From an uncultured Gemmatimonadales bacterium (GTDB taxonomy: Bacteria > Gemmatimonadota > Gemmatimonadetes > Gemmatimonadales > Gemmatimonadaceae), in assembly GCA_963701965.1 (NCBI GenBank), contig OY969695.1:2048001-2112000 (forward strand): DNA of 64,000 bases. The letters run 5' to 3'. A program made the position numbers and the translations under genes. A model generated the notes under the pieces. The model had not been told where the DNA came from. It made no database searches and saw only the letters and a list, made by a program, of their open reading frames with translations. Positions 1 to 64,000 of this stretch are shown in pieces (the stretch's first letter is position 1; the number at the start of each line of letters is the position of its first letter).

Positions 1-735
1 ACCGGGCAGGGAGTAGCGGGCACAGTCGACGGACACGATGTCGCCGTGGGCAGCGCGCGGTTCATGACCGGGCGCGGGATCGCGGCCGACGCCCTCGCGT
101 CGAGCGCCGATGAGCTGGCCGCCGAGGGCAAGACGCCGGTCTACGTCGCCATCGACGGCGCGCTCGCGGCGCTGCTTGGCGTCGCCGACCCCGTCAAGCC
201 GACGGCCCGGGATGCCGTGACAGCCCTCCGCCGGCTCGGACTCGACGTCGTGCTACTCACCGGCGACGCCGAGGCCACGGCCCGGACCGTGGCGGCGAAC
301 GTCGGGATCAAGACCGTGGTGGCCGGCGTGTTGCCGGACGGCAAAGTCCAAGCCGTCGCCGATCTCCAGGCGCGCGGGCACATCGTGGCCATGGTCGGCG
401 ATGGGATCAACGACGCGCCCGCGTTGGCGCGGGCCGACGTCGGCATCGCCATGGGCGGCGGCGCCGACATTGCGGCTCAGGCGGCGGATATCGTGGTGAT
501 GCGCGGCGATCCCCGCGCGGTCGCCCGCACCATCCGGCTGGCCCGCCGCACGATGGGGGTCATGAAGCAGAATCTCTTCTGGGCATTCGCCTACAACGTG
601 ATCGGCATCCCGATCGCCGCTGGCGCGTTGTTTCCCGCGTTCGGTCTCGTCCTGAGCCCCATGCTGGCCAGCGCCGCCATGGCGGCCAGCTCCATCAGCG
701 TCGTGTCCAACAGCCTCCGACTCCGCCGCGCATGA
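1..735 (+). CDS. copA: P1B-type copper-translocating ATPase, C-terminal part (5' end outside window)
   Basis: LTGD, MVGDGINDAPALA hinge, YNVIGIP and AMAASS Cu(I)-type TM motifs; followed by csoR with ATGA overlap. Confidence 0.9.
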   Translation, partial: TGQGVAGTVDGHDVAVGSARFMTGRGIAADALASSADELAAEGKTPVYVAIDGALAALLGVADPVKPTARDAVTALRRLGLDVVLLTGDAEATARTVAANVGIKTVVAGVLPDGKVQAVADLQARGHIVAMVGDGINDAPALARADVGIAMGGGADIAAQAADIVVMRGDPRAVARTIRLARRTMGVMKQNLFWAFAYNVIGIPIAAGALFPAFGLVLSPMLASAAMAASSISVVSNSLRLRRA

Positions 736-1028
736 GTCCCCGCAAAGCCGTCGGCGTCACGCCGAGCACTCAGGATCGCACCATCAAACGCCTCCGGCGG
801 ATCGAGGGTCAGGTCCGGGGCCTCCAACGCATGGTCGCCGACGAGCGCTACTGCGCGGACATCCTGACCCAGCTCTCGTCCGTGCACGAAGCCCTGCGCG
901 CCGTGGGGCGCGAGCTCATGCGCAACCATCTGGAGCACTGCGCGACGGCAGCGATCCGGGGCACCACCGAGCAGGCGTCCGCGATGTACGATGAGCTGCT
1001 GGAGCTCATCTACACGCACAGTCGTTAG
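732..1028 (+). CDS. csoR: CsoR/RcnR family metal-sensing repressor
   Basis: RLRRIEGQVRGL..YC.DIL.Q and HLEHC (Cys-His-Cys ligands); adjacent to copA. Confidence 0.9.
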   Translation: MSPRKAVGVTPSTQDRTIKRLRRIEGQVRGLQRMVADERYCADILTQLSSVHEALRAVGRELMRNHLEHCATAAIRGTTEQASAMYDELLELIYTHSR

Positions 1029-2755
1029 CGCCCGCCGTCCTCGCCGACCCGGCGCTCGTACGCGCTCAGAATGTGCGCCCGGCTGATCATCCCGACAAGC
1101 CGGTCGCCGTCCACGACGGGCACGGCCGCCGCGCCGCGGGCGCCCATGCGGCGCAAGGCGCTCATGAGGGACTCGTCCGGGCCGACGGTCTCCGACGTCT
1201 GCGAGATATCGATCGCCCGCAGCAGCGGATCGATGTCCCGCGCCGCGGCCGCGACGCGTCCGAGATCGCCCGTGGTGACGACGCCGATGAGGCGCCGCTC
1301 GGCATCGACGACGGGAAAGACGGATTGGTCGGAATACCGGAGATGCGCGACCAGCACGGCGACCGGGGCCCCTTCGTCGATCGCGGCGGGCGCTGGATCG
1401 TATGCATCACGCACGTGGAGGCCGCTCAACACGTCCTGGTCGGCGCCGTGCTCGATCGACTCGCCGCGGCGCCGCAGCCACCCGCTGTACAGCGAATCTG
1501 GCTCCAACCGCCGGGCGACGACGTGGGCGATCACCACCGTCAGCATGAGCGGCAGTACGATCGCGTAGTCGCCGGTCATCTCGAACACGAGCAGGATGCC
1601 GGTAATCGGCGCGTCGGTCGCGCCGGCGATCATGGCGCCCATCCCGACGAGCGCATAGGCCTCCGGATGCACACCGAGGCCGGGGAAAAGCCGCTCCAGC
1701 AAGGCGCCGAGGCCGCCGCCGGTCGCGGCGCCGACGTAGAGTGACGGCGTAAACACGCCGCCCGATCCGCCGCCGTTGAGCGTGATCGATGTCGCGATGA
1801 TGCCACCGCCGGCCAACGCCAGGAGCAGGTACCACGGGAGACGGCCGAACATCTCGACGTGGATCGCCAAGTGTCCGTAGCCCACGAGGAGACCACCGGA
1901 GAGCCATACGAGCGCGCCGACGAGCGCGCCGGCTAGCAGCGGCACGACGGGCGCCGGAAGCCGGGCCCGCAAGCGCTTGGCGATGGCGTCCGTCGCGAAG
2001 TACGTCCGCACGAAGAGGACGGCGACCAGACCGATCACCACGCCCAGGACCGGGAACGCCAGCAAGACTTCGCCGATGGAGCCGTAGCCGTACGGCGCGG
2101 GAATCGGGAACGCGGGATGGTTGCCGAACACCGCGCGGGAGACGACGGCGGCAACGACGCTGGAGACCACGACCGGCGAGAAGGATCCCACGGCCAGCGA
2201 CCCCACGATCTCCTCGAGCGCGAAGAACGCGCCGGCCAACGGCGCATTGAACGCGGCGCTGATGGCGGCGCCGCACGCGCACCCGACGAAGACGACGACG
2301 CGCTCGGGCGTGAAGCGGAACGCTTTGCCGAGGGCCGAGCCAATGGCGGCGCCGAGGACCACGACGGGACCCTCGCTGCCGGCGGACGCGCCGCTCCCGA
2401 TCGTGATGGCGCTGGCCAGCGTGCGGGCCAGCGCCGGACGGGTGGCCACATCGCCCCCGCGTCGCACCACCGCGAGTTGCACGTCGGGCACATTCATGCC
2501 GTCGTGTCCGCGCCCCAGGCGGCGCATGATCCACCAGGCGACGACCATCCCGACGCCGGTCATGAGCGGCCGGTAGACTAGGTCGCTCTCCCGGCTCAGG
2601 AACGCGATATAGGAGAGATCGATCGCGCGGTAGAAGGCGACGACGCCCAGCGCGCTGAGCACGCCGATGAGGACGGCAAAGCCGAGCAGGATCGCGTGTT
2701 CGCTGAGCTCCTGCGCGTTGAACCATTCGACGAATCGGCGCCAGGCGCGTCGCAT
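1025..2755 (-). CDS. CLC family chloride channel/H+ antiporter with C-terminal CBS pair
   Basis: GSEGP, AFNAPLAG..FALEE, GGVFTP, SLYS motifs, CBS-like tail; start chosen at ATG 2755 from TACATT-N7-ATG. Confidence 0.9.
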   Translation of the reverse strand: MRRAWRRFVEWFNAQELSEHAILLGFAVLIGVLSALGVVAFYRAIDLSYIAFLSRESDLVYRPLMTGVGMVVAWWIMRRLGRGHDGMNVPDVQLAVVRRGGDVATRPALARTLASAITIGSGASAGSEGPVVVLGAAIGSALGKAFRFTPERVVVFVGCACGAAISAAFNAPLAGAFFALEEIVGSLAVGSFSPVVVSSVVAAVVSRAVFGNHPAFPIPAPYGYGSIGEVLLAFPVLGVVIGLVAVLFVRTYFATDAIAKRLRARLPAPVVPLLAGALVGALVWLSGGLLVGYGHLAIHVEMFGRLPWYLLLALAGGGIIATSITLNGGGSGGVFTPSLYVGAATGGGLGALLERLFPGLGVHPEAYALVGMGAMIAGATDAPITGILLVFEMTGDYAIVLPLMLTVVIAHVVARRLEPDSLYSGWLRRRGESIEHGADQDVLSGLHVRDAYDPAPAAIDEGAPVAVLVAHLRYSDQSVFPVVDAERRLIGVVTTGDLGRVAAAARDIDPLLRAIDISQTSETVGPDESLMSALRRMGARGAAAVPVVDGDRLVGMISRAHILSAYERRVGEDGGR

Positions 2756-2764
2756 TGTGTGCAA

Positions 2765-2782
2765 TGTATCGGGGCCGATGTA
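2765..2782. promoter_or_regulatory. Imperfect palindrome TGTATCG-GGGC-CGATGTA between divergent -10 boxes; candidate MarR operator
   Basis: Lies in a 38-bp gap between divergent CLC and MarR starts and touches both TANNNT boxes. Confidence 0.5.
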
Positions 2783-2793
2783 ACTTGCGCCGC

Positions 2794-3282
2794 ATGAGCG
2801 GGGTGAAGGAGAGCGACGTCCGGGCGACGCTCGACGCGATCCGTCGCCTGGTGCAGTCCCTGCGCGCGAGCGCCCGGCGCTCGAAAGCGGTCTCAGGACT
2901 GACGACCGCCGAGTTGTTCGTGGTGCACGCCCTGGTCGAGTCGCCGGCGCGGTCCCTCAATGAGCTGGCGGCGCGGACCTACACCGACCAGAGCACGGCG
3001 TCGCCCATTGTCGAGCGGTTGCGGCATCGGGGTCTCCTCCGACGCGAGCGGTCGGCCGACGACGGCCGGCGGGTCGTCATCGCGCTCACCGCGGCGGGCC
3101 GGGCGGCGGTGTCGCGGTTGCCGGAGTCGCCGCAGAGCGCGATGATCGCGGCGCTCGAGCGGCTGCCGCTCCGCGAGCGCCGCGCGTTGGCGCGCGGCCT
3201 CACGGCGCTGATCTCCGAGATGGGGCTGTCGGAAAAACGGCCGACAATGTTGTTCGACGAGCCGGCGTCGGGCGGTCGCTGA
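2794..3282 (+). CDS. MarR family transcriptional regulator
   Basis: SLNELAA..DQSTAS..VERL...GLL.R..DGRRVVIALTAAGR winged helix; TAACTT-N7-ATG. Confidence 0.9.
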   Translation: MSGVKESDVRATLDAIRRLVQSLRASARRSKAVSGLTTAELFVVHALVESPARSLNELAARTYTDQSTASPIVERLRHRGLLRRERSADDGRRVVIALTAAGRAAVSRLPESPQSAMIAALERLPLRERRALARGLTALISEMGLSEKRPTMLFDEPASGGR

Positions 3283-3300
3283 GCGGCGCGCCGGCGCCGG

Positions 3301-3858
3301 CTACTGGCCCTGGGGCGCGGTCAGGGCGCTGCCGCCCGCCGTGATCTCGAACTGATCGTTGCGATTTTGGGACCACGACTGCTCGTTGTCCCCCTGGGCG
3401 ATCGGACGCTCCTTCCCATAGCTGATGGTCGCGATCCGCGCGCCGGCGATCCCATGTTCGCCCAGGTACCGCTTCGCGGCCTCGGCCCGCCGCTGCCCCA
3501 GGACGAGGTTGTACTCGTCGGAGCCGCGATCGTCGCAGTTGCCGGCGACGCGGAGGGCCAAGCCGGGGTTGGCGGCGAGGATCGGCACCTTGGCATCCAG
3601 CGTCGTCTGGTCGTCCGCGGTCAGGCTCAATGCGTTGAACGCGAAGTACGTCATCTGCCCCACGACGGCGCGCAGAGCGGCGAGCCGCGAGGCGCCGCCA
3701 TCATCGCTCGCCGTGCGCACGACAGCGGCGGGCGCGGGCGCGGCAGGCGCCGGCAGCGCGGGCGCGGGGGCCGGCGCGGCGGCGACCGGCGCGGGATGAT
3801 GGGCGCAACCAACCACGAGTCCAACCGTGAGCACGAGCGGCAGCACACGCGCAGACAT
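3301..3858 (-). CDS. pal: Pal-like peptidoglycan-associated lipoprotein (OmpA C-terminal domain)
   Basis: Lipobox VVGC, Pro/Ala linker, GNCDDRGSDEYN..LGQRRA, SYGKERP, NRN; no tol genes adjacent. Confidence 0.8.
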   Translation of the reverse strand: MSARVLPLVLTVGLVVGCAHHPAPVAAAPAPAPALPAPAAPAPAAVVRTASDDGGASRLAALRAVVGQMTYFAFNALSLTADDQTTLDAKVPILAANPGLALRVAGNCDDRGSDEYNLVLGQRRAEAAKRYLGEHGIAGARIATISYGKERPIAQGDNEQSWSQNRNDQFEITAGGSALTAPQGQ

Positions 3859-3870
3859 GAAAGGCTCCGT

Positions 3871-3890
3871 TTATATTGATGTCAATCTAA
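3871..3890. promoter_or_regulatory. AT-rich palindrome TTATATTGA-TG-TCAATCTAA, candidate operator
   Basis: 8/9 inverted match in an AT island between divergent genes. Confidence 0.5.
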
Positions 3891-3974
3891 TAAGGTCGGG
3901 CCCGGTTCGCCAGACTGACCATGGCCCTTCGCATCGCCCTGGCACGGCGTCGTTTTCACTGCTTTCATAGACGG

Positions 3975-5324
3975 GTGCTGTTTCAGCGAATCTTCGAAGG
4001 GAAGCTGGCCCAGGCGAGCTTCCTCGTCGGCTGCACACGCACGGGTCAGGCGCTGGTGGTGGACCCGACGCGCGCGGTCGATCAGTACATCCAGGCCGCC
4101 GAGGCGGCCGGCGTGCGCATCACGCACGTCACGGAGTCGCACATCCACGCCGACTTCGTGTCGGGAAGTCGCGATCTGGCGGCGCGCACCGGCGCGCGCC
4201 TTTTGCTCCCCGCGCGCGGCGACTATGGCTTCCCCGGTACGCCGCTCGCCGGCGGCGATACGTTCGCGCTCGGTGACCTCCGCGTCAATGTGCTGGACAC
4301 GCCCGGGCACACGCCAGAGCACCTGACGTTCCTGCTCACCGACATCACGTCCGGCGATCGTCCGTGGGCCGCGCTCACCGGCGACTTCCTGTTCGTCGGC
4401 AATGTCGGCCGTCCGGACTTGCTGGAGCGGGCTGCACGCATACCGGGGGCGGCTGTCGTCGGCGCGGAGGCGCTCCACGCGTCGCTGCAACGCTTTCGGG
4501 CGCTCCCCTGCGACCTGCAGATCTGGCCGGGCCACGGCGCGGGCTCGGCCTGCGGCAAGGCGCTGAGCGCGGCGCCCAGCGCAACGCTCCGCGCCGAGAT
4601 TGTGGGCAACTGGGCGTTTCAGCTCGGCAATGTCGCGACGTTCACCGCCGAGGTCCTCGCCGGTCAACCGGAACCGCCGCGCTACTTCGCGGTGATGAAG
4701 CGCGTCAACCGCGAGGGACTCCCTCCGCTTGCCGCGCTCCCCAACCCGCCCGCGTTCGATCGCGCGCCCGCGGGCGCTGTCACGATCGACATTCGCGCGA
4801 CGAGCGGACTGGTGCCGGGTTCGCTCAAGATCCCGTTGTCCAACGCGTTCCCCACCCGGGCGGGCTCGGTCGTGCCCTACGACGCCGACATCGCGCTCCT
4901 CGCCGCCGACGCGGCCACCGCCCGCGAGGCCGCGCGCGACCTGTCGCTCATCGGGCTTGATCGCGTCGTCGGATGGCTGGCGCCCGGGGGCGCCGAGATC
5001 CCGATGCCGTCGATCGACATCAATGCCCTCGCCGTCATGCTGCGCGCGGGGTCGGTGACGCTGATCAATGTCCGCGATCCGGCGGAGTGGCAGGCGGGCC
5101 ACATCGAAGGGGCCATCCACCTTCCGTTGGCGACGCTCGCCGACCACATCGCGGAAATCCCGACGGGACGTCCGGTGGCGGTGCACTGCCAGGGCGGCGC
5201 ACGGTCGGTCACGGCGGCCAGCGTGCTATCGGCCCACGGCGTGCGCGACGTGCGCAACGTGGCCGGTGGGTTCGCCGCCTGGCAGGGCGCCGGAAAGCGC
5301 GTCCGTCGCGACGATAGGGACTAG
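3975..5324 (+). CDS. MBL-fold persulfide dioxygenase-like protein fused to rhodanese domains
   Basis: ESHIHADF, TPGHTPEH, GDFLFVG.VGRPDL, PGHGAGSACG, C-terminal HCQGGARS; GTG start inferred. Confidence 0.85.
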   Translation: MLFQRIFEGKLAQASFLVGCTRTGQALVVDPTRAVDQYIQAAEAAGVRITHVTESHIHADFVSGSRDLAARTGARLLLPARGDYGFPGTPLAGGDTFALGDLRVNVLDTPGHTPEHLTFLLTDITSGDRPWAALTGDFLFVGNVGRPDLLERAARIPGAAVVGAEALHASLQRFRALPCDLQIWPGHGAGSACGKALSAAPSATLRAEIVGNWAFQLGNVATFTAEVLAGQPEPPRYFAVMKRVNREGLPPLAALPNPPAFDRAPAGAVTIDIRATSGLVPGSLKIPLSNAFPTRAGSVVPYDADIALLAADAATAREAARDLSLIGLDRVVGWLAPGGAEIPMPSIDINALAVMLRAGSVTLINVRDPAEWQAGHIEGAIHLPLATLADHIAEIPTGRPVAVHCQGGARSVTAASVLSAHGVRDVRNVAGGFAAWQGAGKRVRRDDRD

Positions 5325-6922
5325 GGCTGGGGGCTATTGAGCGCTTGGAAGGCCCGATAGGCGTTCACAATGCCGCCGGTCGTCGACAGCGACGAAAACG
5401 GCACGCGCTCCCCGTTGGTGGAACCCGGTCGCACCACCATCTGGTCATACCGCGTCGCCGATTTGAGGATGACCTTCTTGAGGTCGGCAGCCGAGAGATC
5501 GGGATAGTAATCCAGGATGAGCGCCGCCAGGCCCGTGACCACCGGCGCCGCCATACTCGTCCCGCTATCGCGCTCGTACGTGTTGCCAGGCACCGTCGAC
5601 AGGATATCGACGCCCGGCGCGAAGACGTCCACGCGGCTCTGACTATAGTTGCTGAACGACGCCGCCAAGCTGTCGCCGCCGGACCACGACGACGCGCCGA
5701 CTTCGATCCAGTTCCGGGCGTGCCCGCTGTCGGCGTACGCCGGCGTCGGAAAGTTCGCATGCGTGTCCAGGTTCTCGCCGTCGTTGCCGGCGGCGTGGAC
5801 CATGAGCACGTTGTGGGCATCGGCGTACCGCACGGCCTCGTCCACCGCACCCTTCTCCGGCGAGTACCCTTTCCCGAAGCTCATGTTGATCACGCGCGCG
5901 CCGTGGTCGACGGCGTAGCGGATCGCGTTGGCGATGTCCTTGTCGCGCTCGTCGCCGTCCGGCACCGCGCGGATCATCATGATGTGCACCGCGGGCGCGA
6001 TCCCGTCGATGCCCACCCCGTTGCCGCGCACCGCGCCGATGATGCCGGACACGTGGGTCCCGTGCTTGGCATCCGGGCCCATGACATCGCTGTTGCCGTA
6101 GTGCGACTGGTGCACATCGGCGTAGTTGTCGCCGACAATGGGCCGCGGGTCGAACGACGTATTGAGCGCATAGTCGAGGCGCGACTGCAACTGGGTGATC
6201 GCGTCGGCGATCGCGGCGGCGGTCGCGCCGTGCGTCTCCAACGCCAAGTAGATCTGCCGCGCGCGCCCGATGGTGCTGTCGGTCGGATCGAGCGCTTGCA
6301 CGCTACCGACGCTCAGCGAATCCGTCCGCATCTGCTGCCGCAACACATCGGTCGCCCGCTGGCGCGCGCTGGAGAGCTCCTTGAGCTGCTGCAACTGCCG
6401 CTCGGCCTGGCCATGCCGCGCCGCCAGATCGCTCTCCAGGTGCGTGCACTGCGACGCCAGTGTCGTCGGCAACGTATCCGGACCGCTGGCCTGTTGGTGG
6501 CGGCAGCGGATCACCAGCCGCGTCAGCTCATACGTGTCCCAATGGACGTCGCGCCCGTCGGCGCCGCCAATGAAGTCCCACCCACGCTGGGCGTTGAGAT
6601 TGGCGCGCAGATCGGCGTGCGCGGTGTCAATGCCGCCGTCGATGACGGCCACGACGACGGGCGCTTTGGGCGCCCGGCCCGCAAGCAGCTCCTTCTCGGC
6701 CCGCGCGACGCTGATGCCCGGCACGTGATCGACGCTCTCATCGAGCAACTGCCAGTCGCGCGGCGCTTCCTTGAGTCCCGACGAGGGCGCGGCGCTCGGC
6801 GCGGCGGGTGCCACGGCCACCGGCGCCGGGTGGGGCGTGGTCGACGGCGCGGTCGAATGACAGGCGCCGACGAGGATCAGAATGGTGGCGAGCCAGACGG
6901 CAGAGACGGGACGGGGCATCAT
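5321..6922 (-). CDS. S8 subtilisin-family serine peptidase, lipoprotein
   Basis: VAVIDGG, HGTHVSG, AAGN, GTSMAAP catalytic motifs; lipobox VGAC. Confidence 0.93.
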   Translation of the reverse strand: MMPRPVSAVWLATILILVGACHSTAPSTTPHPAPVAVAPAAPSAAPSSGLKEAPRDWQLLDESVDHVPGISVARAEKELLAGRAPKAPVVVAVIDGGIDTAHADLRANLNAQRGWDFIGGADGRDVHWDTYELTRLVIRCRHQQASGPDTLPTTLASQCTHLESDLAARHGQAERQLQQLKELSSARQRATDVLRQQMRTDSLSVGSVQALDPTDSTIGRARQIYLALETHGATAAAIADAITQLQSRLDYALNTSFDPRPIVGDNYADVHQSHYGNSDVMGPDAKHGTHVSGIIGAVRGNGVGIDGIAPAVHIMMIRAVPDGDERDKDIANAIRYAVDHGARVINMSFGKGYSPEKGAVDEAVRYADAHNVLMVHAAGNDGENLDTHANFPTPAYADSGHARNWIEVGASSWSGGDSLAASFSNYSQSRVDVFAPGVDILSTVPGNTYERDSGTSMAAPVVTGLAALILDYYPDLSAADLKKVILKSATRYDQMVVRPGSTNGERVPFSSLSTTGGIVNAYRAFQALNSPQP

Positions 6923-6937
6923 GCCCCAAGATAATCG

Positions 6938-8149
6938 TCAGCCCGCGCGTCGGAGGAAGATCATCGAGTTGGCGCCGACCGGATCGTCCTCGAAGTAAAT
7001 CGTGCCGGCCTTGAGGCCGAGTACGCTCTCGACATTGAAGTGGCTTGCGCACCGGGTGCGCAACTCGTCGAGGCTGAACTCGTGTATGTGCGCTGGCGTC
7101 AGGGGAATCCGGCCAATGCGGTTCTGCGGCGTCGACACGATCACCCGGCCGCCGGGCTTCACGACACGGCGGAGCTCGGCGAGATACCTGTCGACGTCGT
7201 CCATGTGCTCAATGGTCTCCAGGCTCACCGCGACATCGAAAGAAGCGTCCGGGAAACTCATACGCATCACGTCTTCGTGCGCGAACGACAGATTGGCCCG
7301 TGGGCACAGGCGCCGGCCTTCCGCCAACTTCCCTTCGTCGAGATCGGCGCAGACCACCGCCGCGGCGCTGCCGGCCAGGATGTCGCCCCCGAAGCCCTTG
7401 CCCGACGCGATGTCGAGCACGCGGTCGGTCGGCCGAAGACGTCGACCCACGAGGACGTAATGAAAGGAGATCTGGTCGCCGGCGGCGATGGCCTTGCCCG
7501 TGACTTCGATGTGATCCTCGTCGAACGCCCGGGCCAGCGACGCCCGTATCGTCCGGAGCGTCTCGTCGGCGATCGGTCCCGGCTCGACGATGCGGGACGC
7601 GAGCCCCGAGTCCTGGCGCATGGCGAGGAACTTGGGATGGACGTAGTGCGGCGCCGCGCGATCGGTCGGCCAGGCGAGCATCCGGTCGACGTGCCGGAGC
7701 GCGCCGACCCGCCACACATCTCCGGTCAGCGGCGGCGGGAAGTCATCCGGCGACTTCGCGATGTCGAGATGCCCCGTGCGCACGGCCTCGAGGAGTCCGG
7801 CGATGACGGACTCCTGAAAGAAGCTGTGCAGCCCGTCGATCCGCAGAATCGTGGCGTCGTCGTCGAGATCCCCGGTCGCCGCGATCATGCGCTGGAGGGG
7901 CTTGGCGTCGAACCCGTACCGCACCGTGCAACCGGCGACAGCCGCGGCGATGGAGTCCAGTCCTCCGCGGTCGAATTCCGGCGCGCACAAACGGATCGGC
8001 GTGCGGGGAAAGAGCGCCCGGGCGCGCTCCAGGGTGCGGAGCACGAGCGGCTTGCCGTCGAGGGGATGCATGCAGCGGTCTGTCCCGCCCGACCAGGAGC
8101 GCGAGCTGGCCTGGACGAGAATCGCCGCGGGATCGAGACCGTTCGACAT
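6938..8149 (-). CDS. SpsF/cytidylyltransferase-like domain fused to class I SAM methyltransferase
   Basis: N-term AILVQAS..HPLDGKPLV..LER; C-term VLDIASGKGFG, SFDVAVSLETIEH, VKPGG; alternative start 8182. Confidence 0.7.
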   Translation of the reverse strand: MSNGLDPAAILVQASSRSWSGGTDRCMHPLDGKPLVLRTLERARALFPRTPIRLCAPEFDRGGLDSIAAAVAGCTVRYGFDAKPLQRMIAATGDLDDDATILRIDGLHSFFQESVIAGLLEAVRTGHLDIAKSPDDFPPPLTGDVWRVGALRHVDRMLAWPTDRAAPHYVHPKFLAMRQDSGLASRIVEPGPIADETLRTIRASLARAFDEDHIEVTGKAIAAGDQISFHYVLVGRRLRPTDRVLDIASGKGFGGDILAGSAAAVVCADLDEGKLAEGRRLCPRANLSFAHEDVMRMSFPDASFDVAVSLETIEHMDDVDRYLAELRRVVKPGGRVIVSTPQNRIGRIPLTPAHIHEFSLDELRTRCASHFNVESVLGLKAGTIYFEDDPVGANSMIFLRRAG

Positions 8150-8178
8150 GCCCCCGGACGATGGAGCGCCGGAGACCG

Positions 8179-9795
8179 TCACCCGCGCGCCGCCGGCACA
8201 ATCAGGGTGAACGTGGACCCGACGCCGACTTCACTGGCCGCCGTGAGATCGCCGCCCATCGAGCGCGCCAGATCCCGACTGATCGCGAGGCCCAGTCCTG
8301 TCCCTTGCCCGATCGTCGTGCGATCGCTGCCCAGCTGCACAAAAGGCTCGAAGATCACGTCCAGGCGCTCCGCCGGTATCCCGATGCCCGTGTCGCTGAT
8401 CGTCACGCACACGTGGTCTCCCTCGACCGCCCAGGCCAGCGTGACGCGCCCGCCGCGCGGCGTGAACTTGGTCGCGTTGCTCAGCAGATTCAGCACGATC
8501 TGCTGCACCTTGTCGCGATCGGCGCGGGCGCGCACCGGCGCGACACGCTTGTCGACGCGCACGTCGAGCGCGAGGGCCTTGGCCAGCATCTGCGGCACCA
8601 CGAGGGGTCGCACGTCGTCGAGCACGTGCTGGACGTCGAAATCGGTGACCGCGAGCCGCAGGCTGCCCGCCTGCACCTTGGCGAAATCGAGCACCGCGTT
8701 GATGAGACCGAGGAGCAGTTCCTGGGCGCGCTTGATGCGATCGAGCGCTTCGACCTGTTTGGGCAACAGCGGACCATAGATGCCGTCGGCGATCAACTGG
8801 GTGAACCCCCCGATGGCGTTGAGCGGTGTGCGCAACTCGTGGCTCATCGTTGCCAGAAACTCGCTCTTCGCCCGGTTAGCCGCCTCGGCCTCCATCCGCG
8901 CCCGGTCCGCATCGGCGCGCGCCGCCTCCAGCGCGCGTTCGGCCGCCTTGCGATCCGTGATGTCGCGGAGGACGAGCACCGCCCCGACGGCGGCGCCCGG
9001 CGGCGCCCCCTCGACACGGTCGGCCCGGATGCGCGCGACGCGCGCGTCGACGGGCACCCGCCGCCCGTCGGCGCCGCGCAGCACCATGTCGGCTTGCGAC
9101 ACGGCGGTGCGCCCGGCGAGCACTTGCGCGAGCCGCTCATGCAAGGCGGGCCCCTCCCCGCCTTCCGGCACGACGTCGGCGACATTGGCCAAGGCGTACC
9201 CCGTCGCGTTGGACATCGTGCGCCCGGTCAATTCCTCGGCCGCACGGTTCAGGAACGTCACACGCCCATGCGCATCGGTGGTCACCACGGCGTCGCCGAT
9301 GCTCCGCAACGCCGTCGACGCCCACGCCTGTCCCGCGTGCAGAGCCCGCTCGGCGCGGTGGACGCGCACGGCGGCCCGGATCACCGCTTCCAGGCGGTCG
9401 GCGCTCAAGCTGCCGTCGGCCGTGCCCTTGGGAAGAAAATCGACAGCGCCGCCCTTCATCTGGGCGACGGCGATCTCGGGGTCGTTCTGACCGGTGAGCA
9501 TGACGACGGGCGCATCGACGCCCAGCCGCCGCGCCTCGCGGATGAACTCCAGTCCCGAGTGCCCGGGGAGCCGATTGTCGAGCAACACGCAGTCGAACCG
9601 GCGTCCCTTGAGAGCGGCCAGCGCCGCCTCGGCGGTCGTGGCTTCCTCAATGTCGGCTCTGAGGGCCGTCGCCGCCAATGCCCGGCGGACGGCCATGCGG
9701 TCCACGTCGTCGTCGTCGACGACGAGGAGCCGGAGGGTCACATCATCGGGGGTCACGGAGGACTCGGTCCACGTGAGGTCGGGTCGCGCGCTCAT
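8179..9795 (-). CDS. Hybrid sensor histidine kinase (REC-PAS-HisKA-HATPase)
   Basis: LLVVDDD, LLDNRLP, FLPK; SIGDAVVTTD PAS; MSHELRTPLN; NLLSNA.KFT, DTGIG, GLGL; start uncertain. Confidence 0.9.
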   Translation of the reverse strand: MSARPDLTWTESSVTPDDVTLRLLVVDDDDVDRMAVRRALAATALRADIEEATTAEAALAALKGRRFDCVLLDNRLPGHSGLEFIREARRLGVDAPVVMLTGQNDPEIAVAQMKGGAVDFLPKGTADGSLSADRLEAVIRAAVRVHRAERALHAGQAWASTALRSIGDAVVTTDAHGRVTFLNRAAEELTGRTMSNATGYALANVADVVPEGGEGPALHERLAQVLAGRTAVSQADMVLRGADGRRVPVDARVARIRADRVEGAPPGAAVGAVLVLRDITDRKAAERALEAARADADRARMEAEAANRAKSEFLATMSHELRTPLNAIGGFTQLIADGIYGPLLPKQVEALDRIKRAQELLLGLINAVLDFAKVQAGSLRLAVTDFDVQHVLDDVRPLVVPQMLAKALALDVRVDKRVAPVRARADRDKVQQIVLNLLSNATKFTPRGGRVTLAWAVEGDHVCVTISDTGIGIPAERLDVIFEPFVQLGSDRTTIGQGTGLGLAISRDLARSMGGDLTAASEVGVGSTFTLIVPAARG

Positions 9796-9935
9796 GAGGC
9801 GGTACGGATCCAGGGCACGCGGCGAGTCGGGCGCAAATCCGGGACCGTGCTCGGTAGCCACATGGTCTGATCTACCCCAGCCGGCGCTGTATGAGCGGTT
9901 GAGCACGGTGCCCGGACGGTACATCTTGGGGGCCG

Positions 9936-11759
9936 ATGATGATGAGACTGGCGCGCGTGGGACCGACCGTGCTGGTCGGGGTGGTGACGGTGCTGGCCTG
10001 CGCCGCTGCCTCGCCGCACGTCCGCTGGCTCATGGCGGCCGCCGGTGCCGTCGCGGTCGGGCTCTCGGCGCTCTCCGTGGCAACGTCGGCCGGCGTCGCC
10101 GCATCGGCGCGCCTGGCGCTCATGGCCGAGCAGCGCTTCCTCCGGCAGATCATCGACATCGACCCGAACTTCCTCTTCGCCAAGGATCGGCGGGGCCGCT
10201 TCACGCTGGTCAACCAGGCGGTAGCCGCGGCGTACGGGACGTCGATCGAAAACCTGATCGGCAAGAGCGACGCGGACTTCAACGCGAACGCGGACGAAGT
10301 CGAATTCTTTCGGCGCATCGATCGCCAAGTGCTGGAGTCGGGGCGCCCGCTGATGATTCCGGAAGAACGGATCACGGATGCCTCCGGCAACGTCCGATGG
10401 TTGCAGACCGTCAAATGTCCCATCTTCGGCGAGGACGGACGCGTCGAGCAGGTGCTGGGCGTCTCGACCGACGTCACGGAACGCAAGCGCATCGAGGTCG
10501 CCTTACGCGCCGAGGGGGTCCGCGTGCGGGCGATGCAGCGGGTGACGGCCGGTCTCTCGGCGGCCGCCACGGCGAAGGACGTCGCACGCATTGTCACGAC
10601 GGAGGGGTCGCACGTCGTGGGCGCGCAAGCGGGGTCGGTCGGGGTGCTGGCCGCGGATGGCGCGTCATTCGAGCTGCTCGCCATGACGGGCGTCGCGGAC
10701 GAACTGCACCAGCAATGGCGCCGCTTCCCGAATCGGCGCGGCTTGCCGTTCCCGGAGGTGGTCGCCTCGGGCGACCCGATCTTCATTACGACGCGGGCCG
10801 AGTACGTCGCGCGCTTTCCGACGCTGGCCCAGACGCTGGAGGCCAATCCTTCGCTCAGCGCCGCGGCGATCCTGCCCCTTATGGTAGAAGGACGCGCGCT
10901 GGGCGGCCTGGGGTTCGATTTCACGGCGCCGCGGAATTTCGACGATGGCGACGTGGCGCTGCTGACGACGTTGGCGCGCCAATGCGCGCAGGCGCTCGAG
11001 CGCGCCCGGTTGTTCGAGGCCGAACGCACGGCGCGCAACGACGCCGAGCGCGTGCGGCAGCGCGCCGACGAGGCCAATCAGGCCAAGTCGGCGTTCCTGG
11101 CGACCATGAGCCACGAGCTGCGGACGCCGCTCAACGCCATCGCGGGATACGTCGAATTGCTGGAGATGGGGATTCGCGGCCCGGTGACGGACACTCAACG
11201 CGAAGATCTCGGCCGCATCCGCCGCGCCGGGGAGTACCTGCTCGGCTTGATCAATGACGTGCTCAACTTTGTCCAGCTGGAGAGCGCCGGCGTGCGCTAC
11301 GCGCTGCGCGACGTCCCGGTGGATCGGGCGTTGCGCGAGGCGGCATCGCTCATCGAACCGCAGGCCCGCCGGAAAGGCGTCGTCTTCTCCCGCGAGCCCT
11401 GCGATCCGGTGCTGACGGTCCGCGCCGACCCGGACAAGGTGCAGCAGGTGATCCTCAACCTGTTGTCCAATGCCGTGAAGTTCACGCCCGAGGGCGGGCA
11501 TACGACGCTCCGGTGCCGCGTGCACGACGGTCTCGTCGACATGATCGTGCAGGACACGGGGCGGGGCATTCCCCACGACAAGCTCGATCAAATCTTCGAG
11601 CCGTTCGTGCAGGTGGGCCGCGAGCTGCGCAATCCCTCGACAGGCGTGGGACTGGGATTGGCGATCAGCCGGGAGCTGGCGCGCGGGATGGGCGGAGAAT
11701 TGACGGCCGCGAGCGAGCTGGGGTCGGGATCGACCTTCACTTTCACGCTTCCCGCCTGA
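9936..11759 (+). CDS. Sensor histidine kinase (TM-PAS-GAF-HisKA-HATPase)
   Basis: FAKDRRGRF PAS, GAF ending QCAQALERARLFE, MSHELRTPLN, N/G boxes. Confidence 0.92.
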   Translation: MMMRLARVGPTVLVGVVTVLACAAASPHVRWLMAAAGAVAVGLSALSVATSAGVAASARLALMAEQRFLRQIIDIDPNFLFAKDRRGRFTLVNQAVAAAYGTSIENLIGKSDADFNANADEVEFFRRIDRQVLESGRPLMIPEERITDASGNVRWLQTVKCPIFGEDGRVEQVLGVSTDVTERKRIEVALRAEGVRVRAMQRVTAGLSAAATAKDVARIVTTEGSHVVGAQAGSVGVLAADGASFELLAMTGVADELHQQWRRFPNRRGLPFPEVVASGDPIFITTRAEYVARFPTLAQTLEANPSLSAAAILPLMVEGRALGGLGFDFTAPRNFDDGDVALLTTLARQCAQALERARLFEAERTARNDAERVRQRADEANQAKSAFLATMSHELRTPLNAIAGYVELLEMGIRGPVTDTQREDLGRIRRAGEYLLGLINDVLNFVQLESAGVRYALRDVPVDRALREAASLIEPQARRKGVVFSREPCDPVLTVRADPDKVQQVILNLLSNAVKFTPEGGHTTLRCRVHDGLVDMIVQDTGRGIPHDKLDQIFEPFVQVGRELRNPSTGVGLGLAISRELARGMGGELTAASELGSGSTFTFTLPA

Positions 11760-11863
11760 TTCCATCGCAGAACGCCTGTCAATTTCGCGTTTTGCCTGTA
11801 GAGCGCTTCCCACACAAACAACTGCTTGCGTTGGGACATACTGACTTAGCAAACCGAGCTGGG

Positions 11864-11879
11864 CGGCGTGCCGCTTGCC
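11864..11879 (+). promoter_or_regulatory. Candidate sigma54 (-24/-12) promoter
   Basis: cGGcgtgccgcttGC: GG 11865-66, N10, TTGC ending 11878, about 30 nt before ATG 11911. Confidence 0.5.
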
Positions 11880-11910
11880 TTGATACCGGCCAACCTCGGT
11901 CAGGACTACT

Positions 11911-12522
11911 ATGCGCTTCTTCCAATCGTACAAAACCGCGACAGTGAGCCTCGTAATCGCCGGCGCCGGCCTAGTGGCTTGCAGCGGCGAGACTGGTGAA
12001 CCCCTGGCTCCTGCGACGCCGGCCGCCCAAGCGGCGCCGGTGACCACGCTCTCCAACCCTCAGACGCAGAAGGCCCAGGACCTCAGTGGTCTCCTCGGCC
12101 TCCTGGGGATCGGGAGCAAGCCCGATCTCTTCGTCTGTACGAACAACGGCGGCCCGTACAAGGGCTCCGCGACCATCGGCTTGCTCGGTGGCACGGTGCA
12201 CTTCGGCCCCCACACGTTGGCGGTGCCGCCGTTGGCGGTGCTCAAGCCGACGTTGATCACGGCGACGACCGTCGCCGGCGACACGCTGGCGGCGTCGTTC
12301 ACGCCGGCCGGTACCAAGTTCCTGGTGCCGCCGACGCTGACGCTCGACTACTCGCATTGCGCGAACAAGCCCCAGGGCTCGCTCGGCATCGACTTCCTGG
12401 ACGACCTGCTGACGCAGATCCTGGAGCTCTTGCCGGCGATCGACAACGGCGGCGGTCAGGTACACGCCCCGATCTGGCACTTCTCGGTCTACGCGGCGTC
12501 GGAGACGCGCCGCGCGCGGTAA
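11911..12522 (+). CDS. Lipoprotein with ZU5-like domain ending in HFS motif
   Basis: Lipobox LVAC; IG..GGT...G.HTLAVPP.A, F.PAG..F..P.TLTL.Y, IWHFSVYA match ZU5 pattern by eye. Confidence 0.65.
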   Translation: MRFFQSYKTATVSLVIAGAGLVACSGETGEPLAPATPAAQAAPVTTLSNPQTQKAQDLSGLLGLLGIGSKPDLFVCTNNGGPYKGSATIGLLGGTVHFGPHTLAVPPLAVLKPTLITATTVAGDTLAASFTPAGTKFLVPPTLTLDYSHCANKPQGSLGIDFLDDLLTQILELLPAIDNGGGQVHAPIWHFSVYAASETRRAR

Positions 12523-12523
12523 G

Positions 12524-14101
12524 ATGACCGAAGCGACGGTCGAAACCGCGCCCAGTCGGGCGCGGCAGCTCCTCGCCGTCGCGAGGGAACGAGAGCGCGC
12601 GGGACGATTGGACGCGGCGGTCGAGGATTATATCTCGGCCGCCGCGAGCGCTGGGACGGATCTCGCGGACGTGGAGGCGCGGTGCGAAGCCCTGCGCCGC
12701 CACGCGTCGATTCGGCGACGCCGCCAGGAGTTCGGGGCCGCGATCGCGTTGTGCGAGGAGAGCTATCACACGGCGATGGCCGCGCATCTCGACCTCATGG
12801 CCTCGCACGCGCTGAACGGTCTCGGCTTCGCGCATTTGGAGCGGGCCGACCTGACGGCCGCGGCCGACGCGTTCGAGCGGGCGCTGACGCTGGGCGGCCA
12901 CGATCCGACGGCCCGGGCGCACATCGAGGGGAATCTCGGCGTCGTCGCCAACGTGCGCGGCGATTTCGCGACGGCCCTCAGTCGCTACAAGCGGTCGCTG
13001 GCGGCGTTCGAGGCGGTGGGCGACGATCGGGGCCGCGCGGTGACGAACCACAACCTGGGCATGATCAGCGCCGACCTCAAGGACTGGGCGACGGCCGACC
13101 TGTACTACGCCGCGAGCCTCGCGCTGGCGGAGTCGATCGGGGACCGGCAGCTGCGCACCTCGGTGCTGCTCAACCGGTGCGAGATCCACTTGGGGCGCCA
13201 GCGGTACGAGGACGCCAGAGCGGGCGCCGAGGAGGTCCTGAACATCCTCGACGAGCTGGGCATCCGCCAAGGTCGATCGGAGGCCTACAAGTTCCTCGGC
13301 ATGATGTACCGCGAGACGGGCGCGCCGGCGTTGGCCGAGTCGCGCCTACGCTCGGCCATCAAACTGGCATCCGATGTCGGCGTCGGTCTGGAAGAAGCCG
13401 AAGCGACGCGCGAGTTGGCCGTCTTGTACCAGCAGCTCAATCGCAACCAGGATGCGCTGACGCTGCTCAACACCGCCCACCGGCTGTTCCACCGGCTGGG
13501 CGCCAAGGCCGACCTACAGGACGTCACCACCAAGGTCTCCGACCTCGAGCGGATCTATCTCGACCTCGTGGCCTCGTGGGGCCGCTCGATCGACTCGGCG
13601 GACGCGTACACCCACGGCCACTGCGAGCGCGTGGCGTCGTACGCGACGGCGGTCGCCGTGGAGCTGGGGCTCAACGAAGCGACGGTAACGGCGGTGCGCG
13701 TCGGCGCCTACCTCCACGACGTCGGCAAGGTCAAAGTCCCCCACGAGATCCTGAACAAGCCCGGCAAGCTCACCGAAGCCGAGTTCGAGATCATGCAGCA
13801 GCACACCGTCTATGGCGTGGAGCTGCTGGCGTCGGTCGAGTTTCCGTGGCAGGTCAAGCCGATCATCCGGTCCCACCACGAAAAGCTCGACGGCACCGGG
13901 TATCCCGATCGCCTGAAGGGCGACGAGGTGCCGCTGACCGCGCAGATCATCGGCATCGTCAATGCCTACGACGCGATGACCACGACGCGCAGCTACCGCG
14001 CGGCGCGCTCCGGGGCCGAGGCGATCGCCGAGATCAAGCGGTGCGCCCACTGGTGGCGCCCCAATGTCGTCGCCGCTTTTCTCGCTACCGCGCCGCGATG
14101 A
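12524..14101 (+). CDS. TPR-repeat HD-GYP cyclic-dinucleotide phosphodiesterase
   Basis: Repeated N(G/N)LG TPR helices; YTHGHCERVA, LHDVGK, HHEKLDGTGYP. Confidence 0.9.
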   Translation: MTEATVETAPSRARQLLAVARERERAGRLDAAVEDYISAAASAGTDLADVEARCEALRRHASIRRRRQEFGAAIALCEESYHTAMAAHLDLMASHALNGLGFAHLERADLTAAADAFERALTLGGHDPTARAHIEGNLGVVANVRGDFATALSRYKRSLAAFEAVGDDRGRAVTNHNLGMISADLKDWATADLYYAASLALAESIGDRQLRTSVLLNRCEIHLGRQRYEDARAGAEEVLNILDELGIRQGRSEAYKFLGMMYRETGAPALAESRLRSAIKLASDVGVGLEEAEATRELAVLYQQLNRNQDALTLLNTAHRLFHRLGAKADLQDVTTKVSDLERIYLDLVASWGRSIDSADAYTHGHCERVASYATAVAVELGLNEATVTAVRVGAYLHDVGKVKVPHEILNKPGKLTEAEFEIMQQHTVYGVELLASVEFPWQVKPIIRSHHEKLDGTGYPDRLKGDEVPLTAQIIGIVNAYDAMTTTRSYRAARSGAEAIAEIKRCAHWWRPNVVAAFLATAPR

Positions 14102-14435
14102 GGGCGATCTCGACCTTGTAGATCGGTTTGGCGAGCTTCGCTTCGACCGTCGCCCGGGCGGGCGTATGTCCGGCGATCACCCACGCGTCCCACACCCGGT
14201 TCATTTCGTCATACGAGGCGGCGATGTCCGCCAGCCAGATGTTGGCCGAGAGGGCCTTGGACTTGTCGGATCCCGCTTCCGCCAGCAGGGCATCGATCGA
14301 GGCCAGGATTTGCCGCGTCTGTCCGGCCACATCCGCCGACGTGTCGGTGGCCACCTGACCCGCGATGAAGATGGTGTCGCCATGAATGACCGCTTGGCTC
14401 AAGCGCGGTCCGGTATTCAGTCGTTTGATCGTCAT
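14085..14435 (-). CDS. RidA/YjgF family protein (YoaB-like)
   Basis: AGQVA, QTRQILASID, MNRVWDAW, PARATV, VEI. Confidence 0.92.
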   Translation of the reverse strand: MTIKRLNTGPRLSQAVIHGDTIFIAGQVATDTSADVAGQTRQILASIDALLAEAGSDKSKALSANIWLADIAASYDEMNRVWDAWVIAGHTPARATVEAKLAKPIYKVEIALIAAR

Positions 14436-14445
14436 GGCCTGGAGG

Positions 14446-14871
14446 CTAGCGGCCTGTGACGATTCGCTCCAGTCGGGCCCGATAGGTGCGGCTCACGCGC
14501 AGCCGGGTGCCGTCGCGGAGGATCGCGTATGCGTCGCCGTGATAAAAGGGCTGGATCTCGGCGATACGGGCAATGTTCACGACGGTGGAGCGGTGCAGGC
14601 GGGCGAAAAGCGTGGGGTCCAATCGCCGTTCGATGCCGGCGAGCGGCTCGCGCACGCGGTGGCCGGCGGCGCCGACGTGCAGGATGATCGTGTCATCGTC
14701 GGCCTCGATCCAGTCGATGGTCCGCTGATCGAAGACCCGCATCCGGTCGCCGACCTTGACCCCTAGTCTCGGGGGAGCCGCCGATCCCCGGTCCTGCCCG
14801 GCGCGGGCCCGGGCCCGCTCCACGGCCTCGATGACGCGCGACGGACGGAGGGGTTTGAGGAGGTAGTCCAT
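14446..14871 (-). pseudogene. LytTR response regulator remnant lacking most of the receiver domain
   Basis: Begins at MDYLLKP (end of REC); IDWIEA, FARLHRSTVVN, VSRTY LytTR domain. Confidence 0.7.
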
Positions 14872-15539
14872 GGCGTCTCGATGACGACGTCGGTGCCGCG
14901 CCGGCCCGCGGCGACATGGTCAGGGTGCCGCCGTCGCCGTACAGGCAGGCGAGCCGGCGCCGCGTGATGTCGAGCCCCGTGCCGAGCCCGTGCGTCGGCC
15001 CCACGATGCCGGCGCCATCGTCGCTGACGCGCATCCGGAGGGCGTCACCCGTGCGCGCGATGGTGACGGACACCTGGCCGCCGTCGACGCGCGGGGCGAT
15101 GCCGTGACGGATCGCGTTGTCGACGACGGGTTGCAGAATGAATCGCGGCACCAGGGCTGCCGCGGCGTCGGGCTCCACCGTGCAGGAGATCTGCAAGCGG
15201 TCCGAAAACCGGATGCGCTCGATGGCCAGGTACTCCTCGATGAACCGCATCTCTTCCCCGGCTGGCACCTCGTGGGAGGCGCCGGGCGCCAGCAACTGGC
15301 GCAACAGGCCGCCGAGTCCGTGCAGGACATCCATGGCCTCGGCATTGCGCTTGGTCATGACCAGCGCGCTGATGGTGTTCAGCGTGTTGTACAGGAAATG
15401 CGGTTGCAGCTGTGCCTGGAGGGCGCGCAGGTGGGCGTCGGCCAACTGCTCGCGATGGGTGTGCCGATCGCCGGCCCACACGGCCAGCTGGCCGAGCGCT
15501 ACAATGAGGAAGTACACGAGCAACGCGGTGTGGAACCAT
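14868..15539 (-). pseudogene. LytS-type histidine kinase remnant (N-terminal deletion, frameshift near 14900)
   Basis: AQLQPHFLYNTLN, IRFSDRL, ILQPVVDNAIRHG; ATG 15539 is out of frame; tail GTDVVIETPW in a shifted frame. Confidence 0.7.
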
Positions 15540-15583
15540 GGCGCCGAAGATATCGGCGCGCGCCCCCGGACCCGCGCGCCGAC

Positions 15584-15612
15584 CGGTGAACGGGTATCGG
15601 CGCGCGGTGAAC
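15584..15612 (-). promoter_or_regulatory. Direct repeat GTTCACCG x2 with 21-bp period, candidate LytTR site
   Basis: CGGTGAAC on + strand at 15584 and 15605, upstream of TATCTT -10 (15547-52). Confidence 0.55.
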
Positions 15613-15650
15613 CGGAGCGGTGGTGCTACTACGAGTCTAGGATCAGCCGC

Positions 15651-15917
15651 TTACGAGCAGCTGCCGCTCACCATCGCCATCTTCGTGGCGTCGAGCGACG
15701 AATCCTTGACATCGCCCGTCAGCGTGACTGTGTGCCCCACGTGGCCGGCGAGCTTCAGCGTCTTCGACGTGACCTTGTACGTCTTCCCGTCCTTCGACGC
15801 CAGGGTGTAGGTGCCGTCCGTGGAGCCTTTTTGGAGGCACCCGGTAATCGCGCTGTCCGCCACGGACATCGTGGACGCCGAGAAGGCCATCAAGATGGCC
15901 GGAATCAAGGGAACCAT
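15651..15917 (-). CDS. Small secreted OB-fold-like protein (DUF5818-like, tentative)
   Basis: Signal peptide, ITGCLQKG..L.GHVGHTVTLTG..C; AGGAG SD before ATG 15917. Confidence 0.7.
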   Translation of the reverse strand: MVPLIPAILMAFSASTMSVADSAITGCLQKGSTDGTYTLASKDGKTYKVTSKTLKLAGHVGHTVTLTGDVKDSSLDATKMAMVSGSCS

Positions 15918-16072
15918 TGTGACGCTCCTGTAGATTTGTCTGACGAGTAATAAGAGCAACGCAGAGGCTGGCGGTCAACTCGGCCGGCGCAGACGGATAT
16001 TCAGCGTCGCGACAGTCTCATGCGTACTGCATGTATCGGTAAGGCATCCTGGGATAAACTGGTGGTCGCGCG

Positions 16073-19000
16073 ATGTGGATAGTTCGACTCGCGCTCCGGC
16101 GGCCGTATACGTTCGTCGTCGGGGCGTTGTTGGTGATCATTTTCGGGATCGTCGCCATCCGGCGCACGCCGGCCGACGTGTTTCCCGAAATCAACATTCC
16201 GGTAATCAACGTCGTCTGGGTCTATGCGGGCATGAGCCCGAAAGACATGGAACAGCGTATCGTCGGCCCATCCGAGCGATTCGCGACGACGGTGGTGAAT
16301 GACATCGAGCACATCGAGTCCAACTCGTTGTTTGGCGAAGGCGTCATTCGAATCTACTTCCATCCTGGCGTCAACATTGGGGCGGCCAACGCCCAGGTCA
16401 CGGCGTTCTGCCAGACGGCGCTCCGCGGGTATCCGGTGGGGACCACGCCCCCGCTCATCATTCAGTTCAACGCGACGAACGTTCCGATCCTGCAGCTCGG
16501 CATCCATAGCGACGTGCTCTCCGAGCAGCAGATCAACGACTATTCGTCGAACTTTCTGCGTATCGGTCTGGCCACAGTCCAGGGCTCCCAGCTGCCAGGC
16601 CTCTACGGCGGCAAGCCCCGGCAGATCATGGTCGATCTCGATCCCCAGGCGTTGCTGGCCAAGGGGATCAGCCCGAGCGATGTCAGCTTGGCGGTCAACG
16701 CCCAGAACGTCATACTGCCCGCCGGCACGGTGAAGCTGGGCACGACCGAATACCAGGTCGGCCTCAACAGCACACCCGACGTTCTGGAAGAGCTCAACGA
16801 CCTGCCGATTCGCCAGGTGAACGGCGCCATGGTGTACGTGCGCGACGTCGCGCACGTCCACGATGGCAACGCGATCCAGACGAACATCGTCCGCGAAAAC
16901 GGCAACCGCGGCGCGCTCCAGAGCATTCTCAAGGCCGAAGGCAACTCGACGCTGGACATCGTGCGCCGCGTGAAAGAGGCGCTGCCCGCCGTGCAGGCGA
17001 CGTTGCCGCCCTCGATGAAGATCCGGTTCGTGATCGACCAGTCGGTCTTCGTGCAGGCCGCGCTGGACGGCGTGCTGCGCGAGGCGGCGATCGCCGCCTG
17101 CCTCACGGCGCTCATGATCCTGCTCTTCCTGGGTTCCTGGCGCAGCACCGTGATCGTGGCGACCTCGATCCCACTCTCGATCCTGTGCTCCATCATCACG
17201 ATGGCGGCCCTGGGTCAGACGTTGAACGTCATGACCATGGGCGGCCTGGCGCTGGCGGTGGGCATACTCGTCGACGACGCGACGGTGGAAATCGAGAACA
17301 TCCATCGCAACTTGGGCCAACGAAAAGAGCTGACGCAGGCGATCCTGGACGGGGCGTCGCAGATCGCCGTCCCCGCGTTCGTCTCCACGCTGGCCATCTG
17401 CATCGTGTTCGTGCCGGTGTTCTTTCTCGGTGGTGTCGCCGGCGCATTGTTCGCCCCGCTGGCCATGGCCGTGATCTTCGCCATGCTCGCGTCGTACCTC
17501 CTGTCGCGGACCATCGTGCCGACCATGGTGCAGTTTCTCCTCAAGCAGGAGAGCGCCATGTACCAGCACGGCGAGCACGCCGAAGGCGGCTCTGGTCCGG
17601 TGTGGCGCGTCTATCATGCCTTCAACGGCGTGTTCGAGCGGGTCCGCGACGTCTACCATGGGGCACTGGAGCGCGCGCTGCATCACCGGAAGGTGGTCGT
17701 GTTCAGCGCGGTCGCCTTCTGCGCCGTGAGCGCGTGCTTGCTGCCGTTCATCGGCCAGGACTTCTTCCCGAGAGTGGACGCGGGACAGATCCGCCTGCAT
17801 GTGCGCGCGCCTGCGGGCACGCGCATCGAGGAAACCGAGCAATTCGTGGCCAGCGTGGACCGGACGGTCCGGCAGATCATTCCGCCGCGCGAGCTGAGCG
17901 GCATTCTCGACAACATCGGCCTGCCCTACAGCCAGATCAATCTCTCGACGAGCGACACGCCCACCATCAGCGCGGCCGACGCCGAGGTCATGATCTCGCT
18001 CGTGCCGGACCACCATACATCCACCTGGGACTACATCAAGACCATCCGGCGCCGCCTCCACGCCGAATATCCGCAGGGGACGTTCTCCTTCGGCTCGGCC
18101 GACATTGTGAGCCAGATTCTCAACTTCGGTCTGCCCTCACCCATCGACATCCAGGTTGTCGGCAAGAATCCGGCGAACTACGACATCGCGCTCGGTCTCG
18201 TGCGGAAGATTCGGGACGTCCCGGGAGCCGTGGATGTCCGCCTGCAGCAAGTCGTCGCGGCGCCCGAGCTCAAGTTCAATGTGAATCGCTCGCGGGCGAC
18301 CCAGCTCGGCCTCACGCAAAACAACGTCGCGACCAGCCTGCTGACGTCCCTCTCGTCCAGCGTACAAGCCGCGCCGAACTTCTGGCTCAGCCCGCAAACG
18401 GGCATCCCCTATAGCCTCGTGGTGCAGACGCCGCCCACGCGCTTCGAGACGCTCGACGACATCAGGAGCACCCCCCTCGGCGCCCTGCCCGCCTCGTCGA
18501 ACAACCGCTTCGTGGACGACCCGTCCCTGTCGGTGCCCACCGCCAGCGGGAACCCACCGCTCGTCCTGGGCAACGTGGCCTCCATGCATCGGACGACGAT
18601 TCCGATGGAGATCAGCCACTACAACGTGCAGAACGTCTTCGACGTGTTCGCGGCCGCCCAGGACCGCGACCTCGGTGGCGTGGCGGCCGACATTGATCGG
18701 ATCGTGGCCGCGTCGCGCCAATCGCTCCCGCGTGGCACGCAGCTCATCGTGCGCGGTCAAGTGCGCAACATGCGCGAGTCGTTCATCGGGCTGGGCTCCG
18801 GCCTCGCCTTCGCCATCCTCCTCGTGTACTTGTTAATGGTCGTCAACTTTCAATCGTGGTCGGATCCCCTGATCATCATCATGGCGTTGCCCGGCGCGCT
18901 CGCCGGCATCGTATGGGCCCTCTTCGCCACCAACACCACGTTCAGCGTGCCGTCGCTCATGGGCGCTATCATGGCCATGGGCGTGGCGACCGCGAATAGC

Positions 19001-19291
19001 ATTCTGGTCGTGACCTTCGCCAACGAACGCATGCACGCCGGCCGCACCGCCATCCAAGCGGCGGCGGACGCGGGCTTCACCCGACTCCGGCCGGTGATGA
19101 TGACGGCGCTGGCCATGATCATCGGCATGCTGCCGATGGCGCTCGGCCTGGGTGAAGGCGGAGAGCAGAATGCGCCGCTGGGCCGCGCGGTCATCGGCGG
19201 ACTGGTCATCGCCACGCTTTTCACCCTGGGGTTCGTTCCCGTCGTCTACAGCTGGGTCCGCGGACGCTACGAGGCCGAGGTCGCGCAATGA
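16073..19291 (+). CDS. RND efflux permease (AcrB family)
   Basis: 1072 aa; ALRRP, VGILVDDATVEIENI, RLRPVMMT, APLGRAVIGGL. Confidence 0.95.
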   Translation: MWIVRLALRRPYTFVVGALLVIIFGIVAIRRTPADVFPEINIPVINVVWVYAGMSPKDMEQRIVGPSERFATTVVNDIEHIESNSLFGEGVIRIYFHPGVNIGAANAQVTAFCQTALRGYPVGTTPPLIIQFNATNVPILQLGIHSDVLSEQQINDYSSNFLRIGLATVQGSQLPGLYGGKPRQIMVDLDPQALLAKGISPSDVSLAVNAQNVILPAGTVKLGTTEYQVGLNSTPDVLEELNDLPIRQVNGAMVYVRDVAHVHDGNAIQTNIVRENGNRGALQSILKAEGNSTLDIVRRVKEALPAVQATLPPSMKIRFVIDQSVFVQAALDGVLREAAIAACLTALMILLFLGSWRSTVIVATSIPLSILCSIITMAALGQTLNVMTMGGLALAVGILVDDATVEIENIHRNLGQRKELTQAILDGASQIAVPAFVSTLAICIVFVPVFFLGGVAGALFAPLAMAVIFAMLASYLLSRTIVPTMVQFLLKQESAMYQHGEHAEGGSGPVWRVYHAFNGVFERVRDVYHGALERALHHRKVVVFSAVAFCAVSACLLPFIGQDFFPRVDAGQIRLHVRAPAGTRIEETEQFVASVDRTVRQIIPPRELSGILDNIGLPYSQINLSTSDTPTISAADAEVMISLVPDHHTSTWDYIKTIRRRLHAEYPQGTFSFGSADIVSQILNFGLPSPIDIQVVGKNPANYDIALGLVRKIRDVPGAVDVRLQQVVAAPELKFNVNRSRATQLGLTQNNVATSLLTSLSSSVQAAPNFWLSPQTGIPYSLVVQTPPTRFETLDDIRSTPLGALPASSNNRFVDDPSLSVPTASGNPPLVLGNVASMHRTTIPMEISHYNVQNVFDVFAAAQDRDLGGVAADIDRIVAASRQSLPRGTQLIVRGQVRNMRESFIGLGSGLAFAILLVYLLMVVNFQSWSDPLIIIMALPGALAGIVWALFATNTTFSVPSLMGAIMAMGVATANSILVVTFANERMHAGRTAIQAAADAGFTRLRPVMMTALAMIIGMLPMALGLGEGGEQNAPLGRAVIGGLVIATLFTLGFVPVVYSWVRGRYEAEVAQ

Positions 19292-20412
19292 AAACGGTCG
19301 GCATCGTCTCCCTCGTGGTCGTGGGGCTGCTCGCGGCCGGGATCATTCCCCGACTGCAGCGCAAACAGGAGTTGGAAGCCGAAGCCGCATCCATCCACGG
19401 TGCCCCACGGGTGAACGTCGTGGTCGTCGGCCACGGCGCGGCGACGTCGAACCTGGCGCTTCCCGGCTCGATCGAAGCGCTGCACCAGACGCCGATCTAT
19501 GCACGGTCCACCGGATACGTGGCGCGGTGGATGACGGACATCGGCGCCCGCGTCACCAACGGCCAGTTGCTAGCCGAGATCGAGTCGCCGGACCTGGATC
19601 ATCAGGCGGACCAGGCCAAGGCCGACCTGGCCCAGTTGAACGCCAACCTGACGCTCGCCAAACGCACGCTCGTGCGGTGGCAGGAGATGGCCAAGGACTC
19701 GGTCGTGACGGAGTTCGACGTCGACACGAGGCAGGCGGCGTATGACGCCGCGGTCGCGTCGCTCAAAGCGGGGCAAGAGAATTACGGGCGCCTCGCACAG
19801 TTGCAGCGCTACGAGCGCGTCGTAGCCCCGTTCACCGGGGTCGTCACCTCCCGCAACGTGGACAACGGCACGCTGGTGACGGCGGGGACGGCGGCGGCCA
19901 CGCCGCTCTTCACGGTGGCGGGCACCGATACCGTACGCATTTACGTCAGCGTGCCGCAGAGCGCCATGTCGCTCGTGCACCCGGGGCAGACGGCCGAGGT
20001 CTCGGTAGGAGAGTTGGCCCAGAAGGCGTTCCAGGGGAAGGTGATCCGCAACGCGCGGGCGCTCGATGCGGGCTCGCGGACGCTGCTCACCGAAATCCAG
20101 ATCGCGAACCCCAAAGGCGAGCTGTTGCCGGGCATGTACGCGGACGTCCGGTTCCTGATCACGAGCACGGACCCGACGATCGTCATTCCCGCCAACGCGC
20201 TCGTGGTGCGCAGCGACGGACCGCAGGTCGCGCTCATCGGGCGCGGCGACGTCGTGCACTATCAGAAAGTACAGCTGGGCCGGGACTTCGGGAGTCAGGT
20301 GGAGATCACCTCCGGACTGGAGTCAGGCGCGCGGCTGGTCGTGAACCCGGGCAATGACATCCGCGAAGGGGTCACCGTGGCGGCGCTGCCCCTGGTCACC
20401 GATACGAAGTAA
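19288..20412 (+). CDS. RND periplasmic adaptor (membrane fusion protein)
   Basis: IYARSTGYV..DIGARV, APFTGVVT.RNVD, LLPGMYA; ATGA overlap. Confidence 0.93.
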   Translation: MKTVGIVSLVVVGLLAAGIIPRLQRKQELEAEAASIHGAPRVNVVVVGHGAATSNLALPGSIEALHQTPIYARSTGYVARWMTDIGARVTNGQLLAEIESPDLDHQADQAKADLAQLNANLTLAKRTLVRWQEMAKDSVVTEFDVDTRQAAYDAAVASLKAGQENYGRLAQLQRYERVVAPFTGVVTSRNVDNGTLVTAGTAAATPLFTVAGTDTVRIYVSVPQSAMSLVHPGQTAEVSVGELAQKAFQGKVIRNARALDAGSRTLLTEIQIANPKGELLPGMYADVRFLITSTDPTIVIPANALVVRSDGPQVALIGRGDVVHYQKVQLGRDFGSQVEITSGLESGARLVVNPGNDIREGVTVAALPLVTDTK

Positions 20413-21100
20413 CGTCGAGCCGCGCTTTCACCGCGGCCCGGCGGCGCTCGCTGATCTCGAGGCGGGTGCCATCGCGCAGGATGACCGTGTGCCGCCCCCG
20501 AAGCTCGCGGATGTGGGCCACGCTCACCAGCGCCGAGCGATGTACCCGCACGAAGAGCCGGGGATCGAGCTCGGATTCCAACAGGCGCAGCGACCGGCGG
20601 ACGAGATGAGATCCCCCTGGGACGTGCAAGCGCGCATAGTAGTCATCGGCCTCGATCCACGCGATCGTGTCCACGGTCACGATCGTCGTACGCGAGCCGG
20701 AGGCCACCAGAAAATGCGCGCGATAGCCGGCGTCACTCGTCGCCACTAACCGGCGGGCGCGATCGATCGCGCGAAAAAACCGGTCATCCGTAAAGGGCTT
20801 GACGACAAAATCCAACGCGTCCGCGTCAAAGGCGCGCACCGCGAACTCGTCGAACGCGGTGACCAACACGACGGCGGGCGGACAGTGGGGGACGAGCGCG
20901 CGGAGCACGCCGAACCCGTCGAGATCCGGCATCTGAATGTCGAGCAACAGGAGTTGCGGATCGTGGGCCCGGACCGCGGCGACCGCTTCGATGCCGTTGC
21001 CACACTCGGCGACCACGACAATGTCACTGTAGCGGGCCAGCAACCCGCGCATGACGTCCCGCGCCAGCGGCTCGTCGTCGACGAGGACCGCCCGGATCAC
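20396..21100 (-). CDS. LytTR family response regulator
   Basis: VDDEPLAR, LDIQMPDLDGF, TAFDEFA, FVRVHRS; GTGA overlap with kinase. Confidence 0.92.
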   Translation of the reverse strand: MIRAVLVDDEPLARDVMRGLLARYSDIVVVAECGNGIEAVAAVRAHDPQLLLLDIQMPDLDGFGVLRALVPHCPPAVVLVTAFDEFAVRAFDADALDFVVKPFTDDRFFRAIDRARRLVATSDAGYRAHFLVASGSRTTIVTVDTIAWIEADDYYARLHVPGGSHLVRRSLRLLESELDPRLFVRVHRSALVSVAHIRELRGRHTVILRDGTRLEISERRRAAVKARLDVTSYR

Positions 21101-22086
21101 GTCGCCCGCACCGGTCGGTACGGGAGTTGAATCGCCGCGACCGCCCCGCCCTCGGGCGCCCGCCCCAGCGACAGCGTGGCCGCCTTGCCGCACGCATGCA
21201 GCAGACGGGCCCGCGTGGCGGACAGACCGAGGCCCGGCGCGGCGCCATTGGGGCCGGGACCGTCGTCGGTGACGGCGATAACGACGCGGTCGCCATCGCG
21301 GAACGCCGAGATGGTAATGCGCCCGGCGACGCTCGACCGCGCGATCCCATGCCGCACGGCATTCTCGGCCAAGGGCTGCAACAGGAGCCGCGGGACGGCC
21401 GCGTCCTCGGCTTCGGCTGCGATCCGCCATTCGACGCGCAACCGGTCGGAAAACCGCACTTGCTCGATCCCGAGATACCGGCGGAGAAAGGCGATCTCCT
21501 CGCGCAGCGGGACTTCCTCCGGCGCGCCCCGCGCGAGCAGCGCCCGCAGCAGATCGCTCAACTCCGCGATCACCAGAATCGCGCCATCGTGATCCCGCGC
21601 ACGGACGAGCGCGCCTACGGAATGGAGCGCGTTGAACAGAAAATGCGGGTGGAGATGGGCGCGCAACGCGGCCAGCTCGGCCCGCGCCAGCTGCGCTTCG
21701 CCCGTGCGGGCCCGCCCGAAGAACAGGATCGCCACGTATAAGGCGCCCGCAATCGGCAGAAAGCCAATGGTCACGCGCGCGAGATACGCGGGCCACGGCT
21801 GGAGCAACGCCGCGCGGGCCACGAACACCGTCGTGGTCGCGTACACGGTCCCCCGCAACGCCGACGCGACCAGGATCGCCGCGGCGTGGAGCGCGTAGGC
21901 GCGCGGGTAGCGCGCCCCCAGCCGTAAGACGACGGGTGTCAACGGCACCCACAGGTACCACTCGGCCAGGGCCGGAACCAGCGCCCGGAAAGGGACCAGT
22001 GCTGCGCCGCTCAAGTAGGCGGCGATCTCGACGTCGAGCGCCATGAGCCATGCCGCCAGCGACCACACGCCCATCACGAACCACAT
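21097..22086 (-). CDS. LytS-type membrane sensor histidine kinase
   Basis: TM N-term, HLHPHFLFNAL, RFSDRL, LLQPLAENAVRHG. Confidence 0.92.
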   Translation of the reverse strand: MWFVMGVWSLAAWLMALDVEIAAYLSGAALVPFRALVPALAEWYLWVPLTPVVLRLGARYPRAYALHAAAILVASALRGTVYATTTVFVARAALLQPWPAYLARVTIGFLPIAGALYVAILFFGRARTGEAQLARAELAALRAHLHPHFLFNALHSVGALVRARDHDGAILVIAELSDLLRALLARGAPEEVPLREEIAFLRRYLGIEQVRFSDRLRVEWRIAAEAEDAAVPRLLLQPLAENAVRHGIARSSVAGRITISAFRDGDRVVIAVTDDGPGPNGAAPGLGLSATRARLLHACGKAATLSLGRAPEGGAVAAIQLPYRPVRAT

Positions 22087-22120
22087 GCGATCAGCCTACC
22101 GGCCGGTGCGGGACCCGGCA

Positions 22121-22171
22121 AGCATCGCCAATGGCGTTCCCTGCACCGTGACCGCCGTTGCCAGCATCGCC
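22121..22171 (+). promoter_or_regulatory. Three 9-bp repeats with 21-bp period, candidate LytTR operator
   Basis: AGCATCGCC 22121, TGCACCGTG 22142, AGCATCGCC 22163; TACGTT -10 at 22196. Confidence 0.55.
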
Positions 22172-22207
22172 GCTCCCCGCAGCCGGTCGCGGTCGTACGT
22201 TGGGCTC

Positions 22208-22893
22208 ATGTGGCTGCCTCTGATCACCATCGCGCTCACGCTGCACGCGGACAGCGCCCGCGCCTACCTGGAACGCGCCGCCGACGCCCTCGGCGGCCGT
22301 GAAGGCCCCTGTCACCGACCGCGCTCGCCGACGGCGTGACACTCTATCAGGGCGGTTACCAAGCCACCCTGGTCAAACAACGCGACGACCTCGTGGTCAT
22401 CGAGGCCCCGGTGTCGTCCGCCCGATCGCGCGCCGTGATCGCCGACGCGGCGACGCGCTATCCGGGCACCCCCATCCGCGCCGTCATCTCGACGTCGCCC
22501 ATGTGGATGCACATCGGCGGTCTCGCCGAGTACGCCGCCCGCGGGATTCCCATTTACGTGCTCGACACAAACGCGGCGATCGTCACCCGGCTGCTGAAAG
22601 CACAACCGGCCGCCCGTCGCCCCGCGATCCGGATCGTCTGCGACACGATGACCGTGGGCGCGGGTGACAACCGTCTCCGACTCATTCCGGTGCGCGGCCT
22701 GCACGGCGCGGCCCAGATGTTCGTGTACTGGCCCGCGCGCCGTTTGTTGTACGCCAGCGACATGGTGATCCCGCCGACGGCCGAGCCCGTGTTCACGGCG
22801 GCGTACAAGGCCGAGTTGACCCGGACGATCGCGCGACTCGGCCTTCCCGTCACCACCGTCTACGGCCTTCACATCCCCGCCAGCGCCCGCTAG
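22208..22893 (+). pseudogene. Secreted MBL-fold-like protein, internally deleted and split across two frames
   Basis: Signal + AADALGGRE in one frame; LADGVTLYQGGY..VVIEAP..PIRAVIST..HIGG in another, joined near 22305. Confidence 0.65.
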
Positions 22894-22903
22894 CATAGGG
22901 GCC

Positions 22904-24193
22904 ATGCGCCTCGCTCTCCTCTCTGTCTTGGCACTAGTCGGGGGCGAACCCCAGACCCCGCTCGCAGCCGACATCGACAAGCTGGCCGCCCAGATCGACG
23001 CCAAGGTCGTGGCCTGGCGCCGCGACATCCATCAGCATCCCGAGTTGGGGAATCGGGAGTTTCGGACGTCGAAACTCGTTGCCGATCACTTGAAGAGCCT
23101 TGGCCTCGTGGTCCGCACGGGCGTAGCGCACACGGGGATCGTGGCGATCCTCAAAGGGGACCGTCCCGGTCCGGTCGTCGCCCTGCGCGCCGACATGGAC
23201 GCGCTGCCGGTGGCCGAGCAGGTCGACCTGCCGTTCGCGTCGCACGAGCACACGATGTACAACGGGCAGGATGTTGGCGTCATGCACGCCTGCGGCCACG
23301 ACAACCACGTGGCGATTCTCATGGGAGTGGCCGAAGTGCTCGCCGGCGTAAAGCACGAGTTGCCGGGCACCGTGGTTTTCTTGTTTCAGCCAGCCGAAGA
23401 GGGCGCGCCTGACGGCGAGGAGGGCGGCGCGAAGCTCATGCTGGCCGAGGGCGCCTTCGACAATCCCACGCCGAGCGCGGTGTTTGGGTTGCACGTGGGG
23501 CCGGGCCCGATCGGGCAGATCACGTACCGTCAGGGTCCGCTCATGGCCAGCGCCGACAAGTTCACGATCGTCGTGCACGGCCGCGCCACGCACGGCGCCC
23601 GGCCGTGGAGCGGAGTCGATCCCATCGCGGTGTCGGCCCAGATCATCACGGGCCTGCAGACCATCGTCAGCCGGCAGATCGACCTGACGACCGGCGCCGC
23701 CATCGTCACCGTCGGCAGTATTCACGGTGGGATCCGGAACAATATCATTCCCGACAGTGTCGTCATGCTCGGCACGATGCGGGCGTTCGATTCGACAACG
23801 CGACGGGAGTTGCACGAAAAGATTCCGCGGACCGCGCAGATGATCGCCCAGAGCGGCGGCGCCACGGCGGACGTGCAGATCGTCGATCAGTATCCGGTCA
23901 CGGTCGACAACCCGGCGCTCGTGGCGCGGATGCTTCCCACCCTGCGCCGCGTGGCGGGCGACGCCAACGTAGTCGAAAGGCTGCCGGTGACCGGGTCGGA
24001 GGACTTCTCGTTCTACGCCAACCGCGTGCCGGGATTCTTCTTCTTTCTCGGCGTCACGCCACCCGATGTCGATTGGCGGACGGCGCCCGTCAACCATTCG
24101 CCGAAGTTCTTCGCCGACGAGCGCGCGCTGCCTATCGGCGTGCGGGCGCTGGCCCATCTGGCGGCTGACTATCTGTCAGGCACCACGACCTAA
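22904..24193 (+). CDS. M20D family amidohydrolase, secreted
   Basis: HQHPELG, RADMDALP, MHACGHD, FQPAEEG, SEDFS, NHSP. Confidence 0.95.
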   Translation: MRLALLSVLALVGGEPQTPLAADIDKLAAQIDAKVVAWRRDIHQHPELGNREFRTSKLVADHLKSLGLVVRTGVAHTGIVAILKGDRPGPVVALRADMDALPVAEQVDLPFASHEHTMYNGQDVGVMHACGHDNHVAILMGVAEVLAGVKHELPGTVVFLFQPAEEGAPDGEEGGAKLMLAEGAFDNPTPSAVFGLHVGPGPIGQITYRQGPLMASADKFTIVVHGRATHGARPWSGVDPIAVSAQIITGLQTIVSRQIDLTTGAAIVTVGSIHGGIRNNIIPDSVVMLGTMRAFDSTTRRELHEKIPRTAQMIAQSGGATADVQIVDQYPVTVDNPALVARMLPTLRRVAGDANVVERLPVTGSEDFSFYANRVPGFFFFLGVTPPDVDWRTAPVNHSPKFFADERALPIGVRALAHLAADYLSGTTT

Positions 24194-24937
24194 CAAAAGC
24201 CGCTCGACTTGTTCCCGGCGGCGCCGCCCGATGGGCAGGGTGGCGCCGCTGGCGAGCACGGCGACGCGCTCGCCATTGGGGAGCGTACGGAGCTCCCGGA
24301 CATAGTCCGCGTTCACGATCGCCGACCGGTGAATCCGGACGAATCGCGCGGGGTCGAGACGCCGCTCGACGCTGGCGAGCGATTCCCGGATGACATATGT
24401 CCGATCACCGACCGAGACTGTGGCGTAGACATCGTCCGCCGTGATCGACTGCACTTCGTCGCACGGCACCAGGACATCGCGATTCCCGATCCGGACCGCC
24501 AGTCGACGGGCCGCGCCACCCTCGGCGATGAGAGCGCCGAGCCGCCTCGCGGCCTCCAAATGGCGGGTACCGTTCACGCGGGACCGCGCGTACTCCACCG
24601 CGACCGCGAAGCGGTCGGGTGTCACCGGCTTGAGGAGATAGTCGATCGCGTGGACGCTAAACGCCCGCAACGCGAACTCGTCGTACGCCGTGATGAAGAT
24701 GACCGGCGGCATGCGATCCACGCCCCACTCGCGCACGACGCCAAAGCCGTCCAGCTCCGGCATCTGCACATCGAGCAGGACGAGATCCGGGGCCAGCGTG
24801 GCCAGCGCTTGGAGCGCCTCCCGTCCATCGCGACACTCGCCGACGCAACGCAGGTCGCCGTGGGTCTCCAGCAGTTGCCGGAGCGCGCGGCGCGACAGCG
24901 GCTCGTCATCGGCGACGAGCACGCGGATGTCAGACAT
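24176..24937 (-). CDS. LytTR family response regulator
   Basis: ADDEPL, LDVQMPELDGF, AIDYLLKP, FVRIHRS. Confidence 0.92.
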   Translation of the reverse strand: MSDIRVLVADDEPLSRRALRQLLETHGDLRCVGECRDGREALQALATLAPDLVLLDVQMPELDGFGVVREWGVDRMPPVIFITAYDEFALRAFSVHAIDYLLKPVTPDRFAVAVEYARSRVNGTRHLEAARRLGALIAEGGAARRLAVRIGNRDVLVPCDEVQSITADDVYATVSVGDRTYVIRESLASVERRLDPARFVRIHRSAIVNADYVRELRTLPNGERVAVLASGATLPIGRRRREQVERLLLGRGA

Positions 24938-24939
24938 GC

Positions 24940-25995
24940 TCAGACATACGGCATGGTGATCGTCGCCACGGCGCCATGCGTCCGATCCCCGGCCGCCAAC
25001 GTCACAGTGGCATCGCCGTACAAACGCGCCAACCGCTCGCGCGTGTTGCGAAGACCGAGGCCGCCCCGGATCTCGGGGTTGGGGACGGGACCGTCGTTGC
25101 GCACGGTCAACACCAGCCGGTCGTCCGTACGCCGCGCCGCGATCTCCACCCGGCCGGCCTCGGTCCGCCGCGAGATGCCGTGCCGGATGGCGTTCTCCAC
25201 CAGCGGCTGCAGCACGAACATCGGCACGCGCGCTTCCCGGAGCGCGTCCGGCACATCCCACGTGACGCGCAGGCGATCGGAAAACCGCACCGCCATGATC
25301 CCCAGGTATTTCTCCAGAAAGACGATTTCCTCGCCGAGCGTGATCTCGTCAGTCGTATCGCCGGTCAGCACGGAGCGCAGGAGATCGCTCAGCAGCGAGA
25401 GCATGTCGAGCGCGCCGCGGGTTTCGTTGTCGCGGACGAGCGCGGTGATGGCGTTGAGCGTGTTGAACAGAAAGTGCGGGTGCATCTGGGCGCGGAGCGC
25501 GCCGAGCTGGGCGACGGCCAGCTCGTTCCGGAGCCGGGCGGCTTCTCTCGCTCGCGCCACCGCGTACCCCACGCCGACAATGGAGAAGTACGAGAGCACG
25601 ATGAGTGGGAGTCCGGTCACCCACCAATCAAACAACTCGATGCCGAAGCTGTGGTGCGGTGGCCGCGCCCACCACCCGCTGACGCACGCCACCGCAGCGT
25701 AGAGCAGGCCCGCGACGAGGCTGGCCGTCAGGTGCAGGATCGCGGCGCCGGCGCGTCGGCTCCGCGGACCATGGTCCAGGGGAAAGCGGCGGCCCAGCGC
25801 GATGACCACCGGTGTCAGGGCGGCCCACACGTACCACGCGGGCGCTTCGGAGACGAGCGCCCGCCACAATGCGATATCCTGGCCGTTCACGTGCGCAAAC
25901 GTGACGGTCTCGAAGATCGAGAGGAGCGCGGGCACGGTCCACATCGCGAAGACGACCCGCCACCGCACGAGCGTCTGTTCCCCCGCATCGTCCAT
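24940..25995 (-). CDS. LytS-type membrane sensor histidine kinase
   Basis: AQMHPHFLFNTLN, RFSDRL, LQPLVENAIRHG, GLGLRN. Confidence 0.92.
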   Translation of the reverse strand: MDDAGEQTLVRWRVVFAMWTVPALLSIFETVTFAHVNGQDIALWRALVSEAPAWYVWAALTPVVIALGRRFPLDHGPRSRRAGAAILHLTASLVAGLLYAAVACVSGWWARPPHHSFGIELFDWWVTGLPLIVLSYFSIVGVGYAVARAREAARLRNELAVAQLGALRAQMHPHFLFNTLNAITALVRDNETRGALDMLSLLSDLLRSVLTGDTTDEITLGEEIVFLEKYLGIMAVRFSDRLRVTWDVPDALREARVPMFVLQPLVENAIRHGISRRTEAGRVEIAARRTDDRLVLTVRNDGPVPNPEIRGGLGLRNTRERLARLYGDATVTLAAGDRTHGAVATITMPYV

Positions 25996-26076
25996 GACGA
26001 CGGATAATAATGGCGCTCTTGCGCCTGCGGCGTTGGCGCCGAATCTTGGGGGCCCCTTGCCCGCCGTAACGCCCCC

Positions 26077-26508
26077 GTGACCGAAACAGACCAGGACTAC
26101 TGGTCACCGCTCCTCCCACGCGACCCGGACACCGGGTTTCCCGTCGCGTGCCGCGCGGGGCCGTTCATTTTCGTGGCCGGCGTCTCGGGCTTGATCGCCG
26201 CGTCGACCGCGCCGCCGGGGCACGCCCGCGCGCAGTGTCACAACGCCTTGGAGGCCCTGCGCCGCGTCCTGAACAGCGTGGAGGCGGGGCTCGAGGACGT
26301 GTGCCAGATGACGGTGTATGTCGCCCGGGAGGACGACCGCCCCGACGTGACGGCCACGATGCGGGCCGCGTTTGTTCCCCGGTTGCCCGCGGCTGCTTTC
26401 TTTACGGTCCCTTTGCGCGGCGAGGAGCGGGTCCGCGTCGCGGCGACGGCCGTCCGGGGCAATGTCCCCGGCGGGCGCCGCCGGCGGGTCCTCGGGACGT
26501 TGACGTGA
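26077..26508 (+). CDS. Divergent Rid/YjgF-fold protein
   Basis: AGPFIFVAG, AQCHNALE.L..VL...GLEDVCQMTVY; lacks PAR arginine. Confidence 0.7.
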   Translation: MTETDQDYWSPLLPRDPDTGFPVACRAGPFIFVAGVSGLIAASTAPPGHARAQCHNALEALRRVLNSVEAGLEDVCQMTVYVAREDDRPDVTATMRAAFVPRLPAAAFFTVPLRGEERVRVAATAVRGNVPGGRRRRVLGTLT

Positions 26509-27284
26509 ACCTGGTCGCGTTCCTCGGCGCGCAGGTACGCCAGGCCGGGGCCGCGACGATCAGCGGGGTGGCGGCCATCGGCGGACTCGTGCGCGGCATC
26601 GCGACGCCGCAGCGGGCGGGGTGGCTGTGGCGGCGGGTAGCGCTGCAACAGGTCCGGTTCACGGCGGTCCAGGCCATCCCGCTGGTCGCGACCATCGCGG
26701 CCTGTCTTGGGGCCACCGTGTCCCTGGGCGCCCACGCCCGCGCGGCGCAGTTCGGACTCTCCGAGGAGCTGGCGCGCACCCTCGGAGTCCTCGTCGTCCG
26801 GGACGCGGGGCCGTTGCTCGCCGCCGTCATCGTGACCGCGCGCTCGGGCACGGCGATCGCCGCCGAGGTCGCGACCAGCCGGCTGCTCGGCGAGACGGAC
26901 GCGTTGGCGGGCATGGGGCTCAATCTCATCCAGTTCTACGTGCTGCCGCGCATTGCCGGCGTCGCGGTGGCGACGGCCATGCTCACGATCTATTTCGTGG
27001 CGATCACGCTCGGCGCCGCGGTGGCCACGTCGGCGCTCCTCGGGATCGCGACAGTGGCCGACTACACGGACACGCTGCGCGGGGTGCTCCATCCGGACGA
27101 TCTCGCGTGGTCGGCCGTTCGTGGCGCCGCGTTTGGCGCCGGCGTGGCATGGCTCAGTACGCTCGTGGGACTCCGGGGACGCGGCGGGCAGGCGGACGTG
27201 CCGCGGGCCGTGACGCGCGCGGCGGTGCGGTCGCTGGTCCTCCTCGCGTTCACGTCCGCGGTGCTCGCGGCCATGTGGGCATGA
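26505..27284 (+). CDS. mlaE: MlaE family ABC permease
   Basis: VRDAGPLLAAVIVTARSGTAIAAE, DALAGMG.N, LPRI, V.RAVTRAAV. Confidence 0.85.
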   Translation: MNLVAFLGAQVRQAGAATISGVAAIGGLVRGIATPQRAGWLWRRVALQQVRFTAVQAIPLVATIAACLGATVSLGAHARAAQFGLSEELARTLGVLVVRDAGPLLAAVIVTARSGTAIAAEVATSRLLGETDALAGMGLNLIQFYVLPRIAGVAVATAMLTIYFVAITLGAAVATSALLGIATVADYTDTLRGVLHPDDLAWSAVRGAAFGAGVAWLSTLVGLRGRGGQADVPRAVTRAAVRSLVLLAFTSAVLAAMWA

Positions 27285-27946
27285 CGAGCGCGCTCCGGAT
27301 GGAGGGCGTGCTGCCCCGCGGGAGTGTCGTCGAGTGGACGCAACCCGCCGACTTCGCGATCGCCGAAGGGACGTTCTTCGTGATCCGGACGACGCCGGGG
27401 CGGGCCGGGGCGACCGTCCGGATGATGCTCGGTTTGGAGGAGGCGACGGCGGGGTCGGTCGAGACCCTCGGCGAGCCGTTGCAGGATGCGTCGCGCTCGG
27501 TGGTCGAGCGACTCCGGCGCGCGGTGGGCAGTGTGCTGCAGCCCGACGGCCTGCTGGGGACATTTTCCGTCGAGGCCAACCTGGCGCTGGCGGCGTCGGC
27601 GCGGGGTGGCCTCCGGCAACGGGAGGCCGAGGACGCGGCGCGCGAGATGTTGGCGCGGTGCGGGGTGCCCGGCGCGCATGCCCAGCGCCCCGCGGCGTTG
27701 GCGCCCGACGTCCGCCAGACGGCGGCGCTGGCGCGGGCGCTGATCGGCTCGCCCCGGTTGCTCCTGCTCGATGATCCGGTGGCCGCGGTCAAATCGCGCT
27801 CGGCCGTCGCGCTCTACCGGCTGTGCCGCGATGTCGCGCCGACGGTCGTGATCTTGACGCACCGGCGCAATGACGTCCTGTACGACGTCGCGGACGAGGT
27901 GGCGTTGTGGGATGATCGCGGGTTCCGTACGGACCACGCGGCCTGA
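27281..27946 (+). CDS. MlaF-like ABC ATP-binding protein, degenerate
   Basis: SVEANLAL, ALARAL..P.LLLLDDP; no Walker A GKT and no LSGG. Confidence 0.7.
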   Translation: MTSALRMEGVLPRGSVVEWTQPADFAIAEGTFFVIRTTPGRAGATVRMMLGLEEATAGSVETLGEPLQDASRSVVERLRRAVGSVLQPDGLLGTFSVEANLALAASARGGLRQREAEDAAREMLARCGVPGAHAQRPAALAPDVRQTAALARALIGSPRLLLLDDPVAAVKSRSAVALYRLCRDVAPTVVILTHRRNDVLYDVADEVALWDDRGFRTDHAA

Positions 27947-27948
27947 CA

Positions 27949-28842
27949 ATGGCGCGCCGCGATCGGGGGGACTTGGGGCTGGGATTGGCCGTGCTGGCGG
28001 CGGCCGCCATCGCCATCGGGGCCACCATCTGGCTGTCGGCGCCGTTGCGGCATGACAGCGGTCAAGGGCCGCTGTATGCGGACTTCGCGCAGCTCGACGG
28101 GCTGGGTGTTCAGGCGCCGGTCATCATCCAAGGCTTCAGGATCGGGTCGGTGGATGCGATTTCGCCGCATGACGCCGGGCGGCGGGGCGGACAGCTTCGG
28201 TTCCGCGTGCGCATGACGGTGCAGTGGCAGTTGGCGGACAGCACGCGGTTGCCGCTCAAGGAGGGCACGCGGGCGATCATCCAGTCGGCGCTCGTGGGAT
28301 CGCCATCCATCGTGCTGGTGTCGCCTCCCGGTCGCGCCGGACGGTTGGGGCCCGGCGCCGTCATCGAGGGCGTGGTGGAAACGTCGCCGGTCACGCGCGT
28401 GCTGGCGCTGGCCGACAGCATCAGCGCGGAGTTGAGCACGACACTGGTCAAAACGCGCGCGGCGTTCGACTCGCTCGGCGTCGTGGCTGGCGTCGCGGCG
28501 CGCGGCGTGCGCACGACGGACGCGGCGATCCCCGGCCTCGTCAGTGGCGTCGCCCGCGACGTCGCGTCGCTGGACAGCGCCATCAGTGGCCTCCGCGGTC
28601 TCATGAGCTCCACGCAGTCGACCACCGACTCGGCACAAGCCGTCCTCGGCGAGACCCGCCGCGCGGTCGCCGGGCTCTCGCAATCGGTGAACCGCCATGA
28701 CGCCGAGATCGCGCACATCATCGCCAATCTCGATACCACGTCGGCGCTGCTGCAGGACTTCGTCCGGCAAGTCGAGGCCAAACCCACCCGCCTACTCACG
28801 GGCGTCAAACCGGCGCCCCAGTATCAGAGACCGCTGCACTAG
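27949..28842 (+). CDS. mlaD: MlaD/MCE family protein with helical tail
   Basis: N-term TM, F..LDGLGVQAPVIIQGFRIGSV, C-term P.RLL.G. Confidence 0.85.
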   Translation: MARRDRGDLGLGLAVLAAAAIAIGATIWLSAPLRHDSGQGPLYADFAQLDGLGVQAPVIIQGFRIGSVDAISPHDAGRRGGQLRFRVRMTVQWQLADSTRLPLKEGTRAIIQSALVGSPSIVLVSPPGRAGRLGPGAVIEGVVETSPVTRVLALADSISAELSTTLVKTRAAFDSLGVVAGVAARGVRTTDAAIPGLVSGVARDVASLDSAISGLRGLMSSTQSTTDSAQAVLGETRRAVAGLSQSVNRHDAEIAHIIANLDTTSALLQDFVRQVEAKPTRLLTGVKPAPQYQRPLH

Positions 28843-28992
28843 GCGTTGCTTCGCAACGCCGGTGCAGCCAGTTGGTTTGAAAACGCGGCGGCCGAGCCGC
28901 GCTGAGACGCGTTGCTTCGCAACGCCAGTGCAACCCGTTGGTTTGAAAACGCGGCGGCCGAGCCGCGCTGAGATGCGTTGCTTCGCAGCGCC
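28843..28992. repeat. 66-bp tandem repeat (about 2.3 units) with two hairpins per unit, REP/BIME-like
   Basis: GCGTTGCTTCGCA starts at 28843, 28909, 28975; hairpins GCGTTGC-TTC-GCAACGC and CGCGGC-GGCCGA-GCCGCG. Confidence 0.9.
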
Positions 28993-29396
28993 TAACGCGG
29001 CGCGATTACCGTTTCCTGGGCCCCGACCGCCTGCCAGCGATCCTCGCGGCAGGCGAAGACGTCCGTGAACACCGTTCGGCGAGTCGGGACGCCGGAGGCG
29101 TCGGTCGCCAGCACGATCCCCGTGGCGATCGCGACGCCGGAGACGACCCGGACGTGGAGCTGCTCAAAACGCGTTTGCCGACCGGGTGACGGCGGGTGCG
29201 CCGCGATGTAGTCAATGTGCTCGGCCTTGGTGATGAACTGGCCGCTGCCGAGCGTGTGGACGAAGTCCGGCGCCAGGATCTCGTCGAGCGCCGCAGGGTC
29301 CGACTCGTTGGCGAGCCACGCGTGCTCGACGTCCACGGCACTCGCGCTGTCACACGCGGAGAGGCGCAGCAGGGCGGCCAACGCCAGCGCGAGCAC
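28992..29396 (-). CDS. NTF2/DUF4440 family secreted protein
   Basis: D.AALDEILAPDF, FTDVF..R..RWQAV. Confidence 0.8.
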   Translation of the reverse strand: MLALALAALLRLSACDSASAVDVEHAWLANESDPAALDEILAPDFVHTLGSGQFITKAEHIDYIAAHPPSPGRQTRFEQLHVRVVSGVAIATGIVLATDASGVPTRRTVFTDVFACREDRWQAVGAQETVIAPR

Positions 29397-29398
29397 GC

Positions 29399-29731
29399 CT
29401 ACGCGCCTCGCTCGACGAGCACCGCGGTGCCGTAGCAGAGGACCTCGCTGGCGCCATCCGCGATCTCGGTCGCGTCATACCGCACGCCAATGATGGCATT
29501 CGCGCCCAGGTGATCGGCGTGCCCGCACATGATCTCGAACGCTTCAATGCGCGCATGCTCGCACAGCCGGGTCCACGCTGTGATGTTCCCACCGACCAGC
29601 ATCTGGAACTTGGCCCCGATGTTCCCGAAGACCGACCGTGACCGCACCGTCACGCCGCGGACGACGCCAAGCGTGCGTGTCGTGCGATAGCCGTCGATCG
29701 TGAACGTGGTCGTCGTCATGTTCGCTTCCAT
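29399..29731 (-). CDS. YbjQ/UPF0145 family protein
   Basis: LGVVRG.TVRSR, GANAIIGVRYD, YGTAV; exact start uncertain. Confidence 0.92.
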   Translation of the reverse strand: MEANMTTTTFTIDGYRTTRTLGVVRGVTVRSRSVFGNIGAKFQMLVGGNITAWTRLCEHARIEAFEIMCGHADHLGANAIIGVRYDATEIADGASEVLCYGTAVLVERGA

Positions 29732-30285
29732 CACAACCTCCGAGTCATGCGGGCCAGTGGCAGGTTCACGCCGTCGGGCAACGTGATGGAGAAGCGCTCG
29801 GTCACCGTGAACCCGAGCACGGCATACAATGGCTCACCAGGCAGGGTCGCCGCCAGTTCCATGCGCGAGAACCCCGCCGCCCGCGCCGCCGCCTGGCATT
29901 CGGCGAACAACAGCCGGCCGAGCCCGCGCCGCGCGTCGTCCGGGTGCACGAAGAACGCCCGGATGCGTGCCGCCTCCGTCTGCGGATCCAGCAAGGGGTC
30001 CGGGCCGTGCTTGGTCTGGTCCCCGCCGAACAACGTGCGGCGTCGGCTCCACCCACCGGCGGCCGCGATCCGCCCCGCGGCGTCCACGATGACATAGTAC
30101 GTGCCGTCGTGAATCAACTGCGTGTCGACGCCGAACACATGTTCGAGCGCGCTCTCGATCTGCGCGGAGTTGTACACCCCGAGACTCAACCCGCGCACGG
30201 ACGCGGTAATCAGCGTGTGCAGCTCCGGCACGTCGTCAATGATCGCCGGCCGCGGCGCGTATAGCTTTCGATCTACATCACTCAT
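29731..30285 (-). CDS. GNAT family N-acetyltransferase
   Basis: FGVDTQLI.DGTYY, GGWSRR, RAFFVHPD.ARRGLG, ATLPG.PLY. Confidence 0.9.
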   Translation of the reverse strand: MSDVDRKLYAPRPAIIDDVPELHTLITASVRGLSLGVYNSAQIESALEHVFGVDTQLIHDGTYYVIVDAAGRIAAAGGWSRRRTLFGGDQTKHGPDPLLDPQTEAARIRAFFVHPDDARRGLGRLLFAECQAAARAAGFSRMELAATLPGEPLYAVLGFTVTERFSITLPDGVNLPLARMTRRL

Positions 30286-30303
30286 AACGCCGAGAGGGGC
30301 ATC

Positions 30304-30684
30304 GTGGCTTTGAAGACGACCGCAACGTTCTATCGCTGGGACGACATGCCAAAAGAGGCGCTGAACGAAAAGCTCGCACGGCGGCTCATCACCGGCGACA
30401 AGATGATGTTGGCCCACGTGTATCTGGATAAAGGATGCATCGTGCCCCGCCACCATCACCATAACGAGCAGCTGACCTACATCCTCAAGGGCGCCCTCAA
30501 GTTCTCGCTCGGCGAGAAGGGCGAGGAAGAAATCATCGTCCGGGCCGGCGAGGTCCTCCACCTGCCGTCGAACCTCCCCCACGAAGCGCTGGCCCTCGAG
30601 GATACGCTCGACGTCAATGTCTTCTCGCCACCCCGCGAAGACTGGCTCAACGGGACCGACGCCTATCTGCGGAACAAGCGCTGA
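30304..30684 (+). CDS. Cupin domain protein
   Basis: PRHHHHNEQ, LPSNLPHE, FSPPREDW. Confidence 0.9.
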   Translation: MALKTTATFYRWDDMPKEALNEKLARRLITGDKMMLAHVYLDKGCIVPRHHHHNEQLTYILKGALKFSLGEKGEEEIIVRAGEVLHLPSNLPHEALALEDTLDVNVFSPPREDWLNGTDAYLRNKR

Positions 30685-30702
30685 ACAACGCGACCCGGCT
30701 GC

Positions 30703-30777
30703 CGTGGCGGCTTGTCCGCCACGCATCCAACAAACGACGATCTGTAGGCGACGCGGAGCGTCGCCTACAAGATCGTC
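30703..30777. terminator. Double hairpin between convergent genes (GTAG REP-like / bidirectional terminator)
   Basis: CGTGGCGG-cttgt-CCGCCACG (30703-23) and TGTAGGCGACGC-gga-GCGTCGCCTACA (30743-69). Confidence 0.6.
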
Positions 30778-31556
30778 CCTATTTGTCCGCCGTCGACTTG
30801 GAGCGCGGTGCCCGTGACGAAACTGGCGCGCTCCGAGGCGAGAAACGCCACCACTCCCGCCATCTCGTCCGGCCGCCCTGAGCGGCCGAGCGGGATGCCC
30901 GCGGTGCGCTGGAGCAGCATGGCATCGACGGTGGCCCCCTCCCGCTCCGCGCGCATGCGCGCCAACTCCATGGCCCGCGCCGTATCGAAGTGCCCGGGCA
31001 GCACCGTGTTGACGAGCACACCGTCCTTGGCGACCTCGTTCGCCAGCGACTTGGCGAAACCGAGCAACCCGGCCCGCGCCGTGTTGGAGAGGATGAGGCC
31101 GGCGACCGGCTGCTTGGCGGCCATCGACGTCAGGAAGATCACCCGCCCCCATTTGCGCGCCCGCATGCCCGGCACGCATGCGTGGGCCAGCCGGATCGAA
31201 CCCAGGAGGTTGAGCTCAATGGCGGCGCGGTAGTGATCCTCCGTCGTTGTGGCAAATAACGTGGACGGCGGGCCACCCGCGTTGGCGACGAGGATGTCGA
31301 TCGGTCCCAACGCCGCTTCCGCCTCGCGCACCACGCGTTCGGCGTCGCCGCTCTGCGTGACGTCGCCGGCAATGGCGACGGCGCGGCCGGGCGTAGTGGC
31401 CGCGATGTCGGCGGCGACGCGCGCCAGCTCGCCGGCGCGCCGGGCGACGAGCGCGACCCGCGCGCCCTCCGCCGCCAATTCCCGGGCGATCGCCGCGCCG
31501 AGTCCCGAGGATGCGCCGGCAACCAGCGCGACTTTCGTGTCGAGTCCGAGGTGCAT
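30765..31556 (-). CDS. SDR family oxidoreductase
   Basis: GASSGLG, DILVANAGGP, LSNTARAG, GTALQVDGG. Confidence 0.93.
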   Translation of the reverse strand: MHLGLDTKVALVAGASSGLGAAIARELAAEGARVALVARRAGELARVAADIAATTPGRAVAIAGDVTQSGDAERVVREAEAALGPIDILVANAGGPPSTLFATTTEDHYRAAIELNLLGSIRLAHACVPGMRARKWGRVIFLTSMAAKQPVAGLILSNTARAGLLGFAKSLANEVAKDGVLVNTVLPGHFDTARAMELARMRAEREGATVDAMLLQRTAGIPLGRSGRPDEMAGVVAFLASERASFVTGTALQVDGGQIGTIL

Positions 31557-31600
31557 GATTGGAGGAATAACGCACCTCGGATTCGACACGGCAACGGGCG

Positions 31601-32131
31601 TCAAGTCGTTTGCTTGGCCAGCAAGTTCTGCGCGGCGATCATGTGGGCCTGAAACGCCGGCGCCACTTTGACACACAGCGCCTTGAGGTCGGCGTTCTGG
31701 GTCGCCGGGATCAGCGTGTTCGTCATGGCGTCGATCACCGCTCTGTGGTACGCGACCTCGTTCTCCAGATACGCGCGGTCGAATTCCTTGCCGGACAGGC
31801 CTTGCAGCTTCTTCATCGCGTCGGCGTGCGACTGCGCCAGCGCGAAATCCTTGGGCGGCGTGGGCGTCACGTTCAGCTTCTTGGCCAAATCCCGTCCCTG
31901 CTGCCGCACCTGGGTGTGGTCGTGCGTGAACATCTGGGCCAGGTTCACGACCTCTTTGTCCTGGGACTTCTTGGCGGCGAGGCCGGACGCCTCAATGTCG
32001 TAGGTGTTCGCGGCGTCGAAGATGGCGACGATCGTGGGATCGTCGAGCTTCTGCCCGTGGGCCGGAGCGGCGGTGGCGGCCGTGGCGGCGACCAGGGTCA
32101 AAAGGGTCGCGGTGTGTCCGAATGCGCGCAT
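31601..32131 (-). CDS. DUF4142 domain secreted protein
   Basis: Signal peptide, AN..DI, DH, L..LSG.EFDRAY..NEVAYH. Confidence 0.85.
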   Translation of the reverse strand: MRAFGHTATLLTLVAATAATAAPAHGQKLDDPTIVAIFDAANTYDIEASGLAAKKSQDKEVVNLAQMFTHDHTQVRQQGRDLAKKLNVTPTPPKDFALAQSHADAMKKLQGLSGKEFDRAYLENEVAYHRAVIDAMTNTLIPATQNADLKALCVKVAPAFQAHMIAAQNLLAKQTT

Positions 32132-32186
32132 GAAAGCCTCGGTAGGAGGAAGAGTTGACCCACGGAAGATATGGCGATTAGGCTAA

Positions 32187-32207
32187 TTACAATAGTATTT
32201 ATTGTAA
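32187..32207. promoter_or_regulatory. Perfect inverted repeat TTACAATA-N5-TATTGTAA, candidate operator
   Basis: AT island between divergent DUF4142 and HTH regulator genes. Confidence 0.65.
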
Positions 32208-32245
32208 ATATTGTGCCTATCCGGACCGTGGGCTAAATTCGGCAC

Positions 32246-32869
32246 ATGTCAGATCTGGTGGCAGGCGACACCCGGGAGCGCATCGTGCACCAGCTGCGGT
32301 GGCGCGAACGGACCGTGGACGAGCTGGCCGCGGCGGTCGGCGTCACGCCGAACGCCGTGCGGCAGCATCTGGCGGTTCTGGAGCGCGACGGGCTGGTCGT
32401 CCGGCGAGGACCGCGGCGGGAGGGGACCGTGGGCAAGCCGGCCACGGTGTACGAGATCGCGCCCGCGGCCCGATCGTCGTTCTCGGCGGCGTATGCCCCG
32501 GCCCTGGTCGCCGTGCTGGGCGCCCTACCCGACTACTTGCCGAAGCTTGGACTGGAGAGCCTGTTCCGGGATGTCGGTGTCCGGCTCGCCGCCGGTATCC
32601 CTCCCGCCCGGGCGGGATTCGACGAGCGCGTCCGGGCCGCCGCCGGCGTCCTCGACTCCCTCGGCGCCCTCACCGAAGTCATTCCCGGGTCGGACGGCGT
32701 CGTGACGATCTGCGGCGCCAGCTGCCCGCTCGCCGACGCTGTGGCCGCCCGGCCGGAGCTCTGCCACGCCGTCGAGGCTATGCTCCACGCCGTCTCCGGC
32801 CTCGACGTCCGCGAGGCGTGCGATCACACCGGCGTCCCCCGCTGCCGCTTTCGGTTACACCCGGCCTGA
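32246..32869 (+). CDS. ArsR/SufR-like HTH regulator with Cys motifs
   Basis: TVDELA..GVTPNAVRQHL..LERDGLV, GKPA.VY, CPL..PELC..CRF. Confidence 0.85.
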   Translation: MSDLVAGDTRERIVHQLRWRERTVDELAAAVGVTPNAVRQHLAVLERDGLVVRRGPRREGTVGKPATVYEIAPAARSSFSAAYAPALVAVLGALPDYLPKLGLESLFRDVGVRLAAGIPPARAGFDERVRAAAGVLDSLGALTEVIPGSDGVVTICGASCPLADAVAARPELCHAVEAMLHAVSGLDVREACDHTGVPRCRFRLHPA

Positions 32870-32874
32870 CCTTC

Positions 32875-35328
32875 CTATAACGGCGCCGCCATTGCCGCCA
32901 TCCCGACGGGCGACAAGGGAATGGCCGCCGATTTCCGGCGGACCCCGAAGAACCGCGCGTCCATCTCGGCGGCCGTCACCGGCCGCGAAAAGTGAAAGCC
33001 CTGTCCCAGCTCGCAGCCCAGCGCCTGCAGGCGCGCGCGCTGGTCCGGCTCTTCGATGCCTTCGGCGATCGTCCGCACGGCCAGCGTGCTGCCCAGCGTG
33101 ATGATGGCTTGGGCCAGCCCTTGGCGCCCGCTGTCTTTGCCGATCTCGTCGACGAACGGCTTGGCGATCTTGAGAATGTCGATCGGAAACCGTTGCAGAT
33201 ACGACAGCGACGAATACCCGGTGCCGAAGTCGTCGATCGCCAACCGCACGCCGAGCTCCTTGAGCGCTTGCAGCGTGGTGAGCACGACCGGCGTCTGCTC
33301 GGTCAGCACGCTCTCCGTCAGCTCGAGAATGAGCGCGCGCGGATCGATGCCCGACGTCGTGAGCGCGGTGCGCACATCGGCGACCACCTGCGGTGTCTGC
33401 AGCTGGCGCGCGGAGACGTTCACCGTGATGGCGAGCGGCGTCGTGCCCGGCTCCCGCGCCGCGTAGCGCTTGTGCCAGACGCTGGCTTGCCGACACGCCT
33501 CCTGCAGCACCCACGCCCCGAGGGGGATGATGAGCCCCGTCTCCTCGGCCAGACTGATGAACTGGCCTGGCGCCAGGAGCCCCCGCCACGGATGCTGCCA
33601 GCGCACCAGCGCCTCGACACCGGTGATCTCGCCCGTCTCCAGAATGACGATCGGCTGGTAGTGCAGCACGAACTGCCCCGTCTCGACCGCGCGCCGCAGG
33701 TCGGTCTCCAGCTCCATCCGCTCCAGCGCGACCGTCCGCATCTCCGGCACGAAGAACTCACACCGGCCTTTGCCCCGCGCCTTCGCCATGTACATGGCCA
33801 CATCGGCATTGCGCAGCAGATCGTCCGCGTTGTCCCCTGGCCCCACGGTCGCGATGCCAAGACTGGCGCCGACGAACACATTCCGGCCTTCCAGCGCGAA
33901 CGGCCGCGCCAGCGTGGCCAGGATGCGCTCGGTGATGAGCGCGCATCCCTTGGTCTCGACCGGATCCTCGATGAGGATCGCGAACTCATCGCCGCCCAGC
34001 CGGGCGACCGTGTCGGTGGCCCGCACGCAGGCCAGGAGGCGGCGCGACGCCTCGACCAGGAGCGCGTCGCCGATCGCGTGGCCCAGGCTGTCGTTGACGG
34101 TCTTGAAGTTGTCGAGATCGAGGAAGACGAGCGCCAGCGGATTCTGCTGCTGCCGTTGCGCGCGAATGAGCGCGTGCTCGGTGCGATCGCGGAGCAGCGA
34201 CCGGTTGGCCAGCCCCGTCAGCGCATCGTGCAGCGCCTCGTGGCGGAACCGCGCCTCCTGCTGCGCGCGCTCGCCCAGGAGCCGCAGGTTGTCCCGCGCC
34301 GCCAGCACCTGGCGGCAGGCCACGAGCAGCGTGAGCGTGACCGCTCCCAGGAGCACGACTTTGAGATCGGTGCCCCAATACGGGGCCGCGACCAGGAACA
34401 GGAGCCCGAAGCCCGCGGCGACCGAGACGTAGGGGAGCAGCGACAGCCGCGGCTTCGGCGCGAACACCGTCGTCGTGGCGTCCGGGACCCGGGCCGCCGC
34501 CGTCCGCGCCTGGAGGCGCGCGGCCAGCGCGAACAACGTCCCGTCCAAAAGCCAGATCCAGTCGATCGCGTCGCCGGTGTGATACGCGCCGGCCAATCGC
34601 ATGTTGCCGTACAAGAGATCGGCCACGAAGCCGACCGTCAGGGAGCAGGCGATGATGCGGAGCGGCAGCCGTGAGACCTGCGCCGGCACCCGGGCCAGGA
34701 TCGCGGCCACGGTAACGACCACGACGAGATCGGCGATCGGAAACGCCACCGCTCGGGCCAGCAACAACCCCGAGCTGTGCTCGGCCACCGCGATCGGCCG
34801 GAGCGCGAAGTACCAAGACAGCATCCCGCCACCAACGAACACTGTAGCCACATCGAGCCAGTATTTGGCCCGTTCTGACACGGCGCGCGGAGCCGCCGGG
34901 AAATTCAGGAGGCCAGCCACCCAGAGCGGAAAGCCGCAGATGGAAATGATGTCGACCCAAACCGGCGCGTCCTCGGTCTTGGTCGCGATCTCGAACCATA
35001 ACCAGAGCGAGTCGCCTATCGCCGTGCACATCCCGGCCAGAGCGAATAGCGACCACGCCCGGCGCGTTGCCGCGTCCAGCGTCGGCCGGCGCGAGGCGTA
35101 GAACGACAGCGCGGCCGCCACGAAATAGACCGGGAGATAGTAGAACGACAGCGCGGTATCGCGAGCAGCCGGACTGCCCCGCCACAGCACGTCGATCAGC
35201 ACCCAGCCAAGCAGATAGGCGATCGCAATAGCGATATCGCCCCACGGGCGGGGACCGTGTCCCTCGGCGACCACACTCGGCGGCCCGTCCACCGACGCGC
35301 GACGGTTCATCATGGGTTGGGCGCTCAC
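32875..35328 (-). CDS. Membrane-anchored GGDEF-EAL diguanylate cyclase/phosphodiesterase
   Basis: Multi-TM N-term, DLDNFK.VND, RLGGDEF, EALVRW, DDFGTGYSSL. Confidence 0.95.
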   Translation of the reverse strand: MSAQPMMNRRASVDGPPSVVAEGHGPRPWGDIAIAIAYLLGWVLIDVLWRGSPAARDTALSFYYLPVYFVAAALSFYASRRPTLDAATRRAWSLFALAGMCTAIGDSLWLWFEIATKTEDAPVWVDIISICGFPLWVAGLLNFPAAPRAVSERAKYWLDVATVFVGGGMLSWYFALRPIAVAEHSSGLLLARAVAFPIADLVVVVTVAAILARVPAQVSRLPLRIIACSLTVGFVADLLYGNMRLAGAYHTGDAIDWIWLLDGTLFALAARLQARTAAARVPDATTTVFAPKPRLSLLPYVSVAAGFGLLFLVAAPYWGTDLKVVLLGAVTLTLLVACRQVLAARDNLRLLGERAQQEARFRHEALHDALTGLANRSLLRDRTEHALIRAQRQQQNPLALVFLDLDNFKTVNDSLGHAIGDALLVEASRRLLACVRATDTVARLGGDEFAILIEDPVETKGCALITERILATLARPFALEGRNVFVGASLGIATVGPGDNADDLLRNADVAMYMAKARGKGRCEFFVPEMRTVALERMELETDLRRAVETGQFVLHYQPIVILETGEITGVEALVRWQHPWRGLLAPGQFISLAEETGLIIPLGAWVLQEACRQASVWHKRYAAREPGTTPLAITVNVSARQLQTPQVVADVRTALTTSGIDPRALILELTESVLTEQTPVVLTTLQALKELGVRLAIDDFGTGYSSLSYLQRFPIDILKIAKPFVDEIGKDSGRQGLAQAIITLGSTLAVRTIAEGIEEPDQRARLQALGCELGQGFHFSRPVTAAEMDARFFGVRRKSAAIPLSPVGMAAMAAPL

Positions 35329-35494
35329 TAACCCATGGGACGATCAGGTTGCGTCCGCGGAACAGCTCGCCACAGTCAGCAGCTGATCAAATTGTGACAC
35401 CAAATGCTGTGGCCAAAATGCCCGAATCAGTTGTTCGTGGATTCTGAATCGCTAGTTTCCGGTCGAGCTCGTCAACTCGGGGCCTCCGGTTGGA

Positions 35495-35612
35495 GTGCCC
35501 GCGATAACGGCAAACCCGGCGAAAGCCGGCGACGCAAAGCCTCGAGGCTACCGTGTGCCCGGGTCGTCTACTCGACCCTGTCGGTGCGCCATGCTGGTCG
35601 GGCCGCCGAACG
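35495..35612 (+). ncRNA. c-di-GMP-I (GEMM) riboswitch
   Basis: GGCAAAC-CCGGC-GAAA-GCCGG-CGACGCAAAGC...GGGCCGCCGA matches the GEMM-I consensus with GNRA loop; directly 5' of a GGAGG SD. Confidence 0.85.
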
Positions 35613-35634
35613 GTCATTTGGATGGAGGCACACA

Positions 35635-37107
35635 ATGGACCGCAGGACATCGCTCGCCGCCGCGGCGCTCGTCGCGGCGTGTGTGGTCGCATGCACCCCC
35701 GCCGATCACGACCCCGTAGCACCCCCCGCCAGCCCGGAAGCCCGGTTGAATGCCGGCGCGCTCTCGGCCCAGTCGGTCACGCCGTCATCGACGGCGTGGA
35801 TGAACTCCGCCACGCAGCAGACGATCAAAGGGTGGGGGCTCTACCCCGCCGCCGGCACCGGGGCGTTCTTCAACCGCCCCACGATCCAGGACGCGCTGTA
35901 CAACATGGGTGCGACGCTCGTTCGCGAGCAGATCGACCCGTCGCTCTACGTCAGTGGGACGACGTTGGCCAACATGACGCTCAACACGTCGCTGTTGAAC
36001 GGCTACATCACGAAGATCCAGTACGCGAAGGCGCACGGAGTCACCGGCTACATCATGTCGGTGTGGAGTCCGCCGGCCGTGTTCAAGACCAACAACTCGA
36101 TCTTGGGCGAAGTGAACGGCGTCATCGGCAGCCTCAAGACCGGGAGCGAGGACGCGTTCACCGCCTATCTCACGCGTGTCGTCTGGACGCTCAGCAAGAG
36201 CGCGATCGGCGCCCCGCTGGCCATCAGCATCCAGAATGAACCGGAGGTCGCCGCGGGATATGGCGGCAATACCTACGGGGTCGCGCAGTGGCAACGGGTG
36301 ATGCAGAAAGTGCGCGGCTCGTTCGACTACAATGGCCTCTCGAACGTCACGCTCATCGGCCCGGAGACCGGGCAATACACGATCCCGATCTATTCGAACT
36401 ACCTCACGAATGCGCCAGGCTACTTCGGTGGCCCCGGGTATCCGGCCCTGACGGGATACATGGATCACGCGCTGGGGGCGTACGCGTTCCACACATATGC
36501 CGAGTGCAGCATCAACCCGACGCTGGCGGCAATCAAGGCGCACCCGAAGGACATGTGGATGACCGAGTATGGCAATCCGCAGGGCTCCGACGAGCTGGCG
36601 TGGACGCTGGACATGGCGAGCGCGCTGGCCGCGCACCTGGTGATCATCCCACACAACTACTGGTTCTGGTGGATGGGCTACGCGGTGTCATCCAGCGCGC
36701 CCCCGTTCGGCCAGCTCCTCTCCGGCACCACGACGCCCATCTACTCCAAGCGGTACTACGTCCTGCAGAAGCTCTGGACCACGGTGCGTCCCGGCTGGCG
36801 CGTCCACACAATGACGTCTTCCGACCCCACGATGCCGGCGAGCTTCGGCTCGCAGGATCCCTGCACCGCCCGCATCAACATCTCGTCGTTCACCAGCGCG
36901 GATGGGACGCAAGCGGTGATCATGTTCGTCAACACCACGGTCAACAACAAGCAGATTCAAGTCCAGAACCTGCCCGGCGCCGCGCAGCACTCGTGGCGGA
37001 CCGACGCCTCGAACAACATGGTCGCCCAGACGGCGTCCAATGTCTACAAGGGTGCGTCGACCGTCTCGGTGCCCGCGCACAGCGTCGTGATCGCCCTGAT
37101 GAACTGA
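35635..37107 (+). CDS. GH30-like glycoside hydrolase, lipoprotein
   Basis: Lipobox VVAC, QTIKGWG, WSPPA..K, ISIQNEP acid/base, WMTE nucleophile, beta-sandwich tail. Confidence 0.85.
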   Translation: MDRRTSLAAAALVAACVVACTPADHDPVAPPASPEARLNAGALSAQSVTPSSTAWMNSATQQTIKGWGLYPAAGTGAFFNRPTIQDALYNMGATLVREQIDPSLYVSGTTLANMTLNTSLLNGYITKIQYAKAHGVTGYIMSVWSPPAVFKTNNSILGEVNGVIGSLKTGSEDAFTAYLTRVVWTLSKSAIGAPLAISIQNEPEVAAGYGGNTYGVAQWQRVMQKVRGSFDYNGLSNVTLIGPETGQYTIPIYSNYLTNAPGYFGGPGYPALTGYMDHALGAYAFHTYAECSINPTLAAIKAHPKDMWMTEYGNPQGSDELAWTLDMASALAAHLVIIPHNYWFWWMGYAVSSSAPPFGQLLSGTTTPIYSKRYYVLQKLWTTVRPGWRVHTMTSSDPTMPASFGSQDPCTARINISSFTSADGTQAVIMFVNTTVNNKQIQVQNLPGAAQHSWRTDASNNMVAQTASNVYKGASTVSVPAHSVVIALMN

Positions 37108-37452
37108 TTACCCCGACCCTCCGCGCCGCCGATAGGCGGCGTGGAGCAGGTCGGCGATGACGGACCAGTTGGGTCGGCGGTTCAACCGAACGCCGACCCA
37201 ACCTTTTGCTCCCACGTAGGGCGGCACGAAGAAGCGCTTCGGATCGGCACGCACGAGCTGATCTTGCTCGAAGAGCGTGCTCAAGAGCCAGACGGATGGG
37301 ATGCCCTGTCCATGATGATTGTCGCCGTTGGCGTACGTGGCGAACATCTTGTTCTTCACCCGGAACGTGGGCTCGCCCCACGCGGTGACCTCGTGGGCGG
37401 CGGGAAACGCGAGACAGATTGTGCGGACCTTGTCGAGCCCCGGAGCCGCCAT
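37108..37452 (-). CDS. MmcQ/YjbR family protein
   Basis: WGEPTFRV..KMFA, RFFVPPYVG.KGWVGV. Confidence 0.9.
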   Translation of the reverse strand: MAAPGLDKVRTICLAFPAAHEVTAWGEPTFRVKNKMFATYANGDNHHGQGIPSVWLLSTLFEQDQLVRADPKRFFVPPYVGAKGWVGVRLNRRPNWSVIADLLHAAYRRRGGSG

Positions 37453-37461
37453 ACGGGCAAA

Positions 37462-39303
37462 CTACGCCGCGGCCTTCCCCTCGCGGAAGAACTGCACCAG
37501 TGCTTGCATCGCCTCGGCCTGCGCCGACATCTCCTGCGCCGTCGCCGCCAGATCCTCGGCCGCGCTCGAGTTCTGCGTCGCCACGGCCGACACCTGCTGC
37601 ATCGCGGCATTGATCTCGGCGATGCCGGTCGACTGGTCGGCCGAGGCCGCCGAGACATCGTGCACGATGGACATGGTCTGCGCCATCGACTGCACCAGCT
37701 CGGACAGGATCGTGCCCGAGCGCGCCGTGATCTTCTCGCTGGTCGACGCCATCTCGCGGATGTCCACCGCGGCCCGCCGGCTGCGCTCGGAGAGCGCCCG
37801 CACCTCGGTGGCGACAACCGCGAAACCTCTCCCCTGCTCGCCCGCGCGGGCCGCCTCAATGGAGGCGTTGAGCGCCAGCACGTTGGTCTCCGTCGCGATC
37901 TCGTCGATCACCGCGATCCGGGCCAGGATGTTCCGCATCATCGCGATGGTCTCGCGGACCGCGGTGCTGCCCTCTTCCATGTTGCGCGTGTCGCGCTCCG
38001 CCATTGTGCGGAGATCGACGCCGTGCCGCGCCGTCTGCGTGGCCAGGGTGTTGACCTTCTCGACGTGCGCCAGCGTGCTCTGCACCGCCGCCGTCTCGTC
38101 CCGCGTGCCACCGGACAGGGTCTGCGCCGAAGCCGCGACCTGGGTCGCCGCCGATGCGATGGCCCCCGCGCTGCCCCGCAGCGAGGACGCCGTCCGCGCC
38201 AATGTCTCGGTCATGCCGACGAACGCGTGGGCAAAAGTGTCCTCCGTCGACCGCGGCCGGACCCGGACGCCCACATCGCCGTCGGCGATCGACCGCCCCA
38301 CCTCGGCCATCTCCCGCAGATAGCCCGCCATCGTCGCGAACGCGTTGCCGAGCATGTCGTCGCTCGACCGGGGCTCCACCGCGACCCCGAGATCGCCGGC
38401 AGCCACGCGCTCGGCCACGTGCGCGACATCCCGCAGGTACGCACCCATGCCCGCGAACGCGTTGCCGAACCGGTCGGCATCCGACCGCGGCGTCATGCGC
38501 CGCGACAGATCACCGCGCGCGATCGCTTCGGCCGCCGCCGCCATCTCGTGCAGGTAGGACACCATCGCCTGCATGGCCCGCAGCAGCTGTCCGATCTCAT
38601 CGTCGCTCTTGACGGCGATGGTCATCGACACGTCGCCCTGCGCGATCCGATCCGCGGTGCGCACCGCCTCTTTCATGGGCAGGGTCAAGGATCGCACCGC
38701 GTACACCGCCAGCCCGGCCAGCAGCACGATGGCCACCAACGCGATCGCGATGAGGCGCGTGAACATGGTCCGCTGGAGACGTTCGGCTGCCGTAAACGCC
38801 TCGGCGATCGCTTTGGTGTCGCGCTGCGTCAGGTCGCCCAGAGCCCGGCGGATCGTGCTGTACTCCGTGGCCACCGAATCCTGGGCCGCGACCAGCTCGG
38901 CGTTCCGATCGTGCGCGATCAGGCGCTTGGAGGTTTCCGTCGCCAGCCGCGCGTATCCGGCAAACATCCGGCCAATGGTATCCAGCGCCGCGTGATCGGT
39001 CACCGCGTTGTGCAGGAGACCGGTGCGCGTCGCCTCGAACCGCTCCGCCAGCTGGTCCGCTTCGCGCAGCCGGAGCGCGCTCCCCTCCTGCACGGCATCC
39101 TGCTCGCTGCGCTGCATCGCCAGGATGATCTCTTGCAGGTTCCGGCTGCCTTGCACCGACGGATAGTACCCGTCGCGGATCGACGACAGCCGCTCGCGGT
39201 TCGCGCGGTTCAGCGCCGTCGTCGTCGCCCCGATGACCAACAGGGCGAGCGCCGCGACGCCAGGCATGACGATGATTTTCTGCGCGAAGCTCAGCTTCGG
39301 CAT
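37462..39303 (-). CDS. Methyl-accepting chemotaxis protein with tandem HAMP domains
   Basis: Two TMs, repeated IA.GD HAMPs, [27 protein letters not shown]. Confidence 0.95.
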
Positions 39304-39312
39304 CCGAGATCT

Positions 39313-39714
39313 CTACTGCTGCGCGGGCGGGAACCGAAAATCCTGCTCCACGAGCTGGCGCACTTTGCGCCCGCCCTCTTCCGCGGGATAGAACCGCATC
39401 TCGGGCAACACCCGGCGCACAGAGTTCGTCGAGGCCTCGTCGGTGGCCTTTACGACGGTAAACGTCCCCAGATCGACGCGGCCTGTGGTGTCGACCACGA
39501 ACTGCGCCGTGACCGCGCCGCCTTTGGCGCGCACTCGATCGTCATTAGGGTACTGGGCGTGTGGGTTGCCGGGCCGGGACGAGACCGGCTTCTCCACCTG
39601 GAACTCGAAGTAGGTCTGGTTGGACCCATTCGACGCCAGTTGCGCGGCCTGGGCGACGGCGGTGCCCGACGCGATGAAGGACATCAGCACGGCGGCACAC
39701 TGATATAAACGCAT
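39313..39714 (-). CDS. TonB C-terminal domain protein
   Basis: Signal peptide, TYFEFQVEKP, YP, QFVVDTTGR, MRFYPA..GGRKV.QLV. Confidence 0.85.
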   Translation of the reverse strand: MRLYQCAAVLMSFIASGTAVAQAAQLASNGSNQTYFEFQVEKPVSSRPGNPHAQYPNDDRVRAKGGAVTAQFVVDTTGRVDLGTFTVVKATDEASTNSVRRVLPEMRFYPAEEGGRKVRQLVEQDFRFPPAQQ

Positions 39715-39817
39715 CGGAACGACGATCTCCAATAAGGGCTTCGCTAATAGACGACTCGTATACGCTGTGGTCACTTGGGTTGCGTGATCGGCCCGTTGGT
39801 CCCAAACTCCTGTAGCG

Positions 39818-41665
<1,848 letters not shown>

Positions 41666-41671
41666 AGTCTC

Positions 41672-43103
41672 TTAAAGAGTCAGGGTCACGACCGCGGCGC
41701 TCGCCGCGGGGACAGTGATCCCGAACCCGGTGCTGTCCACCGGCACGCTCTCGGCGGTTCCCGGCGTGAATGTGCCATCCGGCCCGACGGTGCGTCCGGC
41801 GAATGTCACCCCCGCGCTCGCGCCGAGCGACGCGCCGAGGAGACGGAGCGCCGTGGCCCGGGACATGGCACGCGAGGGCACGATGTGCGCGAAGACGGAC
41901 GCGACCGAGTCTTTGTTCACGATCGTCACGCGCACCACGCCGTCGCCGCCCAGTGTGGCGTGCGCCGCCATGTTGGGTGGCGTGCCCGTGATGTGCACGG
42001 GGAGCAACTGGCCGCTGGCGCCGGCCGCGAACGCCAAGAGGCCGTAGTACTCGGGCTTGGCGAGGGCCACGCCCGCGGAATCGCTGATCGGCGAATATCC
42101 CTTGCCGGTCAGGAACCCATGAAAGTTGATGCCGGCGATCCCCGCTTCGGCCAGCGTGTAGGCGTGGTCGACGGCCCACAGCGCCGACGCGTAGACGTCG
42201 GACACGCCGGGCTTGCCGCCACCGGCGCAGTTGTTCGTCTCACCCATCCGGATGGCGATGTGCGCGGCATTGGCCGCATCGGCCACCGCGCGCGCATAGC
42301 TCGCGGTGCGCGCCATGAGCGCGGCGCTCAGCATGTTGCCGATCGTCGGATCCTGGGCGCTGCCGGCGCCGATCGATGGACCGTTGATCATGGGATAGAA
42401 GTGCTGCGTGGCCAGCGCGAGGCGTGGCGCGTCCGCGTCGAGGATTGCCGATAGATAGGCGAGATTGAACGCGCACGCGCACCCGGCCAATCCGACATTG
42501 GTGCGCCGTTCGATCGCCAACAAATACGCGTGGTACTCGGCGACGGCGCTGTCCGGCGCGTACGCGGGGGATCGGTGACCGTTGGCGCTATAGAGATCCG
42601 GCTCGTTCCCGATCTCGAGCCCGCGGAGCTGCGATGCGTTGGGACGGGACGCCAACGCCGCGGCCTCCGCGGCGGCCGTATCCGGATCGAATGTGCCGAG
42701 ATTGAGGCCGAACGTGAAGGGCCAGCCGACGGCGGCCGAGAACGCCATGAGCGTGTCGAATCGCGCGGGTGTGAAGTCGCTGTCCGCGGCGCCAGTGGGA
42801 GACCACGTCGCGTGGTCGTACGTGTTGCCGCCGATGCGTAAGAGGCCAGCCGAACCCAGGCCGGTCACCGAGATGTTGGAACGCGGGATTGGCCAACGCG
42901 CCGAGACCCGACCCCGCGGCAAACTCGAGACTCAAGCCAATGTAATCAACGGGGATCGCGGCGCCGGGCGCGTCCACCGCCACCGCGACGGAGACCGTGT
43001 CGGCCGGCGGCGGGAACACCGCGCGCGGATCCGTGGTATTGCCGCCGCATGCCACGGCGACGGCAGCGACGAGAGTCGCCGCGATGGGCGCGAGCCGCCT
43101 CAG
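41672..43103 (-). CDS. GH79-like glycoside hydrolase lipoprotein, +1 frameshift near 42869
   Basis: YIGLSLE in one frame; LRIGGN, EIGNEPD, RMGETN, GINFH in the other; removing one G restores HLVTGLG. Confidence 0.8.
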
Positions 43104-43267
43104 GAGCGATCGCTCCGAACGGACTCATCCTCCGGACCCGGCGTCTCCACACGCCGCCACGTCGTGCCACCGCACCGTTCGCACGTCAGCCGGTCCGGTG
43201 TCTCATCGGGCAGCAGGCTTTTTTCGTTGCCACACGTTTCGCACGCGATCGTGGTCGCCACGGTCAT
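43100..43267 (-). CDS. 55-aa zinc-ribbon microprotein
   Basis: CETCG and CERCG pairs. Confidence 0.65.
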   Translation of the reverse strand: MTVATTIACETCGNEKSLLPDETPDRLTCERCGGTTWRRVETPGPEDESVRSDRS

Positions 43268-43311
43268 GCTGCCCCTGTAGCGCAAGGGTCGTGCGAGACA
43301 CCAGATGCCGG

Positions 43312-43327
43312 TGGTACGAAATAGGCA
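43312..43327 (+). promoter_or_regulatory. Possible sigma54 promoter upstream of M23 gene
   Basis: TGGTACG-aaat-AGGCA: GG-N10-GC, weak -12 element. Confidence 0.3.
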
Positions 43328-43393
43328 TCCCAGTAGCACGGCTGTATCAGTGACAGCTCGCGTCGCTACATCGTCTTCTTCACGAGGCCGCTT

Positions 43394-44278
43394 ATGGGAG
43401 TGCCAATGGTCGATCGGTACTGGACGCTCGTCATCGTTGGGGACGACACCGACTCGCCGCGCACTCTCCGCATATCGGCGCGAGCGCTGCGCCGGGCCCG
43501 CTGGCTCGGCTCGGCGACGCTCGTGGCCGCCTGCCTCGTCCCCGCGGCGCTGTGGGGCTCGCACCGGACCATCACCAATGCCTACGCGACGGTCGCGACA
43601 CCCAATGGTTCCAGCGATGCGGTCGCGATCCTCCGCGATTCGATCCGGTCACTGGACCGGCAGACGACGGCCCTGCGCGTCGTCGCGGGTCTCGCGCCCG
43701 ATGCATCGTATGGCGCGACCGGCGGCGATGGCACCTCGGTCGATTTCCTGATCCACCGGGCGGACTCGCTCTCGGTCGACCTGCAGCAGGTCGCCGCCAA
43801 GTTGAACAGCGATGCCGACCGCGTGGCGCGCACGCCGTCGATCATGCCGACAGCGGGATGGCTCACCAGTCAGTTCTCGCTCTCGCGCTTTCATCCGATC
43901 CTGCACAAGTATCTGCCCCACTTGGGGATCGACGTCGCGGCGCCCTACGGCACGACTGTCGTCGCGCCCGCGGCGGGCACGGTCGTGCGCGCCGGTGTGG
44001 CCAGTGGATATGGGCGCGTCTTGGAGATCGATCACGGCAACGGAATCATCACCAAGTATGGGCATTTGTCGCGATTCCTGGTGCGCGAGCATCAACAGGT
44101 GACGCGGGGCCAGGCGATCGCCGCCGTGGGCAACAGCGGACTGGCGACCGGACCGCACTTGCACTACGAAGTGCACGTGAACGGCGAGGTGGTCGATCCG
44201 CTCACGTATGTGCTGCCGGCCGAAATCCCCGACGTGGTCCGCCCGGGCCACCAGATAGCGGGCGCTCCCGAAGACTGA
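43394..44278 (+). CDS. M23 family metallopeptidase
   Basis: HLGID, YGH, GNSG.ATGPHLHYEV. Confidence 0.93.
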   Translation: MGVPMVDRYWTLVIVGDDTDSPRTLRISARALRRARWLGSATLVAACLVPAALWGSHRTITNAYATVATPNGSSDAVAILRDSIRSLDRQTTALRVVAGLAPDASYGATGGDGTSVDFLIHRADSLSVDLQQVAAKLNSDADRVARTPSIMPTAGWLTSQFSLSRFHPILHKYLPHLGIDVAAPYGTTVVAPAAGTVVRAGVASGYGRVLEIDHGNGIITKYGHLSRFLVREHQQVTRGQAIAAVGNSGLATGPHLHYEVHVNGEVVDPLTYVLPAEIPDVVRPGHQIAGAPED

Positions 44279-44311
44279 TAGATTCGCGGAAGCCCCTCAC
44301 CCGGAGCTTCT

Positions 44312-45457
44312 GTGAGCCTTTCCCGCCGCCGGTTCATGCATTCACTGGGGGCAGGCGCGGCCAGTTCTCTGCTTGCTCCCGTCATTGGAGATCGCGGCTT
44401 GGAAGCGATGACGGCGGGTCACGCCGTGGGCCCTAAGGTCCCAGCGCCGAATGGGATTCGCCTCGACGCCAACGAGAATCCGGACGGACCGGGTCAGGCG
44501 GCGCTCGAGGCGCTCAGGGGATGGACATCCGAGGCCAACCGGTATCCGAAGGACGTGTACCCCGCCCTGCGCGCCGCGGCCGCGACGTCAGTGGGCGCGG
44601 CGCCGGAGAACATTCAACTCAGCGCGGGATCCACGGACATTCTTCGCGGCTGCGTGTACGCGTTCACGTCGCCGACGCGCGCGCTGGTGATGGGCCGCCC
44701 GAGTTTCGAGATGCCGGCGGTGGATGCCGCACGCATCGGCACGCCGGTGCGCGCCATCGACGTGACGACGGACCTCAAGCTCGACCTCGCCGCGATGGTC
44801 GAGGCGGCGCCGGGCGCTGGCCTGGTCTATCTGTGCAATCCCAACAATCCGACCGCCACCGTCCACGGCGCGAACCCGGTGCGCGATTTCATCGCGCGGA
44901 CGCTGCGCGACACGCCCGACCTGACCATTCTCGTGGACGAGGCGTACCACGAGTACGTCGCCGAGCCGACCTACGCGACCATGGTTCCGCTGGCGCTCGA
45001 GAACCCGCGGGTGGTCGTCGCCCGCACGTGCTCCAAAGTGCACGGCCTGGCCGGCATGCGGGTCGGGTACGCGATCGCGCAGCCGGCGACGATCGCCGCC
45101 ATCGGCCGGCACGTGCTCTTCTATGGCGTGACACAACTCAGCGCCGCGGCGGCCGCCGCCAGCCTGGGCGCACGCGATCATGTCGCGCAGGAGGTGGCGC
45201 GGAACCACGAGGCGCGGGAGTTCACGCGCCAGGCCTTGGCCGACGCCGGATATCCCAGCACGCCGTCCGACGCCAACTTCATCATGGTCGACATCCGGCG
45301 CGACGCGAAGCAGTTCCGGACCGACTGCGAATCCCACGGCGTGCTGGTGGGACGGCTCTTCCCTCCGCTCACCACGCACGCGCGCATCTCGATCGGGACG
45401 ATGGACGAGATGCGCCGCGCCGTGGAGGTCTTCCGGACGGTGTTGGTTACGGCATGA
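44312..45457 (+). CDS. Tat-exported PLP aminotransferase class I/II (HisC-like)
   Basis: SRRRF signal, NENP, CNPNNPT, DEAY, SKVHGLAGMRVG. Confidence 0.9.
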   Translation: MSLSRRRFMHSLGAGAASSLLAPVIGDRGLEAMTAGHAVGPKVPAPNGIRLDANENPDGPGQAALEALRGWTSEANRYPKDVYPALRAAAATSVGAAPENIQLSAGSTDILRGCVYAFTSPTRALVMGRPSFEMPAVDAARIGTPVRAIDVTTDLKLDLAAMVEAAPGAGLVYLCNPNNPTATVHGANPVRDFIARTLRDTPDLTILVDEAYHEYVAEPTYATMVPLALENPRVVVARTCSKVHGLAGMRVGYAIAQPATIAAIGRHVLFYGVTQLSAAAAAASLGARDHVAQEVARNHEAREFTRQALADAGYPSTPSDANFIMVDIRRDAKQFRTDCESHGVLVGRLFPPLTTHARISIGTMDEMRRAVEVFRTVLVTA

Positions 45458-47324
45458 TCGGCAGCTCAATGTAGGACGCCGTCGGGCCGGCGCAGAACAC
45501 GCGCTGCGTGGCCGGCACGAAGTCGCTGGCGACCGCCTTGTAGATGTCGGGCACGAACTTCTGCGGGTTCCGATCGATCACCGGGAACCACGTCGACTGC
45601 ACCTGCACCATGATGCGATGGCCTTTCTGGAACACGTGATCGTGGTCCCGGAGCGGGAGGACCCACTCCGTCGTCTGGCCCGGCACCAGCGGATGCGGTT
45701 GCTCGTACCCCCCGTGATAGCGACCGCGCTGGACTTCCATGGCGATCGGGAGCTCGTAGCCGTTCATGGACTGGCGATACTGGCCGGGCGCGGGGCCCGC
45801 CTCCGCGTTCCAGGCATTCGCTTGCGCGTCGTTCGAGAAGACATCGATCAGCTTGACGATGAAATCGGCGTCGCTCCCCGTCGTTGATGCGAAGAGGTGC
45901 GCCGCCAGCGGGCCCGTGATCGTCACGGCGTGATCGAGCGGCCCCGTCTCGAACGTCAAGACGTCGGGACGACGATCCACGAAGCGCTGATCGGCCACCT
46001 CCCACGTGCGCCAGTCGCCGGCGGGATACGTCGGCGAGATCGGGCGTTGCCGATAGGGGACCGGGTTCGCCGGGTCTGATACGTACTCTCGGAAGTGCGT
46101 TCCCGTCGCCGCGGTGAAGCTCAGCGTGCCATCAGCATGCAGGAACAACTTCGTCGCCTTGGCCGCCTCCGGCGGCCAGGCGTCATAGGTGTGCCACGTG
46201 TTGGAGCCGGACTGGAAAGTCGAGACGACCCAGGGCAGCTTGGATCCCTGGCCGTGCAAGTAGTGGCGAAAGAACGGCGCTTCGATCGTTTCGCGGAACT
46301 CACGCGATGTCTCGTGGCCGAGCGACACGATGCCGATGCTATCGCCCTTGGGCGCTTGCCATTCGCCATGGTACCACGGACCGGCGACCATGAAGTTCGT
46401 GTGGTCCGGGTCGTGTTCCGCCGCGTGGCGGAAGATCTGCCACGGGCCCCAGGGATCTTCTTGGTCCCAAAAGCCGGCGACGTTGAGATTCGGCACCGTC
46501 GACGCGTGGAGCTGGTTTACCCACGCCTCTTTTTTCCAAAATGTGTCGTAGTCCGGGTTTTCAACCGTCGAGTTCCAGAACGGGATTTTGCCGTGGAGAT
46601 ATTTGGCATTGATGTTCGAGAGCGGCCCCGCGTCGAGATACCACTGATACGTGTCGTAGGTGTCGAACGCGAAGTGCGTGTTGGCGTTCTTGTCCGATTG
46701 CTCCATGACGGCATACTCGACGGCGTAACTCTCGCGCAGCGCGCCGTACCGGTGCATGTCGTCGTTCATCCATTGATCGACCGGCGACGCTTGCTCGCTC
46801 ATGGCCTTGAGCGCCGGATGCGGATGTAGGAGCGCCATCGCCGAGGTCAGGCCGTCGTAGGATACGCCGTACATGCCGACTTTGCCGTTGTTGTTCGGCA
46901 CATTCTTGATCAACCAATCAATGCTGTCGTAGGCATCCGTGGTCTCGTTGGTCGCCTTGGGATTGGTCAGGTCCACTTGCAATGAGAGATTGAATACGCC
47001 CTCGGACTTGAACCGGCCGCGGAGGTTTTGGACCACGAAGATGTAGCCGTCCTGTGCCAGCTCTTTGAGATTCGACGGGATTTGATCCGGGGCTTTCGCC
47101 GGCACGCCGTACGGCGTGCGGCGAAACAGGATGGGCAACGGGCCGTTCGCGTGGGTTGGCGTCAGAATGACGGTTTGCAGGTGTACCCCATCCCGAACGG
47201 GGACCATCACTTCCTGATACGTGAACACCGGAGGGGCCGCGAGCGGCACCGATCGTGACGGCTCCTGCGCCCCAGTGCCGCTCGCGATACCGGCGGCAAC
47301 GCACACCGTGAACAGTCTACGCAT
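45447..47324 (-). CDS. CocE/NonD family hydrolase (alpha-amino acid ester hydrolase-like)
   Basis: RDGV.L, RTPY, RGRFKSEG, GVSYDG, WDQED, GPWYHG. Confidence 0.93.
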   Translation of the reverse strand: MRRLFTVCVAAGIASGTGAQEPSRSVPLAAPPVFTYQEVMVPVRDGVHLQTVILTPTHANGPLPILFRRTPYGVPAKAPDQIPSNLKELAQDGYIFVVQNLRGRFKSEGVFNLSLQVDLTNPKATNETTDAYDSIDWLIKNVPNNNGKVGMYGVSYDGLTSAMALLHPHPALKAMSEQASPVDQWMNDDMHRYGALRESYAVEYAVMEQSDKNANTHFAFDTYDTYQWYLDAGPLSNINAKYLHGKIPFWNSTVENPDYDTFWKKEAWVNQLHASTVPNLNVAGFWDQEDPWGPWQIFRHAAEHDPDHTNFMVAGPWYHGEWQAPKGDSIGIVSLGHETSREFRETIEAPFFRHYLHGQGSKLPWVVSTFQSGSNTWHTYDAWPPEAAKATKLFLHADGTLSFTAATGTHFREYVSDPANPVPYRQRPISPTYPAGDWRTWEVADQRFVDRRPDVLTFETGPLDHAVTITGPLAAHLFASTTGSDADFIVKLIDVFSNDAQANAWNAEAGPAPGQYRQSMNGYELPIAMEVQRGRYHGGYEQPHPLVPGQTTEWVLPLRDHDHVFQKGHRIMVQVQSTWFPVIDRNPQKFVPDIYKAVASDFVPATQRVFCAGPTASYIELPIMP

Positions 47325-48313
47325 CACTTGCCCCCCGTCTCGAGTCCGTCCACGAGATAGCCTTGCTTGGCGAGACCCTGGAGCTGCGTGCCATCGTGGC
47401 TGATGGCGACGGCCACGCCCGCGGGTTCCACCACATTCTTGAGCCACGCAATTTGCTGCGCAATGCGTCCCCGGTCTTCACTGAGCTGACGGCTCACCGA
47501 ATCCGGCTTTTGCCGCTGCTGGTCCACGCCCAACTTGAGCCAGGTCACGTCGCCGGCGAAGAGAATCTCCTTGCCGGACGCGAGCTTCACGTAGACCATC
47601 TGGGCGCCAGGCGTGTGCCCGGGCGTGCGCACGAGCACGACCCCGGGCGCGATCGGCAACACCCGGTCGTAGTCGACGACGAGATAGCGATGCCTCCGCG
47701 CCGAATCGAGCGACGTGAAGGCGACCTTGGGCTTCGTGAGCAGCGTCTCCATCTGCTGCCGCGTGAGCAACGTGTGCGGCGCCACATCATCGGCGACCGG
47801 CGACTTGAGGAGCGTGCCGACGTGATCAATGTGCTCGTGCGTGATCACAATGAGGCCGGACCCGCGGAGGGCATCGAGGATCTTCTGGTACCGGTCCTCG
47901 TGAAAATCACTGCCCTTGGATTTAGGATCGCGCGGGTACGCGGCGTCCACCATGACCCACCCGTGGGGATAGCGCACCTGAAAGACGGGCGTGATGGAGA
48001 ACACGTTGGATTTCGGCGCGCCGTCGACCGCGTCGCCGGCGGCGCCCGAGTCCTCCTGGGCGCTCAGGTAGCCGATGGACACGGGCAGCGGACCGGGCAC
48101 CGCATGCACCAGGGCGCGCGTTTCCGCAAGTAACAATGCGTCGTAGGGGCCGGCTTCCTGCGCGTGGAGCGCTGGACAAAAACTGTACGCCACGCAAGCC
48201 GCGGCAATGAAAGCGGTCGAACCGACACGAGTCAGCGGCGACAAGGTTCGCCCTCCAGGTCGTTTGGGGTCCCCCATATTACGCCCTGCCGCGTTTGGTC
48301 GTCCACTGGGCAC
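47324..48313 (-). CDS. Secreted MBL-fold metallohydrolase
   Basis: THEHIDH, TPGHTPG, FAGD, SHD; start uncertain. Confidence 0.85.
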   Translation of the reverse strand: MPSGRPNAAGRNMGDPKRPGGRTLSPLTRVGSTAFIAAACVAYSFCPALHAQEAGPYDALLLAETRALVHAVPGPLPVSIGYLSAQEDSGAAGDAVDGAPKSNVFSITPVFQVRYPHGWVMVDAAYPRDPKSKGSDFHEDRYQKILDALRGSGLIVITHEHIDHVGTLLKSPVADDVAPHTLLTRQQMETLLTKPKVAFTSLDSARRHRYLVVDYDRVLPIAPGVVLVRTPGHTPGAQMVYVKLASGKEILFAGDVTWLKLGVDQQRQKPDSVSRQLSEDRGRIAQQIAWLKNVVEPAGVAVAISHDGTQLQGLAKQGYLVDGLETGGK

Positions 48314-48328
48314 GGGAGGAGTGTGTCC

Positions 48329-48805
48329 ATGACCGACGGTAAGTGGACGACCGTGTTGCGGAAGCTGGAGCGGGAATTCGACGGCCTTCCGCCTGAACCG
48401 ACCCCCGCGCGACCTGTGTCACCGGTCGTGCTGCGCGCCCGGCGGGCGAGCGAGCGGCAAACGCTCGTCAAGACGCTGGAACGCCGGCAGAAGCGCAATG
48501 TGGTGCTCGGGACGACCGGTCGACTGGTTCTCGTGTTCGCGCTCGCCGCGACCATCAACTTCTGGCCCTATGGCCACGCGTGCGGCTTCGGCCTCATCAC
48601 GTATGTCGCGGCGCAAGCGCTGATCGTCGTCGGGGGACTCTGGACCGCGATCTGGACGTGGAACCAGCGGATCCCCCACGCGCACGGGGTGGCAATGGCA
48701 ATGGTCCTCTGGGGGTTGGTGCTGCTCGCCGGCCAGGTGTTGCCGCGGGTGGGCTACGCCCGGGTGGACCCGGCGAACCCACCGCATTGGTGGTGCGCCG
48801 ACTAG
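48329..48805 (+). CDS. Hypothetical 3-TM membrane protein
   Basis: GGAGGAG SD; FWPY..CG, VLPRVGYA, terminal WWC. Confidence 0.75.
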   Translation: MTDGKWTTVLRKLEREFDGLPPEPTPARPVSPVVLRARRASERQTLVKTLERRQKRNVVLGTTGRLVLVFALAATINFWPYGHACGFGLITYVAAQALIVVGGLWTAIWTWNQRIPHAHGVAMAMVLWGLVLLAGQVLPRVGYARVDPANPPHWWCAD

Positions 48806-48859
48806 TGCGCAACTAGCGGGCGACTAGCAAGATCGTGGCGCGGTGAACATACTGTTGCC

Positions 48860-50914
48860 ATGCGCTCCGAACTCTGTGCCGCGATGCTCGCGCTCGCGGC
48901 GTTTGCACCCGCGGGCGCGCAAGCGCCCACGCACCGCCCGCTGCGGCCCACCGACCTCTACCAACTCGTCGCCGTCGGCGACCCGCAGCGGTCACCCAAT
49001 GGCCAATGGGTGGCCTATACCGTGTCGACGGTCGACTCGGCCGGCGACAAGAACCACTCGGACATCCGGATGACGAGCTGGGACGGGACGCAAACGCTCC
49101 CGCTCACGTCCGGGTCGGCCAGCACGTCCCGGCCGCGCTTCAGTCCCGACGGACGGTATCTGGGCTTCCTGTCCTCGCGCGAGGATTCGAACGAGACGAC
49201 GCAGCTCTGGTTACTGAACCGCCAGGGCGGCGAAGGAGTGCGCGTCACCAGCCTCGTGGGGAGTGTCGAAGACTTCGTCTGGTCGCCCGATGGCAAACGG
49301 ATCGCGCTCGTCGTCGAGGATGACTCGACGCCGGCGGACACGGCCAAGCACGGCAAGAACAAAAAGCCGAAGCCGATCTTCATCGACCGCTTTCATTTCA
49401 AGGAAGACGTGACCGGCTACCTGGGCAAGAAGCGCTCGCATCTGTACGTGTTCGACGTCGCGACGCACCAGTCGCAGATCCTGACGCCGGATCAGTACGA
49501 CGAGGAAATGCCGGCGTGGTCGCCCGATGGCGCGCGCTTGGCGTTCGTCAGTAAACGGTCGCCGGCGGACGTCGACCGGGCGGACAACTGGGACGTGTTC
49601 GTCATGGACGCGCGTCCCGGGGCACCGGCCGTGCAGCTGACGACGTCGCCGGGACGGGACAACCCGCCGGGAGGGAGCCGCCTGGCCTGGAGCCCCGACG
49701 GCACGCTGATCGCCTACGTGCGCGGCAGCCCGGACCCGAAGTTGTTCGCCTACGACGAGAACGAGCTTGCCGTTGTCCCGGCCGCCGGGGGCGAGCCGCG
49801 AGCGCTGGCGACGGCCCTCGACCGCCCGGTCGCCGACCCGCAATGGGCGAGCGATGGCAAGACGATCACGGTGTTGGTCGAGGACGACAGGTCCCGCTAT
49901 CCGGCGCGTGTCAATGTCGCCTCGGGCGCGGTCACGCGCTTGTTGCCGGGTGAGATGGTCGTGTCGGGCGCCTCGCTGGGACACGACGGGGCGCTGACGG
50001 CACTCGTGACGACGGATGCGCAGCCGGCCGAGGTCGTCGCCCTGGAAAACGGGGCGCTGCGCCGGCTCACGCATCTGAACAATGCCTGGTTGGCGAACAT
50101 CGACCTGGGGATGACCGAGGACTTTGCCTCGCGCAGCAAGGACGGCACGGACGTCCATGGCCTCATCCGAAAACCGGTCGGCTATGTCGATGGCCACCGC
50201 TATCCGACGCTGCTCCGCATCCACGGGGGGCCGAACGGCCAGGACGAGCATGGATTCAACTTCGAGTCGGCGCTCTTTGCCGCGAATGGGTACGCGGTGG
50301 TCGAGGTGAACTATCGCGGAAGCTCGGGACGGGGCGCGGCGTTCCAGCGCGCGATCCTCGCCGACTGGGGCCACAAAGAGGTGATCGACCTGCTCGGCGC
50401 CATGGACCGCGTGCTGGCCATGGGTCTCGCCGACTCGGCGCGACTCGGCATCGGCGGCTGGAGCTACGGCGGGATCCTCACGGACTACACGATCGCCACC
50501 GACCATCGGTTCAAGGCGGCTACGAGCGGCGCTGGCAGCGCGCTCCAGCTCGCCATGTACGGCGTCGACGAGTACATCACGCAGTATGTCGCCGAGTTGG
50601 GCGAACCGTGGGAGCACCCGGATCTGTGGATCAAGGTCTCGTACCCGTTCTTCCACGCCGATCGCATCAACACGCCAACGCTGTTCCTGGGCGGGGATCA
50701 GGATTTCAACGTGCCGTTGATCGGCGGCGAGCAGATGTACCAAGCCCTCCGCGCGCTCAACGTCCCATCCGCGCTCGTGATCTACCCGGGCCAGTTCCAT
50801 GGCATCTCGCGGCCGAGCTTCAAGGTCGACCGCCTGCAGCGCTACCTGGACTGGTACGCCAAGTATCTCAAACCCTCGGCAACCACGGTCTCGGCCTCGG
50901 CACGAGGGAACTAA
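48860..50914 (+). CDS. S9 family (S9C) peptidase with PD40 propeller
   Basis: Repeated WSPDG, IHGGP, GGWSYGG, D.NVP, HG. Confidence 0.95.
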   Translation: MRSELCAAMLALAAFAPAGAQAPTHRPLRPTDLYQLVAVGDPQRSPNGQWVAYTVSTVDSAGDKNHSDIRMTSWDGTQTLPLTSGSASTSRPRFSPDGRYLGFLSSREDSNETTQLWLLNRQGGEGVRVTSLVGSVEDFVWSPDGKRIALVVEDDSTPADTAKHGKNKKPKPIFIDRFHFKEDVTGYLGKKRSHLYVFDVATHQSQILTPDQYDEEMPAWSPDGARLAFVSKRSPADVDRADNWDVFVMDARPGAPAVQLTTSPGRDNPPGGSRLAWSPDGTLIAYVRGSPDPKLFAYDENELAVVPAAGGEPRALATALDRPVADPQWASDGKTITVLVEDDRSRYPARVNVASGAVTRLLPGEMVVSGASLGHDGALTALVTTDAQPAEVVALENGALRRLTHLNNAWLANIDLGMTEDFASRSKDGTDVHGLIRKPVGYVDGHRYPTLLRIHGGPNGQDEHGFNFESALFAANGYAVVEVNYRGSSGRGAAFQRAILADWGHKEVIDLLGAMDRVLAMGLADSARLGIGGWSYGGILTDYTIATDHRFKAATSGAGSALQLAMYGVDEYITQYVAELGEPWEHPDLWIKVSYPFFHADRINTPTLFLGGDQDFNVPLIGGEQMYQALRALNVPSALVIYPGQFHGISRPSFKVDRLQRYLDWYAKYLKPSATTVSASARGN

Positions 50915-50949
50915 ACCCATCGGGCCATGGCGACTTTCGCGACACACTG

Positions 50950-51621
50950 ATGCGCATCGCGGTCCCCGGCGCCGGCGAGGTGTCGGCGCTGCTCGTGCTG
51001 GCGCCGGAGACGCGCGCCATGCTGGTGCTGGCCCATGGGGCGGGCGCGGGGATGACGCACCCGTTCATGGAGAACCTGGCGAAGGAGTTGGCGCAGGGCG
51101 GAGTCGCGACGCTGCGCTATCAGTTCCCGTACATGGAGCACCAGCGCCGGAAGCCGGACACGGCGGCCGTGGCGCAGGCCACGGTGGCCGCGGCCGTGCG
51201 CGCGGCGTACGACGTGGCCCCCGGCATCACGCTGCTGGCCGGCGGGAAGTCGTTCGGCGGCCGGATGACGTCGCAGGCTGCCGCCGAGCAGTTGCTCCCC
51301 GATGTGCGCGGCCTCGTGTTCGTCGGCTTCCCGCTGCACCCGCCCGGCCGTCCGGGAACCTCCCGCGCCGCGCATCTCGCCAACGTCACCGTGCCCATGC
51401 TGTTCTTGCAGGGGAGCAGGGACGAATTCGCGGACATCGATCTCTTGCAACCCATCGTTCGCGGACTCGCCCCCCGGGCGACCCTGCATCTCATTGATGG
51501 CGCCGACCACGGCTTCCACGTGCTCAAGCGCACCGGACGCACCGACGCCGACGTGCTCCGCGAGTTGGCGCAGACGATCGTCCGTTACGCGGCCTTCTTG
51601 TACGAGACGCGCGCCGAGTAG
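50950..51621 (+). CDS. Alpha/beta hydrolase
   Basis: AHGAGAGM, GGKSFGGR, GFPLHPPG, QGSRD, ADHGF. Confidence 0.9.
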   Translation: MRIAVPGAGEVSALLVLAPETRAMLVLAHGAGAGMTHPFMENLAKELAQGGVATLRYQFPYMEHQRRKPDTAAVAQATVAAAVRAAYDVAPGITLLAGGKSFGGRMTSQAAAEQLLPDVRGLVFVGFPLHPPGRPGTSRAAHLANVTVPMLFLQGSRDEFADIDLLQPIVRGLAPRATLHLIDGADHGFHVLKRTGRTDADVLRELAQTIVRYAAFLYETRAE

Positions 51622-51700
51622 ATCAGGAGCCCGGGCTCCGTATAGTTCGGATACTTCTGCTTCATCGCGGCGACCAACGCGTCGGCGTCCGGCGCGGTCG
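51585..51700 (-). pseudogene. Orphan 3' end of an MBL-fold gene
   Basis: TAPDADALVAAMKQKYPNYTEPGLLIYSARVSYKKAA* with clean GC3 codons; frame closed by TGA at 51714-16. Confidence 0.55.
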
Positions 51701-52048
51701 ACCACGGATCGTATCACTGACCGTATAGTCGTGCCCGATGGCGAGCGGCTGTCGTTCGTCGACGTCCAGTCCATCGACTGGATCGAGGCCTACGGTAACT
51801 ACGTGCGGGTGCACGCGGGCGCGCGCACCCACCTGGTCCGTACGACGATGGCCCGCATCGCCGGCCGGGTCGGGCCGGACACGTTCGTCCGCGTGCGACG
51901 ATCAGCGCTGGTGAACGTGCGGGCCATCGTGACGGTCGAGCCGTACGCCAAAGGCATGTTCGTCCTCCACCTGCGCACCGGGGCGAAGCTGATCTCCAGC
52001 CGGTATCACCAACCGGCGCTACGGAAGCTGCTGCGCGCCGACGGGTAG
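51700..52048 (+). pseudogene. Orphan LytTR DNA-binding domain without receiver
   Basis: IDWIEAYGNYV, FVRVRRSALVN, SSRYH; only a GTG at 51731 without obvious SD. Confidence 0.7.
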
Positions 52049-52061
52049 CCGGGTACTCCGG

Positions 52062-52511
52062 TCACTTCGGGGTCTTCGTGCTATCGAGCCACTGCGAGAC
52101 GCCGCCGTGGTTCGAGCAGGTACCCGAGTGTGACTTGCTGTGCGAGTATAGCCCGTCCTTGCACTTGGCGATCGCACCAGTCGGGTCCATCGTCTCGGAC
52201 TTCCCCGAGGTACTGCTGTTCATCTTTGATGGCGGCGGCGTCGTTGGAGCTTTCGTCGTAGGAGCCGGCGCCGGAGCACGCGCCGGAGCAGGCGCCGCGG
52301 TGGGCGCCGGAGCGGGCGCTGCCGGAGTCTTGGTGACGGCGCCATTCGACGCCGACTTCGTCTTGTCGACTCCGCCATGATGCGAGCACGCACCTTTGCC
52401 GGTCGTCGTGGACGTGGTGCCGTCTTTGCAGATCAGCGAGATCGTACTGTCCTGCCCGCGTGCCGACAACGGGACCAAGACCATCGCGAGACCGCATACC
52501 AACGCCTTCAT
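52062..52511 (-). CDS. Secreted protein with two DUF3761-like Cys/His motifs and Pro/Ala linker
   Basis: CKDG...GACSHHGGV and CKDG...GTCSNHGGV; GGAGGAG SD. Confidence 0.85.
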   Translation of the reverse strand: MKALVCGLAMVLVPLSARGQDSTISLICKDGTTSTTTGKGACSHHGGVDKTKSASNGAVTKTPAAPAPAPTAAPAPARAPAPAPTTKAPTTPPPSKMNSSTSGKSETMDPTGAIAKCKDGLYSHSKSHSGTCSNHGGVSQWLDSTKTPK

Positions 52512-52576
52512 AAGCTCCTCCGTTGAGCTCTCGTCTCGGAGCAATCTCTGGAAGACTGGTGCCAGACCAATATCCC

Positions 52577-52930
52577 ATGCACACGATCCTCATCGCGTTC
52601 AGCTCCCTTCTCCTCGGCGATCCCGACAGCTTGGCTGTCAACGCCGCCGAGTACGATGGGTGGAAGACGTATCACGTGTACTGCGACCGTTGCCACGGCC
52701 AGGACGCGACGGGCAGCTCATTCGCCCCGAATCTGCAGCGCTCCGTTGGCCCCCAGGGCGCGGTGAATCACGACGTCTTCATCCAAAAGACCACCGACGG
52801 CGTGATCGACAAGGGCATGCCGGCGTGGAAAAGCCAGCTGAGCACGCAGCAAATGGGCAACATCTACGCCTATCTGCGCGCGCGCAGCTCCGGCCGGCTT
52901 GCCGCCGGCCGGCCGCACGTCGTCCCCTAG
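52577..52930 (+). CDS. Monoheme class I cytochrome c
   Basis: CDRCHG heme motif, APNL, GMPAW Met ligand. Confidence 0.9.
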   Translation: MHTILIAFSSLLLGDPDSLAVNAAEYDGWKTYHVYCDRCHGQDATGSSFAPNLQRSVGPQGAVNHDVFIQKTTDGVIDKGMPAWKSQLSTQQMGNIYAYLRARSSGRLAAGRPHVVP

Positions 52931-52939
52931 CCCACGCCG

Positions 52940-55021
52940 CTACTTCGTCCGCACGCGCACCATCGCGTAGATGGTGCGCGGCTGCCCCGGCGTGACTTGG
53001 GCGCCGGACTCCAGCTCGCGATACGCGATGTCGGCGAGATTGCGCACGCCGACCCAGAGCTCGGTCGGACCGAACACCTTGAGACCAGCCGACATGTTCA
53101 GCAGGATGTACCCGGGACGCAGGATGCCCAGCTCCTCGAAGGGCGTGTACGGCCCATTGAACGTGGCGCCGACGTGCGCCTGCCAGATCTGCGTGGGCAG
53201 ATCGACGTCCACCATCGCCGCGCCCACGTATTTCGACGTATTGAAGACGGGCGTATGCGAGTAGTCGAGCCCATCGTCGGGATTGATGAAGTGCGTGTAG
53301 AACGCGTGCAGGATCGTGAAATCCGCCGACGCCGTGACGCCCGGAATGATCCGGTCGTGCGCCGAGACGTCGAGCCCGTTGCGGCGGCTTTGGCCGCCGC
53401 CAATCGAGGCGTTGAGCGCGGGGTCGAAACTCTGTTCGTTCGAGACGTCCATCCGGAACAACGACGCATCGACCGACAATGTCCCTTCGTCCACGCGCAA
53501 CCCGGTCTCGTAGTTCCAGACCGTGATGAACGGCAACGTCGGATCGCTGATCACGCCGTCGGTCTGCCGGAACCCGCGCGAGATGTTGGCGAAGAGCGCG
53601 ATGCCCGGGTGACCCAGGTCGACAAACGGCCGCACCAGCACGCCGACTTTCGGCGAGAAGATTCCCTTGCTGTGCTGGGAGCTGAAGAGCGGGCCGGTCG
53701 GGTTGCCGTCGGCGTCGGGCGTCGGCTGCAAGACGTAACTCGAGAGTTGATCGACGCGCCCACCAAGATCGAGCCGCGCGTACTTCGTCACGTCGGCGCC
53801 GGCCTGGATGAAAATGCCCCCGGATGTCTGGTGCGCGGGCTCGGCCAACAACAGGGGCGCCGAGTCCACGCGGAACCCTGTCGACGACTCGGCGAAGCTC
53901 TCATAGTGCGCGTGATCGTAGCGCCCTTCCGCGCCGACGGTGACATCGACCCCGTGCCGCGCGTAGGTCAGCGCCGTCGTCCCTCCGAATCCGTAACGCC
54001 CATCATACTCGCGCGTCTCGGCGCCCGTCCCTTCCGTCAGCCCTCCGAGCCCCGGCGGTGAGCTCAGCCAGAAATTCCACGTCGATTGCCGCGAATAGAC
54101 CGTGGTGCGCCACTCGAGATTGGGCGAGAGGAACGACCGGAGACTCACGCGCTCCTGGGCGTGACGCTTGAACCCGCCATCGCCGAAGTTGGAGATGAAA
54201 TTGTACTGGCGGGCGTTGTAGCGCGTGGTGTCGAGAAACCCCGGCGACTCGTAGTCGGTGAGATAGCCCTCGACGCTGGCGTCGATCGTGGTGTTCGACG
54301 ACAGGTCGTCAAAGGCGCGCGCGTGGATGTGCCCATACTGGTTCTGGCTATTGGGCCGCCATCCGTCCTCGCGGAACCCGTCGACCGCGATGACGCCGCC
54401 CGACGTGTGGTGGTTGAACCCCGTGATGCCGTATCCCTGGGCGTTGCCGTAGGAACCGCCGCCGGCGACGATCGTCGCGCCGTCGTAGCGATCCATGGTG
54501 CGCACATTCACGGTGCCGCCAAAAGCGAAGTTGCCGTAGAGGGCGCTGGTCGGGCCCTTCACCACATCGATGCCCGTGACCGCGGCAATGGGGATGAGAT
54601 TGAGATCGTTGTATCCCTCGGCGTGCCCGTTGACCGTCTCGTTGTTGGGCACACCGTCAATGTAGAGCGCGACGTCGGTCGAGTGGTCGGAGCTGAATCC
54701 GCGTATCGACAGATCGGACGCGAACCCGGGACCCTGTCCCTGCTCGTGGGCTTCGAGTCCCGCGGTCTGGCGCAACAACTCCCACGGCGTGTTCGCTGGG
54801 GTGTTGTGCAGCGCGATGGTGTCGATGTGGGTGACCGTGAGGGGCTCGGTGCGCTCGACGGGTGTGGCGGTGATGGTGACTTGCTCGAGCCGGGGGGCGC
54901 GACGCAGCGTCGAGTCGCGTCGGGTCGAGTCGCGGCGGGCGGCACTGGTGTCCTGCGCGTCGAGCAACGCCGGCCCCGCCACAAGGAAAGTGGCGAGCGC
55001 GAGCGAACGGATGACGTCCAT
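52940..55021 (-). CDS. TonB-dependent receptor
   Basis: Signal, TonB-box-like EQVTITA, IRGF, IDGVP.N, IDVVKGP.SALYG plug, PGQPRT tail. Confidence 0.92.
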   Translation of the reverse strand: MDVIRSLALATFLVAGPALLDAQDTSAARRDSTRRDSTLRRAPRLEQVTITATPVERTEPLTVTHIDTIALHNTPANTPWELLRQTAGLEAHEQGQGPGFASDLSIRGFSSDHSTDVALYIDGVPNNETVNGHAEGYNDLNLIPIAAVTGIDVVKGPTSALYGNFAFGGTVNVRTMDRYDGATIVAGGGSYGNAQGYGITGFNHHTSGGVIAVDGFREDGWRPNSQNQYGHIHARAFDDLSSNTTIDASVEGYLTDYESPGFLDTTRYNARQYNFISNFGDGGFKRHAQERVSLRSFLSPNLEWRTTVYSRQSTWNFWLSSPPGLGGLTEGTGAETREYDGRYGFGGTTALTYARHGVDVTVGAEGRYDHAHYESFAESSTGFRVDSAPLLLAEPAHQTSGGIFIQAGADVTKYARLDLGGRVDQLSSYVLQPTPDADGNPTGPLFSSQHSKGIFSPKVGVLVRPFVDLGHPGIALFANISRGFRQTDGVISDPTLPFITVWNYETGLRVDEGTLSVDASLFRMDVSNEQSFDPALNASIGGGQSRRNGLDVSAHDRIIPGVTASADFTILHAFYTHFINPDDGLDYSHTPVFNTSKYVGAAMVDVDLPTQIWQAHVGATFNGPYTPFEELGILRPGYILLNMSAGLKVFGPTELWVGVRNLADIAYRELESGAQVTPGQPRTIYAMVRVRTK

Positions 55022-55102
55022 GAAAAAAATGACTCCGCGTCGAGTGGAGAGCGGAGGCGCACGAATGCGCTCCGCGGATGATGCAGGACCCCCTAAGGGG
55101 TC
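55022..55102 (-). promoter_or_regulatory. Alternative-hairpin leader (attenuator-like) before the TonB-dependent receptor
   Basis: GCGGAG-CGCA-UUCG-UGCG-C-CUCCGC competes with CUCCGC:GCGGAG(SD), which is followed by a U7 run. Confidence 0.55.
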
Positions 55103-55475
55103 AGACGCGGACTACGGGCGGGCCGAGTGGAGGCGGAAGCAGAACATCCGGCGCTACGGTCGTCGGCGCGATCCCATGCGTCGGATCGGGCGCGGCGGCC
55201 ACGACCGCGAGCGGGACGACAGGCAGCGATACCAAGCGCCCCGACGGGCAATCGAGCAGGGCGACCGCGCAGCAGGTCCCAATGCAGGAGCAATGCGCTG
55301 GCGCCTTGGACGGCGCGGGTGCATCGTGATGCGGCATCCCGCCGTGCGCCATCCCCGCATGATCCAAACGATCATGGATGGCACAGCCATGCACCGGAAT
55401 CGGCCCCTGTACGACGAACAGGAACCACATTCCGAAGCACACCGCGAGCACGCGTTCCCACGCACGGCGCCGCAT
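55101..55475 (-). CDS. DUF2946-like His/Met/Cys-rich leader protein with polyproline tail
   Basis: RRR + hydrophobic N-term, HAGMAHGGMPHH, HCSCIGTCC, LLPPPLGPP; TACATT-N6-ATG. Confidence 0.75.
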   Translation of the reverse strand: MRRRAWERVLAVCFGMWFLFVVQGPIPVHGCAIHDRLDHAGMAHGGMPHHDAPAPSKAPAHCSCIGTCCAVALLDCPSGRLVSLPVVPLAVVAAAPDPTHGIAPTTVAPDVLLPPPLGPPVVRV

Positions 55476-55510
55476 GGGGACAATGTAGCGCGATCATTTC
55501 AAATCTGGCA

Positions 55511-56801
55511 ATGATCTGGAACTCTGACATCGAGACGCTCCCGCGCGAGCGCATGCACGCGCTCCAGCTCGACCGCCTGCGGGCCACCGTGTCGCACATC
55601 CTGACGTCGGCGCCGGTCCTCGCCGCGCGTCTCCGCGCCGCCGGTATCGCGCGCGGCGACGACCTGCGCTCGCTTGCCGATCTCGCGCGCGTGCCGTTTA
55701 CCACGAAAGCCGATCTGCGCGAGCACTATCCATTTGGCTTGCTCGCGGTCCCCGCCGACCGCCTGGCGCGGATTCACGCATCGAGCGGCACCCGCGGCAA
55801 ACCGACGATTGTCGGATACACGGCGGCCGATCTGGCAATGTGGGCCGAGGTGGTCGCCCGCTGTCTGGCGATGGCCGGCGTCCGCCCGCGCATGGTCGTC
55901 CACAATGCCTATGGGTACGGTCTCTTCACGGGCGGCCTGGGCCTCCACGCCGGCGCCGAGTTGCTGGGCTGCACGGTACTCCCGATCTCGGGCGGGGCGA
56001 CGCAGCGCCAGGCGCAGCTGCTGCGCGATCTCGGCGGCGAAGTCCTGTGCGCGACGCCGTCGTATGCCCTGAGCATCGCCGAGGCGCTCCTGGCGGCGGG
56101 CATCGACCCATCGAGCCTCCGCCTCCGCGTCGGCGTATTCGGTGCCGAGCCGTGGACCGACGAACTGCGCGTCGAAATCGAGCGGCGGCTCCATCTCTCC
56201 GCCGTCAATATCTACGGGCTGTCCGAGATCGTGGGGCCCGGCGTGTCGGCCGAGTGCGCGGAGGGACGCAATGGCTCGCACATCCACGAGGATCACTTCC
56301 TGCCCGAGATCATCGATCCCGACACCGGCGCGTCACTGCCGCCGGGCCAAATGGGCGAGCTGGTGTTCACGACCCTGACCAAGGAGGCGCTGCCGCTCAC
56401 CCGCTACCGGACGGGCGACATCGCGTCGCTCGATCCACGCCCCTGTGTGTGTGGTCGCACGACAATGCGCATGAGCCGCATCCGCGGTCGGCGCAATGAC
56501 ATGCTGATCATTCGCGGGGTCAACCTGTATCCGTCGGAAGTCGAGCGCGTGCTGCTGGGCGTCGGAGACATCGCGCCGCACTATCAGCTCGTCGTCGACC
56601 GTCCCGGGGCGTTGGACGAGATCAGCATCGTGTGCGAACTGGCCGCGGGTCGCGTCGACCGCGACACGGTGTCGGCGCGACTGCACCGGGCGCTCCAGGA
56701 GCAGCTCGGGCTGTCGTTCACCGTGCGGAATGTTGGACCCGGACCAGGTTCCCCGCAGCGAGGGGAAAGCGCTACGCGTGGTCGATCGTCGCCAGACGTG
56801 A
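55511..56801 (+). CDS. paaK: Phenylacetate-CoA ligase, +1 frameshift near 56729
   Basis: [31 protein letters not shown]; true tail [15 protein letters not shown] lies in the shifted frame. Confidence 0.92.
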
Positions 56802-57782
56802 TCGCACGCCGGCCACGATCTGGATCGAGCGCCGGCGCGCCGTTTGATCGTAAATGTGCGACGTCAGCATGATCTCGTCGGGACGGTGCTCGTCCAGAAA
56901 CCGCCGCAAGCCCTGCTCGACGGTCTGGGCATCGCCCACAAACGAATACGCGAGCGCTTCGTCCACGTTGGCCTTTTCCAAGGGCGCCCAATTCGCATCG
57001 TCAATGGGCGGGGGCAGTTGCCCCGGCATCTCGCGGCGCAGGTTGATGAACGATTGCTGCTGTGATGTGAAGAGCCGCCGCGCTTCGCGATCGGTGTCGG
57101 CGGCGATGATGTTGACGCCGACCATGGCGTAGGGGCGATCCAGTTGCACCAATGGCTCGAACCGGGCGCGATAGACGTCCAGCGCGGGCACCATGTAGGT
57201 CGGCGCGAAGTGCGACGCGAACGCGAACGGGAGGCCGAGGGCCGCCGCGAGCTGCGCGCCGAACAGGCTGGAGCCCAAGAGCCAGAGGGGGACGCTGAGA
57301 CCGGCGCCGGGCACGGCGCGCACGCGTTGCCCGTCCTGCACAGGCGCGAAATAGGCCTGCAGCTCTTGGACGTCCTGGGGAAACCGCTCGGCGCCCGCGA
57401 CGAGATCCCGCCGGAGCGCGTGCGCGGTCCAATGGTCGGTGCCCGGCGCGCGGCCCAGCCCCAGATCGATGCGCCCGGGATACAGGGACGCCAGCGTGCC
57501 GAATTGCTCGGCGATCACCAGCGGGGAGTGGTTCGGCAGCATGATGCCGCCGGCCCCTACGCGGATAGTGCTGGTCCCGCCGGCCACGTGGCCGATGACG
57601 ACTGCGGTCGCGGCGCTGGCGATCCCCGGCATCCCGTGATGCTCGGCCAGCCAGAATCGGTGGAATCCCAGCCGCTCGGCTTCCCGCGCCAAGTCCAGGG
57701 AATTCCGAAAGGCGTCCGCCGCCGTGGCGCCCGCCGTGATCGGCGCCAGGTCCAGGATCGAAAAAGGAATCACGCCGGCCAT
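56772..57782 (-). CDS. LLM-class flavin-dependent monooxygenase (luciferase-like)
   Basis: [34 protein letters not shown]; start 57782 or GTG 57773. Confidence 0.93.
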
Positions 57783-57804
57783 CGAAAGAAGATGGCCGGC
57801 GTGA
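57770..57804. promoter_or_regulatory. Perfect 14-bp hairpin covering the LLM start codon
   Basis: TCACGCCGGCCATC-gaaagaa-GATGGCCGGCGTGA. Confidence 0.7.
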
Positions 57805-57838
57805 CGCCAAGGAGTTCCTAAGAGCTGGCCTTCGGTAC

Positions 57839-59641
57839 TTACGCTTTCGCCAGATCCCGGACGGAGGCCGCCATCAGGGCCACGCGACGGGGGTCGGGCG
57901 AACCCGCCCTGTCGCTATCCAACTGCGTCGCGAGCTGGTTCAACGCGTCGGCCCGCGCCTGCCCCTTGAGCTTCTCGGCCGCGTCGAGCGCTTTGGCGAT
58001 CGCCGTCCGCCGTTCGGCCGGCAACCCGTTGTTTCGACCGAGTTGGTCGAGATACGACCGCGGCACGGCGAAGATCGCCGGCCACACCAACCGCGGTTGA
58101 TCCTGCACGTTGAGCCACTGGAACCGCACGGCGTTCGCCGCGTCGATCTCGTTCTGCGAGAGGTAGGCGCTGGGCTTGAGCGCGAACATGTCGAGTCCGC
58201 GCGTGATCTCGGAGCCGACGATCAACCCGTTGTACCAGTACACGGACCAGTAGCCCGCGAGCACGAGCTTGGTCGAGTCCATCGGGCCACGGTCGAAGTA
58301 CGCGATCTCCTGGACATGGGTCGGATCGGTCCAGTCGAAGACGGAGATGCCGCCCTGATACCAACCCTGGACCATGACGTCGCGGCCGGGGATCGGGATC
58401 AGCGAGCCGTTGTGCGCCACGCAATTCTTGAACGCCGACTGCGTGACCGGGAGCTTGTAGTAGCCCTTGAACGTCATCGAGCTGCCGGCCAGCGTGTAGA
58501 ACGCGTCCGCGCCCCACATCGGGTTGTCCCCAGGCCGGCACCGGGGCTGGGCGCCGCCGCCCCACTCGTCGGAGAACAGGATCTTGGAGCCGTCGTTGTT
58601 GAAGGTCACCGAGTGCCAACCCGAGAAGTTCGTGTCGGTGACGGCGCCGATGCGCGTCGGGTGCGCCGGATCGCGAATGTCCATCAGGATGCCGTAGCCA
58701 CCGCAGGCGCCACCGGCCAACCCGATCGCCGGGTAGGCCGTGATGTCGTGGCATTGGGTCGGTCCCGACGGGGGCGGCATCTTGATCTGGAACTTCGCCA
58801 GCAGCGCCGCGAACTCGATCGAGTCGGCCTTGCTCTCGTGGTGGCGCTGGGCGGCCACCAGATCCTGGAAGACGCGCGGCGACGAGACGATGTGCGCTTG
58901 CTCGGGATGCGCCACGGGGATCTGGATGACCTCGAGGCGGAACAGCGCCGTGTTGGGATCTTCCGTGACCGTGCCGCCGGTGCATCCGGGCAGCTCGCTC
59001 GCCGAACGGACGGTCGAGGAGCCGGACACGTAGATGTAGACGTTGTTGTTGTCGTTCGGGTCGGTCACCAGCGTGTTGGTGTGCGACCCGCGGCAAGTTT
59101 GGACGACCTTGATCGGCTTGGGATGCGTGATGTCGGTGATGTCGAAGATCCGGATGCCGCGCGCGCGGTCATGGCTCACGGTGTCGGTCACACCCTGCAC
59201 GCCGCAGTCGACGCGGCCGCTGGTGGCCTCGGCCGACACGAACATGAGGTTGCCGTACACAGTGACGTCGCTCTGGGAGCCGGGGCACACGTAGGCGGCC
59301 TTGAGCGTGACTTCGGTCGGCGTCGAGATATCCCAGACCTGGTACCCGCTGTAGTTGCCCTGAATCACGTAGTTCCCGAGGAACGCGAGATCCGAGTTCA
59401 CGAGGCGGTCGGCGCCGGGTTGCGCGCGGTCAATGAACTGCGCCGAGGGCGGCGTCAGCGAGACCGTCTTGAGATTCCAGATCGCCTCGCCGGCGTCAAA
59501 CCATCCGCTTTTCAGGTTGAGCCGGGGATCCGGCGTGGGTGCCGTCGCCGACATGTCGGACGATGCCGTGTTGTGGCCCGTCGCACACGCCGCGGCGGAG
59601 AGCCAGCCCAACGTGAGGAGCAATGAACGAGAGGGTTTCAT
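57839..59641 (-). CDS. LVIVD-repeat beta-propeller lipoprotein
   Basis: Lipobox AAAC, NSDLAF, (W/F)DI..P repeats, CRGSHT, CHDI, WHS, CVAHNG. Confidence 0.8.
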
Positions 59642-59656
59642 GAAGAGATTGGGTGG

Positions 59657-60265
59657 CTAGTGTTCTTGCATCGTGGACTGGAGCATGAGGAGCATCCGAT
59701 TGATCTCGGCGGTCTGATCGGCGCCGACATCGGAGGCGAACTTGAACACGACTTCGTCCTGCGCGGCGCCCTCGGACGAAAACAGCGTATGCACCATTTC
59801 GAGCGCACCCTGGTGGTGCCGGATCATGTAGCCGAGAAACAGACGGTCGAAGTCCGGACCTTGAGCGTGGTCCAGCTCCGTCATCTGTTCCGGGGTCAGC
59901 ATGCCCGGCATCAAATTGCCGGGACCCATGTCCATACTCATGCGGCCGTTCGCGTCCGGCACCATCTCGTGCCGATCGCGCAACCAGCGCTGCATCGATG
60001 CGATTTCGTCGCGTTGGGACACCACGATGCGGGCACAGAGGACTTTTACGGCGTCACTGGCCCCGTGCGTGGGCGCCCAATTGCCCATGATGATGGCCTG
60101 GGCGTGGTGGCCGATCATGCCCTGCATGAAGTTCACGTCGGCCGCGGTGTACTTGGGCAACGCCGTGCCGGGATTACTCGCCGCCAGCTGGGCGCGCGCG
60201 CCCGACACCGCTCCTGACCCCATGATCGCGGCCGCCAATGCCGCCGCGACAAATTTTTGCGTCAT
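59657..60265 (-). CDS. DUF305 (CopM-like) protein
   Basis: DV.FMQGMIGHH.QA, MPGM, FL..MIRHHQGA; GGAG SD before ATG 60265. Confidence 0.9.
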   Translation of the reverse strand: MTQKFVAAALAAAIMGSGAVSGARAQLAASNPGTALPKYTAADVNFMQGMIGHHAQAIIMGNWAPTHGASDAVKVLCARIVVSQRDEIASMQRWLRDRHEMVPDANGRMSMDMGPGNLMPGMLTPEQMTELDHAQGPDFDRLFLGYMIRHHQGALEMVHTLFSSEGAAQDEVVFKFASDVGADQTAEINRMLLMLQSTMQEH

Positions 60266-60336
60266 GCCGTGCTCTCCGGTTCGCGCCATTGTAGCGCAGA
60301 ACTGGTGAGTTAGCGAGACTCTCGCGAAGAGTTGAC

Positions 60337-62718
60337 CTAGTCTGAACGCAGAGCGCTGGCCGGCGCGATGCGCGTGGCACGCCGTGCCGGCAGATACGCG
60401 GCCAACGCCGCGACGGCGAAGAGCACGGCGCAGGCGCCGGCCAACGCCACGGGATCGAAAGGGCTCACCTCGAACAAGAGCGACGCGACCAGACGCGCGG
60501 CAACCAACGCGCCGCCGACGCCGACGGCGGCGCCAATGCCCGCCACGCGCAGTGCCCGGCCCAGCACCTCGCCACGCACGCGGTCCGGCGAGGCGCCGAG
60601 CGCCATGCGCACCCTGATCTCCCGGGTCTGCTCGCGGACGGCGGACGCCATGATGCCGTAGAGCCCGATGGCGGCGAGGACCAGCGCGACCAACCCAAAG
60701 CCGGACAGCAGCAGCGCGTTCAAGCGCGGCTGCGCCAGCGGGCCATCGAGCAGCTCATCCATGGTCTGCGCGCGCCACACCGTGACACGCGGATTGGCGC
60801 CGCGCACGGCCGATCGGATCGCGCCCAGCGTCCTGGCGAGTGGCGTGGTCGTGCGCACCACCATGAACCCCTGCCACGCATATTGACGCCAGGGCACGAA
60901 TACCGTGGGCGTGGCCTGGCGGAGGGCGCGGTACCGGATGTCGCCGGCCACGCCAACCACCGTCCGCCACATGGAGTCGCCCACGAACTTGATGCGTTTC
61001 CCAACCGGATCCTGACCCGGCCAGTACTGACGCGCGAGGGCCGCGCTGACCACCGCCACGTCCGGCCCCTGCTCGCGGTCGGTGTCGAGAAAAGCCCGGC
61101 CGCGCACGATCGGGATGTTGAAGGCGCGGAAGTAATCTGGCCCTCCAGCCTCGATCGGAGTCATCGGGTTCGTCGCGGCTTCCGCGTCCGATTGCCCCTC
61201 GGCCTGGAAAACACGGGTCCACACGTTGGGTCCCAAGAACGGCGGCACGATGACCGGCGTCGCTGCCGTGACGCCCGGCGCGACGGCGAGGTGGGACAGG
61301 AGCGCGTCGAGCATGGCGTGCCATTTCCGTTCCGTCGCGTATTCGCTCGGAGGGAACGTGAGCGGAAGAAAGGACAAGTGATCTGAGCGGTAGCCGAGGT
61401 CGACGGTCTCGAGGCGTTGCAGCGTGCGCGCGAGTAAACCGGCGCCGGCGAGCATGAGCACCGCGAGGGCGATCTGCGAGGCGACGAGCAACTGTCGGAT
61501 GCTTCGGCCGCGGCGCGTGGAGCGCCCCGAACGCTCGTCGAGGCGAATGGGGCCGGTGGGATTCCGGCGCACGGCGGTCAACGCCGGCACGACACCAAAC
61601 AGGAGCACGGACAGGAGGGCGATGCCGGCGACCGTGCCAACCGGGAGGCCAGCCACGCGCACGGCGTCGAGGCGCGGGAGTCGCGACGGCGCCGCCGCCA
61701 CCAGCGCGCGCCGGCCAATCTCGGCGCACACGAGGCCGAGCAGACCGCCGGCACCCGCCAGAAGTCCACTCTCGATCAGGAGGGGCCGCACGACATCGCC
61801 ATACGCCGCACCGAGCGCGCGGCGTACCGCCAGCTCGCGATGGCGGCTCGCGGCGCGCAGCAGCAGGAGATTGCCGACGTTGACACACGCGATGAGCAGG
61901 AGCAGGCCGACGGCTGCGGTGAGCACCGTCAGCGCCGGGCGCACGTCGCCGACGATGGCCGTGGAGAACCCCCGAATGTCGGCGGTGGCGACATTCAGCA
62001 CGGCAGGGCGCTGGCGGTCGATCCGCTGCGCGATGGCGAGAAATTCCGCGCGCGCGGCGGCGGGCGTCGCGTTGGGCGCGAGGCGCGCGATGATATCCTG
62101 CTGTTGCGGAAAGGGCGGGATGACCCAGAATTCAGCGCCAACGGGGAAGCCGAGACCGGGCGCGGCGACGCCGATGATCGTATACGTGTTCTCGTTGACC
62201 GGGTCGGTCAGTCGGCGCCCGAGGATGGAGCGGTCCCCGGCGAACTGGCGTTGCCACGCTTCATAGCTCAACACCATAGCGTGCGATGTCGAGTCCTCTC
62301 CGGGATGGAGCAGGCGTCCCAGCACCGGCTTCACGCCGAGCACGTCGAAGAAGTTGCCGTCGACCTGTGACGCGTGCATGAAGATCGGACGATCCCCGTC
62401 GACTAGCGGCCAGGCCCCGGACCCCCAATGCGCAAAGCCGACCACGGCCCGCATCGTCCGGCTCCCCCGCCGTAGCATGTCGACTTCCTGGGGCTGGAAC
62501 GGCGCGTCGACACCGGCCCGGTCCAACGAACGCGGCAGCACAATGCTGCCCTGGTCTGACACCGGGAGCCCGCGCAACAGCACGGCGTTGAACACCGTCC
62601 ACATCGCGGCGGCCATGCCGATGCCGAGTCCGAGAATGAGTACGGACGTCGCGGTGAACGTGGGCGCGCGGCGCAAGCCGCGCACCGCGATGCGAATTTC
62701 CTGGGCAAGCCGGTCCAT
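60337..62718 (-). CDS. ADOP-type duplicated MacB/FtsX ABC permease
   Basis: LGLGIG, LLLIACVNV.NLLL, RRALGA, GLYG, RMALGA, YLPARRA. Confidence 0.92.
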   Translation of the reverse strand: MDRLAQEIRIAVRGLRRAPTFTATSVLILGLGIGMAAAMWTVFNAVLLRGLPVSDQGSIVLPRSLDRAGVDAPFQPQEVDMLRRGSRTMRAVVGFAHWGSGAWPLVDGDRPIFMHASQVDGNFFDVLGVKPVLGRLLHPGEDSTSHAMVLSYEAWQRQFAGDRSILGRRLTDPVNENTYTIIGVAAPGLGFPVGAEFWVIPPFPQQQDIIARLAPNATPAAARAEFLAIAQRIDRQRPAVLNVATADIRGFSTAIVGDVRPALTVLTAAVGLLLLIACVNVGNLLLLRAASRHRELAVRRALGAAYGDVVRPLLIESGLLAGAGGLLGLVCAEIGRRALVAAAPSRLPRLDAVRVAGLPVGTVAGIALLSVLLFGVVPALTAVRRNPTGPIRLDERSGRSTRRGRSIRQLLVASQIALAVLMLAGAGLLARTLQRLETVDLGYRSDHLSFLPLTFPPSEYATERKWHAMLDALLSHLAVAPGVTAATPVIVPPFLGPNVWTRVFQAEGQSDAEAATNPMTPIEAGGPDYFRAFNIPIVRGRAFLDTDREQGPDVAVVSAALARQYWPGQDPVGKRIKFVGDSMWRTVVGVAGDIRYRALRQATPTVFVPWRQYAWQGFMVVRTTTPLARTLGAIRSAVRGANPRVTVWRAQTMDELLDGPLAQPRLNALLLSGFGLVALVLAAIGLYGIMASAVREQTREIRVRMALGASPDRVRGEVLGRALRVAGIGAAVGVGGALVAARLVASLLFEVSPFDPVALAGACAVLFAVAALAAYLPARRATRIAPASALRSD

Positions 62719-62731
62719 GATGCTGCCTCCG

Positions 62732-63835
62732 CTACGGTTTCTGCACAGTATCCCGCCACCACCGCTCCAGATCACCCGCGTATTCCGGAAGTTGGGCCCG
62801 CATGAGCCCCAACACGCCACTGCTATCGACGGGCGCGGCGAACAGCGCGCGCAAGCCGGCGATGCCGCGATGCTGATACACTCCGCCAACGAACAAGGCT
62901 CCCGTCGCATAGAGCGCGTCGGCTTCGCCCGGTCCCGATCCGGAGTACGGCACCAGGTCCGAGAGGTGCGCGGCGGGGTGCGCGCGCTGGTACTGGCGCA
63001 GCAGCACGACCATCTGATCGCGGTCCCGGCCTTTGGAGCCGGCGAACCACGTGGCGAAGCCCTCGTTTACCAGTTGCGAGTGACTCTTGGCCGCCCCCAA
63101 GGTCGCATGCACCAGCTCATGGAGATAGCCGTCGCCGAGCACCGGATCGCCCGAGAGCACGATGCCCGCGGGCAGCGCCTGACCGCCGAGGCCGGACGTC
63201 GGACCGGATGGGAGTGGGAAGAAATCGAGCCCCAGGATCCGTTGGTAGTCCTCGGCCGACGCCGTGACGTAATACCGGAGCGAGTCGGGCGGCTGAATGG
63301 CAAAAAGGGTCGCGAGGGAATCGATGAACCGGCCGGCGCGCGCGACCGCCTCGGGATGCACGCGCTGCCCGGGCTGGTACCAATACGTGATGCGCCCCGC
63401 GCGATGCTGCTCCCAACCCCGCGTCTGTCGCGGCAACGCATTGCTCAACGCCCACGCGCCGCGCTCGCGCACGGCGTAGAGGCGCTCGAGAGCGAGCGGA
63501 TACACCCCAGTGCTCTCCGCCTTCGCGTACAGGATCTTCACCACGTACGTCGTGTCGCCCGGCGTGGTCCCCACGACGCCGAGAATGGTCGCGGGGAATC
63601 CCTGACGGACCAGCGTGCACGTCAGGTCCCCGTATCTCCGATCGATCGGGTCCCGCCTGCTCCACCGGTCGCTCTCGCAGCCGGGATGCTGGAGATACGC
63701 GCGAACCATCGGCACGATCGCGCCGACGTCGGCGGCCGTCGTGTCGACGCCAAAACTGAGACCGACCGACGGCGCCGGCTCCTGCGCCGCGATCGGCCCG
63801 GCGACGACGACGGCCGCCAGCCAGAGGGTCCGCAC
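62732..63835 (-). CDS. Secreted protein with gluzincin-like motif
   Basis: Signal peptide, HELVH...NEGFA; start inferred. Confidence 0.7.
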   Translation of the reverse strand: MRTLWLAAVVVAGPIAAQEPAPSVGLSFGVDTTAADVGAIVPMVRAYLQHPGCESDRWSRRDPIDRRYGDLTCTLVRQGFPATILGVVGTTPGDTTYVVKILYAKAESTGVYPLALERLYAVRERGAWALSNALPRQTRGWEQHRAGRITYWYQPGQRVHPEAVARAGRFIDSLATLFAIQPPDSLRYYVTASAEDYQRILGLDFFPLPSGPTSGLGGQALPAGIVLSGDPVLGDGYLHELVHATLGAAKSHSQLVNEGFATWFAGSKGRDRDQMVVLLRQYQRAHPAAHLSDLVPYSGSGPGEADALYATGALFVGGVYQHRGIAGLRALFAAPVDSSGVLGLMRAQLPEYAGDLERWWRDTVQKP

Positions 63836-64000
63836 GACACGGATGTAGCTCGGGGAAACGGCGCGCGCTAGTTCTGTCCGCTGACCGTCGCGCGGACGAG
63901 CAGGATGTCTTGTCGCTGGCGTTGTGTGCGAGCTGGTCGAGCGCACGAGCAGGGCGGTGAGCGACCTGCCGCCATTTGGTATCACCCCATTCTTGTTGTC

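Follow-up and report, generated by a model that had tools for sequence, protein, structure and literature searches.

A stand-alone ZU5 lipoprotein encoded with a TPR-HD-GYP protein in Gemmatimonadota, a candidate self-maturing peptide-signalling unit

Known systems and the organisation of the locus

TPR receptors that read peptide signals inside the cell have been described in Bacillota and the mobile elements of this phylum, where an RRNPP propeptide of 10–100 aa and a receptor of 250–500 aa are encoded at a spacing of −60 to 400 bp (PMC10075063). MAIN domains of bacteria have been shown to cleave themselves at HFS through an N-O acyl shift (Brogan and Rudner, bioRxiv 10.64898/2026.05.12.724683). 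The cut products of MAIN and GAIN domains remain tightly bound, the MAIN ectodomain having been shown to come free only with SDS or at 95 °C, and the C-terminal fragment has no known signalling role (10.64898/2026.05.12.724683). The main text of this preprint is silent on ZU5, TPR, HD-GYP and Gemmatimonadota. In the available portions of the ZU5 literature, the fold occurs together with His-Phe-Ser in PIDD1, Nup98, the FIIND of NLRP1 and CARD8, and bacterial polymorphic toxins; in NLRP1, degradation of the N-terminal ZU5 fragment provides a route of release, and neither stand-alone nor TPR-paired ZU5 is described there (PMC9162469, PMC8081665, PMC3482391).

We analysed a 64,000-nucleotide stretch of DNA (the window) from a soil bacterium of the phylum Gemmatimonadota. 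The module consists of two genes with the following features.

11864–11878, + strand: predicted sigma-54-type −24/−12 promoter motif GG-N10-GC (score 5 of 7)
11911–12522, + strand: ORF1 (P0001), stand-alone ZU5 lipoprotein of 203 aa (sequence, homologues, model)
11911–11982, + strand: signal peptide, last residue lipobox Cys24 (sequence; Cys24 kept in 77 of 79 homologues)
12124–12504, + strand: ZU5 domain, about residues 72–198, with the Cys76/Cys150 pair (AF2, structural match, conservation)
12478–12486, + strand: His190-Phe191-Ser192, predicted autoproteolysis site with the cut between Phe and Ser (conservation, structural alignment)
12484–12519, + strand: 12-residue tail, candidate signal peptide, residues 1–7 forming the last β-strand (model, tail survey)
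12524–14101, + strand: ORF2 (P0002), cytoplasmic TPR-HD-GYP protein of 525 aa (TPR and HD/HD_5 domain matches)
12557–13501, + strand: eight TPR helix pairs, candidate peptide groove (domain matches, conservation, structure)
13556–14089, + strand: HD-GYP domain, Y/F subfamily (domain matches, motifs, structure)

An AGGA is located five bases 5' of the ORF1 ATG. The lipobox reads L-V-A-C24, and the TAA at 12520–12522 is followed by a single G and the ATG of ORF2. An earlier note on this DNA had correctly described the lipoprotein, the HFS codons with their 12-residue tail and the 1 nt gap between the genes; its start at 11864 is the beginning of the sigma-54-type motif and not of the reading frame.

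Similar to Rap-Phr, NprR-NprX and PlcR-PapR, the locus joins the gene of an exported precursor to that of a cytoplasmic TPR protein (PMC10075063). Both share a C-terminal peptide, some 7 residues long, that can be duplicated within the gene, inferred Opp import, orphan receptors and a TPR fold akin to Rap and NprR. In contrast to RRNPP propeptides, which exopeptidases trim, the ORF1 precursor is a folded lipoprotein of 203 aa with its own predicted cut site. RRNPP precursors are secreted by Sec; ORF1 has a signal peptide, of the lipoprotein type, and its maturation is predicted to be autocatalytic. ORF2 exceeds the RRNPP receptor length with 525 aa, carries its TPR domain N-terminally, nearer to LGN/Pins than to Rap, and ends in an enzyme; stand-alone TPR relatives of about 330–400 aa would fall within that length. 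Outputs are HD-GYP, doubled TPR or a TPR standing alone, in many cases with a sigma-54 activator as neighbour, and the host belongs to Gemmatimonadota instead of Bacillota. We read the module as RRNPP-like and not as a member of RRNPP.

Fold, cut site and tail of the lipoprotein

P0001 searched alone matches no Pfam or NCBIfam family, and no family among PDB sequences (best E 0.26). A sequence-profile search from the ORF1 family finds ZU5 weakly (E 1.9 and 4.9), and PF00791 (ZU5) is matched at E ≤ 0.1 by 22 of the 79 homologues. The AF2 model has a pLDDT of 84–98 across residues 71–200 and superimposes on ankyrin ZU5 (VIA, Z 11.2, rmsd 3.0, 116 residues aligned), which, as regards the ZU5 fold, bears out the AlphaFold check that the earlier note had proposed. 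Foldseek gives 11 matches at E ≤ 0.001, every one a ZU5 chain; GAIN chains score lower (Z 5.3–8.6). By its model, the ORF1 protein has the ZU5 β-sandwich fold. The earlier assignment to ZU5 thus holds through homologues and modelled fold, but is not visible in the ORF1 sequence itself. Cys76 and Cys150 are each kept in 71 of 79 homologues and likely form a disulfide.

HFS is unchanged in all 79 closest homologues. In a sample of 425 sequences, skewed towards HFS carriers, the nucleophile is S in 416, T in 6 and C in 3, and Ala or Gly is never seen; the catalytic His is replaced by G in 5 and Q in 1. Such His-less variants (e.g. G-F-S/T) likewise stand ahead of TPR genes. When six cleaved chains (GAIN or human NLRP1) and the rat NLRP1 FIIND are aligned by structure, each alignment stops at Phe191, which corresponds to the cut sites of these chains. 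The H-x-S/T/C motif precedes the last strand as in autoproteolytic ZU5, and the lipoprotein likely cuts off its own last 12 residues at Phe191-Ser192. The conservation of the motif agrees with the HF|S site proposed earlier, the cut itself being predicted.

Known autoproteolytic ZU5 domains, in the portions of the literature available, have a cargo domain past the cut or are part of large surface proteins. ORF1 shares with MAIN proteins a bacterial, exported context, a signal peptide with an HXS/T motif (here HFS) in a GAIN-B-like fold, a related β-sandwich and a cut ahead of the last strand. MAIN proteins, however, have a mean mass of 158 kDa, release an N-terminal cargo and keep a C-terminal surface anchor, whereas ORF1 is lipid-anchored at its N-terminus, has no cargo and ends 12 residues past the cut, so that the free piece would be the C-terminal strand. 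Adhesion-GPCR GAIN domains resemble it in fold (CD97, Z 8.6), in cut register and in a 7-residue last strand that acts as tethered agonist. The pattern S-x-Y-A-V-A-W/Y, the common heptad of the family, resembles the agonist pattern, T-x-F-A-V-L-M. The agonist stays on its 7TM receptor, whereas the heptad would be a free peptide for a separate cytoplasmic protein.

The earlier note had described a basic 12-residue peptide without cargo. Nothing indeed follows the tail, but the basic 12-mer is confined to the clade of the query; 109 of 145 more distant representatives terminate exactly 7 residues past the cut, chiefly as a hydrophobic heptad. The tail sequences identify this heptad, and not the basic peptide, as the core of the candidate signal. 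The heptad pattern could be due to the fold alone, which we count against a peptide signal.

The TPR-HD-GYP protein and its linkage to the lipoprotein

ORF2 has no export signal and no hydrophobic segment (max KD19 1.0). Its eight TPRs, HD/HD_5 matches and intact GYP motif agree with the multi-TPR HD-GYP protein reported earlier. R58, N98, N137, N177, D184 and N217 are conserved in the TPR domain. Among structural matches LGN/Pins come first (Z 27.6, 26.3), ahead of Rap/NprR (Z 18.6–21.0), and profiles give the same order, helical repeats generally scoring high. We count the nearness to peptide-binding LGN/Pins together with the conserved groove Asn, Arg and Asp residues for peptide binding. 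One TPR relative matches RNPP_C with a score below the cut-off.

The C-terminal domain shares fold (Z 22–25.5), HD and GYP motifs and the residues equivalent to D183, K225, D308 and R314 with PmGH, PA4781 and DvhD (PMC4159591). It differs from them in belonging to the Y/F subfamily, in its eight-repeat TPR sensor and in Asn at the D305-equivalent ligand. Six of seven shared metal ligands are present; the seventh is Asn480 (codon 13961–13963), Asp in 65 of 67 sequences. In PmGH, D305A lowers activity without abolishing it (PMC4159591). In a near-identical strain, one contig (depth 2.4) reads Asp at position 480. Asp357 was rejected as the equivalent of PmGH E185, as Tyr362 occupies that site, which places the domain in the Y/F subfamily. 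From its sequence, ORF2 likely binds two metals and is predicted to degrade c-di-GMP. Among 140 ZU5/TPR pairs, HD-GYP is present in 84, not seen in 44, and 12 have a doubled TPR. The wiring to cyclic dinucleotides proposed earlier would apply to 84 pairs, HD-GYP being one output among several.

A TPR gene lies directly downstream of 55 of 70 ZU5 clusters, an adjacency shared with RRNPP like the 1 nt gap itself, and upstream of 3 further clusters; 8 clusters stand at loci without a TPR gene. In the tail clade of the query, 18 of 22 loci are linked. Since the 5.1 Mb genome holds only 2 TPR genes of the ORF2 family, the pairing is far beyond chance, and the neighbourhood survey that the earlier note had suggested finds it conserved across Gemmatimonadota. 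Of 41 relatives, 15 lack both genes and 26 have at least one; 25 of these 26 carry the two together, and the remaining one has only the TPR gene. ORF1 is the sole precursor gene found in its genome. ZU5 genes also form tandem arrays of 2–6, many directly before a single TPR gene. Orphan TPR-HD-GYP genes occur, one of them in the query genome; orphan Rap receptors exist as well. Labels other than Gemmatimonadota, which may or may not reflect a wider range, are attached to 8 of the 130 pattern loci, 2 of them without ZU5 and the rest on four contigs of 1.6–4.4 kb. Searches of plasmids and a protein-based metagenome scan gave no match to the module, and longer fused ZU5 forms gave 5 weak matches.

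Proposed route and competing explanations

With one product exported and the other cytoplasmic, the pair requires a messenger between them. Our preferred reading, to which we give somewhat better than even chances, is that ORF1 and ORF2 form an RRNPP-like peptide-signalling unit with a self-maturing precursor and a c-di-GMP output. The pair would be transcribed from the sigma-54 promoter, and the ORF1 protein exported by Sec and lipidated at Cys24. Its ZU5 domain, maturase and capsule in one, would cut itself at Phe191-Ser192 via an N-O acyl shift, as in MAIN domains. The tail would remain bound as the final strand up to the point where the scaffold is unfolded or degraded, or passes it to an OppA-type lipoprotein. 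Import would use an Opp oligopeptide ABC transporter, in the query genome an unlinked one. The tail would then bind along the TPR Asn ladder, its positions 2 and 7 setting specificity, and alter c-di-GMP turnover by the phosphodiesterase up or down. The signal might go between cells or report the state of the cell's own envelope. A route from lipoprotein tail through import to a TPR protein was not found in the literature searched.

Three observations lend indirect support to the reading of a peptide signal: neighbouring oligopeptide-binding proteins, charge complementarity and doubled tails. Family-5 binding-protein genes occur in 10–11 of 71 module regions versus 0.24–0.32 expected (seven control families, 0 of 71), and within 5 kb of the module in 9 of 25 genomes versus 0.43 expected. 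No fewer than 4 distinct SBP lineages are represented among them, and at locus L303 an Opp operon lies directly upstream of a ZU5 gene. The family-5 matches score below NCBIfam cut-offs, and such proteins also transport nickel, glutathione and other cargo. None lies near the module in the genome of ORF1 and ORF2, where the closest relative of the binding protein used as query is ~540 kb away, or in the 22 loci of its tail clade.

A basic tail position 2 is coupled with an acidic TPR position 106 in 57 of 63 pairs; with acidic tails, position 106 is acidic in 0 of 28 and basic in 11. A tree-aware measure ranks column 106 first of 140, but a phylogeny-corrected charge test is not significant (3.4 same, 0.0 opposite and 3.6 unchanged of 7 pairs; p = 0.25). 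The tail/TPR covariation sought by the earlier note is thus seen as opposite charges and lost to phylogeny in significance; the sequences are suggestive of pairing. First-pass signals at TPR columns 333 and 250 reach only tree-aware ranks 13 and 24 and are unsupported, and the Glu7/Arg65 match (18/18) was dropped as independent evidence, all cases coming from one clade. Seven doubled tails were noticed among ZU5 homologues; at loci L252 and L283 it is the copy at the end that matches the tails of the partner's clade, and not the internal one.

Counted against the peptide reading are the firm association of MAIN and GAIN cut products, the modelled strand position of residues 193–198, the covariation lost to phylogeny, the other cargoes and low scores of family-5 proteins, the missing binding protein near the query module, Asn480, the His-less variants, the TPR-less clusters and the orphan receptors. 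ORF1 also offers no adhesion domain on which a force could pull.

If the reading is true, TPR peptide signalling would reach a soil phylum that is abundant but little studied, with another kind of precursor and a second-messenger output. It would also speak to a question of the MAIN preprint, namely whether bacterial GAIN-like domains signal through their C-terminal fragment, and to how the tethered agonist of adhesion GPCRs arose. Both partners are small, and peptide/receptor variants of opposite charge that occur in nature are ready specificity controls. More tentatively, and with the odds somewhat against it, Gemmatimonadota may share one peptide language across the phylum: the last ZU5/GAIN strand would be a free intercellular hormone, imported through dedicated Opp binding proteins and decoded by TPR receptor families to c-di-GMP turnover and sigma-54 activators. 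The released strand would then be the bacterial counterpart of the tethered agonist, and a diderm phylum would have peptide quorum sensing with a self-maturing precursor.

The tail could instead be a structural strand only, in a lipoprotein that binds an envelope target, with the TPR gene linked by co-regulation or through some membrane protein. The earlier note had held a buried tail to count against its proposal, and the model does place strand 193–198 inside the fold. MAIN cut products remain bound, the covariation is not significant, and a common sigma-54 promoter could hold the genes together. We nevertheless regard this as unlikely, since it leaves the binding-protein enrichment, the clade pattern in the outer copy of doubled tails and the arrays of 2–6 ZU5 genes, many of them directly before one TPR gene, unexplained, and no conserved membrane gene adjoins the module in 12 neighbourhoods scanned.

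Still less probable is binding of the precursor C-terminus by the TPR domain in the cytoplasm before export, the pair sensing Sec/lipoprotein export capacity without release or import. TPRs often bind free C-termini, the genes abut, doubled tails conserve their terminal copy and His-less variants persist. This would require neither a conserved nucleophile, yet 425 of 425 sequences have S/T/C, nor neighbouring binding proteins, and orphan receptors better suit a diffusible ligand. Maturation of a tail signal by a host protease as in RRNPP, with HFS a vestige of the fold, is improbable: despite the G-F-S/T variants and an exported subtilisin gene 5 kb upstream in the window, HFS is kept in 79 of 79 closest homologues, and the linked subtilisin was rejected as maturase, with such genes in 0 of 71 module regions and none seen at the equivalent site in a 5-kb scan of same-genus loci.

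For the sigma-54 transcription assumed in our preferred reading, 40 of 93 ZU5 genes that stand first in their run have an upstream match scoring at least 5 against the −24/−12 consensus, versus 71 of 1860 shuffles. The query genome contains rpoN, and a sigma-70 promoter search at the module found none. One 258-nt contig from an RNA run, set aside as evidence of expression since DNA carry-over is possible and it does not bridge the genes, is an exact match to 12517–12774.

The gene pair and the predicted cut site

The stop of the ZU5 lipoprotein gene (ORF1, protein P0001) lies 1 nt ahead of the ATG of the HD-GYP gene (ORF2), as the earlier note had read it, and the two genes together form the module.

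Features of the module
11864-11878, upstream of ORF1: predicted sigma-54-type motif
11911-12522, + strand: ORF1, 203 aa
12478-12486, + strand: HFS at the end of the ORF1 compact domain, 12 residues more after HFS
12524-14101, + strand: ORF2, 525 aa, one base after ORF1

In P0001 a signal peptide closing in L-V-A-C24 is joined to a compact domain through a linker modelled with low confidence. By itself it finds no family match in sequence searches, and Pfam ZU5 is matched by 22 of its 79 aligned homologues. The AlphaFold model is confident for residues 71-200. Foldseek gives 11 matches at E<=0.001, every one of them a ZU5 chain, and a wide structure search places ankyrin ZU5 on top (Z 11.2, rmsd 3.0, 116 aligned), followed by UNC5b (8.7) and the CD97 GAIN domain (8.6). 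P0001 is a member of the ZU5 superfamily, and the ZU5 pattern claimed earlier is borne out by the fold.

Structural alignments of the model to 6v55, 8hc0, 7qu8, 8vti, 5kvm, 6x6c and 7crv stop at residue 191, the Phe of HFS; these chains presumably end at their own cut sites. H190, F191, S192 and Y194 are invariant in 79/79 homologues. In a pool of 425 sequences, which is biased by one scan that required HFS and by an HMM built on an HFS-selected set, the nucleophile is Ser in 416, Thr in 6 and Cys in 3, and the catalytic His is replaced by Gly in 5 and by Gln in 1. Cys76 and Cys150 are each present in 71 of 79 homologues, a conservation compatible with an exported domain that would be disulfide-bonded. 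Self-cleavage of P0001 at the predicted HF|S site is likely, because such cleavage is reported as demonstrated in PIDD1 and Nup98 (accessible text of PMC9162469) and in bacterial MAIN (microbial GAIN-like) domains (accessible text of bioRxiv 10.64898/2026.05.12.724683).

Variants lacking the His (G-F-S/T, one S-F-T) have a sigma-54 activator gene on one side and a stand-alone TPR gene on the other; such variants may stay uncut or be cut in a different way. Some ZU5 array genes have Cys as nucleophile (L274, L280, L284).

Loci of the His-less variants
L036:7200-8012
L037:1247-2305
L039:1777-2457
L100:1454-2074
L213:3424-4086
L218:3-1589
L221:3142-3801
L223:5268-5810

Linkage of ZU5 and TPR genes

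The proposed co-occurrence of both genes is found in the neighbourhood survey. A tail-pattern scan, covering 19 of 64 parts of genome_contigs and favouring GC-rich codons, returned 130 loci (122 labelled Gemmatimonadota). The 80 with flanks gave 76 ZU5 clusters, of which 6 at contig edges were left out and 70 counted. A TPR gene of one family directly follows 55 of the 70, with HD-GYP seen in 35 of these; in the other clusters it lies upstream (3), elsewhere in the locus (4) or is absent (8). The window's genome holds 2 TPR genes of this family in 5.1 Mb. Among 41 relatives, whose kinship makes them not independent, 25 have both genes, 1 has the TPR gene only and for 15 the searches picked up neither, counting as neither G035 (match internal to a long protein) and G012. 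Phylum-wide, 65 of 151 genomes match, G082 included. Of 62 pattern loci from metagenomes, 22 are true ZU5 genes of this clade, the close relatives of ORF1 with a basic extended tail; 18 of the 22 are scored as having a TPR gene next, and in L347 an HD-GYP frame likewise follows immediately.

The partner carries HD-GYP in 84 of 140 ZU5/TPR pairs and a doubled TPR in 12, while no HD-GYP is seen in 44, some cut by locus ends; one partner is TPR-HD-GYP-GGDEF. ZU5 arrays reach up to 6 genes. Arrays of 4-6 genes with differing tails (L102, L263, L084, L038) stand, where visible, ahead of TPR or doubled-TPR genes. A long protein without Pfam match (L034:2-2218, open frame of at least 739 aa) ends in a ZU5 tail and might be a ZU5 version opened by pulling force; it is followed by a TPR-HD-GYP-GGDEF gene (L034:2349-4967) and an Opp operon. 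In L035, L050, L279 and L290, one or two ZU5 genes come first, then a stand-alone TPR gene, a sigma-54 activator gene and a TPR-HD-GYP gene, an extended circuit with possible feedback on its own promoter.

Orphan receptors, TPR genes without ZU5, occur as well and count, with the doubled tails, the charge match and the nearby binding proteins described below, among the indirect hints at a peptide ligand. The one in the window's genome (L031, G000 C1:456042-457766) is a TPR-HD-GYP paralogue whose groove residues are like those of this clade, with Arg65 and Asp106, and it may read the same peptide as ORF2. Orphan precursors with 12-residue tails like that of ORF1 occur in the same genus (L227:3942-5033, L228:4762-5352), where the flanking sequence covered holds no TPR gene. 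In G003:C12 near 160800-162300 (L002 / L295) the orthologous TPR-HD-GYP gene is frameshift-split, through assembly error or as a pseudogene.

The tail and its putative receptor

We favour, with little more than even confidence, a model in which the lipoprotein would be exported and cleave itself, the tail (the residues after the cut) would be released and imported by Opp, and its binding by the partner TPR would alter c-di-GMP turnover. Of these steps release is the least secure, because MAIN cleavage products are reported to remain bound and to have been released only by SDS or heat (accessible text of bioRxiv 10.64898/2026.05.12.724683) and P0001 lacks an adhesion domain. A precedent is NLRP1, with release via degradation of the ZU5 fragment (accessible text of PMC8081665). 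With degradation-driven release, if used here, the module could report envelope stress as readily as act in quorum sensing.

A profile search yields 2,344 representatives at E<=1e-10. Among 148 new representatives listed, 145 fitted the motif expression, and 109 of these have exactly 7 residues after the cut (consensus S-x-Y-A-V-A-W/Y). The basic 12-aa tail described earlier is present in ORF1 but is a trait of this clade, with 10 residues in 46 of 79 close homologues. The heptad resembles what we take to be the adhesion-GPCR tethered agonist pattern and forms the same structural strand, so its conservation alone is no proof of a signalling role. A purely structural tail, with the genes joined by co-regulation, would agree with this strand; we judge it unlikely, as the ZU5 fold has space for one strand only, in contrast to doubled tails, seen by eye and without systematic count in seven cases (L128, L219, L220, L252, L283, P0113, P0186). 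The L252 tail reads SRYVIAF then SDYVIAW, and its partner TPR carries Arg106 and falls among receptors paired with tails that match the second copy. RRNPP propeptides are likewise duplicated internally (accessible text of PMC10075063). A dedicated search for longer ZU5 forms gave 5 weak matches.

In the ORF2 model, eight TPR helix pairs are connected to HD-GYP by a long helix. Its TPR is closest in fold to those of LGN (Z 27.6) and Pins (Z 26.3), which bind peptides; RapH, RapI, phage Rap and NprR score Z 18.6-21.0, in a comparison where helical repeats give high Z generally. In 67 homologues, R58, N98 and N137 are present in all, N177 in 66, D184 in 63 and N217 in 59; we infer that these six line a candidate peptide groove. 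The enzyme part belongs to the Y/F subfamily of HD-GYP, following the accessible scheme of PMC4159591. ORF2 has Asn480 where 65/67 have Asp, the position of PmGH D305, whose loss is reported there to lower activity without abolishing it. A sequencing or assembly error or a private mutation is plausible, since codon 480 is Asp in a single contig from a near-identical strain (depth 2.4) and the window's genome assembly contains further split genes.

Tail position 2 is basic and TPR position 106 acidic in 57/63 pairs; with acidic tails, TPR 106 is acidic in 0/28 and basic in 11. Pairs added later are basic/acidic in 16/17 and acidic/acidic in 0/12. In a tree-aware test on independent pairs, column 106 ranks 1 of 140, with 3.4 same and 0.0 opposite of 7 (p=0.25); the charge match is suggestive only. 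Of 71 distinct module regions, 10-11 contain family-5 (OppA-type) binding proteins versus 0.24-0.32 expected from the window genome's density, while seven control families occur in 0 of 71 versus 3.7 expected together. Among module-bearing relatives, 9 of 25 have one within 5 kb of the module versus 0.43 expected by approximate cluster counts. They stem from at least 4 lineages, and in one clade 8/9 adjoin modules. The enrichment makes them candidate peptide importers; against this, none lies near the window's module or in the 22 loci of its clade. At L303:5105-15132 a full Opp operon lies upstream of the module, and two genes downstream of it is a POT peptide transporter.

ORF2 has TPR and HD domains by domain search and is without a hydrophobic segment. 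TPR binding of the precursor before export, set beside the putative importers, appears rather improbable. Maturation of the tail by a host protease, set beside the invariant cut site, is the least credible reading.

Promoter, surroundings and known systems

Scored against what we take to be the sigma-54 consensus, motifs of at least 5 of 7 precede 40/93 first-in-run ZU5 genes, 4/30 internal genes and 71/1,860 shuffles. The window's genome encodes rpoN and has 13 sigma-54 activator domains of full length as well as 13 matches to GGDEF. Activator genes occur in 4/71 module regions versus 1.05 expected, with none beside the window's copy.

If the peptide inference holds, the module is RRNPP-like in action; it departs from two tested RRNPP criteria and from the MAIN architecture. 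The earlier note knew of no such pairing, and the literature searched, with subscription papers mostly outside coverage, yielded no description of a ZU5 lipoprotein with a TPR partner. Family members may be listed in a 2014 study on GAIN, ZU5 and Nup98 and in the supplementary tables for MAIN domains. In contrast to stand-alone P0001, bacterial ZU5 in the accessible text of PMC3482391 is found in large toxin and surface proteins only.

The module is flanked by a PAS-GAF histidine kinase gene upstream and a convergent RidA-type gene downstream, and gene order is partly kept in same-genus loci. The kinase belongs to a divergent pair directly upstream (REC-PAS-HK, PAS-GAF-HK; 8179-11759) and is without its kinase part in three same-genus loci (about 350 aa). 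An exported subtilisin (S8) lipoprotein is encoded 5 kb upstream (5321-6922); subtilisin genes show no enrichment near other modules. An RND efflux pair lies between two further pairs (14446-15523 and 20399-22086), each a LytS-type kinase gene with a LytTR-type regulator frame behind it; at only 141 aa, the first of these frames may have been truncated or frameshifted.
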